Origin: Planctomycetota bacterium
GTDB lineage: Bacteria; Planctomycetota; Planctomycetia; Pirellulales; Pirellulaceae
Length of the DNA stretch: 64,000 nt
Direction: 5' to 3'
Assembly: GCA_018969045.1 (NCBI GenBank)
Contig: JAGWZB010000001.1
Coordinates: forward strand, 250-64,249
Shown here: piece by piece, positions 1-64,000 of the stretch
Layout of the letters: each line of letters opens with the position of its first letter
Position numbering within the stretch: position 1 is the stretch's first letter
Position numbers and translations under genes: made by a program
Notes under the pieces: generated by a model
The model's database searches: none
What the model saw: the letters and a program-made list of their open reading frames with translations, nothing else
What the model was told of the DNA's origin: nothing

Positions 1-2
1 AG

Positions 3-797
3 CCTGGCGATGCATGCAGTGTAGAGCCCTACATGCACTGTGGACAATGCTATGCATGCCGAAAAGGGGCCAGCAATTGTTGCGCGAATTTGAAAGTCAT
101 CGGCGTGATGACCGATGGAGGCCTGTGCGAGAGTTTTCTGATCCGTGCCGACAAACTTCATCCATCGAAAAAGCTCACCATGGATCAACTCGCATTGGTC
201 GAGACGCTCGCCATCGGATGCCATGCCAATGAGCGATCAGGAGCGTCGTCCCAAGACCACGTCTTGATCATTGGAGCCGGTCCCATAGGCATTGCGACGT
301 TAGAGTTTGTGCGGCTCACAGGTGCCCAGATCAGCGTTATGGATATCAGCGCACCTCGTTTGGAATTCGTACGACGAACGTACGGGATCCAGCAATGTAT
401 CCAGGTTTCTCCCGAAGACTCGGGGGTCGATGCCGCGAAACTTCACACCGGCGGAGATCTTTTCTCAGTCGTCATCGATGCGACAGGAAATCGCTTTTCC
501 ATGTCCGGAGCTTTGCAATTCGTCGCTCCTACCGGACGACTCGTCTACGTCGGGATCACGCAGGATGAAATCGTGTTCAAGCATCCGGCGCTGCATCGTC
601 CGGAAGTCACACTGCTTGCCTCGCGAAATGCACTACCGAGCGATTTCCCTGCCATCATCGAGCTGATCGAAAACGGCACGATCAAAACCGATCCTTGGAT
701 CACTCACCGAACCGATTTGGACCACGTGATCGATGATTTTGACAGCTTTACACGTCCTGAAAACGGTGTGCTCAAGGCCATCATCGAAGTCGCCTGA
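3..797 (+). CDS. Zinc-dependent alcohol dehydrogenase (MDR family, YjjN/LgoD-like sugar-acid dehydrogenase); 5'-truncated by window edge
   Basis: Frame is open from nt 3 (PGDACSVEPYMHCGQCYACRKGASNCC, structural Zn Cys cluster); GAGPIG Rossmann motif; C-terminal KAIIEV; stop overlaps next ATG (TGATG at 795-799). Confidence 0.9.
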   Translation, partial: PGDACSVEPYMHCGQCYACRKGASNCCANLKVIGVMTDGGLCESFLIRADKLHPSKKLTMDQLALVETLAIGCHANERSGASSQDHVLIIGAGPIGIATLEFVRLTGAQISVMDISAPRLEFVRRTYGIQQCIQVSPEDSGVDAAKLHTGGDLFSVVIDATGNRFSMSGALQFVAPTGRLVYVGITQDEIVFKHPALHRPEVTLLASRNALPSDFPAIIELIENGTIKTDPWITHRTDLDHVIDDFDSFTRPENGVLKAIIEVA

Positions 798-1573
798 TGT
801 ATTTTTGGGACTACTCGTTCGACACCCCGCAAGCCAACCTCGCCTTCGACGAAGCGATCCTGGAATACGTCGATTCGCTCGAAGCAGGCGACTGGGAATT
901 GCTTAGGCTCTGGGAAATGCCCAGCCCCTGCGTGGTCGTCGGAAGATCCTCCAAACTATCGCTGGAGGTCAACCAAGAGGCTTGCCAGCAAGACGGTATT
1001 CCGATCTTTCGACGCATGAGCGGCGGAGCATCGATCGTAGCCGGACCGGGCTGCCAGATGTTCTCGGTTTTATTGTCCCTGAAGCAACGGCCAGAGTGCC
1101 GGGGACTCGATGGTGCCCACCAGTGCGTGATGTCCCGGATCCAACGCGCCGTGCAATCGGCCTTGGGCAACGTTGGATCCAACTGCCAAGTGAGCATTCA
1201 AGGCGTTTGCGATTTGACGATCGATGGACGCAAGATCTCAGGCAATGCGCTCCGACTGAAACGTCATTGGTTGATGTACCACGGCACCTTGCTTGTAGAC
1301 ATGCCACTGGAGTGGATCCATCGGTATCTGCTGGAACCTCCTAAACAACCGGAGTATCGGGCGCACCGCGAGCACCGTGAATTCGTAGAAAGTCTCGGCC
1401 CGAACCTGCCGGATCCAAGCAGGTTTGTCCGCGAATTCCATCGTGCTTGCCAATCCCAATGGGATGCCAACGAGCGATGGGAAGAACATCCGTTTGCACG
1501 GGAGTATCCAGCGATGATGCCCTTGTGGTTGGAGCGTCGATACAACGATTCCGCTTGGCATCGACAGCGCTAA
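797..1573 (+). CDS. Lipoate-protein ligase A family protein (short, catalytic domain only)
   Basis: NLAFDEAIL, RRMSGGASIV, RKISGNALR and HGTLL motifs of the BPL/LplA fold. Confidence 0.88.
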   Translation: MYFWDYSFDTPQANLAFDEAILEYVDSLEAGDWELLRLWEMPSPCVVVGRSSKLSLEVNQEACQQDGIPIFRRMSGGASIVAGPGCQMFSVLLSLKQRPECRGLDGAHQCVMSRIQRAVQSALGNVGSNCQVSIQGVCDLTIDGRKISGNALRLKRHWLMYHGTLLVDMPLEWIHRYLLEPPKQPEYRAHREHREFVESLGPNLPDPSRFVREFHRACQSQWDANERWEEHPFAREYPAMMPLWLERRYNDSAWHRQR

Positions 1574-1584
1574 CTCAAGCAGGC

Positions 1585-3708
1585 TTAGCACTTCCATCGG
1601 GCTGCGGCGTATCCGACGACGCGACTGGGATCTGCTGTGACCGCTGCGCTGGTGTCGTAACTGATTTGCTCGACTTGAGGCTTCAGGCCAAGCACCTTGA
1701 GTGTCTGCATGACCAGCGCTGCGGGAACGACTCCGCACATGCTGATCGAGTTCGATCGGCATACATCCAAGAGATGCTCAGGATCGCCAGTCATCAGCGC
1801 ATCGAGGGCCAGTCGATCCAATCGACGATTCTCTTGGTCGTTGGCAAAATGATTCATGTCGCTGGAGATCGCAAGGAGCACCTTGTCGATGATTGGCCGC
1901 AGTACTTCTGCAAGTTGGTTGGCCGCTGAATGGATATCCTCCCAGGTCGCATCACCCATCGCGATGCATACGAGCTTGGGCCTAGCCCGTTGGGATCCGC
2001 AGAGCCAATCGACGATAGGCAGTTGCACTTCGATCCCGTGTTCTTTGAAATGCGCGGCTGCGTCGAGCTCCATTCCTTGGACGCTCTGGGCAATCTGCTG
2101 GCTCAGCTTTGTATCGATTTCAAATCGGGTAGGTTCTGGGCCATGGCCCGATGGAACGGTCCAGCTTGTTGCAGGAGAAACGGCCCAGTCGGCCCCAAGT
2201 TGCGTATGTTTTGGCCCGATGAGGATCACCGTTTCGGGGATCGAGCAACTCTTCCAAGCGTCCATGGCTTGCTGACCGCTGTATCGCAGTCCGGCATGCG
2301 GAGTCATGATCGCCTTGACGCCCTGAATGTTCTGGGCGCTCGATTTTTGGTCCAAGCCCTTGAGCATTTGGCCCAAAGGCTCATGGTCCGATGGATAGAA
2401 AGTGCCAGCCAATGCAGGGTTGCGAGGCCGATCGCTCGAATCGATTCCAGGAATGTTCGAGGCCAGCAAAGAGCTTGCTGTCGAAATACAACCCAGGGAC
2501 ATAACGGTGATGGGCTCTGTGCGCGAGCGAATCATCGATGCGGCGGATTCGAGCAGTTCGTGCGGCGATTGATCGGGGGCAAAGGCGACCGCGACGCGTT
2601 GTCCGCACAGAGCGACGATCGCTCGCTGGTTTGATTCGACACCGGCAAGATCGCAATCGGGGAGCGATGCGTCGAGCTTGCCTGATCGCCAGTCGCTGGC
2701 ATGGACCATCCCATGATGCGCCGGATCGTACATGGCGCTCAAGGCCAGGTCGACATCGACAGCTCGATCGAATCGTGTCTTGCGAAGTGTCTGCTCGGCG
2801 ATACGACTCAGTTCAAAGACGCTCGACTGCAGAGGTATACCCGGTCTAAAGGACGTTTGAATCCAGTGGGCCATTGGGACTTTGGATTCAACGTCGATGG
2901 CCGACAATACGATCGTATGCACAGTACCATCCATCGCGTCAAGGACGTAATAGTTAGGGGTAGCGCCGTGCGAAAGATTGATCATGTTTTGGATCGTTGC
3001 AGCTTTGAGCTTTTGCAAGCTGTCCAGGTCACCTGGAGGTCCTTCGATTGGCATCGGGTCTGGCAACTCCATCGCGTCGATCCCACCGGTAATTTCGAGA
3101 CCTTCGAAGGTCTCGAGCATCACCGAATTGTCCTGCCATGCGTCCTGAGGCAAACCTGCCTTGCGACATACGCCAGCTAAATAGGCTTGGACATCCCATC
3201 CTTGTTGGACCGGCACATTGGGCAAGAGCAACCCGGCGCGTTGCCCATAGGGACTCGTTAAGCTCGTTGTGATACGCAGTCCGTGTTTGCCGACTTGGAT
3301 GTGTTCAGGACGTTTGGCGGGTTGCGCATCGATGGCATGAGGGTCTGCCAGTAGGGTCACATCGCAGGTCAGGTACGGAAGCTCTATGGTTGAGATTGCC
3401 GGCATGCGAGGGTCTTCCTTGGCGGTCTTTTGAGCCGACTCGAGGATCGCGTCGCACAGGCGCGTTGGCCGGCCCAGAAAGCCACAACAGCCTCGGAGAG
3501 TTGCTCCACGTTTGAGTGTGGTAAAGCAGCCGTAGACGTAGTGCTCAGCCAGTTCTCCCAGCGGAGCGAAGACCTCCTTGGTAAGCCGCGTTTTGAGCAC
3601 TTTGGCCGCAACAATCTTTGAAGCGATCTGCTGAATCGCTCGGCCTGTGGCAGGCTCGATCGCTTCGAGATCAAGCAGGGTTAGTTTCTGAAGATTTGAG
3701 TCGCTCAT
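1585..3708 (-). CDS. amrB: AMMECR1 + Memo fusion protein (AmmeMemoRadiSam system protein A/B fusion)
   Basis: N-terminal GCFTTLK..LRGCCG, EDPRMP, G.HGL, AGLLLPNVP, YLAGVCRKAG (AMMECR1); C-terminal AGTFYP, PHAGLRYSG, IGPKH, EHGIEVQLP, ISSDMNH, SMCG, VVGYAA (Memo). Start set at ATG 3708; ORF-track start is 3801. Confidence 0.88.
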   Translation of the reverse strand: MSDSNLQKLTLLDLEAIEPATGRAIQQIASKIVAAKVLKTRLTKEVFAPLGELAEHYVYGCFTTLKRGATLRGCCGFLGRPTRLCDAILESAQKTAKEDPRMPAISTIELPYLTCDVTLLADPHAIDAQPAKRPEHIQVGKHGLRITTSLTSPYGQRAGLLLPNVPVQQGWDVQAYLAGVCRKAGLPQDAWQDNSVMLETFEGLEITGGIDAMELPDPMPIEGPPGDLDSLQKLKAATIQNMINLSHGATPNYYVLDAMDGTVHTIVLSAIDVESKVPMAHWIQTSFRPGIPLQSSVFELSRIAEQTLRKTRFDRAVDVDLALSAMYDPAHHGMVHASDWRSGKLDASLPDCDLAGVESNQRAIVALCGQRVAVAFAPDQSPHELLESAASMIRSRTEPITVMSLGCISTASSLLASNIPGIDSSDRPRNPALAGTFYPSDHEPLGQMLKGLDQKSSAQNIQGVKAIMTPHAGLRYSGQQAMDAWKSCSIPETVILIGPKHTQLGADWAVSPATSWTVPSGHGPEPTRFEIDTKLSQQIAQSVQGMELDAAAHFKEHGIEVQLPIVDWLCGSQRARPKLVCIAMGDATWEDIHSAANQLAEVLRPIIDKVLLAISSDMNHFANDQENRRLDRLALDALMTGDPEHLLDVCRSNSISMCGVVPAALVMQTLKVLGLKPQVEQISYDTSAAVTADPSRVVGYAAARWKC

Positions 3709-4134
3709 GGCAGGTGCTTTCGTTCTTGCTCTCACATTAGATCGGGGAATAGTCGCTGCGTCTTGGTTTTTGAATGATACGCATTCATGGACTATGACCA
3801 CAATGCGATAAAACCGCGAGGGTTTGGGCGGCGTTGACGGTATCTATGTCAAAAAAACGCAGTTTTTTTCTTAAGCATGTCATCCTCGGAGGGCAAATCC
3901 GCGAACAGTTTTTTGGGAACCCTTGATCGGCAAAACGGGCTTCTTATGGTTGTAAGGACGCATGGTGGAGCCAAAGGAGGGTGCCCAAAAAACGATCTTC
4001 ACAAGGCCTACGCATCGATGAGACAGCATTTTTCTTTTCTCGGACACTCGATAACGCTCTTTTTGCCAACGACTCTGAAGCATCTGAAGCAATAGTGGCG
4101 TCGTCGTTGCAAGCAAGCAGAGTGCACGCGACGG

Positions 4135-6036
4135 ATGATTTCGCGAAAGAGGAAGTTGCTTCGTCGCTGTTTGTCACTCTCGTTGATGGCCGTGGGCCTA
4201 TCATCCAGCTCCGCAGTAGCCGGTGTCGTGAAACTCGATGGCACCAGCGGCTCGAATCAGAACTCAACTGCAATCAACACCGGAAGTGGAACCGAACTGC
4301 AAAACGGTTTCTTTGTCGACTATCTCGTTGTCGGTGGAGGGGGCAGTGGTGGGTCTCCCACTGCCACTCAGGTAACGGGCGGTAGCGGCGGTGGCGGAAT
4401 CAATAATTCCGCAGGCTCTAGCGGCGGGTCCGGCGGCGGTGGGGGCAGCGCTATTTTCGGTAGTCAAGGCGGTTTAGCCCAAGCTGGGCAAGGAAACAAT
4501 GGCGGCAGCGGTGGAAACGGTGCCGGCGGCGGTGGAGGTGGTGCGGGGGCCGCAGGTGCAAGCCCTTTATTTGGCGGATCATCAGCGGTTGGCGGTGCGG
4601 GAAAAGTCAGTTCGATCACCGGAGTCGCGGTCACTTATGCCGGAGGTGGTGGCGCTGGCATGAACACCGGATTCATGGGGCCCCTTGGTGGGGCAGGTGG
4701 AGGCGGACAGGGCGGTGGCGGCGGTGGCTGGGCCATCAGCGGTACGAATGGTTTAGGCGGTGGAGGAGGTGGTGGCGGCCTATCAATTGGGGGCAATGGG
4801 GGTTCCGGAGTGGTGATCGTCCGCTACCAAGGGGCATCCCTCGGGGCGATCGGAGGTAGCGTGACCACAGGGTCGGGTTTCACCGTGCACCAATTTTCTA
4901 CCGTCGGCAACTCGAGTTTCGACATGTCGGGTGTCGACATGAACGCACGGCTTGGGGTTGTGCAAAATGGGGTCATCTCCGGGTCTGGCGACCTTTCATT
5001 CAGTGGCCCTGGACAGCTAACGCTCAATGCGGCCAATACCCATACGGGGTTCACGCGAGCCTTGGCGGGAACTTTGAATCTAGGGCATGCCAATGCCCTT
5101 CAGTCTTCCACGCTCGACATGAACTCGGCAAACAATGGTACGGTCGCTCTGACTCAATCGGGCCAGACCTACAACGTGGCGGGGCTTCAAGGATCCAGAG
5201 ATTTAGCGATCGGGAGCAATACACTGAGTGTTGGCGCAAACAACAACTCCACCACTTATTCAGGCAACCTCTCTGGGACTGGTGGTGTGTCGAAGGTTGG
5301 GACCGGTACGTTCGACCTCTCGGGAGCCAACGCCTACACTGGAACGACCGACGTGGCGGCTGGCAAGTTGCTTGTCAATGGCAGCACCGCTGGCGGAGCG
5401 GTGACCGTACAAAATAGCGCGTCTTTGGGTGGAACCGGTACACTTAATGGATCGACGACCTTCCTGAGTGGCTCGATACACACACCTGGTAATTCGCCAG
5501 GGCTTCAGACCTTCACCAGCGGTTTAACTTACAACACTGGCTCGACGTTCGAGTGGGAGTTGACCAGCAATACAACCACTGGTCGTGGAACGATTTTTGA
5601 TGCAGTGAATGTCAGTGGCAGTCCGTTATTGATTCAATCGGGAGTCACTTCATCGTTGGTTTTCAACGGGACGGGTTCAACGGTTGACTGGACCGATGCG
5701 TTATGGGGGATGAACCAGAGTTGGCTTGTCTTTAGCAGTGCAGCAGGGATCACGGCAGGATCGCCCTTCTTTGACACGATCAATGTAACCAACGACAGCA
5801 ATGGTGTTTCGTTGGCGGCGGCTCGGGCCACTGCATTCTTCTCGTGGTCGCGAAGCGGCAACGACCTGATTTTGAATTATAGCGCACCTGTCCCCGAACC
5901 GACTTCGATGGCGATCTTTGGGCTCGGTGCACTAGGCTTTGCGTATCGCGCAAGGCGGAAGAGGCTTAAGAACCAAGGTGTAAGGTGTAAGCCTGTCACT
6001 GAGGTCAACAGGGTCAACAAGGTCCGCTGTCAATGA
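4135..6036 (+). CDS. PEP-CTERM surface protein with glycine-rich domain and autotransporter-associated beta-strand repeats
   Basis: Signal peptide; YLVVGGGG...GGSGVVIVRY Gly-rich block; G.G.LTL.AAN.HTG and KVGTGTFDLSGANAYTGTT repeats; VPEPTSMAIFGLGALGFAYRARRKR sorting signal starting at 5890. Confidence 0.9.
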   Translation: MISRKRKLLRRCLSLSLMAVGLSSSSAVAGVVKLDGTSGSNQNSTAINTGSGTELQNGFFVDYLVVGGGGSGGSPTATQVTGGSGGGGINNSAGSSGGSGGGGGSAIFGSQGGLAQAGQGNNGGSGGNGAGGGGGGAGAAGASPLFGGSSAVGGAGKVSSITGVAVTYAGGGGAGMNTGFMGPLGGAGGGGQGGGGGGWAISGTNGLGGGGGGGGLSIGGNGGSGVVIVRYQGASLGAIGGSVTTGSGFTVHQFSTVGNSSFDMSGVDMNARLGVVQNGVISGSGDLSFSGPGQLTLNAANTHTGFTRALAGTLNLGHANALQSSTLDMNSANNGTVALTQSGQTYNVAGLQGSRDLAIGSNTLSVGANNNSTTYSGNLSGTGGVSKVGTGTFDLSGANAYTGTTDVAAGKLLVNGSTAGGAVTVQNSASLGGTGTLNGSTTFLSGSIHTPGNSPGLQTFTSGLTYNTGSTFEWELTSNTTTGRGTIFDAVNVSGSPLLIQSGVTSSLVFNGTGSTVDWTDALWGMNQSWLVFSSAAGITAGSPFFDTINVTNDSNGVSLAAARATAFFSWSRSGNDLILNYSAPVPEPTSMAIFGLGALGFAYRARRKRLKNQGVRCKPVTEVNRVNKVRCQ

Positions 6037-6080
6037 AGTCAAAAAGAGCGTCCGCCGTCAGGCAGGCGAGAGGCGAGAGG

Positions 6081-6340
6081 CGGAGTCCCCGTGCCTGGGA
6101 GTCCCCGTGCCTGGCACCTTACGAGGGGCGGAGTCCCCGTGCCTGGCACCTTACGAGGCAAAGTCCAGTGCCTGGCAAAGTCCAGTGCCTGGCACTTTAA
6201 CCTGGTGCCCTAACCTGCAGTTGCCTCCTGACTAGGTGCCTGGCACCGATGATTCAGCTAGTTTTCAACGGAGTCCCCAGTGCCTGGCACCTTAACCTCG
6301 CTGGCAACGAAGGTGCCCCCTGACGCGTGCCTGGCACCGA
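6081..6340. repeat. REP/BIME-like cluster left of RAYT: 8 same-orientation copies of GTGCCTGG(CAC), four preceded by GGAGTCCCC
   Basis: Copies start at 6091, 6107, 6139, 6168, 6185, 6236, 6280, 6327; GTGCC-T-GGCAC is an odd palindrome; local tandem periods of 16, 32 and 17 bp. Confidence 0.85.
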
Positions 6341-6599
6341 AGGTACGGATTACTTGGTAAGTGAAGTGGGCCCATTTTTTGTCAGTTTTTTCGATGCGTT
6401 TGACCAGACGTGTCACTCGAGTCGTTGAAACTTCCAATCGCCCCGGCGTTACCCAGGATGTCCAACTCGATGTTTACTGGGAGTTGCCTCAACTCCAAAT
6501 CCATATTCACACACAGGATCGATTGATGAAATTTCCCTTTTTTGCGTTGCTCTCGGCCAGTTTTCGACGGCGACGCATCACCCAACATGGAGGTGCATT

Positions 6600-7868
6600 A
6601 TGCCACGTGACTTGCGGGACAAAGTTTTTCCACCAGATGAGAACTGTTTTGCCCACCTGTACAATCGCTGTATCGATGGAGCCTACCTTTGCGGCAATGA
6701 TCCAAGGACGGGAAAAGATTATTCTTATCGCAGAAAATGGATTGCCGATCGACTCGAACAACTGGCTTCAATCTACCTGATCAACATCCTTGCACACAAT
6801 GTTTTGGATAATCACTTGCATTTGGTTGTGCTGACACTGCCTGATGAAGTTGAGAAACTATCGGATCGAGACATCGCGATCCGTTGGCTGTCGCTACACC
6901 CTGGGAGAGAACTCGACGAATTTATTTGTGCTGATCCGACCGAATCTCAGATAAGTGAACTCTTAGCTGATACAGAACAACTTGGGAAGGTACGTGCAAG
7001 GCTATCTTCTCCGTCAAGCTTTATGAAGGATCTTTGCGAGCCTATTTCCAAACGTGCAAATAAGGAGGACGGGCGTAGTGGTCACTTTTGGGAGGGGCGA
7101 TTCAAAGGCAAGAGGCTCTTAGATATGCTTGCTATTTTAGTTTGCGTTGCCTACGTCGACTTAAATCAGTTGCGTGCTGGAATGGCAAAAACACTCGGAG
7201 AATCCAACTATTCTTCGATCCAAGCGAGAATTCTAGCGAGTCAAAATCAGATGGCACCAAGTCTTGCATTATCAAAAGTTTCGATTTCCAACGAAGAAGC
7301 TGCGATGCGGATCAGGAAAGTGCCTCGAGTCGAGATTCGAAGACGGATAGAAGCCGCACGAGTCATCGCGCAGCGTCGGATGGTTCTAAAGGATGCTTGG
7401 CTTGCTAAACTAACGATTGATCCTGAACAATCGGTCCACCCCAATGACTCTCACCTGAGTAAAGGTGGGCTTCGAGCATCCGACAAAGGATTTCTCGAAG
7501 TAACTCTGGAGCAATACATCAAAATCCTGCATGAGGCGCTCCAGTTTAGGCCTGGCCGAGCATCGCTGGAAACTGCTTCCCAGGAGTTCAGGGAAGTAGC
7601 TAAATCGCTAGGATCAACACCAGAAAATATAAGTTGGATGATTCAAGACTTTCAGAATATATTTCGCCACGGATATTTTGTCGGAAGTCCGGAGACATTG
7701 CGCAAGGAGACCCAGCGGAATGAGCGTAAACGAACCTTGCACAGCGTGAAATGCAGGCTTTTTTTCAGTGAAAATCCGATAGTGTATGACGAGCAAACCA
7801 AGCGATACCGCAAAGCAATATCCGAGTCAAAGTCGGTCAAAACGCAAGAGCCATCGACGGCGTCCTAG
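6600..7868 (+). mobile_element. rayT: REP-associated tyrosine transposase (RAYT / TnpA-REP, Y1 HUH endonuclease), long form
   Basis: H.YNRC..GAYLCG.D..TGK.Y..RR.WI N-terminus; HUH motif NHLHL (H72/H74); FWEGRFK; catalytic Tyr in YVDLN (Y185); GGAGGT RBS; palindrome clusters on both sides. Confidence 0.85.
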
Positions 7869-7891
7869 ACACCCATACATATCGATGAATG

Positions 7892-8134
7892 TCAAAAAAT
7901 TTCAATTAGTCGCCCTTGAGGGCTTTTGCGGGGATGCAAGAGTACTTCGGCGCGGTAATCGGCAACATCAAGCGAGCTTCTAAAGGGCTTGTAACCCAGG
8001 TTCGGTGGAGTTAGATCTGTCTTGGCTTTGGCTCTTATTGCGGGAATATCCAGTGCGTCTGGCAAACGAAGGTGGATTTGCATTACGAAAGACCTTTGCA
8101 TATTTCCACTAATTCCGATTGAAAACTGATGCAA
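7892..8134 (-). CDS. Possible small ORF or gene remnant of unknown function
   Basis: 80-aa ORF in an otherwise empty 450-bp gap; internal MQIHLRLPDALD start looks protein-like; no recognisable family. Confidence 0.2.
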   Translation of the reverse strand: MHQFSIGISGNMQRSFVMQIHLRLPDALDIPAIRAKAKTDLTPPNLGYKPFRSSLDVADYRAEVLLHPRKSPQGRLIEIF

Positions 8135-8320
8135 GGATCCATCGAGCCTGGGTGAGTTCTAAGCGCATATGTTCTAAGCGTAAATGGCTGCAAATTCTTT
8201 TGCGCAAATTCTTTTGCGATCGCGCTGGGCATCGGTCCTCATAGGATTAAACGTCGATGCAATCTGCGAATATTACGAAGCTGTCAAGCTGGCTTGATTA
8301 AAAAAACTCAAATGCCTAGG

Positions 8321-8459
8321 GTGCCTGGTACTTGTGCGGCAATCGGACGGTTTCGGGGTGCCAGGCACTCACCTGGCACCGATAGGACGGACCGGTAAGT
8401 GGCAGGCACCGATAAGTGAGTGGCAGGCACCGATAAGTTCGCTTGGTGCCACCCCGAAA
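8321..8459. repeat. REP/REPIN-like cluster right of RAYT
   Basis: GTGCCTGGTAC 8321, GTGCCAGGCAC 8358, CCTGGCACC 8372, GTGGCAGGCAC 8399 and 8420 (21-bp period); 10-bp inverted repeat TTTCGGGGTG (8351-8360) / CACCCCGAAA (8450-8459). Confidence 0.8.
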
Positions 8460-8605
8460 ACATAGACTTTTTCGGCTCAAAAAACACACGGATTTCTATC
8501 TAAACCCGTGGTCCGAATCATGGGGTCCACTTCAGTAAGCCTGCGGTGAAAAACCGATAATTCCTAATGAGCAAGAGCGGAGTTTGGTAGCTCTACTGCG
8601 GCGAC

Positions 8606-10348
8606 TTACAGTTGGAAAGCGTCTTCCTCGGCTTGTTCGGCATACAGTGGCATGTAGCGGTAATAGACTTCCAGCATCATGGTCGACATGCACGTGCTGT
8701 AGAGTCTGCCGCCGGCGTCCGATGAGTGGCCGCTGTCGATGTACCAACTTCCTGCACCGTGGCCGGTTTGGACTTGGCTCGAGACGATTTGGTCTCTCAT
8801 TCGATTGTTCCAAGACTCCCACTCGGCTCCCCCGTATTGCTTCATGACCTGGGTGGCATAGTAGTTGTAGTAAATATCAGACTTGCTCGGTCCATCGGCC
8901 GCAAATTTCTCTGCCGCGGCTTTGATCGAAGGTTCATCTTTTTTCCAGCCCGAATACATGCGGCATAAGACTCCGCAGGCGGTCATGGCGGGGCGATAGT
9001 CCAGTGGATTTTTTTGTTTGGAATCCATGCTGTAGTGGTACCCAAAGCCGCCTGGGACCATCATGGTGTCGAGGAAAAAATTCGCTCGGCGGATCGTGTC
9101 GATGTCGTACTGCAAACCCGACATCGCAGCGCTTTTGATGGCCATCATTTGCCAGCCGACAACCGAAGTATCTCCGGGCATTTTCTGTTGGATATACGGG
9201 GTGTAATGCCACCCGCCAGTCTGCGGGTTCTGAGCGGGCGTCAGGTAGTTGATGCTAAGCTGTGCGGCTTCGCGCAACCGAGGGTCTCGGGTCATGCCGT
9301 AAGCTTCGCACATGGCGATCGCGGCGATACCATGACCATACATGTCGTCGGCAGAGCCACCGGCCCACCATGCGCCATAGCCTCCCTGGACTTTCATGCT
9401 TTGGATCAAGAAACTTAAGCCTTTGAAGACGGTCTCTTTGTATTCGCCTTCCATGTGCGTTTGACCTGCACCTAGAAAGCACATCAGGGCCATACCGGTT
9501 GCACCATTGAGAGATGTTGTTTTGTTACCCGGACGATCGCATTGTCCCGAGCAAACGATCGAGTGGGACCAGGTCCAAGCTCCGGTTTGAGGGTTCTGGT
9601 GCTGCGCCAGCCACTTCAAGGCCATCGATACGGCTCGTTCGGTCTCGGTGGTTCCGCCGAACTTTTTAAGCAAATCTCGTTTGGTTTCGCTCGAACGACT
9701 GTTCAAACCCGCTCGCATAGCAGCATTGCTTTGGGCTGCGATTCCAGATGCAGGTGCTAGCGATTCACTGAGTCCCGAAACGGAAACATCAGGAGCATCG
9801 GCCACCAACGAACTCATGTCGACCTCGACTTTGGCATCGACCGCCGCAGGTTCTACGGTCGGCACATCCGAAGGGGTGTCTTCGGTACTGTCGGATTGCA
9901 TTTCGGCCGAAGCGTTGTCCATCGAGAACTCTTCGAGGGCATCGGACTCCGTGCCGGATTGCTCGCCGATATTCAGCAGCAGATTGATCTCTTTTTTGAT
10001 CGGTTCGATGTTCCAAGCGGCCAATCCCAGGATGGCTGCCACGTGGATCAGGGTGCTGATCAGCCAGCTTGGGGCCGCACTCCAAAAACCGCTTCGTTTC
10101 GCACGGACACTCTGGTCGGTTTGAGCATCGGCAGAATCGACCGATTGGCTATTGGATTGGCTTTTCGTGACCGGCGAACCGCTCGAGACCTTCGTTGAAG
10201 TACTAGCCGAAGAGGTCGCTTTGGCCATCGGTTCAACGACCGGTTTGCCAGCATCCTTTTTGGAGGAATCTTTGGTCTGGAATTCAGGCAATCCAAGGTT
10301 CAATCGGTTGAGATCGTCGCGATCGTTTTTTTGATTGGAATTCGACAT
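8606..10348 (-). CDS. Membrane-anchored prenyltransferase/squalene-oxidase repeat protein
   Basis: Low-complexity N-terminus, TM segment (PSWLISTLIHVAAILGL), acidic linker, then AL.WLAQHQNPQTGAW / AQNPQTGGWHY / GRLYSTCM repeats; start set at ATG 10348. Confidence 0.82.
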   Translation of the reverse strand: MSNSNQKNDRDDLNRLNLGLPEFQTKDSSKKDAGKPVVEPMAKATSSASTSTKVSSGSPVTKSQSNSQSVDSADAQTDQSVRAKRSGFWSAAPSWLISTLIHVAAILGLAAWNIEPIKKEINLLLNIGEQSGTESDALEEFSMDNASAEMQSDSTEDTPSDVPTVEPAAVDAKVEVDMSSLVADAPDVSVSGLSESLAPASGIAAQSNAAMRAGLNSRSSETKRDLLKKFGGTTETERAVSMALKWLAQHQNPQTGAWTWSHSIVCSGQCDRPGNKTTSLNGATGMALMCFLGAGQTHMEGEYKETVFKGLSFLIQSMKVQGGYGAWWAGGSADDMYGHGIAAIAMCEAYGMTRDPRLREAAQLSINYLTPAQNPQTGGWHYTPYIQQKMPGDTSVVGWQMMAIKSAAMSGLQYDIDTIRRANFFLDTMMVPGGFGYHYSMDSKQKNPLDYRPAMTACGVLCRMYSGWKKDEPSIKAAAEKFAADGPSKSDIYYNYYATQVMKQYGGAEWESWNNRMRDQIVSSQVQTGHGAGSWYIDSGHSSDAGGRLYSTCMSTMMLEVYYRYMPLYAEQAEEDAFQL

Positions 10349-10575
10349 GCGCCACCTAGGCAAACGGTCGGGGGACAAGAGGAGAAAGAGGGGCGTTTCG
10401 AGGACTCGATTTGCACCGAAAATCCGACACCATCTTAGCAGTTCCAATACCCCCGGTGTACTCTCTAAATCTCAGTACTCTTTTAATTCCTGCGGTCTGG
10501 TGAATTTCCGTTTGCAGGGTAAAAATCAGTTTCCGTAAGCCTTTCAGCGAAAATCCGAGCCGGATCTGGATCCAA

Positions 10576-11169
10576 ATGACCGCATTGCACTCAGGCATGT
10601 TCTCGTTCTCCAAAAGTTTCTGCCCAGCGACTGCGATCCATGGGCTCCTGGTCTGTACCCTTGCGATGGCAGGATGTCAGGCAGAGACGCGGTCCAAAAT
10701 GCCAACCCAAATCGCTTCAGAGGACCAAACATCGCCACCCGTGGCATCTCCAAAGGCAGATGCCACGCCAGAGCCGCCAAGACTGTTCGTTGACGTCGAA
10801 GGCTTTAGCGACCGACAAGGACGCTGCCGAATTGCTCTGTACCGAGAGGCCGAGGGATTCAATCAACCTCAGAAGGCTTGGGCAAAAGAGACCTTGGATA
10901 TCCCCGCCGGAGATGTTTTGGTCTGGGCGATCGAATCGAATGACCCGGCCTTAAATGACCCTCAAACCCGCTGGGCGATCTCGGCGCACCAGGACCGAAA
11001 CGGCAACGACAAACTCGACAAAAATGCTTTGGGCATACCCACCGAGCCTTACGGTTTCTCCAACAATCCCAAGCGTGGCTTTGGGCCCCCGAAATTCGAC
11101 GAGGTTTCCTTCAAGATCCCGTCCCTGCAAGACCAGCAGACCACACGCATTAAGATCAAGCTCCAATGA
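10576..11169 (+). CDS. DUF2141 family lipoprotein
   Basis: Lipobox-like LAMAGC; G.CRIALY, AISAHQDRNGNDKLDKNALGIPTEPYGFSNNP..GFGPP.F signature. Confidence 0.82.
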   Translation: MTALHSGMFSFSKSFCPATAIHGLLVCTLAMAGCQAETRSKMPTQIASEDQTSPPVASPKADATPEPPRLFVDVEGFSDRQGRCRIALYREAEGFNQPQKAWAKETLDIPAGDVLVWAIESNDPALNDPQTRWAISAHQDRNGNDKLDKNALGIPTEPYGFSNNPKRGFGPPKFDEVSFKIPSLQDQQTTRIKIKLQ

Positions 11170-12857
11170 TGCAAGACTGCCTTCGATCCAATGTCGGCGC
11201 AAGGTTGACTCTGCAAGCGCAACTGCATCCAGATCAGCTTGGGATCGCAACGCCAGTCGGATCGCACCGCCAAGGCACATCGCGTCGTTACAGAACGATC
11301 TCGCTTGGCGATTTGGATGCTCGCTCGACAGCGATAGCAGGTGGATTGCAGGCCATGGGGATCGGCCCGGGGCATCGCATCGCATTGCTGGTTCGATTTG
11401 GCGAAGATTTCATCGCGTTGGTGTTTGCCGTCTTGAAAACCGGCGCGACGCTCGTTTTGGTCGATCCTGGGATGGGCCGCAGAAATCTTCTGAACTGCCT
11501 TGCCGAAACCCGCCCCGACGGATTCATTGCAATCCCGATCGCTCAAGCGATCCTCAAGGCCAAGCGAAGTTTGTTCCCCGACGCCAAGTTTCATGTCACG
11601 GTCGGTCGACGCTTTGGGATCCTGCCAGCACCGAGTCTATCGCAACTGGAAGCCAATGGGCTGAATCGATTCGTTGCACCGAAAACACAAGCCGAAGATT
11701 CCGCCGCGATCATTTTTACCACCGGGAGCACCGGACCCCCTAAAGGAGTCCAGTACACCCATCAAACGTTCCTTTCGCAGATCGATATGATCGCGCAGCA
11801 CTACAACATTCAGCCCGGCGGTAAAGACCTCAGCGGATTCCCGCTTTTCGGGCTCTTCAACGCCGTGATGGGCACTAGCACGATCTTGCCCGATATGGAC
11901 CCGACTCGTCCTGCTGACGTCGATCCTGTTAGACTCCTCGATGCGATCGATCAATGGCAAATCAATCAATCCTTTGGGTCTCCGGCCCTGTGGACCAAAG
12001 TCGGTTTGTATTGCCAGCAGTCCCAACGACGCATCGAGAGTCTGAAGCTCGTTTTGAGCGCTGGTGCCCCTGTCCCTAGCCGTGTTCTTGAACACATCCG
12101 CAGCGCGATCCATGACTCGGGTCAGATGTTTACGCCCTACGGGGCAACCGAAGCGTTACCGATCGCCTCGATCGAGTCTCGCGAAGTTTTGCAAGAGACC
12201 GCACAACGCACCAGGCAAGGATTTGGTACGTGCGTGGGAAAGAGATTCGCCCAGGTCCGCTGGAAAGTGATCCAGATCACCGACCTGCCGATCCACACGC
12301 TTGATCAAGCCCGCCTAGTCGAACCAGGCCAGATCGGTGAGTTGATGGTCTGTAGCCCCAGCGTAACGCAACGTTATGTCACACGCACGGATCAAAACCA
12401 ATTCCATAAAGTCCTCGGTCTGGACGCCAACGGAAATCCCGAGATCTGGCACCGGATGGGGGATGTCGGTTACCTGGACAATACCGACCGGTTTTGGTTC
12501 TGCGGACGAAAAAGCCACCGCATCAAGACGCCTCGCGGACCGGTCTTTACCGAACCGATCGAAGCGGTCGTCAACACCCACCCGAGTGTCTATCGCAGCG
12601 CACTGGTTCCCTACGGCGATGGAGACTGCCAAAGGCCCGTTGTCATCGTCGAACCATGGCCCGAGCACCGCCGCGATGTAAAAGTAAACTTCGAGGCTCA
12701 CAAGCATCAGTGGCTTGAGTTGCTCGCGGCCCACCACCCGGGAGTCGATGTAGAATCCTTCAAGATCTACCCAGGCCGTCTACCGACCGACATTCGCCAC
12801 AACTCCAAGATCTTCCGAGAGCAACTGGCCCAGTGGCTCAAAAAGAACTGGGATTAA
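11166..12857 (+). CDS. oleC: OleC-type AMP-dependent ligase (olefin beta-lactone synthetase family)
   Basis: IIFTTGSTGPPKGV AMP-binding motif; DL..FPLFGLF; TPYGATEALP; WHRMGDVGY; WFCGRKSHR; LPTDIRHNSKIFRE.L C-terminus characteristic of OleC; ATGA overlap with DUF2141 gene. Confidence 0.8.
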   Translation: MMQDCLRSNVGARLTLQAQLHPDQLGIATPVGSHRQGTSRRYRTISLGDLDARSTAIAGGLQAMGIGPGHRIALLVRFGEDFIALVFAVLKTGATLVLVDPGMGRRNLLNCLAETRPDGFIAIPIAQAILKAKRSLFPDAKFHVTVGRRFGILPAPSLSQLEANGLNRFVAPKTQAEDSAAIIFTTGSTGPPKGVQYTHQTFLSQIDMIAQHYNIQPGGKDLSGFPLFGLFNAVMGTSTILPDMDPTRPADVDPVRLLDAIDQWQINQSFGSPALWTKVGLYCQQSQRRIESLKLVLSAGAPVPSRVLEHIRSAIHDSGQMFTPYGATEALPIASIESREVLQETAQRTRQGFGTCVGKRFAQVRWKVIQITDLPIHTLDQARLVEPGQIGELMVCSPSVTQRYVTRTDQNQFHKVLGLDANGNPEIWHRMGDVGYLDNTDRFWFCGRKSHRIKTPRGPVFTEPIEAVVNTHPSVYRSALVPYGDGDCQRPVVIVEPWPEHRRDVKVNFEAHKHQWLELLAAHHPGVDVESFKIYPGRLPTDIRHNSKIFREQLAQWLKKNWD

Positions 12858-12858
12858 A

Positions 12859-13749
12859 TTATCCAACGTCCGAAGGAGGATCGACGAACTCTGGAACAAC
12901 AAGCTTGGTGATCACACCGGCTTGGTATCCTCGCTTGAGCAGTTGTCGGACAGCCTCGCGACCCCGATCGGTAAAGTCCAAGGTCCAATCGTTGACGTAC
13001 ATGCCGACAAATGTGTCGGCTTTGTCTCGCTCGAGCCCGCGTCCCCAACCCAGCGCGTAATCGAGGGCTTTGCCGCGATGCTCAAGCCCATGCTTGATAC
13101 TCAAATACAAATAGCGATTCACATCTCGGATGACCTCAGATCCAAGATCCTTGCGGATTCCGTTGGCACCAAGCGGCAGCGGTAATCCGGTTTGCTCCAT
13201 CCACCATTTGCCCAAATCCACCACCAAATGCAGCTTCTGGGATTCATAAGTCAACTGACCTTCGTGAATCACCAAGCCTGCGTCGATGCTCTTGCCTTCG
13301 AAGGTTCCTTGCTCGACCACATCGAGAATCTGGTCAAATGGAACGACGACATGATCGAACTCTTTGAGCCACATGCGGCAAGAAAGGTAAGCTGTCGTCA
13401 GGGTGCCCGGGACTGCAATCGTCTTGCCTCGCAAATCATCCCGGCTCGACGGCGTTCGGGTGACGATCATCGGACCGTAGTTGTCCCCCATGCTCGCACC
13501 GCATGAGCAGAGCATGTAACGGTCGTTGAGGTAGGCATAGGCATGGAGACTCAGAGCCGTCAGCTCCAATTCGCCTTGGAATGCCCTGCGATTTAGAGTT
13601 TCGATGTCTACCAGTTCGTGCTCGAATCGGTAATGGCGTGTGTCGAAGCAGTCTTTGGCTAGGCCGTAGAACATGAACGCGTCGTCGGCGTCGGGGCTGT
13701 GTCCGACGCGGATGAGAGTCGGCTGGGATGGATTGGTGGTGGAGGTCAT
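12859..13749 (-). CDS. mqnD: 1,4-dihydroxy-6-naphthoate synthase (futalosine menaquinone pathway)
   Basis: IRVGHSPDADDAFMFY, DIETLN, SMGDNYGP, GLVIHEGQLTY, LPLPLG, FVGMYVN; start set at 13749 (13773 also possible). Confidence 0.9.
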   Translation of the reverse strand: MTSTTNPSQPTLIRVGHSPDADDAFMFYGLAKDCFDTRHYRFEHELVDIETLNRRAFQGELELTALSLHAYAYLNDRYMLCSCGASMGDNYGPMIVTRTPSSRDDLRGKTIAVPGTLTTAYLSCRMWLKEFDHVVVPFDQILDVVEQGTFEGKSIDAGLVIHEGQLTYESQKLHLVVDLGKWWMEQTGLPLPLGANGIRKDLGSEVIRDVNRYLYLSIKHGLEHRGKALDYALGWGRGLERDKADTFVGMYVNDWTLDFTDRGREAVRQLLKRGYQAGVITKLVVPEFVDPPSDVG

Positions 13750-13984
13750 TTCGAGCAGACCGGCGTTGGACATGGGAATCGTTGTTAATGGAAGGAGAAT
13801 CGTAGCCGAAAGCGTGTTCCTGCGATAGCAACCGCAGTCGAGGTTTCCGATGTAACTTGCAAACAGTGGGCAATTGCTAGCATGGCCCGTTGGGGTGAAA
13901 AAAGTTCCTCTTGTGCCCGACGGGGCGTTTTTGAAGAATTCCGGCATTCTCCCGGTTGGCGATTTTGACAAGGGTACCACTGCC

Positions 13985-14647
13985 ATGCTCTGGAAACGAC
14001 GCACTTGGATTTTAGGCTTGGTCTCGATCAGCCCCCTTGCCACAGGCTGTCGCGGTTATTCCTATGGCCAGCTTTTAAAGCCTACCGACAAGGATTTGGT
14101 AGGGAGTCACGAAGCCGGATCGGAAGTTTTCCATCCTCTGGTCGATGAGTCGGTTGCCAAGTTGCTTACCCGACAGCAGGAGCAATGCCACATCGGTCCC
14201 GATGGAATTGCGCAAAAGAAGACGATTTGTTTTGTCTGTGTCGAGAACAAGATGTCGGAGGATATCGGGGACTTTAAGGACCAGCTTTACGAACAGATCG
14301 ACAGCAAGATCTTGGAATCGGATGTTTTTCGGCCTATCAGCCGGCGCATGGTCGACGCCGCTTTGCACGAGACTCGCTTGCGTCCTGATTCGCTGATGGT
14401 TCCCGATAATATGCAACTCTTTACGTCGGTGCTTCAGCGTCAAGGAGCTCCGATCGATTATCTTCTGTATGCCAAACTGACCAGCGGAACGACTCAGCGC
14501 AACACGTCCAAGCAGCGCGATTATCTGCTGACACTCGAATTGACCAACGTCCATTCTGGCGAATATTCCAAAGAGTCGGCAGAGATCCGCAAAGGCTACC
14601 ATAAAACCGCTCTGGGTGGGGTCTGGAATTACAATCCCCTGAAATGA
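13985..14647 (+). CDS. LpoB-like lipoprotein (penicillin-binding protein activator LpoB family)
   Basis: Lipobox LATGC; C-terminal YLLYAKLTSG...RDYLLTLELTNVHSG pattern; upstream of a COG3014-like gene; start set at ATG 13985. Confidence 0.7.
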   Translation: MLWKRRTWILGLVSISPLATGCRGYSYGQLLKPTDKDLVGSHEAGSEVFHPLVDESVAKLLTRQQEQCHIGPDGIAQKKTICFVCVENKMSEDIGDFKDQLYEQIDSKILESDVFRPISRRMVDAALHETRLRPDSLMVPDNMQLFTSVLQRQGAPIDYLLYAKLTSGTTQRNTSKQRDYLLTLELTNVHSGEYSKESAEIRKGYHKTALGGVWNYNPLK

Positions 14648-16110
14648 CACCGCGCTTTCTAGGTGCATTGTTATGTTGGTGCTTTGGCCTGCTTGCGGTC
14701 GCCGGCTGTTCCACGCACGCAAAGCGCATCTCGTTGTCGCGATCGCTCTTTTACGAAGGCCAACTCGATGCTTGCCGAGACCGTCTTGAGAAGCTCCACA
14801 AGAGCCATCGGCATGACCGCGATGTGACCAACCTTGATCTGGCGGTTGTGGATCTGCTGGAAGGCCGAAGCGCTCAGGCTCAAAAACGCCTGAAAGAAGT
14901 TCGAGATCGATTCGATCATTTGGAGCAGGAATCCCTGAGCGAAAAAACGGTTTCGATGTGGACCGACGACACAGCTCGGTCTTACGCGGGCGAGGATTAT
15001 GAAAAGATTCTCATTCGAGTCTACTTGGCTCTTGCAAGCTTGATGGATGATCGAGTGGATGCCCAAAGCTATACGCTTCAGATCCAGGATAAACACGACC
15101 AAGTCATGCAACGTCTCTGGGGTGAAAAGCCTATCGATGCAAAAACCGACAGATTTAGTGGATTGCCGATCGGGTTTTACTTGCGAGGATTGCTGCGAGA
15201 ACAAACCCATATCGATTACGATGATGCGCTTCGAAGCTACAACCAAGTAGCTCAATTGCTTCCTAATAGCCCTTGGATTCTCCAAGACATCCAGAGGGTC
15301 ACCCAAGGGGTCCACTCTCAACCCGGTTGCGGGGTGATCTACGTCTTTGCCATGGTTGGCAGAGGACCCTACAAAGTCGAATCGGTCGAGCAGCCCACCA
15401 GCGATGCACTCCTGATCGCAGATCGAATCGTCTCTGCCTTGGGACCCTACAAACTCCCCCCGACCATCGCGCCGATCAAAGTTCCCAAAGTGGTCGTTCC
15501 AGAGTCGGATATCCAATCCGTTGAAGTCACCGTCAAGGGGCAAGCTCGCGGCACCACCGTTTCGATTGCCGATATCGACCAACTGGCGATCGAGACTTCG
15601 CAAGCCGCAAGAAACCAGCTGATCGCAAGGGCAGTGGCAAGACGTGTTATCAAGAAAGCAACCGTCGCTGCGGTGAAGAAACAAACCTCATCGAACAGCT
15701 TGGCGTCTCTGGGATTCGATGCTGCAGGTGTGGCTTGGGAAGCGTTAGAAAAAGCTGATACACGCTGCTGGGGTCTGCTGCCCCGGAACATCCAAGTCTT
15801 GAGAATCGAAGTCCCCGCAGGAACTCATACCCTGTCGTTTGCGCCCCAGTACCTAAGGCCAGCTTTCTATGGGGAAAGAGGGCCCTGGCAAGAACAGCCC
15901 TGGCAAGAACAGCCCCGGCAAAAAAATGGGGGGCAGAAAAATGGAGGGCAGAAAAATGGAGGGCAGAAAGATGGGGGGCAGAAAGAGACGGGGTTAGTGG
16001 TTTCGCGGGGATTGCAGGAGCAAGTCACGGTGATCGATGGCCAAAACACGTATGTGATCGGCTGGTTCCCTGACGCGTACACTGCACCGAGAATTTTGAT
16101 CCCGGAATGA
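14644..16110 (+). CDS. COG3014-like TPR lipoprotein
   Basis: Lipobox VAGC; SYAGEDYEKILI..Y.AL and ARAVARRVIK..ADTRCW.LLP motifs; ATGA overlap with LpoB-like gene. Confidence 0.72.
   Translation: MTPRFLGALLCWCFGLLAVAGCSTHAKRISLSRSLFYEGQLDACRDRLEKLHKSHRHDRDVTNLDLAVVDLLEGRSAQAQKRLKEVRDRFDHLEQESLSEKTVSMWTDDTARSYAGEDYEKILIRVYLALASLMDDRVDAQSYTLQIQDKHDQVMQRLWGEKPIDAKTDRFSGLPIGFYLRGLLREQTHIDYDDALRSYNQVAQLLPNSPWILQDIQRVTQGVHSQPGCGVIYVFAMVGRGPYKVESVEQPTSDALLIADRIVSALGPYKLPPTIAPIKVPKVVVPESDIQSVEVTVKGQARGTTVSIADIDQLAIETSQAARNQLIARAVARRVIKKATVAAVKKQTSSNSLASLGFDAAGVAWEALEKADTRCWGLLPRNIQVLRIEVPAGTHTLSFAPQYLRPAFYGERGPWQEQPWQEQPRQKNGGQKNGGQKNGGQKDGGQKETGLVVSRGLQEQVTVIDGQNTYVIGWFPDAYTAPRILIPE
15883..15987. 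repeat. In-frame 15-bp tandem repeat, 7 units (PWQEQ x2, PRQKN, GGQKN x2, GGQKD, GGQKE)
   Basis: Units at 15883, 15898, 15913, 15928, 15943, 15958, 15973, all sharing a GGCA(A/G)(A/G)A core. Confidence 0.9.
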
Positions 16111-16177
16111 TCAAAAACCGGTGCAGTGGTTCCATTTTCTTGTCGGAAAAATCCGACGAGGCTCGTTGGGAGTTTCG

Positions 16178-17539
16178 TTAAGCCTGTGTCTCGTAGCCTT
16201 TGCGGCTTTCGCGGCTCAGGAACGAGTTGGCTTGTTGGTCTCCGACGATGACTCGTTTTTCGGCATCCCAGGCGACGGCTCGGCCAAGTCGCATGGCGAT
16301 GTTCGATAGGTGGCAGATCTCAAGCATGCGGTTGTGAGTCCAGACATCAGAGATCGGTTGCTTGCGAGACTTCATCGCGGCGGTGAAGTTCTCCGTGTGG
16401 TTCTCGCTGACTTTGCCACCGTAAATTTCCTCGATGGCACCTTCTGGCAATGGCTTCTCTTTGAGCTCTTCGACGGGTTTGCCGGTGATCTTGCCTCGAT
16501 TGACAAAGAATCGACCTTCGGTTCCTTCGAACAAGATCCCATTGTCCCCTTCGCTGGTGATGACCATCAGGACATCGTTGGGCATGGCTGCGTGGATTTC
16601 AAAGTTGGTTGCTGCGTTGTACCGATCCGATACCAACGGGTGGCCATCTTTGTATTCGACGGGCAGTTTGTAATTGACAGGAGTGATCTTGCTCGGTCCT
16701 GTTTGGCTGGCCCCGATAGCCCAGCAAGCGATATCGACGTGGTGAGCGCCCCAGTCGGTGAGTTTGCCACCGGAGTATTCGTGCCAGTTGCGGAACGAGT
16801 AGTGAGCGTTGCTGTAGAGCGGAACACCACCGCCATAGCCTTTGCGCATTTCTGCCAACGCGCGATAAGGGACTTTGGGGGCTGGACCGAGCCAGAAATC
16901 GTAATCGAGTCCTTCGGGCACGGGGGCTTCTGGGATCATTGGCGAAGCTTCCATGGCATCGATACCGCAGGTCACTTTTTTGATCTTTCCGATCCGCCCA
17001 TGCTTGACCAGCGCAACGGCCGTTAGGAATTGGTTGTTGAATTCGGTCCGTTGCATCGTTCCGACTTGGAAGACGCGTCCGGTCTCCTTGACGACTTTTT
17101 CGATCAACTTGCCTTCGTCGATCGTCAGGGTCAGGGGTTTCTCGCAGTAGACATCTTTGCCGGCGCGCATGGCTTCGATGCAGATCTTGGTATGCCAATG
17201 ATCGGGGGTCGCGATCATCACCGCATCGATGTCTTTGCGATCGAGGATCTTGCGATAGTCTTTGTAAGCATCTGGTTTTTTGCCTTGCGCTTTTTCGACC
17301 TTGCCGACGTTGTCCTCGAGGACTTTGGAGTCCACGTCAGCCAAAGCGGCAAAGTTTGCGAACTTGAAAGACTTGCTGGTGATCGCCCAGCCTTGGTTCC
17401 TAAGTCCGATGGTGGCAAAGACAGGTCGGTCGTTAGGAGACTGATAGCCCGAGGCGCGGAATGGGGAACTGGCCAAGACGGAGGCTCCGGCAACTCCCAT
17501 CAGAAAGTGCCGTCGGGAATTCGATTGCGATAGGCTCAT
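16178..17539 (-). CDS. Gfo/Idh/MocA family oxidoreductase with Tat signal
   Basis: SRRHFL twin-arginine leader; ATPDHWH; DVYCEKPL; DWGAHHVDI. Confidence 0.92.
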   Translation of the reverse strand: MSLSQSNSRRHFLMGVAGASVLASSPFRASGYQSPNDRPVFATIGLRNQGWAITSKSFKFANFAALADVDSKVLEDNVGKVEKAQGKKPDAYKDYRKILDRKDIDAVMIATPDHWHTKICIEAMRAGKDVYCEKPLTLTIDEGKLIEKVVKETGRVFQVGTMQRTEFNNQFLTAVALVKHGRIGKIKKVTCGIDAMEASPMIPEAPVPEGLDYDFWLGPAPKVPYRALAEMRKGYGGGVPLYSNAHYSFRNWHEYSGGKLTDWGAHHVDIACWAIGASQTGPSKITPVNYKLPVEYKDGHPLVSDRYNAATNFEIHAAMPNDVLMVITSEGDNGILFEGTEGRFFVNRGKITGKPVEELKEKPLPEGAIEEIYGGKVSENHTENFTAAMKSRKQPISDVWTHNRMLEICHLSNIAMRLGRAVAWDAEKRVIVGDQQANSFLSRESRKGYETQA

Positions 17540-17612
17540 GAGTGGTGCTCCAAAAAAACTGGAAGAGGAAGGGCAGAGGGAATACTATAAACGAAAAACG
17601 GTTTTGAGAAGT

Positions 17613-18050
17613 CTATGTCTCTGGGGGCGTTGGGATTGGAAGCTTGGTTTGCTGCAATTTCATTCCCATCGGAAGCATGTCTTGGATGCGGATCGGACCG
17701 GTGAATTCGCTCGATTCCAGGTCGCTTAGGTAGATCACCAAGTCGGGGGCCAGTTCGAAGAGGAACTGCCTGCAGGTGCCGCAGGGGCTAACGCCAGTGG
17801 GTGAGACGATGTAGATGGCTTTCCAGTCCCGCGAGCCTTGCGCGATGGCTTGGGAGCCAGCGGTTCTTTCGGCGCACAGGGTCACCGAGTAAGAGGCGTT
17901 CTCGACGTTGCAACCTTCGAAGATACGGCCTTGATGATCGACCAGCACGCAGCCGACATGGAAGTTGCTGTAGGGACAATAGGCGTGTTTGGCTAGCGCG
18001 CGAGCTCGATTCAGGTAACCCAAGATTTGTGCGCGGTCCAAATCACTCAT
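17613..18050 (-). CDS. cdd: Cytidine deaminase
   Basis: AYCPYSNFHVG, GCNVENASY, CAER, PCGTCRQ zinc motif; start set at ATG 18050. Confidence 0.92.
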   Translation of the reverse strand: MSDLDRAQILGYLNRARALAKHAYCPYSNFHVGCVLVDHQGRIFEGCNVENASYSVTLCAERTAGSQAIAQGSRDWKAIYIVSPTGVSPCGTCRQFLFELAPDLVIYLSDLESSEFTGPIRIQDMLPMGMKLQQTKLPIPTPPET

Positions 18051-18087
18051 CGGTCGACTCTCTGGGGCAAGGGCTCGCACGGGGGCT

Positions 18088-19368
18088 TTAGGGAATCAGG
18101 AGGCTTGCCACGCAAGCAGTCATGTAGCAAGCCAGCAAGCCGCCGATCATGGCCCGAACGCCTAGGCTTACCAAATCCGCTCTGCGATCCGGGGCAAGGG
18201 GACCAAGGCCGCCAAGCTGAATGCCTATCGAGCCAACATTCGCAAAACCACACAGCGCGTATGTCAGGATCGTCTTGGTGCGATCGGAGATAGCAAGCTC
18301 GCGATTGAACTTGGGGTCCATTTCCAAGTAAGCGATAAATTCGTTGCCGACGATCCGTTTCCCTAGGACTTGGCCTGCAAAAGGCAGGTCTTGGTATTCG
18401 ATCCCCATAAGCCATGCGAAGGGTTGAGACAGCCAGCCGATGATCTGGGTGAAAGTAATCGGGTAGCCTTCTCCGGTGGCTTTGAAGGTGATCCATTGGA
18501 TGGTGGCAGCGAAGATCGAATCGAGCATGTAGATCAGGCCAAGGAAGGCGATGAGCATCGCACCGACGTTCAAAGCCAATTTCATCCCATCGCTAGCCCC
18601 TTGGGCGGCCGCATCGATCAGGTTGGTCGCTTCCATCGGAGGGGTCATTTCGACGGTTCCCAAGGTCGAGGGTAGTTCGACTTCGGGTTGCATGATTTTG
18701 GCGACGACCAAGGCCGCAGGGGCGGACATCAAACTGGCTGTCAGCAGGTGAACCGGGTCGATTCCCATCCCGACATAGGCGGCCATAACACCACCTGCGA
18801 TGGTTGCAAATCCACCGACCATCACGGCCATGAGTTCCGATCGAGTCATCGCATTGAGGTAGGGTTTGACCAACAAGGGAGCTTCGGTCTGCCCGACGAA
18901 AATATTGCCGGCAGCCGACAGGGTTTCTGCACCGCTGGTCCCGAGCGTTTTTTGCATCAGTAGCGCGATGGCACCGACGAGCTTTTGCATCAGTCCCAAA
19001 TAGTACAGCACCGACATCAGCGAAGAGAAGAAGATGATTGTCGGGAGGACTTTGAAGGCCACGAAGTGAACTTTGTAGGCTGCGGTCGTTGCTGCGGGGT
19101 CCTCTTTGGTCGGGGTCTGGACCGCACCGTTACCAAAGACAAAGCCTGCGCCTTGGTCGACGCAATCGAGCAATTTGGTAAACAGATCTCCGATGGATTG
19201 AAAGATCGATTGTCCGACATCCGAGCGTAGGACCAGCAATGCCATCAGAAATTGCATCAGCATACCGCCGACGACGATCCGCATCGAAATCCGATGCCGA
19301 TGGGAACTTAGCAACCAAGCGATCCCTAGCAGGACGCACAATCCAAAGGCGGGAATCGTTCGTTCCAC
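18088..19368 (-). CDS. nupC: Concentrative nucleoside transporter (CNT/NupC family)
   Basis: FVAFKVLPTIIFFSSL, NIFVGQTEAPL, GGFATIAGG, ALCGFAN.GSIGIQ.GG. Confidence 0.93.
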   Translation of the reverse strand: MERTIPAFGLCVLLGIAWLLSSHRHRISMRIVVGGMLMQFLMALLVLRSDVGQSIFQSIGDLFTKLLDCVDQGAGFVFGNGAVQTPTKEDPAATTAAYKVHFVAFKVLPTIIFFSSLMSVLYYLGLMQKLVGAIALLMQKTLGTSGAETLSAAGNIFVGQTEAPLLVKPYLNAMTRSELMAVMVGGFATIAGGVMAAYVGMGIDPVHLLTASLMSAPAALVVAKIMQPEVELPSTLGTVEMTPPMEATNLIDAAAQGASDGMKLALNVGAMLIAFLGLIYMLDSIFAATIQWITFKATGEGYPITFTQIIGWLSQPFAWLMGIEYQDLPFAGQVLGKRIVGNEFIAYLEMDPKFNRELAISDRTKTILTYALCGFANVGSIGIQLGGLGPLAPDRRADLVSLGVRAMIGGLLACYMTACVASLLIP

Positions 19369-19455
19369 GGCAAGTTCCTTGTAAAAATAGATCCAGCAGT
19401 TGGCTCAGTGATTCGACGATGAAACACTGAGGGGGCCTTGTGTGTGATGACCTTG

Positions 19456-20088
19456 CTAAGACGTTTTCGCTTGGCGATTGTACAGGTAGGGGTTGAGGCT
19501 CGGGTCGTTGTACATTTTCATTTGGCGGTAGGTTTTATGCCGTTTCTGGCCGGTATAGATGTCCAGAAGAAGCTCCTTGAGGGAGGCTGATAAGTCCGCA
19601 AATTGCATCCGGCAAACGGCCAAGCGATGCGAGACTTTGTCGATGTGAGCTTGATCGATATCGCGACGATCGAGTTGTTCTTCGAGGTGGTAGATGCGCA
19701 GCGACATGATCGAGAGTCGATCGATCGCAGAGCCAGGGGTTTCGGTGTTGAGTTTGGCGTGGCTCGTAGGTGCGATGTTGCTGCGCTGAAGATCCGAAGT
19801 GATCCAATCGTCGACTTTTTCGATCCAGTCGTTTCGAGCTTGGTTGTATTTATCGATGTTCCTTTTGACTTGAGCGATTTGAGCATCCGAAACATCGACC
19901 GAGCGAGCGATGTCTTCTTCGTGCCACAACAAGTAATTGAACTGGTGTTGTTGGCAGATGATCGCAAGCGGGTTGCCGACGGATTCAACAGCAAGCATCG
20001 GGTCACCGTAGGGTTGATCGATGGGTTCTTTGTGCCATCGCAAGACGCTTGCAATGTGAAACTCATTGACGATAGAGACATCGATCAT
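19456..20088 (-). CDS. DUF4254 family protein
   Basis: LWHEEDIARS, KRNIDKYNQARNDWIE, NTETPGSAIDRLSI, YRQMKMYNDPSLNPYLY; start set at ATG 20088. Confidence 0.82.
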   Translation of the reverse strand: MIDVSIVNEFHIASVLRWHKEPIDQPYGDPMLAVESVGNPLAIICQQHQFNYLLWHEEDIARSVDVSDAQIAQVKRNIDKYNQARNDWIEKVDDWITSDLQRSNIAPTSHAKLNTETPGSAIDRLSIMSLRIYHLEEQLDRRDIDQAHIDKVSHRLAVCRMQFADLSASLKELLLDIYTGQKRHKTYRQMKMYNDPSLNPYLYNRQAKTS

Positions 20089-20110
20089 GGTGGTAGTCGT
20101 TTTCGTGCAG

Positions 20111-20440
20111 TTAGGGTTTTTCATCGATCGCGCAGGTGCAGACAAACAGTCCGCATCCAGGGCATCCATTTCCGTACTTTTTCTGAAGGGCTTGAGCAAG
20201 GTCGACTTGGGCCACGTTCGCGATGGTGGCAAGCCAGGCAAGCACGTCGGCGAATTCTTCTTCGAGGTTTTCCCGATCGTTTCCTGATTGCAATGCAGAA
20301 GCCAGTTCGCCGATTTCTTCCATGAGCCACATGAAGGTGCCGGGGATTCCGCGTTGAAGATCCTTCTGGTAGTACATTTGGTGGATCAGGTCTTGGAAGT
20401 CCCGAACGCTGACACTTGGAGTTGGCCGTTGGCTGCTCAT
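20111..20440 (-). CDS. MazG-like nucleotide pyrophosphohydrolase (single domain)
   Basis: WLMEEIGEL...EEEFADVLAWL; C-terminal CPGC...CTC; start set at ATG 20440. Confidence 0.85.
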   Translation of the reverse strand: MSSQRPTPSVSVRDFQDLIHQMYYQKDLQRGIPGTFMWLMEEIGELASALQSGNDRENLEEEFADVLAWLATIANVAQVDLAQALQKKYGNGCPGCGLFVCTCAIDEKP

Positions 20441-20699
20441 GGATGGGTTTTCAGGAAAGGGTCGGGTTAGCAAGTGGCCCTTATCGTACCGAACCTGGAA
20501 CCCAAAGAAATGGCACTGGCCATTGAAAACAAGCAAGGCGATAGCCTCCGATCGATTCAGGTGAATCGGCAAAATCGTTGCGATCGGATTCTTTGCGATC
20601 GGATTCTTTCAACGCCGTGTGCACTTGGCAGGTCGCTAACATATCGCGGGTTTTGGGAGTCCAAGACACATCGTTTCGCATAGCACAGAAAGTTCGATT

Positions 20700-21383
20700 A
20701 TGATTACCGGAAAGCGAATCACCCAGGGGCTTGGCAAGGCGGCGATGGAGGGTGCCAAGGGGGAATCGACAAAAACCAGCAAACGAAAGACGTCTGTGAC
20801 CAGTAAAAAAGAAGCCAATGTGGATCATGCTCGGATCGAGCGGGCCGTCCGCGAGATCTTGATTGCCGTCGGGGAGGATCCAGATCGGGAGGGGTTGCTT
20901 GAAACACCCGCCCGAGTGGCGCGGATGTACGCGGAGATTTTCTCGGGATTGCACAAAGATCCCAGCGTGCATTTAAAGCGGGTTTTTACAGAGAATTACG
21001 ACGAGATTGTCTTGGTCCGAGACATCGAGTTCCACAGCATGTGCGAACACCACTTATTGCCATTTTCCGGAAGGGCCCATGTGGGTTATTTGCCCAACGG
21101 CAAGGTGGTAGGTTTGAGCAAATTGGCCAGGGTCGTCGACGAAGTAGCCAGGCGTCCTCAAGTCCAAGAGCGGATGACCGAGACGATCGCCAACATGGTC
21201 GAGCAGGAGCTCGGGGCTCGGGGGGTTGTTGTGCTCATAGAGTCGTCGCACTCGTGCATGAGCATGCGTGGGATTCGCAAGGCGGGGGCTTCCTGCACGA
21301 CCAGCGCCATGCGGGGGATTTTCCGCGAGAATCTATCAAGCAGGGCGGAGATTCTGGGTTTGATCCTCAACCAGAAGCGCTAG
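20700..21383 (+). CDS. folE: GTP cyclohydrolase I
   Basis: [47 protein letters not shown]; start uncertain (20700, 20745 or GTG 20820). Confidence 0.95.
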
Positions 21384-21588
21384 TCAAAGCAAGCGATTGG
21401 TCGCACGGAGCAACAGCTTCCAACGGATTTTTCAAGGCGAACTCAGCCGGGTATTTGGGTGTCTGAGTCTAAACTCCTTGGAAAATTCGCCTTGCGGGCA
21501 CCCAGGCGATTTGTACACTAGTGCGACTCAGAAATCCCGGTCTTGGCCGGAAATTGTCTGGGAGCCAGGGGAAACTCAAGAGCACAAG

Positions 21589-21661
21589 GCCGGCGTAGCT
21601 CAATTGGCAGAGCAGCTGATTTGTAATCAGCAGGTTGCGGGTTCGAGTCCCATCGCCGGCT
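21589..21661 (+). tRNA. tRNA-Thr(UGU)
   Basis: Acceptor GCCGGCG/CGCCGGC; anticodon arm GCTGA-TTTGTAA-TCAGC; TTCGAGT T-loop; no encoded CCA. Confidence 0.95.
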
Positions 21662-21767
21662 CTGATTCCAGGAAAGCCGACGCTGTGGTAGTTTTCTTGC
21701 AGTTAGCCGGTTGGAGTATAGGAACTAGGTAAGATTTGCCGAAAATGGCTTGAGTCGAAAAAAACGG

Positions 21768-21849
21768 GGGAGGTTGCCCGAGCGGTTAAAGGGGACGGAC
21801 TGTAAATCCGTTGGCTATGCCTACGTAGGTTCGAATCCTACACCTCCCA
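21768..21849 (+). tRNA. tRNA-Tyr(GUA)
   Basis: Acceptor GGGAGGT/ACCTCCC; ACGGA-CTGTAAA-TCCGT; long variable arm; GTAGG-TTCGAAT-CCTAC. Confidence 0.96.
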
Positions 21850-21961
21850 TTTCTTGCCTAGTCGATTGCAGGCTGACTCAGTATCATGAGCGGCATGGTG
21901 ATTGCCAAGCAGGACGTATGGCGCGGATTTGCGGTATGCGAATCTGTGTTTTGTAGATTTT

Positions 21962-22032
21962 GCGGGTGTAGCTCAATGGTAGAGCAGCAGCCTTCCAAGC
22001 TGAATACGAGGGTTCGATTCCCTTCACCCGCT
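21962..22032 (+). tRNA. tRNA-Gly(UCC)
   Basis: Acceptor GCGGGTG/CACCCGC; anticodon loop CTTCCAA; TTCGATT T-loop. Confidence 0.95.
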
Positions 22033-22042
22033 TTCCTGTCCA

Positions 22043-22117
<75 letters not shown>

Positions 22118-22311
22118 AGCTGGACGAGGGCCAAGGCTCAGGGAGCCGGCAGAATCGATTTATGCATTGCATGTTTATCGGATTTGCTTATGCTTTTGGA
22201 CTTCGGTCAGGAGAGTCGCCCTTTAAGCAAGGGGGGCTGGGTCAGGAGACAGCGTACGAGTAGTAGTTCTGTGGATTTCAGGGTTTTTTAATTTAGGTGT
22301 TGTAGCAAAAA

Positions 22312-23508
22312 ATGGCCAAAGAGGTATTTGAACGCAAGAAACCCCACTGCAACGTTGGAACGATTGGGCACATCGACCACGGCAAGACGACCACCACCGG
22401 CGCGTTGCTGGCGGTGCAGGCAGCCAAGGGTTTGGCGACTCCGAAGACTTATGCGGATATCGCCAAGGGTGGTACGGTTCGGGATGCGACCAAGACGGTG
22501 ACAATCGCCGCTTCGCACGTGGAGTATGAGACAGTGAATCGTCACTATGCTCACATCGACTGCCCCGGCCACGCTGACTTTATCAAAAACATGATCACCG
22601 GTGCCGCTCAGATGGACGGCGCGATCTTGGTCGTAAGTGCAGCCGACGGGCCGATGCCTCAGACCAAAGAGCACGTTCTGTTGGCTCGTCAGGTGAACGT
22701 TCCTGCGATCGTCGTATTCTTGAACAAATGCGACTTGGTCGACGACGAAGAGCTTTTGGAGTTGGTGGAATTGGAAATCCGCGAATTGCTCTCCAAGTAC
22801 GGTTTTCCTGGGGAAGAGACCCCGATCGTTCGAGGCAATGCCAAGGCTGCTTATGACAAGCCTGCGGATCCTGTGGCATCCAAGTGCATTTCGGATCTTC
22901 TTGATGCTGTCGATTCGTTCATCCCGCAACCGACTCGCGAAGACGACAAGCCATTTTTGATGGCGATCGAAGACGTCTTCAGTATCGAAGGTCGTGGTAC
23001 GGTAGCCACCGGTCGTATTGAGCGCGGTGTGGTGAAGGTGGGTGAAGAAGTCGAAATCATCGGTTTGACCAAGGAAAAGCGCAAGACGACCGTCACTGGT
23101 GTTGAGCAGTTCCGCAAGGAAATGAAGGAAGGTCGCGCTGGCGATAACGTCGGTTGCTTGCTTCGCGGTGTGGCTCGGGATGACATCGAGCGTGGTCAGG
23201 TTTTGGCCAAGCCAAACAGCATCACCCCGCACACGAAGTTCGAGGCCGAAGTGTATTGCTTGAGCAAAGACGAAGGTGGTCGCCACACTCCGTTTTTCAG
23301 CGGCTATCGCCCGCAGTTCTACTTCCGCACCACGGACGTGACTGGAACGGCCGATTTGATCGGTGCAGAAATGTGCATGCCTGGCGATAACGTCCGAGTG
23401 ACCGTGACGCTTCAAAAGACCGTTGCGATTGACGAAGGCGTTCGTTTTGCGATCCGCGAAGGGGGCAAGACGGTTGGTTCAGGCGTTGTTGCCAAGATCG
23501 TCGAGTAG
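22312..23508 (+). CDS. tuf: Elongation factor Tu
   Basis: [44 protein letters not shown]. Confidence 0.99.
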
Positions 23509-23579
23509 TTTTTCGCAAGCTCGTCGGTAGATAAGTTCAAGACGGTCGCGGGGCTTGGTTGACCCGCGATTTGTCGTAA

Positions 23580-23652
23580 AGGGGTGTAGCTCAATTGGCA
23601 GAGCACCGGTTTCCAAAACCGGGGGTTGCGGGTTCGATTCCTGCCGCCCCTG
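23580..23652 (+). tRNA. tRNA-Trp(CCA)
   Basis: Acceptor AGGGGTG/CGCCCCT; CCGGT-TTCCAAA-ACCGG; canonical position between tuf and secE. Confidence 0.96.
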
Positions 23653-23739
23653 CTGGCTAGAGAAGTTGGCAATCGCTGGTTTTTCTGGTGATGCTGGGAT
23701 GTAGAGTTGAATCAAGTCCAACGCAAGATTGCTTCAGGT

Positions 23740-24207
23740 ATGGCAACGATTACAGACGAATCCTTGAACCGATCCTTTGGTAGCGAGTTATTTACCAATG
23801 CTCGGTATAAGTCCAAGCAGGGGCGGCTGGTCAGGCAGTTGACCTGCTTAGCGATTTGGCTGGCCTGTTGGCTCGGTGGATGGCAGCTGTTTGAGGCCAT
23901 GGGGGCTTGGTTCTCGCCACTTGGAAACCAGCAGGTCAATCCGTTTTGGGGCACTGCCAGGTACTGGTTGCCTGTCGGTTTGACCGCTTTGGGCATGTGG
24001 CTTGGGTATCGATTGATCAATTGGCCTCGATTTGCCGATTTTTTGATCGCGGTCGAAGCCGAGATGAACAAGGTTTCATGGCCCAAGAAAAGTGAGCTTT
24101 ACAGAGCTTCGATGGTTGTTATATTCACGATGGCATTCCTTGCACTGTTGCTGTTTTGCTACGACGCGATTTGGCAACTGTTGTTCGACACGCTTGGAGT
24201 GAGTTAG
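23740..24207 (+). CDS. secE: Preprotein translocase subunit SecE (three-TM form)
   Basis: DFLIAVEAEMNKVSWPKK.EL motif followed by TM helix; position between tRNA-Trp and nusG; start ATG 23740 (TTG 23707 also possible). Confidence 0.93.
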   Translation: MATITDESLNRSFGSELFTNARYKSKQGRLVRQLTCLAIWLACWLGGWQLFEAMGAWFSPLGNQQVNPFWGTARYWLPVGLTALGMWLGYRLINWPRFADFLIAVEAEMNKVSWPKKSELYRASMVVIFTMAFLALLLFCYDAIWQLLFDTLGVS

Positions 24208-24355
24208 TTTTTTGGTAGCGTCGCTTAGATTTGGGTGTTGAGGGCAAGACGTCTTCGAGCCGGGGTTTAGGTCGACCAACAGCCAGGAGATTGATCGGCG
24301 GTTCCTTACGCGAGGGATCGGTTGATGATTCGCATGTACTGGCGCAGGATATCGA

Positions 24356-24940
24356 GTGAGCAATTCCACGAACAATACGACAACTGAGGGTCTTGCGCCA
24401 GCGCCGCAGTGGTACATCTTGAAGGTTGCATTCAACCGGGAAGACACCATACGCGAAGCGCTTGAGAAGCGGATCAAGCTGTCGAGTCTTAAAGAGTACT
24501 TCGGCGAGATTTTAGTTCCGACCGAAGACGTCGTGGTTTTTACCCGAGAGGGGAAGAAGCGCATTGTTAAGCGCAAGCTTTACCCTGGGTATTTGATGAT
24601 CCAGATGATCATTAATGATGACACTTGGTTCCTTGTGCGAGAGACACCGGGCATCGGCGATTTCACAGGAACGTATGGCAAACCCACGCCGATGACAGAT
24701 GCGGATGTCGAGCGGATTATTAAGCTTGTGCATCCGGATGTGGATCAAGAACAAGGGCCAAAAACTTCGATTCCGTTTCGTCCAGGGGATCGCGTCAGGG
24801 TCAAAGAGGGGAACTTCCAGAGCCTTGAAGGTGATGTCGATCGGATCGACGAAGCCAACGGTCGGGTTACGGTCATTATTAATATTTTCGGGCGCAGCAC
24901 ACCGGTCGAGCTAGATCACTGGCAGATCGAGTCGTTGTAA
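24356..24940 (+). CDS. nusG: Transcription termination/antitermination factor NusG
   Basis: WYILKV, KLYPGYL, ETPGIGDF; KOW domain GDRVRV..G.F; IFGRSTPVELD. Confidence 0.97.
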   Translation: MSNSTNNTTTEGLAPAPQWYILKVAFNREDTIREALEKRIKLSSLKEYFGEILVPTEDVVVFTREGKKRIVKRKLYPGYLMIQMIINDDTWFLVRETPGIGDFTGTYGKPTPMTDADVERIIKLVHPDVDQEQGPKTSIPFRPGDRVRVKEGNFQSLEGDVDRIDEANGRVTVIINIFGRSTPVELDHWQIESL

Positions 24941-25027
24941 GTCCTGGCGGGCAGGGTACGTGGTCCTTAGGGCTGTGGCTTCCTGTTCGTCTGTCGTTTG
25001 GAATTTGTCATTTAGGTTTCTTTAAAC

Positions 25028-25453
25028 ATGGCCAAGCAAGTCACAGGCAAGGCGGCGTTTCAGGTGCCGGGGGGCAAGGCGACGCCGGCACCACCAGTCG
25101 GAACGTCGTTGGGCAAGTTCGGGATCAATTTGGGTCAGTTCGTATCGCAATTCAACGAGCGGACCAAGGAGTTCAATGGCACGCCCATTCCGGTGGTTGT
25201 CACCGTGTACTCCGACCGAAGCTTTGAGTTTATCACCAAGAGTCCTCCTGCTTCGGCTCTGCTGAAGATGGCAGCGGGGATTGCAAGTGGTTCGGGAGAG
25301 CCGCACAAGACCAAGGTCGGGAAGGTGACCCGGGCGCAGGTCGATGATATTTGCAACAAGAAAATGGCGGACCTCAACGCCCGCGATTTGGAGCATGCTC
25401 GTCGCATGATCGAAGGGACAGCGAGAAGCATGGGAATCGAGATCGTAGGCTAA
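25028..25453 (+). CDS. rplK: 50S ribosomal protein L11
   Basis: GKATPAPPVG..LG..GIN, KSPPAS.LL, MIEGTARSMGI. Confidence 0.98.
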   Translation: MAKQVTGKAAFQVPGGKATPAPPVGTSLGKFGINLGQFVSQFNERTKEFNGTPIPVVVTVYSDRSFEFITKSPPASALLKMAAGIASGSGEPHKTKVGKVTRAQVDDICNKKMADLNARDLEHARRMIEGTARSMGIEIVG

Positions 25454-25471
25454 GTCCAGGGGAACTTTCAA

Positions 25472-26152
25472 ATGGTCAAACCAACAAAGGCGATGAAATC
25501 GATGCTGGCGAAGGCTCCGGGAAAGAATCCCTTGCCGTTGCCGCAAGCCGTTGATGTGCTCAAGCAATTCAGCGGACGCAAGTTCGATCAAACGGTCGAA
25601 ATTCATATTAACTTGGGGATCGATCCGGCTCAGAACGATCAGATCGTTCGGGGTTCTTTGGTTCTGCCCCATGGTATCGGTAAAACACAGCGAGTGATTG
25701 TGTTTGCCAAGGGCGACTTGGCCAAAGAGGCCGAGCAAGCCGGTGCCGACGCCGTCGGAGCCGAAGAGTTATCCAAGAGGATCAAAGACGGTTGGCTGGA
25801 TTTCGATGTCTGCATTGCATCGCCAGACATGATGGGACTGGTCGGTCCGTTGGGTAAGCTTCTTGGTCCGCGAGGGTTGATGCCATCGCCACGAGCCGGT
25901 ACGGTCACCACCGACGTTTCTCGCGTCGTTAAAGAATACAAAGCAGGTAAGGTCGAGTTTCGAAACGACAAGGGGTCCAACGTCCATGCGGTCGTTGGCA
26001 AAATGAGTTTCGATGCCGGGAAGTTGGTCGACAACATCGGAGCGTTCATCTCCTATGTCCAGTCGATCAAACCCAACTCGGTCCGAGGTACTTACATCAA
26101 GTCGATTGCAATTTGCGCAACGATGACCCCTAGCGTCCGCGTGTCGGCTTAA
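25472..26152 (+). CDS. rplA: 50S ribosomal protein L1
   Basis: [43 protein letters not shown]. Confidence 0.98.
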
Positions 26153-26167
26153 GGAACAGGTGAGCAC

Positions 26168-26701
26168 ATGAGCAAGTTTGTTAAAAGGCTGATCTCTCGT
26201 GACATCTCTGGCCGCCTCGAAGGGGTCAACGATGCCATGGTTGCCAATATTGTCGGGATGACTGGAAACGAAAATTACGCGGTGCGTAAGGCGTTGCGTG
26301 AGAAGGGCCTGAGCCTGATGGTTGTCAAGCGAACGCTTGCGGCGATGGCCACCGATGGCTCTTCGCTTCGTCCGGCCTTCGATGATCAAACCGGAAGCTT
26401 GGCAGTGATTTGGGGTGGCGAGGATTTTGTCTCGTTGGTCAAGACAGTGACCAAGCTGACTGGATCTGGGGCGTTTCCAAAGCTTGAGATCAAAGGCGGC
26501 GTCATGGACGGAGAAGCCATGGATGCCGAGCAAGTCAAGAAGGTTGCCAAGTGGCCGAATCGGCAAGAGCAGATCGCGATGCTCTTGGGTCAAATACTCT
26601 CGCCGGGAAGTACCCTTTCTGGTCAACTTGTCGGTCCAGCGCGTAAGATCGCTGGTCAAGTCAAGAAGATGGTCGAAGACCGAGAAGGCAGCGAGGGCTA
26701 A
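26168..26701 (+). CDS. rplJ: 50S ribosomal protein L10
   Basis: Position; VVKRTLA, IKGGVMDG, A.WPNR.EQIAMLLG.I.SP. Confidence 0.93.
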   Translation: MSKFVKRLISRDISGRLEGVNDAMVANIVGMTGNENYAVRKALREKGLSLMVVKRTLAAMATDGSSLRPAFDDQTGSLAVIWGGEDFVSLVKTVTKLTGSGAFPKLEIKGGVMDGEAMDAEQVKKVAKWPNRQEQIAMLLGQILSPGSTLSGQLVGPARKIAGQVKKMVEDREGSEG

Positions 26702-26710
26702 GAGAACAAT

Positions 26711-26760
26711 CCCGGTCGAAAGACCGGGGGCAGGAAGCCTTCGGCGTGCGTCGGTTTCCT
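26711..26760 (+). other. Two hairpins in the rplJ-rplL spacer (GAAA- and UUCG-containing)
   Basis: CCCGGTC-GAAA-GACCGGG at 26711-26728; AGGAAGCC...GGTTTCCT at 26732-26760 with internal C-TTCG-G. Confidence 0.6.
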
Positions 26761-26842
26761 AAACAATTCGTTTGAAACAGCCGGTTTTTCATTCTCGCCG
26801 GTGCGTTTAGTTTGTCCGTTTTTACTATAGAGGAACTTTAGA

Positions 26843-27250
26843 ATGTCCGAGTCAGCAACCGCTTACGCGGAAGATATTAAGAACTTAGGCGAGAAGATCG
26901 TCGGCCTGACGCTCAAGCAAGCCAAAGAACTCAGCGATTACCTAAAGGACGTCCACGGCATCGAGGCTGCTGCCGGTGGCGCCGTTGTGATGGCTGCTCC
27001 AGCCGAAGGTGGTGGCGCTGCTGCTGCCGTGGTTGAGAAGACCGAATTCGATGTTGTATTGACCTCCTTCGGCGACAAGAAGCTCGATGTCGTCAAGGTT
27101 GTCAAGAACTTGACCGGTGCTTCCCTGATCGATGCCAAGAAGATGGTAGAAGGCGTACCAGCCAAGATCAAGGAGCAAGTCTCCAAGGAAGACGCTGAGA
27201 AGATTAAGAAGGAACTCACCGAAGTCGGTGCGACTGTCGAACTGAAATAG
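26843..27250 (+). CDS. rplL: 50S ribosomal protein L7/L12
   Basis: [12 protein letters not shown] hinge, [32 protein letters not shown]. Confidence 0.98.
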
Positions 27251-27326
27251 TTCGATGCGTTGAAGCCATTTGAAGGCATCTTCAAAGGCTAGTTTTACCT
27301 TGTCCTGCTAAATTGCCACGGCGATT

Positions 27327-27355
27327 CCCAAGCAGATCTGTTGGATCTGCTTGGG
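27327..27355 (+). terminator. 12-bp perfect hairpin after rplL (possible terminator without U-tract)
   Basis: CCCAAGCAGATC-TGTTG-GATCTGCTTGGG. Confidence 0.5.
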
Positions 27356-27466
27356 TCGTAAGTGCTATGTTTGGCAGGACCCTAATCCCCAAGATCCCCT
27401 GGCCAGCAGACCGATGCGACGTAGCACCGAGCGCTGACTGAGCCCACACAACATCAGGATACTCGC

Positions 27467-28078
27467 ATGTCGCGATATACAGGACCCAAGGCGCGCGTCA
27501 ACCGTCGCTTCGGCGCACTGCTTTATGAAAGTGCAGGTTGCGTCCGAGCTTTCGAAAAGCGGAAAGACAATCCGCCAGGGATGCATCCACGCAGCCGTCG
27601 TACCGGTAACTACGGAACCGCGTTGGCTGAAAAGCAAAAGATCAAATACTACTACGGTCTCGGCGAGCGACAACTACGCCGGTACTTCGATGATGCGGTT
27701 CGCAAAAAAGGTAACACCGGCGAAACGCTCTTGCTCATGTGCGAACGACGACTGGACAACGTCGTACGCAGGCTCGGGCTGGCCAAAACCCGCCCACAAG
27801 CTCGCCAGGGGATCGTTCACGGACACTTCAAAGTCAACGGGGTCAAAGTAACGAGTCCTTCGTTCTCCCTAAGACCCGGTGATGTGATCGAGGTCCGAAG
27901 CAGCGATGCGGTTCGTAACTTGTACCGAGGGATCATCGCCAACAATCCCCCCGCACCATTGGACTGGGTGACTCTCGATACCGAAGGACTCCGAGCGACC
28001 ATGCTAGGTTCTCCCGGCCCCTCGGACATCTCCTTGCCAGTCAATGCCAACATCGTGGTTGAATTCCTGTCGCGTTAA
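27467..28078 (+). CDS. rpsD: 30S ribosomal protein S4 (Zn-ribbon-less type)
   Basis: MSRYTGPK...[35 protein letters not shown]...HGH; no CxxC pairs. Confidence 0.97.
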
Positions 28079-28101
28079 CATCCGACCGGTTTTCTTCCGA
28101 C

Positions 28102-28107
28102 TATAAT
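28102..28107 (+). promoter_or_regulatory. Candidate sigma70 -10 box for lpdA
   Basis: Perfect TATAAT about 100 nt upstream of lpdA ATG; no clear -35. Confidence 0.35.
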
Positions 28108-28122
28108 TCACCAAGTGAATCT

Positions 28123-28157
28123 ACGAGGCTCGTTCGATTCGTCGAAACGAGCCTCGT
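28123..28157 (+). other. Long hairpin between rpsD and lpdA (terminator or 5'-UTR stem)
   Basis: ACGAGGCTCGTT / AACGAGCCTCGT 12-bp stem extended by CGA/TCG with a TTCG loop. Confidence 0.55.
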
Positions 28158-28205
28158 TCGTTAAATCCCCCCTCCATTTCGCAAACCCTTTTTGCCTGAT
28201 CTCAA

Positions 28206-29636
28206 ATGCACGTTCCAATCGTTGTCCTTGGTGGTGGTCCCGGCGGATATGCTGCTGCTTTCCTCGCGGCCGACGAAGGGCATGAGGTAGTGATCGTCGA
28301 GAGCGAACCTAAACTCGGTGGCACTTGCCTCCTAAGAGGCTGTATCCCCTCGAAAGCTCTCCTCCATGTCGCGAAGGTTATCGAAGAAGCCCATCAGCTG
28401 ACCAGCGGTTGGGGTGTCGAGTTCGGCGCACCAAAAATCGATATCAACAAAGTCCGCGCAAGAAAAGAGAAAGTCATCGAGACCCTCACCGGAGGACTTG
28501 GTCAATTGGCCAAGCGTCGGAACGTGAAGGTTATCCGAGCGCGAGGGCGATTTGAAAACTCCACTACCTTGATCCTCGAAGGCTCCGACCCAAGCATCCC
28601 CGAGGGAGGTAAACTGACCTACGACTACTGCGTGCTTGCTACCGGTAGCACTCCTGCGATGCCGCCAAGTTTTCAGATCGGTTCTGACCGAGTCATGGAT
28701 TCCACCGGAGCCCTGAACCTTGCCGATATTCCCGGCAAACTATTGGTCATCGGAGGCGGTTACATCGGTTTGGAAATGGGTACCGTCTATGCACACTTGG
28801 GCTCTGAAGTAAGTGTGGTCGAATGGACAGATACACTCCTACCAGGAGCAGACCGCGATCTAGTTGCACCTTTGCAACGCCGGTTGAAACAGCTTTTTGA
28901 TCATCGCATTTTCTTGAACACCAAAGTCGGGTCAGTCGCAGAAGTCGACAATCAAGTGGAAGTCACTTTCGAAGGGCCAGGCAAGTTCGGTCACGAGCGA
29001 TTTGATCGGGTCTTGGTCAGTGTAGGGCGAAGACCTGCAAGCCGTGGAATCGGTTTGGAAAATACCAAAGTTCAGGTCAATGAGCGAGGGTTTGTTGGTT
29101 GCGACAAACAACAACGCACGGCTGATCCACACATCTTAGCCATCGGCGATATCGCTGGCGAACCGATGCTCGCCCATAAAGCAAGTCACGAAGCCAAGGT
29201 TGCCATCGAAGTGATCTTGGGTCGAAACGTTTCATTTGACAAGCAGGCCATTCCCGCAGTGGTTTTCACCGATCCTGAAATCGCTTGGGCTGGTCTGACG
29301 GAGGATCGGGCCAAGAAGGAAGGTATTGCCGTGGATGTGGAAGTCTATCCTTGGGCAGCCAGCGGTCGAGCCCAGGCCCTTGGATGCACCGATGGTCTGA
29401 CCAAATGGCTGGTCGATCCCAAGACCCATCGCGTCCTCGGATGCGGCATCGTTGGCTCAGGTGCCGGTGAGCTGATCGCCGAAGCCGTTTTGGCCATCGA
29501 GATGGGGTGCGAAGTTCGTGATTTGACCGAGTCGATTCACCCGCACCCGACATTGAGCGAAACGCTGATGAACGCGGGCGAAGTCCACTTTGGTACCGCG
29601 ACGGAAATCTACAAACCCAAGAAGCAATCCCACTAA
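28206..29636 (+). CDS. lpdA: Dihydrolipoyl dehydrogenase (E3)
   Basis: GGGPGGY FAD motif, GGTCLLRGCIPSK redox disulfide, GGGYIGLE NAD motif, HPHPTLSE. Confidence 0.97.
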   Translation: MHVPIVVLGGGPGGYAAAFLAADEGHEVVIVESEPKLGGTCLLRGCIPSKALLHVAKVIEEAHQLTSGWGVEFGAPKIDINKVRARKEKVIETLTGGLGQLAKRRNVKVIRARGRFENSTTLILEGSDPSIPEGGKLTYDYCVLATGSTPAMPPSFQIGSDRVMDSTGALNLADIPGKLLVIGGGYIGLEMGTVYAHLGSEVSVVEWTDTLLPGADRDLVAPLQRRLKQLFDHRIFLNTKVGSVAEVDNQVEVTFEGPGKFGHERFDRVLVSVGRRPASRGIGLENTKVQVNERGFVGCDKQQRTADPHILAIGDIAGEPMLAHKASHEAKVAIEVILGRNVSFDKQAIPAVVFTDPEIAWAGLTEDRAKKEGIAVDVEVYPWAASGRAQALGCTDGLTKWLVDPKTHRVLGCGIVGSGAGELIAEAVLAIEMGCEVRDLTESIHPHPTLSETLMNAGEVHFGTATEIYKPKKQSH

Positions 29637-29655
29637 GACAAAAGGGTGATCTGGC

Positions 29656-30645
29656 ATGTCCTCTCATTTCCTGCGCTGCGCTTTGTTGGTCGCGTCTGCT
29701 TTGAGTTGGTGCCAGGTGGCGGTGGCTCAAGACACCAAGCCAGACATAAAAACCGATAAGACAAGACAAGTCGCCGCCAAGCGGATCGTGTTTCTTGGCG
29801 ATAGCATCACCCATGCAGGTCGTTATGTTGCAGTCCTGGAAACCGCTTTGCGAATCGAGTACCCAGATCAAACTATCCCAGAGTTTCTCAATCTCGGGCT
29901 TCCAAGCGAGACCGTCAGTGGGCTATCAGAGCCCGGTCATGCAGGGGGGGCTTTTCCTCGTCCAGATCTTCATGAGCGCCTAGGTCGGGTCTTGGAACAG
30001 ACCAAGCCCGACATCGTAGTGGCCTGTTATGGAATGAATTGCGGCATGTATTATCCGCTGAGCGAAGATCGATTCGCGAAATTCAAATCTGGAATAGAAC
30101 GACTGCACGCACAGGTCGAGAAAGCGGGTGCAAGGATCATTCATTTGACCCCTGCATTTTTTGATGCACTTCCAATTCGCGATCGACTCTTGCCCGATGG
30201 GCTCCAGGAATACCGTCAGCCGTATGCTAACTATGACGACGTCCTGGAGGCCTATTCGAAATGGCTTATGGATCAACGTTCCAGAGGCTGGACGGTCTTG
30301 GATGTTCACGCAGCGATGAAGTCAGCTGTTCTGGAAGCTCGCAAAAACGATCCAAATTTCACGTTGGCTAGCGATGGAGTACACCCCAACGCACTGGGCC
30401 AAGCGATCGTAGCAAAACCCCTTGCGGAAGATTGGGGGCTAGAGTTGGATGCACAAGGGCTTCCGAAACATCCGAAAGCTTCCGAACTGGTCGATCTTGT
30501 CGCCAACAAGCAAAATAATCTCAAGCTCAGTTGGTTATCGATCACCAAGCATACTAGGCCAGGAATCCCTCAGGGGCAGAGTCTCGAACAAGTTGCGATC
30601 CAGAACCGACAGATCGAGCAGAAGATCGCTGAGCTACTGAAGTAA
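29656..30645 (+). CDS. SGNH/GDSL hydrolase family protein, exported
   Basis: Signal peptide; FLGDSIT, CYGMNCG, DGVHPN blocks. Confidence 0.9.
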   Translation: MSSHFLRCALLVASALSWCQVAVAQDTKPDIKTDKTRQVAAKRIVFLGDSITHAGRYVAVLETALRIEYPDQTIPEFLNLGLPSETVSGLSEPGHAGGAFPRPDLHERLGRVLEQTKPDIVVACYGMNCGMYYPLSEDRFAKFKSGIERLHAQVEKAGARIIHLTPAFFDALPIRDRLLPDGLQEYRQPYANYDDVLEAYSKWLMDQRSRGWTVLDVHAAMKSAVLEARKNDPNFTLASDGVHPNALGQAIVAKPLAEDWGLELDAQGLPKHPKASELVDLVANKQNNLKLSWLSITKHTRPGIPQGQSLEQVAIQNRQIEQKIAELLK

Positions 30646-30653
30646 TCGTCACG

Positions 30654-33600
30654 TCATCGATTGAGTGGAATCTTGTGGACACCTTGGCCTTCGACCCAAC
30701 GGTAACGACTGTCTGCATCAAGTCCCTCGACTTGTTCCTCGTTGCCCGAAGGCCAGCGGCAAAGGACTTTGCTCAGGCGTTTTTTGCTACCTAATCCGAC
30801 GTGGATCAAGTGTTCGTTGGAACCGAAGTATCCTTCGCCATCGCACATGGAGGTCACCCAGAATTCGTCGTCGGCTTCGATGCGCAGTACGGCTCCGATC
30901 GCATCGCGCTCGCTGGTAGTACCGACCAATTCCCATTGGACAAAGTGGTTGTCGCTGGGACAACGATTCTCAAGAACAGCAGCGGGGCGGTCCAGGTGAG
31001 TGGCGACCAAATCCGGTTTGCCATCGACGTTGTAATCGACCATCTGCAAGCCGCGTCCGATCCACTTGCCTTCGAAATATTTGCCTGGATAAGGGGTCCT
31101 GAGCCAGCGAAATTCACCTTTTTCATTCTTGAGAATCTGCGTGGGCATTTGAAACGGAATGTTCTCGGTCCTTAAATCATCAATGTGCCCATTGACTGCG
31201 ATAAAATCGAGCCATCCATCGTTGTCCAAGTCGCATAGTTGGCTACCGAAGCTGAGTTGATCCAGGGTCCATGCACCGAGTTTGCTGCGGCGAGTGCCAT
31301 CGACAAAAACTCCTGGGAGTGTCTGCAAATACAGCGTGCTGACTTCGTTGTAGAAGTTCGTCACGATGATATCCAGCAGCCCGTCTCGATTCTGATCTCC
31401 ACAGGAAATCCCCATGCAGGCTTGAGCTCGCCCGATGCTGTCGACGGCCACACCGGCACCCGCGGCTTTCTCGACCAGATCCCATCGAGTCATCGGATCA
31501 ATATCGCTGCTGCTGGGTTCGCTCAGAAGAAGATTGTTTGGCGAAACATCGTTTGCAAAGAACACGTCGTTGCCGTGCCGCTGGTCCAAATTGGTGACCA
31601 AGGTCCCAAGGGTATATCCTGTCCTGATCGATTCAAGAAACTCCGTAGGGGCTGCTTTCCACGTCCCATCGCCTTGACTAAAAAGAATACGGTTCTTACC
31701 CGGCGGAAACATCTTGGGGTTGCAGGATATACGAGTCGAATTGGTTGATTCACACCGCCGTGAAATGGCTTCGCTCCCGTACAAATACGAAGCATCTATC
31801 AAGTCCGGCAGGGAATCTCCATTGAGGTCGGCTGCGTGGATCGAGCTGTTCCAAAGCGAATTCTTGTCCTCTTGGGGAACTTCACTGACTTCAAACGTTC
31901 CGTCTCCGTTGTTGCGATAGATGCGTGAAACCCCGAGGTTGGCAACCAGCAAATCGGGAAATCCGTCTTGATCCAAGTCTGACACACCGATCCCCTGACC
32001 GTAGCCGATATCTGCGGTGTTGGCCAAACCTGCGACCTCGACAAAACGCTTACCACCGATGGAGCGAAACAGCGTCTTGGGAGTGTATTTTGGGTCGTCG
32101 TCCAAAGGCGAACCACCGGCTTGGGAAAAGTAAAGATCGGGCCAGCCGTCTTTGTCGTAATCCAATGCGTTGACCCCACCGCCAACCCCTTCGATGGTGT
32201 ACCAGCTACGGTTTGGCTTGGCTCCATTTCCATAAGCGCTGTTGATCCCTAGATCCAGGGCAACATCCTCCATAGCGATTCCGCTTGTGCCTGTCGGTTT
32301 GACACTGGACCCATCTTTTTGGGCCAGTTGAGTTGGATCTGCACCTGGAATCTCGGTTGGCAGAGGCCAGGATTCCCAGGGCAAACCCTCGAGCACTTTG
32401 GGAGAAACCGGTGGAGCTTTACGAAGGATCGCCTGCTTGTCTTTCAAGGCTTCGGTCATCGGACGATGTCCCAAAGTAACCGCCAGGGCTTCCCAACCGA
32501 ATGCGGCCACCTCATCGCCAAGATTCTTATAAATATCAGCGATCTTGTCGAAGAGCTTTGGCTCTCCATACGCATAAGAAATCTGCTGGGCGTAGTCGTT
32601 GATCGAGGTCAAGTCATTTCCGAATTGCCGTACACGTTGGGCTTGCTCGATCTGTTTGAGTTCGATCAAGGCGTCCGAGAGACCTTGGTAAGCCGCCACG
32701 TGCCTACGGTCTAGCTGGATGGCTTGGACAAAACATCTTGCTGCCAATTGATCCTGATCTTGTCGGAGCAACAGGCCTCCAAGTGCGTACCAGTACTCCG
32801 GATGTTTTTCCGCAGTACTGGGTCGCGAGCTCAGCCAATCTTGCAACTCGACTAAACGATCCGTCTGCAGTAAGCTCGTGGCTGTCCATACCCAGGGTTC
32901 AAGCAACTCGGGATTCTGCTTGGAAATTTGCTTGAGCTCTTCGAGGTTGGTTTCATAACCATTTCGAATCAAACGGGTGCGAATACGAGCAAACGCGACG
33001 TAAGGGTGATCCGGGTTGGCTTGGGCAAAAGCATTGCGAAGGGTTTCGTCGTCGAAGTAATCGCGAGGATCGACTGTGCCTAGAAGTTCCGTGCGTGTGA
33101 AATCACCTAATCGCACAAGTCGGTCCATGTATCGGCTGGCTTCGAAACGCCGACCTTGTGCGTTGTAGATTTTGGCCAAGAGTCGAACCGCAGGAACGGC
33201 TGTTGGATATTGCTTGATGATTTTCAAGAGTTCGGCCTCGGCCTCGGGCAGTTTCCCAAGAGTCGCCATCCACTCGGCGGCCTGGCCTGCGGCTGGAATG
33301 GCTTGAGGAGCGTCAGCAGGAATGCGAACGATCGTTTGAATTGCCCCTGGCAGATCGTCTTTGGCCGCCAGCACCAGAGCGCTCAGGTACAGAAGCTGCG
33401 GATCTTGGGGGCGCACCAAAGAGAGTTTCTTAACCGCATCCCAAGCTTCCTGAGTTTTCTTCTCCGCCAGGAGTTTCGATGCGGAGTTTAGCTCTTTTTG
33501 AAAGTCGTCGGGTTTGATCGATTGGGGCTGCGCTGGCGCAGGAGGCGTTTGGACTTTGGTCTGTGCCTCTGGCTTCAACGGAGTGTTCGAATTGGAACTT

Positions 33601-33746
33601 GATTCACAGCCTTGGAATAGACCTGCTAAACAAACCCAGCAGCATGCTAGAACTATCCCCTGGAGGTTTCCTTTGATGAATGCTTTGGAGCTATGGAGTG
33701 CCAGCGAGCCTTGTTTCGGGCCAGCAAGCCAAGAAGTTTTGGGCAT
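30654..33746 (-). CDS. TPR + FG-GAP repeat + ASPIC/UnbV (CRTAC1-like) lipoprotein
   Basis: Lipobox FQGC; TPR-like helices; repeated D.D.DG..D motifs; C-terminal GYFGSNE..IHVGLG...V..RWPSG (ASPIC/UnbV). Confidence 0.9.
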   Translation of the reverse strand: MPKTSWLAGPKQGSLALHSSKAFIKGNLQGIVLACCWVCLAGLFQGCESSSNSNTPLKPEAQTKVQTPPAPAQPQSIKPDDFQKELNSASKLLAEKKTQEAWDAVKKLSLVRPQDPQLLYLSALVLAAKDDLPGAIQTIVRIPADAPQAIPAAGQAAEWMATLGKLPEAEAELLKIIKQYPTAVPAVRLLAKIYNAQGRRFEASRYMDRLVRLGDFTRTELLGTVDPRDYFDDETLRNAFAQANPDHPYVAFARIRTRLIRNGYETNLEELKQISKQNPELLEPWVWTATSLLQTDRLVELQDWLSSRPSTAEKHPEYWYALGGLLLRQDQDQLAARCFVQAIQLDRRHVAAYQGLSDALIELKQIEQAQRVRQFGNDLTSINDYAQQISYAYGEPKLFDKIADIYKNLGDEVAAFGWEALAVTLGHRPMTEALKDKQAILRKAPPVSPKVLEGLPWESWPLPTEIPGADPTQLAQKDGSSVKPTGTSGIAMEDVALDLGINSAYGNGAKPNRSWYTIEGVGGGVNALDYDKDGWPDLYFSQAGGSPLDDDPKYTPKTLFRSIGGKRFVEVAGLANTADIGYGQGIGVSDLDQDGFPDLLVANLGVSRIYRNNGDGTFEVSEVPQEDKNSLWNSSIHAADLNGDSLPDLIDASYLYGSEAISRRCESTNSTRISCNPKMFPPGKNRILFSQGDGTWKAAPTEFLESIRTGYTLGTLVTNLDQRHGNDVFFANDVSPNNLLLSEPSSSDIDPMTRWDLVEKAAGAGVAVDSIGRAQACMGISCGDQNRDGLLDIIVTNFYNEVSTLYLQTLPGVFVDGTRRSKLGAWTLDQLSFGSQLCDLDNDGWLDFIAVNGHIDDLRTENIPFQMPTQILKNEKGEFRWLRTPYPGKYFEGKWIGRGLQMVDYNVDGKPDLVATHLDRPAAVLENRCPSDNHFVQWELVGTTSERDAIGAVLRIEADDEFWVTSMCDGEGYFGSNEHLIHVGLGSKKRLSKVLCRWPSGNEEQVEGLDADSRYRWVEGQGVHKIPLNR

Positions 33747-34051
33747 GGTAACGGAGGAGGGATAGGTTTACCGGGAACCCGAAAAGGAATCAGGTTGGCT
33801 AAAGAGCGCATCCTGACATGATTGTTATCTTCGCTGGTGCCAAGTTCCGCTGCAAGCGATTTGGGATCAAAAACGCCCTAAAAGGGGCTTTAAAGCGTCG
33901 AAAAGTCCCTATGGTCCCCATGTCCGGGGATTGCTAATGGCCAATAAGTAGAAATACAGGTGCGGTTTTCCCTGAGAGATTAGAATAGAGCTCGTAAGCG
34001 TGGTGTTGGATTTTTGCGGAACGACCGTAGCGATGTTGCTCAGTGGTTTTT

Positions 34052-35893
34052 ATGAAGAATCAGGATCGATTCAAAGCGATGCGGGAATTCGCCAGCCGCA
34101 TTTTCCTGGTCTTGACTTGCTTGACCGCTTTGAGCGGTTCGTTGCGATCCGAAGAGCCATTGACCCTCAAAAAGAGCTCTGCGAACAAGCGGGTCCTAAT
34201 CCTCTATACGCATCGCCAGATGTCACCGATCAACACCCAGTGGCACACGGGAATCATCGAAGCGATCCGCAAGGATTACCATGGGCCGATCGACATCGAT
34301 GTCGAGTACATGGATGTGGTATTGCAGAGCGATCCTGAATACTTTGACGGTTGGGCTGCGTTACTGAAGCGAAAGTATTCCAAGTATCCGCCAGATGTGA
34401 TTATCCCAGTGTTTTTTCCCGCGATGACTTTTCTGGCTACCAATCGTCATGAACTGTTCCCAGGTTGTCCGATCGTCTTTTGCGCCGTACCGGAATCGTT
34501 GGGGGTTAGTCTTTCAAATCGGCCAAATCTTACAGGTGTTGGATTCGTCATGGACTTCAATCCTACACTTCAAGTGATCGAGCAGGTTTTGCCCAAGACA
34601 TCGAAGTTGATGGTCCTCTCGGGGAACTCCAAACTCGATACTTGGATGCGAGATGTGGTACTACGGGCATTGTCCAGTGCTGAAAAGAAAATGGAATTGG
34701 TGGATTTAGCCGGACTAAGCCCTTCGGAAGCGGCCGTTGAGTTTACCAAAGCAGGGCCCAATACCGCTGCTTTACTACTGACGTGCGAACTCGACCAACA
34801 AAACAACCGTTACACCACCACCGAGTACCTGCAGGAACTTGAGAAACTATCAACGATTCCCATTTTTGGCTGTTACGATACAGTGCTTGGTGAAGGGATT
34901 GTCGGGGGTGCTCTTTTTTCCCCTGTCGAACAAGGCCAGGTGGCCGGAAAATTGGCTGCGAGGATTCTCAACGGGGAGTCCGCAGATGAAATCCCTGAGG
35001 TTCTCGATCGGCATCACCTAGTTGCTTTTGATGCACAGAGGTTAGCCAAGTTTGGAATCTCTGAATCGAGCCTTCCGAGAGGTTCCAAGTTGATCAACCA
35101 CAAGCCCAGTGTATGGAGTCTGTACGGTCGATACATCGGACTAGGTTTGGCAGCTCTTTTTGCCCAGTCAGCAATCATCGTTAGTTTGCTCATCAATCGC
35201 AAAAAACGAATCGCGGCGGAAAACGAAGCTCGCTCGCTTGCTGGAAGAATTCTATCGGCAGGCGAAGACGAACGCAGATATCTGGCAAGAGAGTTACACG
35301 ACGAAGTCTCACAACGCTTAGCGGCCGTCTCGATTGAAACCGGGACTTTAGAGAACAAGATGGCTGACTCCAGCGACGTCAGAGAGTCCCTAGGTAAGCT
35401 CAAAAAGTCACTGATCAGCATCTGCGATAATCTGCATCGGATGAGCCGACACATGCACCCGTCGGTCTTGGATGATTTTGGATTGTCGGATGCTCTGAAG
35501 TCCGAGTGCCAGGAACTAACACAAAGGTGGTCGATTCCAATCGAATACCATCACACCAAAGACTTTCCTGAGATCCCCAAATCGATCGCACTGTGCGTGT
35601 ATCGAGTGGCCCAGGAATCTCTTTGGAATGCCATCCGCCACTCTGGAGCCACCAAAATCACTGCGGAGCTAAAGTCAGATCCGGAATTCGTCTATTGGGA
35701 TATCCATGACGATGGCAAGGGATTTGACCCCAGCGTGACGAATCCCAACCGAGGCCTGGGCTTTGCGAGCATGACCGAACGCATTCGGCTAGTCGGAGGC
35801 ACCATCAAGATCAAGACGGCACCTTTGCAAGGAGTTGCCATCGCAGTGGTTGTTCCCATCCCAGAATCCAAAGATCCGCTATCGAATTACTGA
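34052..35893 (+). CDS. Sensor histidine kinase (ABC substrate-binding-like sensor + HisKA_3/HATPase)
   Basis: ERRYLARELHDEVSQ H-box; VAQESLWNAIRHS; DDGKGFDP; GLGFASMTER; start ATG 34052. Confidence 0.92.
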   Translation: MKNQDRFKAMREFASRIFLVLTCLTALSGSLRSEEPLTLKKSSANKRVLILYTHRQMSPINTQWHTGIIEAIRKDYHGPIDIDVEYMDVVLQSDPEYFDGWAALLKRKYSKYPPDVIIPVFFPAMTFLATNRHELFPGCPIVFCAVPESLGVSLSNRPNLTGVGFVMDFNPTLQVIEQVLPKTSKLMVLSGNSKLDTWMRDVVLRALSSAEKKMELVDLAGLSPSEAAVEFTKAGPNTAALLLTCELDQQNNRYTTTEYLQELEKLSTIPIFGCYDTVLGEGIVGGALFSPVEQGQVAGKLAARILNGESADEIPEVLDRHHLVAFDAQRLAKFGISESSLPRGSKLINHKPSVWSLYGRYIGLGLAALFAQSAIIVSLLINRKKRIAAENEARSLAGRILSAGEDERRYLARELHDEVSQRLAAVSIETGTLENKMADSSDVRESLGKLKKSLISICDNLHRMSRHMHPSVLDDFGLSDALKSECQELTQRWSIPIEYHHTKDFPEIPKSIALCVYRVAQESLWNAIRHSGATKITAELKSDPEFVYWDIHDDGKGFDPSVTNPNRGLGFASMTERIRLVGGTIKIKTAPLQGVAIAVVVPIPESKDPLSNY

Positions 35894-35900
35894 GACCTTT

Positions 35901-36539
35901 ATGAATCGAATCAAAGTCTTGATCGCCGACGACCATCGAATCGTCGCCGATGGATTGAGAACCATCCTAGAGCCCGAATACGACTTGGTCGGCATCGCCG
36001 AAAACGGCCGCACGCTGGTCGATCAAGCCAACAAGCTTCAGCCTGACGTGGTGGTTGCTGACATATCGATGCCATTGCTCAACGGTTTGGATGCCATGGA
36101 GATGCTCCAAAAGCAGGACTGCAAAGCCAAGTTCATCTTTTTGACCATGCACAAAGACATCACTTATGCGGCCAAAGCGATACGGCAAGGTGCCGTCGGC
36201 TATGTGCTCAAACACTCAGCCAGCGAAGAGTTGCTCCGAGCCCTGCAATCAGTACTGTCTGGCGAAAAGTTCATTTCACCGGAAATCGCCGATGGCTTAA
36301 GCAACGCCCAAGAACAACTCAACGAAATCGAAGAGCACAAAATGCTAACGACCCGACAACGGGAGGTCTTGCAGCTCTTCGCAGAAGGCAAATCGGCCAA
36401 AGAAGTCGCCGCCACACTCGGAATCTCAGCCCGAACGGCAGAGAACCACAAGGCCCGTATCATGACCCAGTTGCGACTCCACAGCACGTCGGAGTTGGTT
36501 AAATACGCGATCCGACATGGGCTCATCGCAAGCCCTTGA
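35901..36539 (+). CDS. NarL/LuxR family response regulator
   Basis: VLIADDH, DVVVADISMP, FLTMH, YVLK; LTTRQREVLQLFAEGKS.KEVA HTH; start ATG 35901. Confidence 0.95.
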   Translation: MNRIKVLIADDHRIVADGLRTILEPEYDLVGIAENGRTLVDQANKLQPDVVVADISMPLLNGLDAMEMLQKQDCKAKFIFLTMHKDITYAAKAIRQGAVGYVLKHSASEELLRALQSVLSGEKFISPEIADGLSNAQEQLNEIEEHKMLTTRQREVLQLFAEGKSAKEVAATLGISARTAENHKARIMTQLRLHSTSELVKYAIRHGLIASP

Positions 36540-36546
36540 AAATCCA

Positions 36547-37041
36547 CTACGGGGATTCGTCCTGGAGCGTGTCTCGGAACAAATCATCGCGGGAATGAAG
36601 CTGAAAGAATAACGCACGCTTCTGCTCAGGCAGTGAGTAATCAAATCCGAGCTTGCGCAGAAACTCATCCGATGCACTGATGGCCATCACCTCCAAAATT
36701 CCCTTCTTGCGCGCACGCTCGACACAAGCCCTGACCAAGTCGCTGCCAATACCCCGCCCCTGGTAGCCATCGTCGACGGCTAAGCATTGGATTTCACCAA
36801 GCTTACGCGAGTAAATTTCAACGGCAGCAAAACCAACAATCTTCGGTTTTCCATCTTCGATAAGCTCGGCCACAAAGCCGTTAGCCATGAGCAAAATCAA
36901 CTCCGATTCAAGTCGCCGCAAAAGCTTACGCTGCTGCACAAACGGTTCGAGCAACGCTTGAATGTTGTCCAAATCATCGTAGTGAGCCGAGCGAATCACA
37001 TGCTCAGTTTTCTTGGCAGGCTTCGAATCCGTCTCTTTCAT
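36547..37041 (-). CDS. GNAT N-acetyltransferase (short ArgA-like N-acetylglutamate synthase type)
   Basis: IRSA..DD...I..LLEPFVQQ..LL.R; EIQCLAV...YQGRGIG acetyl-CoA motif. Confidence 0.8.
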   Translation of the reverse strand: MKETDSKPAKKTEHVIRSAHYDDLDNIQALLEPFVQQRKLLRRLESELILLMANGFVAELIEDGKPKIVGFAAVEIYSRKLGEIQCLAVDDGYQGRGIGSDLVRACVERARKKGILEVMAISASDEFLRKLGFDYSLPEQKRALFFQLHSRDDLFRDTLQDESP

Positions 37042-37327
37042 CAACAACTCTACCTGTTAGCTAGTTTGCTAGCATTCATTAGTTTACAAACGACAAGAAT
37101 TTCTAGGTGACACAAGGATGTTATCATCGAGTTTTGCTAGCAAATTACAAGTCCTTCGGAGAGGATCCGCTAAACGATACAGCCGGACCTTCGTCTTGCC
37201 CTAACTGTGTGGTTTCCCGTATATCCTACGTTTATCGTTTGAATGCAAGTCCGTTTTGGCCGAAGAACCGGTGAATGTCAGCCTCCATTTCATGACAGAT
37301 AACTTCGCCAATACATTCGACGAACCT

Positions 37328-38590
37328 ATGGGACAGCGGATCTTCTTCTCGGTCGGAGAACCAAGCGGAGACTTGCACGCAGCGAGCCTGATCCAGTGCA
37401 TGAAAACGATCGACCCGACATGTCGCATGCGGGGCTTCGGCGGCTCGCGAATGATCCAAGCCGGATTGGATCTGGATTTCGATCTTACCAGCATGGCCGT
37501 CGTCGGGATCACCGAAGTGCTCCCCAAACTCCGCGAGTTCTTTCGCATCGCCGACATCGCCGAAGGCTGTTTCAGAAGAGGGGAAGTCGACGGTGTCGTG
37601 CTTGTCGATTTCCCAGGCTTCAATTGGCATATCGCCAAACGAGCCAAAAAATATGGCTTGCCGGTCTTCTACTACCTACCACCTCAACTATGGGCCTGGG
37701 GCGGTTGGCGTGTCAAAAAAATGAAACGCTATGTCGATCGCGTTTTTTGCAACCTTCCATTCGAAAAGGAATGGTTCGATGCCCGAGGTGTCGAGTCGAC
37801 CTATGTCGGCCATCCCTTCTTTGACGCGATCGCAAATACCCCCCTGGATACCAAGTTTGTCACTCGCTGGAGAGATTCCAGCCGATTGCAAGTCGCGGTA
37901 CTCCCAGGCTCACGCGAGCACGAAGTCCACCGTATTTGGCCGATGCAATTGCAAATCATTAGGCAGCTTGCACACGAATTCCCCGAAGTCGAATTCCTAG
38001 CCGCAACCCTCAAAGACTCACACGCTCTTTGGTGCCAAAGCCAACTGACGGCCTCCGATCAACGGCTCCCAATCCACATCTTCTCAGGCAAAACCAGCGA
38101 AATTCTCGAACTGTGCGATTGCACGCTCATGAAGAGTGGATCGGTGTCCCTGGAAGTCATGGCTCGAGGCAAACCCGCGGCCGTTATGTACCATGTGAGC
38201 AACGGAACGTACGCTTTGGGTAAATTGCTCGTCAAGTGCCAGTACATGTCACTGCCAAATCTGATGGCTCAAGCTCCCTTGATGCCCGAATTTCTCTCGC
38301 ACGGGTCGATCCACTCGCGTTCGGCACGGCGATCGATCGAGGAGATCACCCAAGAGATGGTCAAGCTCTTGGGTGACCCTCAATATCGCCACCTTCAGCG
38401 CCAACGACTGCGGGAACTGGCTAGCCGCACCGCCAAAACCGGAGCAACTCAGGCCGTTGCCCAACATATCCTGACCGACCTGCAACCCCGCTTAGAGCTT
38501 CGACGTCGAAACCGATTGGAAATGACCCCAGTCCAGTCCGATGACTCCAAAAGCTCCACCTCCCAGCCGCCACGCACAAAAGCAGCTTAA
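37328..38590 (+). CDS. lpxB: Lipid-A-disaccharide synthase
   Basis: IFFSVGEPSGDLH, VDFPGFN, YYLPPQLWAW, VGHP, LPGSR..E, KSGSVSLE; start uncertain (37292 or 37328). Confidence 0.95.
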   Translation: MGQRIFFSVGEPSGDLHAASLIQCMKTIDPTCRMRGFGGSRMIQAGLDLDFDLTSMAVVGITEVLPKLREFFRIADIAEGCFRRGEVDGVVLVDFPGFNWHIAKRAKKYGLPVFYYLPPQLWAWGGWRVKKMKRYVDRVFCNLPFEKEWFDARGVESTYVGHPFFDAIANTPLDTKFVTRWRDSSRLQVAVLPGSREHEVHRIWPMQLQIIRQLAHEFPEVEFLAATLKDSHALWCQSQLTASDQRLPIHIFSGKTSEILELCDCTLMKSGSVSLEVMARGKPAAVMYHVSNGTYALGKLLVKCQYMSLPNLMAQAPLMPEFLSHGSIHSRSARRSIEEITQEMVKLLGDPQYRHLQRQRLRELASRTAKTGATQAVAQHILTDLQPRLELRRRNRLEMTPVQSDDSKSSTSQPPRTKAA

Positions 38591-38700
38591 TCGCACCCCA
38601 ATAGGGTTCGCTCTGCTCTCTATAGGATCTAGCGCAAAGGGGCTTCAAACCGGTTCCCAAAGATTGTTTTGGTCGCAAGATTATTAAATTTACGCCTCTG

Positions 38701-39166
38701 TGGCCTAGGGATTAAAATCGAGCCAACCCCACGGCAACCCATCCCATCTGGCAACATTTCTACCCCAAACTTGTTCAGGCCGCTAACAAAAGACTCCTGA
38801 CGAATCCCGATCCTGCCACCAGCGGAGAAGATGACAATGATCAACCGTGTCCGAAGTCACTACCGAAGTATCAACGCCCAAAAAAGGACTGTCGCACAAC
38901 AGGAGTCCATCGATTGCATCGATGGTGAACTCCTAACCGAACTCAACAGCCATGAGGCCCAATCCCAACTCGATGATCTGATCGAATTCCTGTTGGTGAA
39001 ACTCGACCAGGAAGACTCCTCCGGGGAGCTGCGCCAAATCGCTTTGCTCTATCTGAATGAGCACTCAGCTTCTGAAATAGCAAAAATTCTATATAAACGG
39101 AAAACCAACATCTTGCATAAAGTCCAACTCATACGATCGCTGTGGGAGGAATCTCTCTTGCCATGA
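38701..39166 (+). pseudogene. ECF sigma factor (planctomycete kinase-associated type), frameshifted and internally deleted
   Basis: Frame 1 gives ANPTATHPIWQHFYPKLVQAANKRLLTNPDPATSGED (38722-38832) with no in-frame start; frame 2 continues MTMINRVRSHYRSINAQKR...LRQIALLYLNEHSASEIAKIL...IRSLW; about 30 expected codons are missing at the GATG junction. Confidence 0.75.
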
Positions 39167-41934
39167 ACAAAAGTCAGCAGACTCAAAGAGTTTTGACCGC
39201 GGAACTGCATCGCCTGCAAGAGGAACTCGAATCCGACAAAACCCTAGACTCATCTGCGTCCACCCAGATCCAACGCTACAAAACCTTGGAGTTGATCAGC
39301 ACCGGTGGGATGGGCGAAATCTATCGGGGATTCGATCATCAATGCCAACGACCCGTAGCAATTAAAGTCATCCGCAGAGAACTTCAAGGGGATGTTCAAG
39401 CCCGAGGTCGTTTCCATGCCGAAGCCGCATTGACTGCTTCGATGGAACATCCCGGTGTGATCCCAATCTACGGACAGGGTGTCGACTCACAAGGTCGCGA
39501 TTTTTACGCAATGCGGCTTATCAGCGGCGGAAACTCAGGGACTTTCGCCTTGTCCATCCGGCAATTCCACGAGCGATCCTTCTCAAGCACCATCGAGCAA
39601 TCCCGGCTACTTCGTGATCTCATCAGATGCCTCGTCGATGTCGCAGACACCGTCGCTTATGCCCACCATCAAAATATCGTCCACCGAGACCTCAAGCCTT
39701 CCAATATCTTGATCGGACCCTACGGCGAAACTCTCATCGCCGACTGGGGGTTGGCACGACGAATCGATCAGTCCCATTCGATCTATGATCAAACAAGTGA
39801 TTGGTCAGATACCTCCAACTCCAGTCCTGGCGAACCAGCAACCCCGGGCGTGGGGACTCCAGGTTATGCAGCCCCAGATGCCAGTGCCGGCTCACCACAT
39901 GGATCCCTTCGATCCGCCGATATCTACTCACTTGGGGCTATCCTGGTCTGCATCTTAAACAACCAACCCCCAATCACCGGGACTGCGGTTGCTTCTAAAC
40001 TAAACGGTATTCCATCCATTGGAGGGCTCATTGCCATCGCCCAGAAAGCCATCGCTCCGGATTGGCAACAGCGCTACGCTAACGTCGAAGACTTTCGATC
40101 GGACTTACTCATGTGGATCGCAGGCGAACCGGTATCAGCGATGCCCGAAAACTGGATTCAGCAGGCCACCCGATGGCCAGGTCGATACCCCAGGGCCGCA
40201 ACAGGACTTGCCACCGCTGTTGCTTGTACCCTCCTGGCAGGATCGGTCTTCCTTGCTAACCAATCCCGACAAAATCAGATCGTCGTAGCTCAAGCAAAAA
40301 ATCTTCAAATCGCCTTGGATGAGTCCTCAAGCCTCCTGAAACAGACTCAAAAAGCAAACCTCATCGCAGAATCCAGACGCGTCGAAGCCGTCAAAAATCG
40401 CAACCTCGCCGAGAAACGCGAGTCCTTGGCCTTCGATGGCCTACTGAAATTCCAAAACCTACTGGCTACCAATCAACAAATCTTTCAATCTCCTCAATTC
40501 GTCAAGCTAAACGAAACGCTTTCAAACCAGTCGCGAGAAACCTTCAAAGCCATCCTCGATGATCTCAAACAAGATCTCCGTCCAAGCCCTGAAAGCGTCT
40601 CTCGACTTGAGTACATGACCCGACGCGTTGCAACCTCAGATGCGAACTTAGGTAAACACAATCAAGCAAGTGATGTTATCGATCAAGCTTGCCTGTGGAT
40701 GAAAGAGCAACTAGAAGATGCAAACCAACCAAGTGAATCAGCCGAATCGACTCTGACTGCCCTGCGGTTAAACTACGGACGATTGCGAGCTCTCCAAGGC
40801 TCACTGGAAATGCGACAAGGTAGATTCACAGAATCCCAACCGAAATTCCAAGCTGTCGTCGAGATCATCGAGCCCCTCTTGCAACAAGCCGTTCTGGATC
40901 CCCAAGATGCCCACCAAGCACGCATCGTCTTGATGGACGCTTGGTCGGGTCTGTCCATGTACCAAGCTTATCATGGCGATCCCAACCAAGCCAAACGGCT
41001 ACAACAAAACGCGATAGACTGGATCGGTGCTGAACCACCCCGAAATACCGACGAAGCCCTTACCCGGATGCAAATCCATGGCAATATGGCGATCCTCCAT
41101 CAGAAAGCCGGAGAATCCGACCAAGCGCTTAAGCAACTTGCGCTCGCGGCCAAAGATATCGAGGACGCCTTTGGAATGGTCGATGAAAACCCCGCCGGCT
41201 TTGCTACCGAAGATTCATCCATCTTGCCAACCATAGAACTAATTACCAATCGAGCTCGTGTTGCACATCAACGTGCGCAGATCATGATCGCAAACCAAAA
41301 AGCACCCGATGCGATCCCCGTCCTCACCCAGCTGCTAACCAAGGAGTCCGATTCCCTCAGACTAGCACCCTTTAACTCGACCCTCGTGGATCTCTACGAA
41401 AACACCGCTACATCCCTTCTAGTGTTGCTACAAAGCACGGGAAATCATCAACGAGCAAAACTGCTCTCGGACGACTGGACCGCAATGGCCGAAACTCTCA
41501 CCGCTCTGCCGACGACAACCCATGCCCATTGGAACTTACTGATCAATGCCCACCATTGCGCAGGCCACATGTACGAACAACTTGAGCAATACGAATCGGC
41601 TACTGAAAAATACGACATCGCGACTCGAATCTGCAACCAAGCCATCGAGAAAGATATGACAACAGCATTGATTCTCTACCATAAGATGGATCTGCTCTCG
41701 CACCTGTTTCAATTGCATGCCAGGAACACGCCGATAGATCAGATCGAAACCTATTACGACCAGTCGATTCAAGCAGCAACGGAACTAACAAGCCTAATCC
41801 CAGATCCCAACATCGATTACAAAATCGTGCGGCATAGACTCCAACAAGGGATCGATCTCATGCGATCTAATGGAGCTCAAGCGATTGCCGACCGTTGGCA
41901 AGAACAACTCTCATCCAAGAAACTTTTGCCCTAA
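39163..41934 (+). CDS. Membrane Ser/Thr protein kinase with C-terminal TPR-like helical domain
   Basis: STGGMGEIY, VAIK, HRDLKPSN, ADWGLAR, GTPGY, DIYSLG; TM helix about aa 345-365; ATGA overlap with the sigma remnant. Confidence 0.92.
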   Translation: MNKSQQTQRVLTAELHRLQEELESDKTLDSSASTQIQRYKTLELISTGGMGEIYRGFDHQCQRPVAIKVIRRELQGDVQARGRFHAEAALTASMEHPGVIPIYGQGVDSQGRDFYAMRLISGGNSGTFALSIRQFHERSFSSTIEQSRLLRDLIRCLVDVADTVAYAHHQNIVHRDLKPSNILIGPYGETLIADWGLARRIDQSHSIYDQTSDWSDTSNSSPGEPATPGVGTPGYAAPDASAGSPHGSLRSADIYSLGAILVCILNNQPPITGTAVASKLNGIPSIGGLIAIAQKAIAPDWQQRYANVEDFRSDLLMWIAGEPVSAMPENWIQQATRWPGRYPRAATGLATAVACTLLAGSVFLANQSRQNQIVVAQAKNLQIALDESSSLLKQTQKANLIAESRRVEAVKNRNLAEKRESLAFDGLLKFQNLLATNQQIFQSPQFVKLNETLSNQSRETFKAILDDLKQDLRPSPESVSRLEYMTRRVATSDANLGKHNQASDVIDQACLWMKEQLEDANQPSESAESTLTALRLNYGRLRALQGSLEMRQGRFTESQPKFQAVVEIIEPLLQQAVLDPQDAHQARIVLMDAWSGLSMYQAYHGDPNQAKRLQQNAIDWIGAEPPRNTDEALTRMQIHGNMAILHQKAGESDQALKQLALAAKDIEDAFGMVDENPAGFATEDSSILPTIELITNRARVAHQRAQIMIANQKAPDAIPVLTQLLTKESDSLRLAPFNSTLVDLYENTATSLLVLLQSTGNHQRAKLLSDDWTAMAETLTALPTTTHAHWNLLINAHHCAGHMYEQLEQYESATEKYDIATRICNQAIEKDMTTALILYHKMDLLSHLFQLHARNTPIDQIETYYDQSIQAATELTSLIPDPNIDYKIVRHRLQQGIDLMRSNGAQAIADRWQEQLSSKKLLP

Positions 41935-41986
41935 GGAAAAATCGGGCATCTTGTATTCGTCTTCGTGCGACCTAGATGCCACCTGG

Positions 41987-42017
41987 GGTGCCAGATCTAA
42001 CTCTAAGATCTGACACC
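41987..42017. repeat. REP-like hairpin between convergent genes
   Basis: GGTGCCAGATCT-N7-AGATCTGACACC (one mismatch); left arm, with flanking GG, begins GGGGTGCCAG as in the RAYT right cluster. Confidence 0.55.
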
Positions 42018-42068
42018 TTCTGACAATTCGATTTCATCCACGAGCAACATCGCTGTTGCTCAATGTGG

Positions 42069-42671
42069 TTACTTACTTGCAAGAGCCTTCTCGATCGCTG
42101 CGGTCAACTCAGCCGAAGTCGGTTCGACTCCCGATCCGAATCGCCCGACAACGTTCCCCTTGCGATCCAGCAGAAACTTCTCAAAGTTCCATTTGATGTT
42201 TCCTTTGGCCGCAGGCTTGGTGTCGACGCTCGTCAGATACCCATACAGTGGACATGCCTTGCCTTTGGCATCGTCGTTGACATTCACTTTGTCGAGCATG
42301 TCAAAGGTCACTTTGTACTTGCTCGAACAAAACTGCTTGATCTCTTCGTTAGAGCCAGGTTCCTGGCCTCCGAACTGATTGCACGGTACTCCAACGACCG
42401 CCAATCCCTTCTCTGCATACTTGTCATGAAGCTCTTGCAAACCAGTGTACTGCTTGGTGTATCCGCACTTGCTGGCCACATTCACAAACAGTACGACCTT
42501 GCCCTCATACTTGCTCAAATCCACCGATTGGCCATCGATGTTCTTCATGCTGAAAGCCAACGCAGGGGGAGCAGGTTGTGCGGCCTCTTCGGCGAATCCT
42601 GAGGACATCATCGCCATAGCAACGATCCCTGCAAGCAACTTACGCGATCCAAAAAGATTTCTTGGTGACAT
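42069..42671 (-). CDS. Glutathione peroxidase family protein (Cys type), exported
   Basis: VNVASKCGYT (TGC Cys), PCNQFGGQEPG, WNFEKFL; N-terminal signal peptide. Confidence 0.95.
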   Translation of the reverse strand: MSPRNLFGSRKLLAGIVAMAMMSSGFAEEAAQPAPPALAFSMKNIDGQSVDLSKYEGKVVLFVNVASKCGYTKQYTGLQELHDKYAEKGLAVVGVPCNQFGGQEPGSNEEIKQFCSSKYKVTFDMLDKVNVNDDAKGKACPLYGYLTSVDTKPAAKGNIKWNFEKFLLDRKGNVVGRFGSGVEPTSAELTAAIEKALASK

Positions 42672-42754
42672 GCTAAACTCCTGTCCAATAGTGACGGGTT
42701 AACGAAGCGAAATGGATTTCTGAACTACAAACTCTGAAATAGTATTCTAGAGCG

Positions 42755-44041
42755 TCAAGCCTTAGGGGGGGGCGGGATTTTCTCGCCCCGAATCAGATCC
42801 TCATAGGTTTCTCGGGACCGAATGCAGTGGATTTGACCATCTTCAATGAGCAATTCCGGTGCTCGGAAGCGTCCGTTGTAATTGCTGGACATCACAAATC
42901 CATAAGCACCAGCGACTTCCAGAACCAATAGATCTCCCACTTTGGCCGCCGGCAACGACCGCTTAGCGACAAACCCACCCTCTTCCTGGGTGAAAATGTC
43001 ACCGCTCTCGCATAGTGGCCCCCCAACGACGACTTCGACCAACTCGTTGCCAGGAGGCTGATGGCCTCGATGGCATATCGAAATCGGATGGTACGCTCCG
43101 TAAAGAATCGGGCGGGCAAGGTCATTAAAACCCGCATCCAGTAGATAGAAGGTGTTTTGCCCCATCTTTTTGACCGACCGAATCTCCGCGATCAAAAACC
43201 CACTTTCGGCGACCAAATACCTCCCGGGCTCGATCTCCAACCTAAGCCGATGCCCGAAAAGCCCCTCCAAGTGCTTGCGTGTCTGATCCCAAAGCTGGTA
43301 GTACCGTCCCAAATCGACGTAACTCTGGCCTTGCTTATAAGGAACCGGTAATCCTCCTCCAGCACTGATGCTCGTGAGCGTTCGGCCAACTTGCACTGCG
43401 ATCTTCTCAAGCGATTCGCAAACCTGTGACAAATGCTCTAGGTCCGTACCCGAACCAATATGCATATGCAGTCCAGTGATGGCGATGTTGTGCACATCAG
43501 CTAGCCGCAAACATGAATCGATCTCCTCATGCCATATACCATGCTTGGACTGCGGTCCACCCGTGTTGGTCTTTTGGCTATGACCATGACCAAACCCAGG
43601 GTTGATCCTAAGTGTGACGCTCGATCCAGGTGCGACGCGTCCGAGCTGGTCGATCATGTCCGGAGATCCGCAGTTGACATGCAACCCCAAACGTTTGACC
43701 ATCGCCAAGGCTTCTTGATCAAAAACATCGGCGGTATAAACGATTCCATGCGGGTCGCTATGGGGATCAAAACCTGCCGACAAGGCTCTTTGAACCTCTC
43801 CGGCACTGACCGCATCGACGACGACTCCAAGCCTCCGTAAACGATCCAGGATCGCTATGTTCGAACAAGCTTTCTGCGCATAGCGGATGACATCAAAGGC
43901 TTGAAGGTCAGCCACTTTCTGTCGAATCGTTGCCATGTCGTATACATAGCACGGGGTTCCATATTGCTGAACCAAAGATTCGATCAACTGGCCGGCGATC
44001 TGGCTTCGTACCACCGGAAACAATGCATCTGGACTCGACAT
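42755..44041 (-). CDS. lysA: Diaminopimelate decarboxylase
   Basis: YAQKACSN PLP-lysine, HMHIGSG, EPGRY, GPLCESGD, GAYG..MSSNYN. Confidence 0.96.
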   Translation of the reverse strand: MSSPDALFPVVRSQIAGQLIESLVQQYGTPCYVYDMATIRQKVADLQAFDVIRYAQKACSNIAILDRLRRLGVVVDAVSAGEVQRALSAGFDPHSDPHGIVYTADVFDQEALAMVKRLGLHVNCGSPDMIDQLGRVAPGSSVTLRINPGFGHGHSQKTNTGGPQSKHGIWHEEIDSCLRLADVHNIAITGLHMHIGSGTDLEHLSQVCESLEKIAVQVGRTLTSISAGGGLPVPYKQGQSYVDLGRYYQLWDQTRKHLEGLFGHRLRLEIEPGRYLVAESGFLIAEIRSVKKMGQNTFYLLDAGFNDLARPILYGAYHPISICHRGHQPPGNELVEVVVGGPLCESGDIFTQEEGGFVAKRSLPAAKVGDLLVLEVAGAYGFVMSSNYNGRFRAPELLIEDGQIHCIRSRETYEDLIRGEKIPPPPKA

Positions 44042-44087
44042 GTAAACGACTTATCTCCAACAATGAATAAAACTTGAACCGGTTAAC

Positions 44088-44975
44088 CTAAGAACCCATC
44101 CGCTTCTTGCTGCGAACGTTCTGCGAGTATTTTTCCAAGAACTTCTTCTCTTTGCCAGTCAGGGAGTCTTTGCCCGAAGCATGGATCTTCTCCAAAATCC
44201 GATCCGCCTCCTTGGCCTCCAACTCATCATCGCTCAGAGTGGGATCGTCCTGAACATGGATCTTTAACTTCCGACGCTTCCACCACTTTTGAACAGACTG
44301 AACTCCCTCCATGGGATCTTGAAGCTTCGAGAAATTCCAGCCAAGAAAAAAATACAACGTTGCAAACAATATCCCAAACAAGTGGACATCGACCGCGATC
44401 CCTGTCCCCGGATTGGAAAGGAAGTTCGTCAGCACAAAGATAACGCCCAAAACCCACGCAGGCATCGGAAAGATGAAAAAGTAAACCGTCGCATTGGGAA
44501 AGTTGTAGACAAAAAGCATCGAGATACAAAGCACCGCCCCGGATGCCCCAAGGACCGTCGCACTCTCAGGCCTCAACCCCCGAATCACCATGCACAACAC
44601 ACCGCAAAACAATGCCGCAAGCAAATAAATCTTCAGGAACTCTTTGCGGCCATACCGCATTTCAACCGTCCGACCCAAAAAGTACAGGCTCAGCATGTTG
44701 AAAAAGATATGGCTAATCTCGCGCGATGAATGCGCAAAGGCATACGTGATCGCTTTATACCAAGCCCAAGGCTTCCAGAGCGTATCGCTCTGCAGTGCCA
44801 AAGCCTCGTTGACCGAGCCTTGATAAGCCGTCGTCACGCCACCAAACAGCAAATTGACGACAAAAACGATCACGTTCAGGATGATCAACTGCGAAACCGC
44901 AGATTGCTGATTCCACCCCGGACGCAAATCCAAGTCTTGTTCGTTTTGATAATAGCCGCGGTCGTACAACCCCAT
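44088..44975 (-). CDS. Rhomboid intramembrane serine protease with soluble C-terminal tail
   Basis: HIFFNM, GASG catalytic Ser, VH..G catalytic His; C-terminal DRILEKIHASGKDSLT..EK. Confidence 0.92.
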   Translation of the reverse strand: MGLYDRGYYQNEQDLDLRPGWNQQSAVSQLIILNVIVFVVNLLFGGVTTAYQGSVNEALALQSDTLWKPWAWYKAITYAFAHSSREISHIFFNMLSLYFLGRTVEMRYGRKEFLKIYLLAALFCGVLCMVIRGLRPESATVLGASGAVLCISMLFVYNFPNATVYFFIFPMPAWVLGVIFVLTNFLSNPGTGIAVDVHLFGILFATLYFFLGWNFSKLQDPMEGVQSVQKWWKRRKLKIHVQDDPTLSDDELEAKEADRILEKIHASGKDSLTGKEKKFLEKYSQNVRSKKRMGS

Positions 44976-44977
44976 AA

Positions 44978-46813
44978 CTATTGGCCGGGGTTCTCCAACG
45001 TGGGCGGTAGGTTGGACTTCTCCAATTGGAGTTCTGTCCCCTTCACGGAAGCCTCACCGGACTTGGGATTCTCTGGCATCGGAGCCTCAACTGCAGGGAT
45101 CAAATCCCGGGGTGTAATAACCTTGTTGGCCCCAGGACTGGGTGTCACTCCAGGTGAAGGTTTAGAATCCTCACCCTTGATCCCATAAGCCTTTGCCAAA
45201 GGCGTGCTGAAAAAGTCCTCCGGGCTACCAAGCTTCAACGCATCGGCGTTCCAGTCCGCAAGCGTCTTCTCGATATTGAAATCCAAGTAGTCTGCATCGT
45301 AAGCTCGGCGGAACTGCATGAACTCATAAAGCACAAACCGCTCGTCGATGTCTTCGTCGATCAACTTCTTGTAGCGATTGATCGCCTTAAGCACATCTCC
45401 TCCAACATCTTCCGTCATGATGACTGGGTAATATCGAAAAACCTTGTCCCAACGCACAAAGGCATCTTCATACTTCTCGACAGCACCCTTGATGTCCGCC
45501 ACATCGATCAGCTTGTTAGCCTCGAAAATCAGACGTCTTGCATCGACCATCATCTGTTGCTGCTCAGCCAACGCTCTGGTTTCCCAGTACGTGTAGTTGA
45601 CTTGCTCGCGAAGCGATCCAGTCGATCGAGCATACTCCTCGGCAGAGCGCAACTGAGAGGCCAACTCCAACGCTTCGATCTGCTCAGTTCTAGGTAGTTC
45701 GCTTGCAAGTTCCTGGTAGGTCGGCTCGATCGCCAACTGAAACTCCGAGGCCCACATGCGCTCCTCGTTGGTGCGATCATCGATAGGCTTGTCAAACGCC
45801 TTGGCTTTAAGCGGATTGGCTTCTGCAAACTTCTCTCGCTTGGATGCCATCACCTTCTCACGCACCGAAGCCGTTCTTTCAAAGAACTTGTTGCGGACTT
45901 CTTCAACATTCTTCCTAGCTGTATCGAGGCTTCGCAGTGTCACTGGGACATAACCAGTCGTGGCCAACTCCCGGTTCCCGAAATCCTTCCATTCACGGCT
46001 AGCCTTTTCCCATACGAACTTGGCTCGCTCGTCAAGCACTCCCTCGTCTTCGATCGCTTCGCCATGGTACATCTGCCACAACGGTCCATAGCTAAAAAGC
46101 AGGTGAGGTGACTTCTTAATCGGAACCCCAGCCGAGACCAACTGATAAGCCTGTTCGAACCATTGCTTGCCGACCAACCAATTGTCGGGTTTGCGATCCG
46201 GTCCCAACGCATCGTCGGATTTAGCATTCAAGCCCTGCTCGACGAAATACTTGTGAAACTCGTCATCGTTGCGGAACAGCTCACGGTACTGAAGCTTCTC
46301 GTCGGCTTTGCCCATCTTGGCACCCAAATATTGGCCAAGATCGTATTGAAGAATAGGCTTGCGAGCATTGAACTTGGTCCCTTTGACCAAGTAATCGATC
46401 CCTTTCTTAACCCACTCATACCGTTGACGGTAATCATCGAACTCCGGCGAAACGTTGTAACTAAGGTTGTGCGCTTGGTGCTGCCAAACACTGATCATGT
46501 GTGGCTGTAACAATGCAATCTGATTGAGAGTAGCGCTGAATCGATCGAAAAACTTCTCTTCCTTGTAGTGGTCAGCTTGAAGCCACAAAATCGTTGCGGC
46601 GATTCCCCGTAATCCCAACGTAGCAAGCTTCATGCTCTCGCTAGCTGGATCGAGCTTTCCTAAATCCGCTTGGCCAATCGAGTAGCGACTGCGAAGCTCA
46701 GCGATCTTGCCCGAGCCCTTCGTCGGCGGCTTACCCAAATAAAACAATGGGAAAAGCAGTGCTACCATGGCCAAGATGTAGATGATCTTACGACTCAAAG
46801 AACGATTGTTCAC
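44978..46813 (-). CDS. Conserved hypothetical membrane-anchored helical (TPR-like) protein associated with ABC transporter
   Basis: N-terminal TM; DPASE.MKLATLGLRG.A..ILW, QPH...VW..QAHNLSYNVS.EFDD block; GTGA-type overlap with permease. Confidence 0.75.
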   Translation of the reverse strand: MNNRSLSRKIIYILAMVALLFPLFYLGKPPTKGSGKIAELRSRYSIGQADLGKLDPASESMKLATLGLRGIAATILWLQADHYKEEKFFDRFSATLNQIALLQPHMISVWQHQAHNLSYNVSPEFDDYRQRYEWVKKGIDYLVKGTKFNARKPILQYDLGQYLGAKMGKADEKLQYRELFRNDDEFHKYFVEQGLNAKSDDALGPDRKPDNWLVGKQWFEQAYQLVSAGVPIKKSPHLLFSYGPLWQMYHGEAIEDEGVLDERAKFVWEKASREWKDFGNRELATTGYVPVTLRSLDTARKNVEEVRNKFFERTASVREKVMASKREKFAEANPLKAKAFDKPIDDRTNEERMWASEFQLAIEPTYQELASELPRTEQIEALELASQLRSAEEYARSTGSLREQVNYTYWETRALAEQQQMMVDARRLIFEANKLIDVADIKGAVEKYEDAFVRWDKVFRYYPVIMTEDVGGDVLKAINRYKKLIDEDIDERFVLYEFMQFRRAYDADYLDFNIEKTLADWNADALKLGSPEDFFSTPLAKAYGIKGEDSKPSPGVTPSPGANKVITPRDLIPAVEAPMPENPKSGEASVKGTELQLEKSNLPPTLENPGQ

Positions 46814-48588
46814 GCTGCCATCTCCCGCGTCTTGAGGAAGAAGTAACTCACCAAGGCTGTCAATACAAAATAACCAAACGCAATCGTCAAATGACGGGCC
46901 AGCAGTCCGCCAAACAGATTGTATCCGTAGGCCACGAAATTAGCCGTGTCCAATTGAGAGAAATTCGGAACCGCATTCCTTAGCTGCGATACCGCCGCCA
47001 AAATTCCCCGGTCAACCATTAAGATGCCCGTCTGCAACGCTTCGTTCCCCAAATCCAAATCGATCTGAGATCCCATCTGCGTCGGCAGTCTTATCAACGA
47101 CTCGATCGGACCACCACCCTTGGAAGTGGTTTCCACCAAATCGTCGACAAAGAAACCAAAGAACCCAAGCACCAACGCTGCAACCGTCGCAATCACAGCC
47201 ACCGGCCCGGAAAGGAATGTCGAGAACATGACTCCAAAGCAAATCACAATGAACATCTGCAGCCAAATGCTGATGTAGCCTTTGACAAAGTTCCACCAAA
47301 ACTGCAAGTCCGCTGGCCGCAAATAAATGTCAGCCGCTGCCATCCCAAGATACTGCCCACGGTCCTGACATCGAATCACCACCTCGAAATTCCCATCCGG
47401 AGCAATGTCCTTAAAGAAATCCAAGTCCGCAGGCCTGTCTTCAATGAAACCCTTCAGCTTTGTACGCACCGATCGGCGGTCGACCTGAAACTCCTTGACC
47501 TTGAACGGCTCGTCCTCGCTCTTGACCTTACCATCAATGCTTCGGAAGTGAATCAACCCACCCACCGGAGTGACAATGTCGCCCTTGTAAGTCCTAAAGG
47601 CACTGATGGTCAAGTCATAGAGCATCACGTCCTTAAACAGCGACTTGTCGACCCCCTCGAATCGCCACACCGCTCGCGAAAGTGAGTCGCCCTCGATGTA
47701 CTTCTGATACTCCGACATGTAACCGACATTGTACCCTTCGTTGATCTCCCCATCCCGGCCAGTGAAGGACAACCCTTTGGCGTAAATCGGAATCCGAGCC
47801 GTCAAATCATCGATCGGACCACCCACGACCACCTTGTCACCAACCTTGGTCACAATATGACGGTGACCCTTGACCTCGTTGGTCGTCCCTCGACCCTCAG
47901 AATTGAGCGTGTAAGTATGCCGATGCCGGTTGTCAAAGGACGTTTCCCCAGACCTGCCACTCGGGTCGATCGACTCGACGCCATGATCGTGATCCAGACC
48001 CCGAACCACGAAAATGTAACTGAGCAATCCCATGATCCCTAGAATCAAAGTCCCGATGGCAGCAAACCCGAAAACTCTGCCTAAGAAAATCTCCAAAGGC
48101 CGCACCGGTTTGGTCGTGATCGTGTAAATCGTCCGACTTTTGATGTCCGCAGGAATGCTGAAGCAACTGATAAAGAGCCCCAACAGCAGCACCAAATAAT
48201 TGGTGGCTGTAAGTACAAACGATAAATACAGCCGAGCCGGATAGTCGGCGTTGGGATCCAAATACCAACCCGCAAACATCATTGCCACAATGAAAATGGC
48301 GATCAAAACCAGGATCTTCTTGCGTATCGATTCCTTCACCGCAAGTTTCGCAACAGCGAAGATTCGCCGAAACGACATCTTGGGCAAATCGACAGTAAAA
48401 AGCTGTCCGATGATCTGAGAGACCCTTAAAAATCCTTCCGACGGCCCATGCTTAACAACCGAAATGATGTAGCCAACAACGAAACCCAACAAAGCCAAGA
48501 TGACCGACAAAATCGCGCCATCGCGAAGCGCATTGTGCTGAAACAACCACTCGCTGTAGGTCCAAAAATGATCAGGATTAAGCCGCAT
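46810..48588 (-). CDS. ABC transporter permease (ABC-2-like) with large soluble insert
   Basis: Multiple TM helices; IPADIKSRTIYTITTKPV...EIFLGR motif; HxH repeats in the insert. Confidence 0.85.
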   Translation of the reverse strand: MRLNPDHFWTYSEWLFQHNALRDGAILSVILALLGFVVGYIISVVKHGPSEGFLRVSQIIGQLFTVDLPKMSFRRIFAVAKLAVKESIRKKILVLIAIFIVAMMFAGWYLDPNADYPARLYLSFVLTATNYLVLLLGLFISCFSIPADIKSRTIYTITTKPVRPLEIFLGRVFGFAAIGTLILGIMGLLSYIFVVRGLDHDHGVESIDPSGRSGETSFDNRHRHTYTLNSEGRGTTNEVKGHRHIVTKVGDKVVVGGPIDDLTARIPIYAKGLSFTGRDGEINEGYNVGYMSEYQKYIEGDSLSRAVWRFEGVDKSLFKDVMLYDLTISAFRTYKGDIVTPVGGLIHFRSIDGKVKSEDEPFKVKEFQVDRRSVRTKLKGFIEDRPADLDFFKDIAPDGNFEVVIRCQDRGQYLGMAAADIYLRPADLQFWWNFVKGYISIWLQMFIVICFGVMFSTFLSGPVAVIATVAALVLGFFGFFVDDLVETTSKGGGPIESLIRLPTQMGSQIDLDLGNEALQTGILMVDRGILAAVSQLRNAVPNFSQLDTANFVAYGYNLFGGLLARHLTIAFGYFVLTALVSYFFLKTREMAA

Positions 48589-48668
48589 GATGAGAATGTC
48601 CGCTGTGCGTAGTCAAAACCAACTCAGGAGATACCAACCAATAAGTAAAACTCGAAAACGAACCGAAA

Positions 48669-49604
48669 CTAGTTGCCGCCTCGACCACCGCGACGCCCAG
48701 GACGCTGCTCGCTCTCCTTGACAATCTCCAAGAACAAATCCTCCATCGTCGTCGTAGGATTATCCATCCGATCGACTTTGCCACCCGACTTTTCAATGAT
48801 CTCACGTATCTGCCGCTTGGCATCGTCGGTAAGCCCGCTTGCATGGATCTCCGTCAAATCCTGGATCTTCAACAAGCTATCGACGCGACCGAGCTCCTTA
48901 AGCTCCCCTTGGTGCAAAATCGCAACGCGGTCGCACACGTCCTGAACGTCCGCCAACTGGTGCGAACACATCAAAATCGTCTTGCCCTCGTCCCGCAATC
49001 GTAAAATCAAATCCTTCATGTCCCTGGTACCCAAAGGATCCAAACCCGTGGTCGGCTCGTCAAGCACCAAAAACTCCGGCTCATTGATCAGAGCTTGTGC
49101 CAACCCAATCCGACGAGTCATCCCCTTGGAATACTCTTTCAACTGGCGACGACGCGCATGCTCTAACTTAACCATCTTGATCAAGTTCTCGATTCGCTGA
49201 CGGCGTACATCGGCAGGCATATCAAAAAGTCGCCCGTAAAAGTCCAACGTCTCTTCGGCATTGAGGAACTTGTAAAGATAAGACTCCTCAGGCAAGTATC
49301 CAATCCGCTCATTCTTCGAGACATCCGTGGCCTCTTTGCCAAACACAAACACTCGGCCTTGGGTCGGGAACAATAAACCCAGCATCAACTTAATCGTGGT
49401 CGACTTACCCGAACCGTTCGGGCCTAGCAAACCAAAGATTTCGCCCCGACGGACTTCCAAGTCCAAAGACTTGAGGGCCTGGACTTTTTTCCGCCCCCAA
49501 AAGTCGCGGTAGACTTTGCCGAGATTGCGGGTTTCAACGATCGTCTTGGTGGGATCGTTATCGAAACTAGCGGGACGTGGTTCCAAGTCCGTTGAGGTTG
49601 ACAT
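48669..49604 (-). CDS. ABC transporter ATP-binding protein
   Basis: GPNGSGKST Walker A, YSKGM signature, LVLDEP Walker B, H-loop; start ATG 49604. Confidence 0.95.
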
Positions 49605-49934
49605 GGGATCGTTCAAATAGAAAGGACAAGTTGTTTCGGGGGCCAAAAAAGTACACTCTTACCCCACGGATGCAATGGATCTACGAGCATTTCACCAGTT
49701 TGGTTCACAACCCCCGCCAACCATTCATGTTTATCCAGGAAAAACCAAGGTAAATGACATTTCGAACCCTTGCCGTTGCCTGCCGTCCACAAAGAGTTTC
49801 ATCAGCCAACAACAGCAAATGAGCAAATATTAGCGGTCCTGGTTTTGTGGTTCCTGCCGTTTTATAGGTCGCTAAACTCACGAATCCACCCGGTTTTTTG
49901 ATCGAACCAATGGTGTCGCCTTACTTCCGGTTTC

Positions 49935-49940
49935 TATAAT
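49935..49940 (+). promoter_or_regulatory. Candidate -10 box of a leaderless folC transcript
   Basis: TATAAT then 6 nt (CCTCCC) then ATG at 49947; no SD. Confidence 0.5.
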
Positions 49941-49946
49941 CCTCCC

Positions 49947-51374
49947 ATGCACCGATCCGACCCCAGATACCTCGCCGCCTTAGACCACCTCCTGGACCGC
50001 ATCAATTTCGAGAAATCGACCGACCGGCCCTACGCCAAAAGCGAATTCAAGCTAGCTCGGATGGCTTATCTGTTGGAACTCTTGGGTGACCCACATCTAG
50101 CCGCACCGGTGATCCATATCGCGGGGACCAAAGGAAAAGGTTCGGTCTCCTGGCTCATGGCCGAAGCCTTCCGCCGCAACGGACTCAAAACGGGCCTGTA
50201 CACATCTCCACACTTGGTCGATCTCGAAGAACGTTTCGTCGTTGATGGCCAGCCCATCGAACCCCAAGAACTCGTCGAAATCGTCGAGCAACTAGGCCCC
50301 GCCGAAAGAGCGTGCACAGCCAGCGAACATGGACCCCCCACCTTCTTTGAAATGGCCACAGCCATCGGATGGCTTGCCTTTCAAAAACACAGAACCCAAG
50401 TCAATGTGATCGAAGTTGGACTCGGCGGAAGGCTTGATAGCACCAACGTTTGCAACCCAACTCTGTGCATCATCACCAACATCAGTTACGACCACCAACA
50501 ACAACTAGGCAACACCTTGGCTGAAATCGCCAGCGAGAAAGCAGGGATTATCAAACCAAAAATCCCCGTGATCTGCGGAGCTAGGGCCATCGAAGCTGCA
50601 AAGGTCATTGAGCAAAAAGCCTTCGATGCCGGATCCCATTTGGAACAACTTGGCCGCGATTTCCATGTTCATTGGTCTCTAGGTCAACACCCCCTCTCGG
50701 CGTCGCTGGAATATTCCGATGGATTGCGGCCAAGCCGCCATTACGCGTTGCGAATGCTCGGAAAGCATCAAGCAGACAACGCGGCCCTTGCCATCGCCGC
50801 TTGGAACCAACTCAAACATCTGGGATGGAATCTAGCCCTCCGCCCACTCGTCGAGTCATTGGCCTATACCCAAGTCCCAGCCAGGATGGAAGTTCTCTCA
50901 AACACTCCCTTCTGGATCCTGGATACCGCCCACAATGAAGCTTCGATCGATGCCCTGTCCGATACGCTAGATAGCTTTTTTCCAGCTCTCCCCAAATCGG
51001 TGATCTTCGCATGCTCGAAAGACAAAAAAGCATCCGAAATGCTCGATCGACTTATCCAAATCGCAGATCGAATCATCCTGACACAGTACCAATGCAATCC
51101 CCGATTCACCCCCGTCGAGAAACTCGTCAGCATCGCAAACGAATTGATTAGCCACCACGCTCCCAGACTCAAGTCTCAAAATAAAAAGATCTGCCAACTA
51201 GTCTCGGCCAAAGATCTACCCCAAGCTGTCCAGCTCAGTCGCCTCCCCATGGCCGATCCACTTGCCCATATCGAGCCAGTCCACGTAATCACCGGATCGT
51301 TCTTCATCGCGGCAGAGGCCAAGTCGTTTTTCGCTTCAAATGGCCCCGGCGGCACGAAACTAACCGATTTTTAA
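49947..51374 (+). CDS. folC: Folylpolyglutamate/dihydrofolate synthase
   Basis: IHIAGTKGKGS, YTSPHL...ER, T.FE, EVGLGGRLDSTN, EKAGIIK, LDTAHN. Confidence 0.96.
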   Translation: MHRSDPRYLAALDHLLDRINFEKSTDRPYAKSEFKLARMAYLLELLGDPHLAAPVIHIAGTKGKGSVSWLMAEAFRRNGLKTGLYTSPHLVDLEERFVVDGQPIEPQELVEIVEQLGPAERACTASEHGPPTFFEMATAIGWLAFQKHRTQVNVIEVGLGGRLDSTNVCNPTLCIITNISYDHQQQLGNTLAEIASEKAGIIKPKIPVICGARAIEAAKVIEQKAFDAGSHLEQLGRDFHVHWSLGQHPLSASLEYSDGLRPSRHYALRMLGKHQADNAALAIAAWNQLKHLGWNLALRPLVESLAYTQVPARMEVLSNTPFWILDTAHNEASIDALSDTLDSFFPALPKSVIFACSKDKKASEMLDRLIQIADRIILTQYQCNPRFTPVEKLVSIANELISHHAPRLKSQNKKICQLVSAKDLPQAVQLSRLPMADPLAHIEPVHVITGSFFIAAEAKSFFASNGPGGTKLTDF

Positions 51375-51492
51375 CCAAATCCGCCTGGATTAACTCGTCC
51401 TTTGCGCTGCGATTAAATAGGATATGAATGTCATGGCCCGGTCGCATCGTTGGGACGATCAAGCCACTGATCGATTCTAGCCGGGGCCTAGC

Positions 51493-52209
51493 ATGCGACT
51501 GACTTTAAGAACCCTGTTGTCCTACCGAGACGGTGTGCTGCCGACCAAAGCTCACGAAGAACTTGGTCAGAAACTCCGAGATAGCCAAACCGCACTGGAT
51601 CTTTCCAATCGGATCGATCGATCTTTGACAAAACCCAAGCCTCTTGCAATCGAACTTGCTGAAATCGAACAGACGGCCGCGCCCAACGAAGTGGCCGAGT
51701 TCCTCGATGGCGCTATGTCGCTAGATCGTGTTTTTACCATGGAGCGAAAATGCATCGCAAGCAACCCGATGCTCGCCGAACTTGCCTCCGTGCACTCGAT
51801 CCTCGCTCGAGAATTATTGGGTACCAGCAAAAATCCATCGAGTCAACCGTCCCAAGCTTTCTTGGCCAGACTCCATGCCTTGCACGACCCCAAAGACTCC
51901 CAAGCCGAAAACCCGACGGCCATCAGCTCGCCGGCGAAGTCTAACTCTACGACCAAATCTACTTCCACAGCCAACCAGCGCGGCCATCTGGATATTTCTG
52001 GTATCGATCTAGAATCCGCTGTCTCCGATGCCAACCTCTCGATGACGGACCTCGAGACGGTTCAACCCAATCGACTGGCTTTGCAAACCATTCTGCTACT
52101 GGCTGTCTTTGCAGCACTCGCATGGTGGATCTTGCAGGAAACATCGGTCTTGCCATCGATCCAATTCCCAGTCCTAAACTCCTCCAACGGATCATCCAGC
52201 ATGCCATGA
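51493..52209 (+). CDS. Conserved hypothetical membrane protein (MRLTLRTLL N-terminal helical domain)
   Basis: N-terminal helical block with VAEFLDG...E..C...MLAELASVH, low-complexity linker, C-terminal TM. Confidence 0.7.
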   Translation: MRLTLRTLLSYRDGVLPTKAHEELGQKLRDSQTALDLSNRIDRSLTKPKPLAIELAEIEQTAAPNEVAEFLDGAMSLDRVFTMERKCIASNPMLAELASVHSILARELLGTSKNPSSQPSQAFLARLHALHDPKDSQAENPTAISSPAKSNSTTKSTSTANQRGHLDISGIDLESAVSDANLSMTDLETVQPNRLALQTILLLAVFAALAWWILQETSVLPSIQFPVLNSSNGSSSMP

Positions 52210-55148
52210 TGATCTCCGCGAACCAATCCTATTCTATGAACTTGAAAACATCGCTTCGAATCGCGATTCTCATCCTAGTTGCTCTGCAATTATCCAATTG
52301 GACCCTTGGCCAAGACCCCAACGAAGACCCTTCGGCTCAGCAAGCTCAACCCCCTGGCCAAGGCGCTCCGGGAGACCCCAATGCCCCAGGTCAACCCAAA
52401 GGCGGCCCAGGTAAAGGTGGACCAAACCCATCAGCAAATGAAAATCCTACGCTCAAGCGATCCTCAGAGCCCAAGCCTGCTCCAAACCCTCGCGCCTTTG
52501 ATATCAAACCCGACGATCAAGGCATGTTGCAATTCCAATTCCGAGATCAAACTTGGCCCGATGTCCTGCAATGGGTCGCAGACGTCTCTGGGCTCGCACT
52601 CGATTGGCAAGAATTGCCAGCGGATTTGCTGAGCATCGCTACACCCTCAAAAATGTCCCTCCTGGAAACCAGAGACGTCCTGAATCGACACCTGCTTGCT
52701 CGCGGTTTCACCATCCTGGAATTCCCTGGTGTGCTGCAAGTGGTCAAGACCAAGGAGATCAACGGATCGCTTGTGCCCCGCGTCGAACCAGAAGAACTCA
52801 ATTCACTTCCTGCGAATCGTTTTGTTCGCACGACGTATCGCCTCGATACCCTCATCGCCAAAGATCTCATCGAGGAACTTAAACAACTCATCAGTCCCAA
52901 CGGATCGATCAGAGCCTTAAGCAAAACCAATCGCCTCGAAGCCATGGACACCGCCGCAAATCTAGCCGAGATCCATCGCATCATAAGCCAAGAACAATCC
53001 GAAGCGGTACTAAGTAACTTGGCCCGCGAATTCGAACTCCAGCATGTCAGAGCCACCGAAGTTCGAGAACAACTGGCTCAGTTCCTAAAATTGGAAACTT
53101 CCAAAAGCTCCGCACCCATCCCAGGTCGCATGAGCCCTGAAGAGATGGAAGCCCAACAACAGATGATGATCCAACAACAATTAGCCGCTCAGCAAGGTCG
53201 GCAAGGAGCACCCAAACCACCCGCTGCCTCACGCTCCGAAGTCTACTTGATCGCAAACGCCAGGCGAAACAGCATCATCGTCAACGCACCACCCGACAAA
53301 ATGGCGATCATCGCCGCCTTCATCACCCGTGTCGATGTCGCAAGCCCCAACGAAGAATACCAAGCACTCACGACCCGGATGAAGGTCTATCGACTCACAA
53401 GCATCGACCCCAAGCAATTCGTCAGCTCGCTGATCGCTCTAAACGTCCTAGAACCTACCACCCGATTAGAAGCCGACGATAAAAACAAGTCCATGATCGC
53501 CTATGCCTCTTTGGCCGATCACCTTACCATCCAAGAAACCCTCAAAAAACTCGATGGCTCAGCCAGACAAGTCGAAGTCATCACCCTCAGAAGACTCAGA
53601 GCCGAAGAAGTCGCCGGCACCATTCGCTTGCTCATGGGCATCGACCAAGACAAAAAAGATGACTCCTCTCGACGCTCCTTTTACTACGATCCCTACTCCC
53701 AACGAAACAAAGATGACAAATCCAAAGACGCCCTGCGAGTCGGAGTCAACGCCAACAGCAATCAACTGATCCTCTGGGCCAACGAGTTTGAATCCGAAGA
53801 GATTCGAAAACTGCTCTCAAAACTCGGCGAAATACCCCCCGAAGCCCGAAGCGATCAAACCCAGCGCTTGATCGACGGCAATCGCAGCCCTCAAATGCGC
53901 GAGTACCTAGAGAACCTCAAAAGGACTTGGAAACAAAAAGGAATTGAATTGGAAATTCCTGACCCTTCGGAATTCCAAGACGAATCCAAAGACACTCCGA
54001 CAACTCCAACAGAGCCTGCTCCCAAAAGCCAGCCTGCCATCCTACCTGAAATCAGCAACGTCGGTGCAGTAGTGCCCAACCCTCGAGCCCAATCTGCTGT
54101 CGTTCTTGTCAATACCGATCAACCTCAAGAAATCACCACTCAAGAGCCATCCGATCCGCAGTCTCCAGCGAGCAACAAAGGTGTAAAAATCCGTTTCGAT
54201 GATCAAGGGAACTTGGTCCTCGAGTCCTCCGATCCGAAAGCTCTCGATCAACTCGAAGAATGGATGCTAACAAACACTCCCCCCGAAAGAGAGTACGACG
54301 TTTTCCAAATTCGCCACACCAGACCCTATTGGATAAAACTCAACCTCGAAGATTACTTCAAAGAAGATTCCGGCAAGAAAGATACCGATGTCCTTTTTCG
54401 CTGGATCTTTGACATGGACGCCCCAAAACAGGACGATGGACCTCAGCTGGGAAAAAAACGCAAACTCAAATTCATGTCCGACTCAGACTCCAATACCCTG
54501 CTAGTCAGCGGTGCTAGCGACGCACAACTCAAAACCATCCGACGACTGATCGATCTGTGGGACAAACCCGAGAAGCAAGACAAACAAAGTTTACGATTTA
54601 CCAAAACCGTCAAAGTCGAATTCTCCAAAGCTCAAAATATCTCCGATGCCATCAAAGACGCATTCCGAGATCTACTGAGCTCCAATGACAAAGCCTTGGC
54701 ACGCAACCAACAAGATTCCAACCAAGGTGCCGGCAAAGAGGCCAAGCATCGCTCGGAAGATTCCATCTCAGATGGTGGTATGAACTACGAATTCTCGGGG
54801 AAACTAAGCCTGGGGGTCGATGCCATCACCAACACGATCATCGTTAGTGCCAAAGGGGAAGAACTGCTCAAACTCGTTTGCGAAATGATTGAAGAACTCG
54901 ATCAAAAAGCTAAACGAAATGAAACCATCGAAGTTCTCAAGGTCAACGGTACCAGCACCCAAGCCCTGGAAAAAGCCCTCAAGAATATGCTCAAGCCCCA
55001 AAATGGTATGGACCCAAATGCAAGGTCCCCTCAGAATCTCAAAGTCTCGCAAGACGGCCAACCCGTCGGGCAGCGTCCTGGCCAACCAAGAGGCCAGGGC
55101 AAAGGAGGTTCAAGCAATGCACTCAACGAGTTTGGGTCGGATGATTGA
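52206..55148 (+). CDS. Secretin N-domain repeat protein (GspD-like periplasmic N0/N-repeats, no secretin barrel)
   Basis: Signal peptide; FQFRDQTWPDVLQW N0-like; repeated V..D...N.IIV.A type N-domains; ends in a low-complexity tail; start 52206 (ATGA overlap) or 52236. Confidence 0.75.
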   Translation: MMISANQSYSMNLKTSLRIAILILVALQLSNWTLGQDPNEDPSAQQAQPPGQGAPGDPNAPGQPKGGPGKGGPNPSANENPTLKRSSEPKPAPNPRAFDIKPDDQGMLQFQFRDQTWPDVLQWVADVSGLALDWQELPADLLSIATPSKMSLLETRDVLNRHLLARGFTILEFPGVLQVVKTKEINGSLVPRVEPEELNSLPANRFVRTTYRLDTLIAKDLIEELKQLISPNGSIRALSKTNRLEAMDTAANLAEIHRIISQEQSEAVLSNLAREFELQHVRATEVREQLAQFLKLETSKSSAPIPGRMSPEEMEAQQQMMIQQQLAAQQGRQGAPKPPAASRSEVYLIANARRNSIIVNAPPDKMAIIAAFITRVDVASPNEEYQALTTRMKVYRLTSIDPKQFVSSLIALNVLEPTTRLEADDKNKSMIAYASLADHLTIQETLKKLDGSARQVEVITLRRLRAEEVAGTIRLLMGIDQDKKDDSSRRSFYYDPYSQRNKDDKSKDALRVGVNANSNQLILWANEFESEEIRKLLSKLGEIPPEARSDQTQRLIDGNRSPQMREYLENLKRTWKQKGIELEIPDPSEFQDESKDTPTTPTEPAPKSQPAILPEISNVGAVVPNPRAQSAVVLVNTDQPQEITTQEPSDPQSPASNKGVKIRFDDQGNLVLESSDPKALDQLEEWMLTNTPPEREYDVFQIRHTRPYWIKLNLEDYFKEDSGKKDTDVLFRWIFDMDAPKQDDGPQLGKKRKLKFMSDSDSNTLLVSGASDAQLKTIRRLIDLWDKPEKQDKQSLRFTKTVKVEFSKAQNISDAIKDAFRDLLSSNDKALARNQQDSNQGAGKEAKHRSEDSISDGGMNYEFSGKLSLGVDAITNTIIVSAKGEELLKLVCEMIEELDQKAKRNETIEVLKVNGTSTQALEKALKNMLKPQNGMDPNARSPQNLKVSQDGQPVGQRPGQPRGQGKGGSSNALNEFGSDD

Positions 55149-55211
55149 GCCTCCCCGGACGCAAACCATCATCAATCTCTTTATCCAAACCCAGCTTTAG
55201 CAAGTGACACA

Positions 55212-56045
55212 ATGACGAACTCTCAGGGGACAAACTCACAAGGGACAATTACCGAAGGGTCAATCCTAAAAGGACAAACCGCAATCGTTTCGGGAGCCGG
55301 CCGAGGGATCGGTGCAGCGATCGCCAAGGCACTTGCAGCACAAGGTGCCAACGTCGCTGTCAACGACATACGAGAACCCACCGAAACCGTACAAGCCATT
55401 TTGGACATGGGCCGCAAAGCCATTTCACTTGTCGGCGATGTCTCGGATCAAGCGTCTGTCGAAGCCATGGTTCAAAAAGCCAAAGACCAACTCGGTCCAG
55501 TCTCGATCTTGGTCTCCAACGCAGCTTTCAGCGATCGCGAATTATTCTATCAAGCGAACATGGAGGGGTTTCGTAAAACGATCGATGTGTGCATGTGGGG
55601 CCCATTTTACTTGGCACGCGCGGTCGCTAACCAAATGATCGCAGAAAAGATCCAAGGCAACATGGTCTTTATCTCGTCGCCACATGCCTACAAACCAATC
55701 CCCGGTGCAACGGCATACAATATGGCAAAAGCAGCCCTGGATCAGTTAGCAAAAACCGCTGCGGTGGAATTGGCCGAATACCGGATCCGAGTCAATCTGG
55801 TTCACCCTGGTTGGACTGATACCCCAGGTGAGCGAAAATTCTTCTTCGAAGATGAACTTCAACAACACGGTAGCAACCTCCCTTGGGGCCGCCTTGCTAA
55901 ACCCGAAGATATCGCCCACGGCGTCGTTTTTTTATGCGACCCTCGCAGCGACTATATCACCGGTGCGACGCTGTCGATCGACGGTGGGATCGTCCTTCCC
56001 TACCAGGAAATGTTTCGCATTCGTAACCGACCAAAGAATAGCTGA
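55212..56045 (+). CDS. Short-chain dehydrogenase/reductase
   Basis: SGAGRGIG, NAA, YNMAK (YxxxK), PGWTDT, ITG..L.IDGG. Confidence 0.93.
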   Translation: MTNSQGTNSQGTITEGSILKGQTAIVSGAGRGIGAAIAKALAAQGANVAVNDIREPTETVQAILDMGRKAISLVGDVSDQASVEAMVQKAKDQLGPVSILVSNAAFSDRELFYQANMEGFRKTIDVCMWGPFYLARAVANQMIAEKIQGNMVFISSPHAYKPIPGATAYNMAKAALDQLAKTAAVELAEYRIRVNLVHPGWTDTPGERKFFFEDELQQHGSNLPWGRLAKPEDIAHGVVFLCDPRSDYITGATLSIDGGIVLPYQEMFRIRNRPKNS

Positions 56046-57808
56046 TGCATGAGTTCGACATCATTTCCACGCTCGCAGGCGGTTTTGCGGCTGCTTTGGT
56101 GTTCGGCTATATATGCCACCTGCTTCGAATCTCACCGATCGTCGGCTTCCTTGTTGCAGGAATCGTCGTCGGCCCGAGAACCCCAGGGTTTATAGCCAAT
56201 CCACAGATCGCCGCGCAACTGGCGGAAATCGGCGTGGTCTTGCTGCTGTTCGACGTCGGACTGCACTTCGATCTGCAGGAACTAGGACGGGTTCGCAAAA
56301 TAGCAATCCCAGGTGCGCTGCTGCAATGCACTGGTTCGTTCCTTGCAACCTTTCTGCTGATGCTCTGGCTGTCGTATTCATGGCAAGAGTCCATGGCTAT
56401 GGGCATCGCGATGTCGTTTGCAAGCACCGTCGTCGTGACTCGATTGCTTACCGATGCCAATGAACTTCAAACCCCAACAGGAAATCTGGCCATCGGTTGG
56501 CTGATCGTTCAAGACGTGCTTGCAGTCCTCGCACTGGTTTTGCTCCCTAATCTCAAAGGGATCGAAAGTGCATCTTGGTTGAGTCTCATCGGGATCGTAG
56601 AAATCGCGGCTCTGAAAATCGCGATCCTTGTTCTTGCGGTTTTTTTCCTGGGGGGGAAATTCATCCCCAAAATGCTCCATCGCATCGCTGAGACTCGATC
56701 CAGAGAGCTTTTCACTCTGACGATCCTCGTGATCGTGCTTGGTCTGGCTCTGATCTCCTCCAAAGGCTTCGGCGTATCGATGGCACTGGGTGCTTTTCTT
56801 GCTGGCGTCGTCATCGGGCAAAGCGATTTCTCAGTGCGAGCCACCACCGATGCCCTGCCGATGCGCGACGCCTTTGCAGCCCTCTTTTTCGTATCGGTAG
56901 GGATGCTCTTTGACCCGATTGTTTTCTTCGATACCCCAGGTCTGTTTTGGGCAATACTGATCATCGCCATGGTTGTAACACCAGCCCTGGCAATCTGGCT
57001 GATGCTCTTGATGGGCTTGCCACTTAAGAACGCTCTGAGAGTTGGGCTCTCGTTTGCACAAATCGGCGAGTTTTCGTTCATCGTCGCAGGTCTAGCCAAA
57101 CATTCAGGTCTGATTTCCCAGTCGCTCGAACATGTACTGGTAGCTGTTTCGATTTTTTCGATCGCTCTTTGCCCACTTTTGCAAATGACGATCGACCCTG
57201 TCGTTCGCTTGGCACGCGGTTCTACCAAACTGTCCTGGCTGACGATTTCACGCTTACCCTTGAGTCTTCGACCCAGCTTGCAGACCCAAGGGCTTGAAGA
57301 AACTCCCCCCATCGGCGAATTTCGTACCGTCGTAGTTGGCTATGGTCCAGTAGGACGAACAGCAGCGAAACTTCTGTCTGAAAATGGAATCCAAGCCACC
57401 ATCATCGAAATGAATCCCGGTAGCATCGAGCCGATCCGCGCGGCAGGCCACCGAATTGTACTTGGGGATGCTAGCCATGTCGAAACGCTCAAAGCCGCCG
57501 GGGTCCAGACCGCAATCAGCCTAATCCTAAGCGCCTCGAATATCCATCAAACCTCAAATGTCATCCAAATGGCAAGGCTTCTGAATCCGACGATTCAGAT
57601 CCTGGTCCGATCGGCATATATCGGCCAGCGACACAGCCTCCTGGCCCAAGGTGCCGATCACGTGATTGCCGAGGAGTCCGAAGTTGCATTGGCATTGGCC
57701 GAAACGATTCTAAGAAATCTCGGTGCAACCGCTGAACAAATCGATCACCAGCGCGATAAACTCAGATCCGATTTGAACGATAATACCTTCAAAAAAACAA
57801 ACTCATGA
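56045..57808 (+). CDS. CPA2 cation:proton antiporter with TrkA-N domain (YbaL/Kef-like)
   Basis: GVVLLLFDVGLHF, LIVQD, ALGAFLAG, RDAFAALFFVSVGM, QIGEFSF; C-terminal VGYGPVG. Confidence 0.92.
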   Translation: MHEFDIISTLAGGFAAALVFGYICHLLRISPIVGFLVAGIVVGPRTPGFIANPQIAAQLAEIGVVLLLFDVGLHFDLQELGRVRKIAIPGALLQCTGSFLATFLLMLWLSYSWQESMAMGIAMSFASTVVVTRLLTDANELQTPTGNLAIGWLIVQDVLAVLALVLLPNLKGIESASWLSLIGIVEIAALKIAILVLAVFFLGGKFIPKMLHRIAETRSRELFTLTILVIVLGLALISSKGFGVSMALGAFLAGVVIGQSDFSVRATTDALPMRDAFAALFFVSVGMLFDPIVFFDTPGLFWAILIIAMVVTPALAIWLMLLMGLPLKNALRVGLSFAQIGEFSFIVAGLAKHSGLISQSLEHVLVAVSIFSIALCPLLQMTIDPVVRLARGSTKLSWLTISRLPLSLRPSLQTQGLEETPPIGEFRTVVVGYGPVGRTAAKLLSENGIQATIIEMNPGSIEPIRAAGHRIVLGDASHVETLKAAGVQTAISLILSASNIHQTSNVIQMARLLNPTIQILVRSAYIGQRHSLLAQGADHVIAEESEVALALAETILRNLGATAEQIDHQRDKLRSDLNDNTFKKTNS

Positions 57809-59298
57809 CCAGCGACGTTCTGGAAAAGATACTAAAGCACACCCGCCAAACAGCAATGCTCCAATCGACCATGGCGCTGCTGGAATGGGATCAAAATACA
57901 GGATTGCCTTCAAATGCCGCTGAGTATCGCGCCGAGCAACTGACAATGCTCGCCGGGTTGCTGCACAAACGACGCGTCGACCCGCAACTGGGTGATTGGA
58001 TAAATCAACTCAGTGAGCAAACGGGAAATCAAGACCCATTGGCTCCCTCAAGCGTAATGGCTCGATGCATCAAACGCGAATATCAGCGCGCTATCAAACT
58101 GCCTCAGTCGCTTGTCCAAGCCATCTCGCATGCCACAAGTATAGGCCAACAGATCTGGGTCGAATCCAAACTCCGGGATGACTTCTCAGGCTTCCTGCCT
58201 TGTCTGGAAAAAATTATCGAGCTCAAGCGTCAAGAAGCCGATTGCCTGGCCGCACCCGGGCAATCCCGATACGATGTGATGCTCGATAGTTACGAAGAAG
58301 GTGCTACCAAAGAACGGATCCGTCGAATCTTTGATAGGCTTCGTGATTCGCTGGTACCCTTGATCCAAGAGGCTTCAGAGAAGTCTGCCAAACTCGGGCC
58401 ATCGGTTGTCGAAGGTCGCTTTGAAATCAAGCCGCAAGAAGAGTTTGCTAAATGGGTGGCCAGGCAGATCGGATTCGATTTCGACCGAGGCAGGCTAGAT
58501 CAAACCGAGCACCCTTTTTGCACGACTCTCGGGCCCCATGATCATCGGATCTTGACCCGATATTCAAAGGAATCCTTCTCCACAGGATTTTTCGGAGTAC
58601 TGCATGAAGCCGGCCATGGAATGTACGAACAGGGACTCGATCCTCTTTGGTATGGTACCCCTGTCGGTAGTGCGGCGAGTCTAGGCGTCCACGAATCGCA
58701 GTCCAGATTATGGGAGAATTTAGTCGGACTTTCCGACTCTTTTTGGCACTGGGCCCATCCGCATTTGCTAGAGTATTTTCCCGGTTCCTTCGAAGGTGTT
58801 CCTTTGGAGCAACTAGTTCAAGATCTAAACCGAGTCCAACCCAGTTTGATTCGCATCGAAGCCGACGAAGTCACTTACAATATGCATATCCTGATCCGTT
58901 TTGAGCTTGAAGAGCAATTGATGGACGGTCAATTAAATGCTAGGGAATTGCCAAATGCTTGGAAGTCCAAATACCAAGAGTATTTGGGAGTCGTTCCTAC
59001 TACCGATCAACAAGGCGTTTTGCAGGACGTGCATTGGTCGGCTGGATTGATCGGCTATTTCCCGACGTACACTTTGGGAAACATCTATGCGGCCCAATTG
59101 TATCATGCCGCTGATCAACAGCTCGGTGGCTTGGATCGTCTAGTTCGCGCAGGTGAGTTTCGACCGCTCTTGGAATGGCTACAAAACAAAGTGCATCGGC
59201 ATGGCCAAAGCTACTTGCCCATGCAACTGATCGAGCAAGCCACCGATCAAAAGGTTGATTCAAAATACTTAGTCGAGCACTTGAAGACCAAGTGCTAA
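57805..59298 (+). CDS. Carboxypeptidase, M32 (Taq) family
   Basis: LLEWDQ.T..P, HPF, HEAGH zinc motif, HESQSRLWEN, IRIEADEV, QDVHWS.G..GYFPTY.LG. Confidence 0.96.
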   Translation: MTSDVLEKILKHTRQTAMLQSTMALLEWDQNTGLPSNAAEYRAEQLTMLAGLLHKRRVDPQLGDWINQLSEQTGNQDPLAPSSVMARCIKREYQRAIKLPQSLVQAISHATSIGQQIWVESKLRDDFSGFLPCLEKIIELKRQEADCLAAPGQSRYDVMLDSYEEGATKERIRRIFDRLRDSLVPLIQEASEKSAKLGPSVVEGRFEIKPQEEFAKWVARQIGFDFDRGRLDQTEHPFCTTLGPHDHRILTRYSKESFSTGFFGVLHEAGHGMYEQGLDPLWYGTPVGSAASLGVHESQSRLWENLVGLSDSFWHWAHPHLLEYFPGSFEGVPLEQLVQDLNRVQPSLIRIEADEVTYNMHILIRFELEEQLMDGQLNARELPNAWKSKYQEYLGVVPTTDQQGVLQDVHWSAGLIGYFPTYTLGNIYAAQLYHAADQQLGGLDRLVRAGEFRPLLEWLQNKVHRHGQSYLPMQLIEQATDQKVDSKYLVEHLKTKC

Positions 59299-59315
59299 TA
59301 CAATCAGGATAAGAG

Positions 59316-59972
59316 ATGTCGGTAGATCGAAGGCAATTTATGACCTCATCGGCCATCGCAGCATCGGTAGCCCCGGTATTGGGCCGTTCACAGGAGACTA
59401 TTATGAGCAAGCACAAAGTACTGATCATTGTTGGCGACGCCACCGAAACCGTCGATACGCTATACCCTTATTATCGCTTGATCGAAGCTGGTTATGAGCC
59501 AGTGGTAGCCGGTCCTGAGAAAAGGGTGTATCAGATGGTGATGCATGAGGTCAAACCCGGGTGGACAATTACCAAAGAGTGGGAGGGATACACGATCGCC
59601 GCCGACGTGGCATTCAAGGAGATCAAACCTCAGGAGTATGCAGGGATTTTTTTTAGTGGAGGCAGGGCACCTGAGTACATCCGCGAGGATCAAGACTTAC
59701 TGCGGGTGACGCGTTGGTTTTGGGAGAATAAACGTCCGATGGCTAGTGTATGCCATGGGGTTGAGATCCCGGCTAGGGCAGGTATTGTCAAGGGCTTGCG
59801 GATGGCGACAGTGGCCAAGTGCAAATTCGACTTAGAAGTATGTGGCGGAATCTATGTCAACGAACCCTGCGTGATCGATCAGCACATGTTCTCAGGTAGA
59901 ACCTATCACGATCATGGGTACTACATCGGACCATGGATCAAGGCCCTCGATGCATTTTGCAGCAAGTCCTAG
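59316..59972 (+). CDS. DJ-1/PfpI family protein (possible Tat leader; alternative start 59403)
   Basis: GD..E, GGRAPEY, VCHG nucleophile Cys; leader MSVDRRQFM. Confidence 0.88.
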   Translation: MSVDRRQFMTSSAIAASVAPVLGRSQETIMSKHKVLIIVGDATETVDTLYPYYRLIEAGYEPVVAGPEKRVYQMVMHEVKPGWTITKEWEGYTIAADVAFKEIKPQEYAGIFFSGGRAPEYIREDQDLLRVTRWFWENKRPMASVCHGVEIPARAGIVKGLRMATVAKCKFDLEVCGGIYVNEPCVIDQHMFSGRTYHDHGYYIGPWIKALDAFCSKS

Positions 59973-60086
59973 CGTAAACACACGCCACAGATCGACCGAT
60001 AATTTTCCTCGGTTAGCAAAATCATTGTTACTTAAATGAAAAGCCTGTGATCATTTAGCATCCCTGGTTGTATTCCAAGCACCCTT

Positions 60087-61073
60087 ATGCAAACCACCCA
60101 GTGCGAATCCCAATCTGAATTGCTTTTCCAATCCGTAGGCCTCAGCAATGGATGGATCACTACCCAACTGAGCGATACAGGTCATGGTGCGCTTGGGCGC
60201 GCCATCCGTTGGGCGAAGCAACAATTCGCCGAATTGGAAAGTTCATTTTACATAGAACCGCTCAATACCCCCGAAAATACCCTCCGAGCCATCGATGCGT
60301 GTCGGCAACAGTCGATCCAACTCTTCATGAGCGAGGGTATCGACGTACGTTTTGCAAATCCGACAATGCAAGCCATCCAGAGTGTTCTAAGGTTAAAACG
60401 GCACGACAGATTAGCCAACTCACTTCCATTTGATGCGATCCAACCAAACACCTCATCTCTGCATTTGTTGGAAGTTCTCAGGATCGCCAATCCAAAACGA
60501 ACTCGCGGAATGACCCTAGCAGATTTAATGCACCTTGCAATTAACTCAGGTAGTTCGATCACTGATTTTTATCCCGACTCGCATGTCCTGATCTCGAATC
60601 TAGCGTCCTTCTTAATCCGTTTCCATAAACAACCCGATTGCAAGTTGCAGATGGAAACCTCTAGCAATCCGAGCACCAGCAATAAATACCCAAGCCTTCG
60701 AGACACATGGGATGCTACACGCTCTAAGTTCCCACGGGTTTCCCAGCGCGGGATCAGGAACCTGACCAACCAACAACTTCAGCGCCACTCGGTGATGCTA
60801 CTGTATGGATTATTCGTGCTCCAGTTTGGACACGCAGATCCGCAACCTCCCTTGAGTCTTGATGATGTACAGCATCGAGTCCGCTTATTATTTGATCGCG
60901 GTATTGCCGCATGGCCCAAACAACTCTCTGATCTGCTCAATAGCCTTTGGGCTCAAGACCTCGACCAAGAGGCAACCCTGGCGCATTATGCAGAAGAAAT
61001 TGCATCGACGGCCCGGCATGTCGGCAAATGCCTGCTTGGCCAATATCCTTTAGTCTCCGAGTTGCTCGGATAA
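60087..61073 (+). CDS. Hypothetical protein, C-terminus weakly sigma4/HTH-like
   Basis: 328-aa ORF directly upstream of a kinase gene; segment WPKQLSDLLNSLWAQDLDQE...STARHVGKCL resembles sigma region 4 by manual alignment. Confidence 0.6.
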   Translation: MQTTQCESQSELLFQSVGLSNGWITTQLSDTGHGALGRAIRWAKQQFAELESSFYIEPLNTPENTLRAIDACRQQSIQLFMSEGIDVRFANPTMQAIQSVLRLKRHDRLANSLPFDAIQPNTSSLHLLEVLRIANPKRTRGMTLADLMHLAINSGSSITDFYPDSHVLISNLASFLIRFHKQPDCKLQMETSSNPSTSNKYPSLRDTWDATRSKFPRVSQRGIRNLTNQQLQRHSVMLLYGLFVLQFGHADPQPPLSLDDVQHRVRLLFDRGIAAWPKQLSDLLNSLWAQDLDQEATLAHYAEEIASTARHVGKCLLGQYPLVSELLG

Positions 61074-61097
61074 ACGAATTCGCGGTAAACGATACAA

Positions 61098-63812
61098 ATG
61101 ATACATTGGGACGAATATCCACTAGCGATCAAAGAGGAAATCCTTGCTCAAGTCCAATCGCATGATGAGTTGCTCGATTCGCTGATCGATTCCCCCGTGG
61201 ATCTTGGTGAACTTCAAATCGATTCAGTACCTGGTTACTGCATCATCGAGCAAATTCAACCAAGCCATTCGCTTCATAGTATCTTCTTAGCGATTAGCGA
61301 TCCTCGGATCACGCCGATCCCACTTAGACACTCGGTTTGCATCAAACTCGCATGCGTAAACAGCGAACATGGCAGATTTAGCTTTTCCGAACTTGAGGAT
61401 TGCCGCTTAAGTATCGATAAAGAGACCGAGTCGCTGAGAATCCTTTCTAAGATTCCGCAATTGCATGGAAAGATTCCTAAGCTTATTCATGCAGGCACGA
61501 TACGGATTGGATCGTTTGAGACGAAATATCTCGTAACGGAGTACTTTTTTTCAGTGCGCAAAGCGCGGGCGGAGGATTTGACTTCAGTAGCGAGCATTTG
61601 CCAGTTGCTCAAGATTCTTCAGATCATCCATCAACAAGGAATAGTTCACGGTGATTTAACACTAGAGAATCTAATGATGGTTGATTCCCGGGTCGGCCAA
61701 AAAGCTTTAACTCAAGAGGAGTATGATTGGAAAATCCTTGATTTTGGCAGTGTTGCGTTTTCTCGACGTTGGGGGCTTTTCAGTCCGTCGAAGCGACCAA
61801 GTTTTGCGCATCGGCTTGCTGGCCCGCTCGATGAGATTCGATATGCATGCCCTATCAGTGCTTCGTATGACGTGGCGTGCCTAGCGTTGCTGATTCAAGA
61901 GTCGACGTGTTTGGCATTCACCGATGCAGGAGATCTTAAAAGCGGAGATTTCGAATCCTATTGGCGCTTAGCTACCGATCCTCGGCCCGAATTGCGTCCA
62001 AGCGATGCAGGGCAATTTCGAGGAGATCTTGTAGGACTAATGCGCAATGGAACTTGCCGGCGGAAATGGCATAGCTTATCAATAATTCGTGCTGGACTCC
62101 GACGCAATACAAAAACGGTTGCCTTGGTAGTAGCTATGTTCAGCACTGTAGCTTTTGCTGCAACCTATGCTATCTACCAGCGACAATTGAGCTCTCAAGC
62201 AAGAGAGCTAAATGCACAATTGAGTCAAACCGTAGAGTCGCTCATGCATCGCAATTCAAGTATGCTCGGCCAGATCACAGATCTTGCAATTATGGAGCGG
62301 ATCGGGGTTGGACAAGGAAAATCACAAATCGATGGATTGGTTGAACAGAGTTTAGCCACTTGGGGCAATTCAAACCTTAACCCTCAGGTTCGCATTACGG
62401 CATTAAGGTTATTGGTGGACGCATCGCAAGCGATGTTGGAATTTCACAAATCTAAAAGCTCACATGCGTGCTTGATTCGAACGTATGAAGCGATCCAAAG
62501 GGTTGCGGGCCAGTCCATCAACAAAAATCCGTTAGTTCGGTTATTAACGATCCGAATAAGAAGCAAACTGATACGACTTGCGGTTCAATACAACCACCCA
62601 ATGCCCTTGGGGCAGGACCCCCAGAGAGTTGCTAAAGAGCTTGTTGACGATTTTCTGAGCATGGATTTACTGAACAAGGAAAGTGGTCGCAGCTTAACAT
62701 CAAAAGAGTCACAAATCGAGTTATTACATCGCGAAACCCTGTGTTGTGCCGAGAACCTGCTTCGAAGTGCTATTTACGTGTTCCGTGGTTCTGACTGGTT
62801 GCTTGCAAAAACTCCGGTGGTTCAGCGAGTCTATGAACATGCAACTAAGAGTGTTAATCGACAGGACAAAACCCTTTGTGTACCACTGGCGGCTCTTGAA
62901 TGCCAATATGCATTTATGATCCATAAGGGTTTTTTGAGTCCTGTTTGGTGGGCTGGGGTAGATGATTACTCACTATTGGCTCGAATCGTGCAGCAACGAT
63001 ACATCGAAGCTCAAGCTTTGGTTCAAGAAGGTTTGCAAGATAAATTGACCGACGAAGACGCAAATGTGGCCAGAGAGCTTCGTTTAAGGATCCCGAATTA
63101 CCTTGGAATGTCTTACTCACAGCAAGGCGACTTTAGTCGCGCAAGAGGCATGTTGCAGGAAGCATGGCGACTGAGCAAACAGGAGTTGGATCAAGCTCCC
63201 AAGTCGGTGTTATGTCTTAGGAGAGCGGCAAATGCAGTTTGGGATTTGGCAGACACATACACCAATGAGATTTTTATCACTCCGGAGATGAACGAATCTT
63301 GCCGAATGGAACTGAATAAGGCATCGATACCACATCGTAATTTAGCGATTGAGTTATGTCGGCAGTGGGTTCGGCTCGATCGGAGCAAGGAATCGGAGGT
63401 GGCGTATGTTGTCAATGTGCTTCGAGGTTTCTACTCGGAGTTTTCGATTGGGAACGAGGGGCGAGGCTTACAGATATTGCATCAGGCTCAGCAGGAAGTG
63501 ATTTTAAAAGATCCCGGGATTGGACACAGCAATGGGGACGAATTATTGATTGCCTCTGCGTTTTTGCATGTCCGAGAGCCAGGGGGGGATGGGCATCGTA
63601 ACTTGTATGAGAGCAGTCTAGAGAGATACCGAGAATGGTTGATAGAACATGAGCCAGCAGATGGACAAAATCTACAGCAAATCCATCGGGATCGAATTGC
63701 CGGACTCACAAGGTTAATGCAATCCGAAATATTTGGTGAATTGGAAGCCGATTCTCGATGGCGGGGGCTTAAACAATATGCGCAGCGAATCCTGAATCGA
63801 TCATCAATTTAA
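61098..63812 (+). CDS. Atypical Ser/Thr kinase-like membrane protein with long helical C-terminal domain
   Basis: VCIK, HGDLTLEN, ILDFGS retained; no GxGxxG or APE; TM helix TVALVVAMFSTVAFAATYAIY. Confidence 0.8.
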   Translation: MIHWDEYPLAIKEEILAQVQSHDELLDSLIDSPVDLGELQIDSVPGYCIIEQIQPSHSLHSIFLAISDPRITPIPLRHSVCIKLACVNSEHGRFSFSELEDCRLSIDKETESLRILSKIPQLHGKIPKLIHAGTIRIGSFETKYLVTEYFFSVRKARAEDLTSVASICQLLKILQIIHQQGIVHGDLTLENLMMVDSRVGQKALTQEEYDWKILDFGSVAFSRRWGLFSPSKRPSFAHRLAGPLDEIRYACPISASYDVACLALLIQESTCLAFTDAGDLKSGDFESYWRLATDPRPELRPSDAGQFRGDLVGLMRNGTCRRKWHSLSIIRAGLRRNTKTVALVVAMFSTVAFAATYAIYQRQLSSQARELNAQLSQTVESLMHRNSSMLGQITDLAIMERIGVGQGKSQIDGLVEQSLATWGNSNLNPQVRITALRLLVDASQAMLEFHKSKSSHACLIRTYEAIQRVAGQSINKNPLVRLLTIRIRSKLIRLAVQYNHPMPLGQDPQRVAKELVDDFLSMDLLNKESGRSLTSKESQIELLHRETLCCAENLLRSAIYVFRGSDWLLAKTPVVQRVYEHATKSVNRQDKTLCVPLAALECQYAFMIHKGFLSPVWWAGVDDYSLLARIVQQRYIEAQALVQEGLQDKLTDEDANVARELRLRIPNYLGMSYSQQGDFSRARGMLQEAWRLSKQELDQAPKSVLCLRRAANAVWDLADTYTNEIFITPEMNESCRMELNKASIPHRNLAIELCRQWVRLDRSKESEVAYVVNVLRGFYSEFSIGNEGRGLQILHQAQQEVILKDPGIGHSNGDELLIASAFLHVREPGGDGHRNLYESSLERYREWLIEHEPADGQNLQQIHRDRIAGLTRLMQSEIFGELEADSRWRGLKQYAQRILNRSSI

Positions 63813-63816
63813 AGGG

Positions 63817-63990
63817 AACTACGGGGGACAGTCCCCGAGCACTCGGCATCGTATTTGCTAGCAATTAATCCCTCTCTGAACTACCGGGGACAGTCCCGGG
63901 ATTCTAGAGCATGCAATTGCTAGCAATCCGCATTGCAGGCACCGGGGACAGTCCCTGGGTTTTCCATCGCGCAATTGCTAGCAATCTGAG
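63817..63990. repeat. Array of 3 units alternating two palindromes, GGGACAGTCCC and TTGCTAGCAA (may continue beyond the window)
   Basis: GGGACAGTCCC at 63825, 63887, 63945; TTGCTAGCAA at 63855, 63917, 63975; periods 62 and 58 bp; inner spacer 19 nt in all three. Confidence 0.9.
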
Positions 63991-64000
63991 TCGCAAGAGG

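What the first reader, a model, noticed from the sequence alone, without database searches (positions are those of the whole stretch)
63817..63990. Dual-palindrome array with a fixed 19-nt variable spacer
Seen: three units of [GGGAC-A-GTCCC]-19 nt-[TTGCTAGCAA]-(22 or 18 nt). The inner spacers (CGAGCACTCGGCATCGTAT, GGGATTCTAGAGCATGCAA, TGGGTTTTCCATCGCGCAA) differ in sequence but not in length, and the array runs into the window edge. Inference: conserved geometry with free sequence implies a protein reading two dyads about 30 bp apart (three helical turns, same face), or a processed-RNA array with alternating repeats, loosely reminiscent of TIGR-type organisation. A BIME-like REP mosaic is the more conservative reading.
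Basis: partly seen in the sequence, partly recalled or inferred. Interest (0 to 1): 0.7.

Follow-up and report, generated by a model that had tools for sequence, protein, structure and literature searches.

The report
Repeat array flanking a tyrosine-transposase element
The alternating palindromes at the window's end are the upstream terminal repeats of a small, roughly five-copy mobile element that encodes a RAYT/TIRYT-type single-strand DNA transposase in a freshwater planctomycete; this is a known kind of element, not a CRISPR- or TIGR-like guide array.

Summary
In detail: three units of GGGACAGTCCC-N19-TTGCTAGCAA at 63825-63984, far above chance. The array does not run on. A near-identical metagenome contig (L019) shows one more A dyad starting about 3 nt past the window edge, then a T-rich tail.

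The "variable" spacers are not free sequence. Each has an 84-100% identical counterpart, in the same order, at other loci with different upstream flanks.

About 270 nt past the last dyad lies a 387-aa gene with invariant HUH and catalytic-Tyr motifs. It matches TIRYT proteins (hhalign 97-98%), and its model's best structural match is the E. coli REP-associated transposase 4ER8. The same dyad, extended to CCGGGGACAGTCCCYGGGT, recurs inverted beyond the gene. It fits the published TIRYT terminal-repeat motif GGGGWSAS.

Contig depth in four metagenomes puts the tail plus gene at 4.3-5.7 times the flanks. A paralogous gene inside the window (6600-7868) is flanked in the same way by a different dyad (GTGCCTGGCAC).

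No Nop or Cas gene, Rfam family, phage or plasmid match, or viral contig was found.

Verdict: a TIRtron/REPtron-type element, a new member of a known kind. The 18-19-nt A-to-B gap is kept next to genes only about 60% identical, so some geometric constraint is plausible but untested.

The parts
63823..64000 (+). Upstream (left) terminal repeat array of the element: three A-19-B units plus a linker, cut by the window end. A fourth and last A dyad is predicted to start about 3 nt beyond the window.
63825..63835 (+). A dyad 1, GGGAC-A-GTCCC (extended palindrome GGGGGACAGTCCCC, 63823-63836)
63855..63864 (+). B dyad 1, TTGCTAGCAA
63887..63897 (+). A dyad 2 (ACCGGGGACAGTCCCGGG)
63917..63926 (+). B dyad 2 (AATTGCTAGCAAT)
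63945..63955 (+). A dyad 3 (CACCGGGGACAGTCCCTGGGT). This 21-nt version is identical to the reverse complement of a right-end repeat in L031.
63975..63984 (+). B dyad 3 (AATTGCTAGCAAT)
63836..63854 (+). Inner spacer type 1 (CGAGCACTCGGCATCGTAT); 84-95% identical counterparts in L019, L028, L012, L014, L009, L006
63898..63916 (+). Inner spacer type 2 (GGGATTCTAGAGCATGCAA); 100% in L019, 84% in L028 and L012; absent from the two-unit copies
63956..63974 (+). Inner spacer type 3 (TGGGTTTTCCATCGCGCAA); 95-100% identical in L019, L028, L012, L014, L009, L020, L021
61098..63812 (+). Upstream neighbour, not part of the element: a 904-aa kinase-like/TPR protein whose stop codon lies 12 nt before the array. 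In the orthologous locus L021 its last 212 nt are missing and the array abuts the truncated gene.
6082..6340 (+). Paralogous element inside the window, left repeats: six GTGCC-T-GGCAC dyads in + orientation, several preceded by GGAGTCCCC
6600..7868 (+). Paralogous TIRYT/RAYT-like gene (422 aa); 29% identical to the L021 protein (E=1e-41); NCBIfam REP_Tyr_transpos E=1e-6, below cut-off
8321..8436 (-). Paralogous element, right repeats: GTGCCTGGCAC-type dyads mostly in inverted orientation (8358, 8399, 8420 on the minus strand; 8321 on the plus strand)

Best explanation
The array is the upstream terminal-repeat cluster of a mobile element of about 1.9 kb, of the TIRtron/REPtron type.

The layout, left to right, is: (A-19-B-18)n, a final A dyad, a conserved leader of about 260 nt with two terminator-like hairpins, a gene for a 387-aa TIRYT-like HUH/Y1 single-strand DNA transposase, about 250 nt of 3' sequence, and then two A dyads, inverted in L031 and one of each orientation in L021. 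The gene starts roughly 270 nt beyond the window's right edge.

The A dyad, properly CCGGGGACAGTCCCYGGGT, is the element's terminal inverted repeat. On single-stranded DNA it can form a 7-bp G+C-rich hairpin with a 3-nt loop. I infer that this is what the transposase binds and cuts next to, as IS200/IS605 TnpA and E. coli TnpA-REP do with their hairpins.

The B dyad (AATTGCTAGCAAT) is found only on the upstream side and in gene-less arrays. Next to the gene it sits 18-19 nt from an A dyad. I infer it is a second recognition site, either for the protein's extra domains or for a partner. Its role is not shown.

The three units are old tandem duplicates whose spacers have diverged while the dyads and the spacing were kept. 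Unit number changes between copies by recombination between dyads.

The tail plus gene is present at about five copies per genome. Gene-less A/B arrays lie in intergenic DNA of related planctomycetes, analogous to REP/BIME or TIR clusters.
For: Shown:
- Four assemblies of this locus break inside the array.
- L019 extends it to a fourth A dyad and a tail.
- Logan contigs that match window 63941-64000 exactly continue for 634-1486 nt and lie on L021's tail and, in X3, its gene. L031 bridges array, tail and gene.
- The gene product has invariant H72, H74 and Y193 in 28-36 homologs. NCBIfam REP_Tyr_transpos gives E=3e-9. 16 of 28 members hit Pfam Y1_Tnp.
- hhalign gives 98% (E=3e-13) and 97% (E=2e-10) to two published TIRYTs, against 4% to the E. 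coli RAYT.
- The AF2 model has pTM 0.77. Its top Foldseek hit is 4ER8, followed only by IS200/IS605 TnpA structures.
- An extended A repeat lies inverted on the far side of the gene in L021, L031 and L032.
- GGGGACAG fits the TIRYT repeat consensus GGGGWSAS (PMC3733652).
- Depth of tail plus gene against flanks is 45/7.9, 316/55, 102/19.5 and 60/14 in four runs, returning to 1x in the right flank.
- At least five different upstream flanks join the same array and tail.
- Spacer types are conserved between copies.
- The same architecture is found around paralogs: window 6082-8436, L034, L035, L036, L037-39, L040/41.
- Arrays without a TIRYT-like gene in the fetched flanks mostly lie between ORFs.
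Against: - The right side of the window's own copy was not seen directly. It is inferred from orthologous and collapsed contigs.
- Copy number rests on assembler k-mer depth in metagenomes. Related co-occurring strains could inflate it.
- No binding, cleavage or transposition has been shown for any TIRYT, so the hairpin-recognition step is by analogy only.
- The A dyad lacks the unpaired 5' tag (GTAG) that guides E. coli TnpA-REP.
- GGGGWSAS is a weak 8-mer and is not enriched in the window overall: 7 matches against 15 expected.
- One family member, L033 from Neorhodopirellula, shows no obvious flanking repeats.
- In L040/L041 the dyads on both sides have the same central base, so inversion is not universal.
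- The role of B is unexplained.
Confidence: 0.78

Rival explanations
1. A canonical REP/BIME cluster served by a domesticated single-copy RAYT. On this reading the dyads are ordinary REPs dispersed in hundreds of copies, and the neighbouring gene does not move with them.
For: The neighbouring gene is RAYT-family and many homologs are named RayT by JGI. Gene-less arrays exist in intergenic DNA. The best structural match is the E. coli REP transposase.
Against: There is no GT[AG]G or CGTC tag. Units are all direct rather than alternately inverted, and the palindromes are perfect and short. The protein profile matches TIRYTs at 97-98% but the E. coli RAYT at only 4%. Tail plus gene is at 4.3-5.7 times flank depth. 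In 64 kb the A dyad occurs at this one locus only. The exact composite motif was found on only 25 metagenome contigs and one reference genome.
Confidence: 0.12
2. An operator array on double-stranded DNA. A dimeric regulator, or the transposase's own extra domain, binds the perfect palindromes A and B about 29.5 bp apart to repress the transposase gene or block read-through from the upstream gene. This is not exclusive of the best explanation.
For: Both motifs are perfect palindromes, typical of dimeric dsDNA binders. The array lies in the 5' region of the gene. The A-(18/19)-B gap is kept next to genes only 59-61% identical, with unrelated spacer sequences. The protein has a conserved insertion and C-terminal domain of unknown function.
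Against: A also occurs beyond the 3' end of the gene and in arrays with no TIRYT-like gene in the fetched flanks. The gap is 14-25 nt in other subfamilies. 29.5 bp is 2.8 helical turns, not 3. No regulator gene is linked. Foldseek found no DNA-binding fold for the extra domains above noise.
Confidence: 0.08
3. A guide-RNA array (CRISPR- or TIGR-like) with alternating repeats, processed into units that carry two short spacers.
For: The form is superficially similar: two alternating conserved blocks and two blocks that vary within the array. One metatranscriptome has contigs over the array.
Against: The spacers are shared at 84-100% identity between copies. The unit is 58-62 nt, against about 36 nt (up to about 54 nt) for tigRNAs (10.64898/2026.09.09.750476). 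No Nop or Cas gene lies among the seven upstream genes or the two downstream genes. There is no Rfam hit, no phage or plasmid match to the array, and no occurrence on viral contigs. The RNA signal cannot be separated from DNA carry-over or from other copies.
Confidence: 0.02

Closest known systems
TIRtrons / TIRYT genes (Di Nocera, De Gregorio & Rocco 2013, PMC3733652); TnpA-Y1 subclass 2.1 of Quentin et al. 2018 (PMC6006769); RAYT Group 1 of Bertels et al. 2017 (PMC5581495)
   Same: - A RAYT-like HUH/Y1 gene flanked by inverted repeats.
- The repeat starts with GGGGWSAS (here GGGGACAG).
- Repeats can be self-complementary, 'double palindromic', and occur as singles, dimers or clusters elsewhere in the genome.
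- The protein has the M-x-R-x-x-R N-terminus, NHxH, FW[QEK]GRF and Y[IV][ED]LNP[IV]RA motifs of TIRYTs (hhalign 97-98%).
- R. baltica, a related planctomycete, is reported to have many such genes with flanking repeats.
- Group 1 is described as among the most IS-like RAYT groups.
   Different: - The upstream side is a tandem array of two alternating short perfect palindromes with a gap of about 18-19 nt, rather than one long TIR. B is absent from the downstream side.
- The protein has a roughly 60-aa insertion between the HUH and W motifs and a different conserved C-terminal domain (RCSDKGFL...), with no Pfam hit of its own.
- About 5 near-identical gene copies, against 1.3-1.8 per replicon for RAYT groups.
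- Quentin et al. found no REP-like sequences around subclass 2.1.
REP/BIME with RAYT (REPtron), e.g. E. coli yafM/TnpA-REP, PDB 4ER8
   Same: - A Y1 HUH enzyme whose gene is bracketed by the palindromes it is thought to act on.
- Palindromes also occur in intergenic clusters.
- Located at the 3' end of a gene, with terminator-like hairpins.
- Best structural match of the model.
   Different: - No GTAG tag and no bulged 20-40-nt imperfect stem.
- Units are direct, not inverted pairs.
- Low abundance.
- The gene is multi-copy.
- The profile match to the E. coli RAYT is poor (4%).
IS200/IS605 insertion sequences
   Same: - HUH/Y1 fold.
- Several near-identical copies per genome.
- Terminator-like hairpins upstream of the transposase gene, and a predicted leader pairing that covers the Shine-Dalgarno sequence, as in IS200 (own knowledge for IS200; for this element).
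   Different: - The Y motif is Y---NP (class 2), not Y---Q.
- The protein is 2.5 times longer.
- The ends are inverted repeats and arrays rather than two different subterminal hairpins.
- No tnpB.
TIGR-Tas arrays
   Same: Two alternating conserved blocks separated by two short blocks that vary within the array.
   Different: No Nop-domain gene. The unit is 58-62 nt, not about 36 nt. The spacers are conserved between copies. Not found on viral contigs.

Membership tests
TIRtron / TIRYT | Adjacent gene encodes a RAYT-like HUH/Y1 transposase (HUH motif, catalytic Tyr in Y---NP) | tested here: met
   H72, H74 and Y193 are invariant, with YVDLN(P). NCBIfam REP_Tyr_transpos E=3e-9, below cut-off. 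Foldseek top hits are 4ER8 and IS200-family TnpA structures.
TIRtron / TIRYT | Protein groups with TIRYTs rather than with canonical RAYTs | tested here: met
   hhalign against pfs148A gives 98% (E=3e-13), against rba2408 97% (E=2e-10), and against E. coli b228 4%.
TIRtron / TIRYT | Gene flanked by terminal inverted repeats | tested here: met
   CCGGGGACAGTCCCYGGGT is direct upstream and inverted downstream in L021, L031 and L032. For the window's own copy only the upstream side is visible.
TIRtron / TIRYT | TIR carries the GGGGWSAS motif | tested here: met
   The A dyad begins GGGGACAG (consensus from PMC3733652). L034's TIR begins GGGGACAC. The 8-mer alone is weak: 7 matches against 15 expected in the window.
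TIRtron / TIRYT | Copies of the TIR occur elsewhere as singles, dimers or clusters | tested here: inconclusive
   Gene-less A/B arrays exist on other contigs: L007, L010/18/29, L023, L027. Whether they occur in this same genome cannot be told from one 64-kb window.
REP/BIME-RAYT (REPtron) | REP is a 20-40-nt imperfect palindrome with an unpaired 5' GT[AG]G (or CGTC) tag | tested here: not met
   The dyads are 11-13-nt and 10-12-nt perfect palindromes with no GTAG or CGTC at the foot.
REP/BIME-RAYT (REPtron) | BIME consists of REPs in alternating inverted orientation with set linkers | tested here: not met
   All units have the same orientation: central A throughout and asymmetric spacers.
REP/BIME-RAYT (REPtron) | Single-copy, non-mobile RAYT gene | tested here: not met
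   Tail plus gene is at 4.3-5.7 times flank depth in four runs. At least five upstream flanks join the same tail.
REP/BIME-RAYT (REPtron) | Hundreds of dispersed extragenic copies per genome | not testable with these tools
   No complete genome of the source is available. Within 64 kb there is only this one locus.
IS200/IS605 | Short (about 150 aa) TnpA with a Y---Q motif, and different subterminal hairpins at the two ends | tested here: not met
   The protein is 387 aa with Y---NP, and the ends are inverted copies of one dyad.
TIGR-Tas | Adjacent Nop-domain Tas gene | tested here: not met
   Pfam and NCBIfam scans of the seven upstream ORFs and of the downstream ORF give no Nop domain.
TIGR-Tas | Units of about 36 nt (up to about 54 nt) carrying two array-specific spacers | tested here: not met
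   The period is 58-62 nt. The spacers are shared between copies at 84-100%.
CRISPR | Identical 23-50-nt repeats, unique spacers of similar length, cas genes nearby | tested here: not met
   The conserved blocks are 11-19 nt. The spacers are 18-22 nt and are not unique. No cas genes are present. There are no phage or plasmid matches.

The most novel reading that the evidence does not exclude
This would be a currently active, whole-element-mobile TIRYT transposon: about five near-identical copies, unit-number and insertion-site polymorphism between co-occurring strains, and a 212-bp deletion at one junction. Its Y1 enzyme would read two different dyads held 18-19 nt apart, the A hairpin through the HUH core and the B dyad through the lineage-specific insertion or C-terminal domain. 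That would be the first TIRYT with evidence of mobility. It would also be a natural case where one could test how RAYT-like enzymes seed gene-less palindrome arrays.
Probability: 0.3. Interest if true: 0.5.

Novelty: new member of a known kind. Interest (0 to 1): 0.3.

Why it matters
It turns an apparently exotic dual-repeat array into a recognisable element. It also adds a well-delimited planctomycete example to the little-studied TIRYT branch of the RAYT/IS200 superfamily, for which no activity has been shown.

Three features give concrete hypotheses for how these enzymes recognise DNA and how palindrome clusters grow: about five gene copies, arrays that vary in unit number, and an A-to-B gap conserved across roughly 60%-diverged elements.

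In practice, such arrays break short-read assemblies of these genomes. They can also be mistaken for CRISPR- or TIGR-like loci by repeat-based scans.

Tried and rejected
- CRISPR/TIGR reading: rejected on spacer conservation, unit length, absence of Nop or Cas genes, no Rfam family, no phage or plasmid matches and no viral contigs.
- Single-sequence searches of the 387-aa protein found nothing in Pfam or the PDB. Only NCBIfam (below cut-off), the family alignment, hhalign and the fold search placed it.
- The profile search against PDB sequences was weak: ISDra2 TnpA, E=0.02.
- Planctomycete 'class 3' TnpA-Y1 (Quentin 2018) was considered and rejected, because its Y motif is Y----Q whereas this family has Y---NP.
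- The genome-contig scan gave only one other genome, L005, where the 128-nt units are near-identical tandem copies.
- Metatranscriptome contigs over the array are inconclusive.
- L033 (Neorhodopirellula homolog) shows no obvious TIRs.
- Complementarity between the linkers either side of a dyad was looked at by eye and by ssDNA folding (z = -4.2). The predicted fold pairs neighbouring B dyads, as copies of a palindrome will. Unit deletions that re-pair different linkers (L014, L009) argue against a required long hairpin.
- Exact target site and element boundaries could not be defined from the available junctions.

Full report
**Observation.** GGGACAGTCCC starts at 63825, 63887 and 63945. Each is followed after 19 nt by TTGCTAGCAA (63855, 63917, 63975), with 22 and 18 nt between units. 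Neither motif is expected by chance: 6 matches against 0.9 expected, and 9 against 1.5, with 0 of 100 shuffles reaching either count. The A dyad occurs nowhere else in the 64 kb. The seven same-strand genes upstream are housekeeping-type: a secretin, an SDR, a CPA2 antiporter, an M32 peptidase, a DJ-1 protein, a hypothetical protein and a 904-aa kinase-like/TPR protein that ends 12 nt before the array. None is Cas- or Nop-like.

**Extending to the right.** Four public assemblies that encode the identical 904-aa protein all break inside the array. A scan of metagenome contigs for A-N(5-35)-B returned 25 loci. One of them, L019, is the same locus at 95.7% identity. It shows that the array ends with a fourth A dyad starting about 3 nt beyond the window, followed by CGGGCCAGCCCGAATTTTTT.... 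In four metagenome runs that hold the window, the contig that matches window 63941-64000 exactly continues for 634-1486 nt. It lies on the tail of locus L021 and, in X3, on nearly the whole gene. A Logan contig, L031, bridges array, tail and gene directly. A metatranscriptome contig that skips window 63600-63811 reproduces the L021 junction. L021 is therefore the orthologous locus carrying a 212-bp deletion.

**The spacers are inherited, not free.** Within the window the three inner spacers are 32-58% identical to one another. Each nevertheless has a counterpart at 84-100% identity, in the same order, in L028, L012, L014, L009 and L006. Those loci have different upstream flanks but the same downstream tail. 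Copies differ in unit number (2-5) and contain hybrid units. This is what tandem duplicates undergoing recombination look like. It is not what acquired spacers look like.

**The neighbouring gene.** About 260 nt after the last A dyad, L021 encodes a 387-aa protein. It has no Pfam or PDB sequence hit on its own. It does give a specific sub-threshold NCBIfam match to REP-associated tyrosine transposase (E=3e-9). It has 789 homologs, mostly from Pirellula and Pirellulaceae MAGs, and many are labelled RayT by JGI. In alignments of 28 and 36 members, the HUH histidines (H72, H74) and Y193 within YVDLN(P) are invariant. Sixteen of 28 members hit Pfam Y1_Tnp. Profile comparison gives 98% and 97% probability to two published TIRYTs, including R. 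baltica rba2408, but only 4% to the E. coli RAYT. An AlphaFold model (pTM 0.77) has E. coli TnpA-REP bound to a REP hairpin (4ER8) as its best structural match, followed only by IS200/IS605 TnpA structures. Relative to TIRYTs, the family has a roughly 60-residue insertion between the HUH and W motifs and its own conserved C-terminal domain.

**Architecture and copy number.** Beyond the gene, A dyads recur. Both are inverted in L031; L021 has one of each orientation. With flanks, the shared repeat is CCGGGGACAGTCCCYGGGT, which makes it a true terminal inverted repeat. Its first eight bases, GGGGACAG, fit the GGGGWSAS consensus reported for TIRYT terminal repeats (PMC3733652), although that 8-mer is weak evidence on its own. 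B dyads occur only upstream.

Assembler depth in four independent runs:

| Region | X1 | X2 | X3 | X4 |
|---|---|---|---|---|
| Left flank | 7.9 | 55 | 19.5 | 14 |
| Tail plus gene | 45 | 316 | 102 | 60 |
| Right flank | 10.6 | 56 | 21 | 14 |

The tail plus gene is therefore at 4.3-5.7 times flank depth (in X2 the laid contig ends at L021 2600). This agrees with at least five different upstream flanks joined to the same tail. One of those alternative flanks appears as a loose end in the same run as the window.

**Generality.** The window holds a complete paralogous example. ORF 6600-7868 is 29% identical to the L021 protein (E=1e-41). It is preceded by six GTGCC-T-GGCAC dyads and followed by mostly inverted copies (19 matches against 1.0 expected). 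That paralog sits at about 1-3 times flank depth.

Other family members on longer contigs show the same plan. L034 has inverted GGGGACACAGCAC... repeats. L035 has several inverted A dyads downstream. L036 has A-19-B upstream and two inverted A' dyads downstream. L037-39 have B-17-A-18-B upstream and inverted A' dyads downstream. L040/41 have 4-6 A dyads on each side. L033 has none that are obvious. A/B arrays without a TIRYT-like gene in the fetched flanks (L007, L010/18/29, L023, L027) lie between ORFs.

**Geometry.** The scan left the gap free between 5 and 35 nt. The A-to-B gap was 19 nt in 28 cases, 17 in 11, 24-25 in 8, and 13-16 in 8. The value depends on the subfamily. The B-to-A gap was 18-19 nt in 49 of 70 cases. 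Next to the gene, the A-to-B gap is 18-19 nt even in elements only 59-61% identical at the protein level and with unrelated spacer sequence. Some constraint on spacing therefore looks real, but it is not universal. 29.5 bp centre to centre is 2.8 helical turns, not 3.

**RNA-array tests.** There is no Rfam family. The array gives no phage or plasmid match, and the motif is on no viral contig. The unit length and the lack of a Nop gene contradict the TIGR definition. One metatranscriptome has contigs over the array, but DNA carry-over and other element copies cannot be excluded.

**Mechanism, and which steps are shown.** Three things are shown. The array is one end of a repeat-bounded element that encodes a TIRYT-like Y1 enzyme. 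The element is multi-copy. The dyads and their spacing are conserved while the spacers drift. By analogy with IS608/ISDra2 TnpA and E. coli TnpA-REP (own knowledge; structures), I infer three further steps:
- On single-stranded DNA the A dyad folds into a 7-bp hairpin with a 3-nt loop that the enzyme binds and cuts beside.
- B is a second site, read by the extra domains or by a partner.
- Arrays grow and shrink by recombination or repeated enzyme action at the dyads.

The hairpins with T-runs after the last A dyad probably terminate the upstream gene.

**Comparison and novelty.** The closest known system is the TIRtron/TIRYT class (Di Nocera 2013), which corresponds to TnpA-Y1 subclass 2.1 (Quentin 2018) and RAYT Group 1 (Bertels 2017). 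Di Nocera et al. already note self-complementary and 'double palindromic' TIRs, clusters of TIR repeats, and many such genes with flanking repeats in R. baltica. This is therefore a new member of a known kind. Its distinctive details are the alternating A/B upstream array, the inserted and C-terminal protein domains, and about five gene copies. The canonical REP/BIME definition is not met: there is no GTAG tag, the units are direct, and the gene is multi-copy.

**Caveats.** Copy number comes from metagenome k-mer depth. The window's own right side is inferred. No biochemical data exist for any TIRYT.

Noticed in passing
window 6082-6340, 6600-7868, 8321-8436: A second, complete TIRtron-like element. 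A 422-aa TIRYT/RAYT-like ORF is flanked by GTGCC-T-GGCAC dyads, six direct copies upstream and mostly inverted copies downstream. Several upstream copies are preceded by GGAGTCCCC. Depth is about 1-3 times the flanks. Other strains carry a different 387-nt segment in place of 7893-8299.
   Followed up: partly
L021 1886-2144 (also L031, L032, L036, L037, L039); begins about 14 nt beyond the window's right edge: The roughly 260-nt leader between the array and the start codon is strongly conserved, even between elements about 60% identical at the protein level. One hairpin keeps its stem through five pairs changed on both sides (CTCGATGCA/TGCATCGAG against CCACGCG/CGCGTGG). An invariant CTCGCCTAG segment is predicted to pair with the Shine-Dalgarno region. 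Only about 3 independent lineages are sampled. No Rfam match.
   Followed up: partly
window 37066-37075 and 37134-37143: Two B-like sites (TTGCTAGCAT, TTGCTAGCAA) lie 68 nt apart in an intergenic region with no A dyad. They could be chance, or a separate binding site for whatever reads B.
   Followed up: no
L005 756-1253 and L026 960-1460 (Planctomycetaceae MAG JAJTFC010000160 and a metagenome contig): A related array with a 128-nt unit that carries A, B, a B-like half site and a third palindrome GGTGCCTGGCACC. The stretch TGGCACCGATCTTGC matches the sigma-54 -24/-12 consensus TGGCAC-N5-TTGC (own knowledge). The units are near-identical tandem copies.
   Followed up: no
L021 1-1300: Fragments of IS3-family transposase genes lie immediately upstream of the truncated 904-aa gene homolog and the array. 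Weak matches to the same sequences occur near the arrays in L012, L014 and L020, suggesting these junctions are hot spots for rearrangement.
   Followed up: no
L034 2533-2763: Upstream of another TIRYT-like gene lies a tandem array of about six copies of a 32-nt unit containing CCGTAGC(G/A)CGAGCACTCCTGCCCG, possibly a GTAG-tagged REP-like repeat. It sits outside the GGGGACAC-type TIR.
   Followed up: no
L037 about 185-200 and about 2200; L039 about 575-590: GTGCCTGGCAC dyads, the repeat of the window's other element, lie just outside the A/B repeats on both sides of a P0032-type gene. The two dyad families therefore co-occur at one locus.
   Followed up: no
window 15882-15993: Three overlapping 15-nt tandem repeats (GCCCTGGCAAGAACA, GGCAGAAAAATGGAG, GGGCAGAAAGAGACG) lie inside the ORF 14644-16110. 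This is probably a repetitive protein segment.
   Followed up: no
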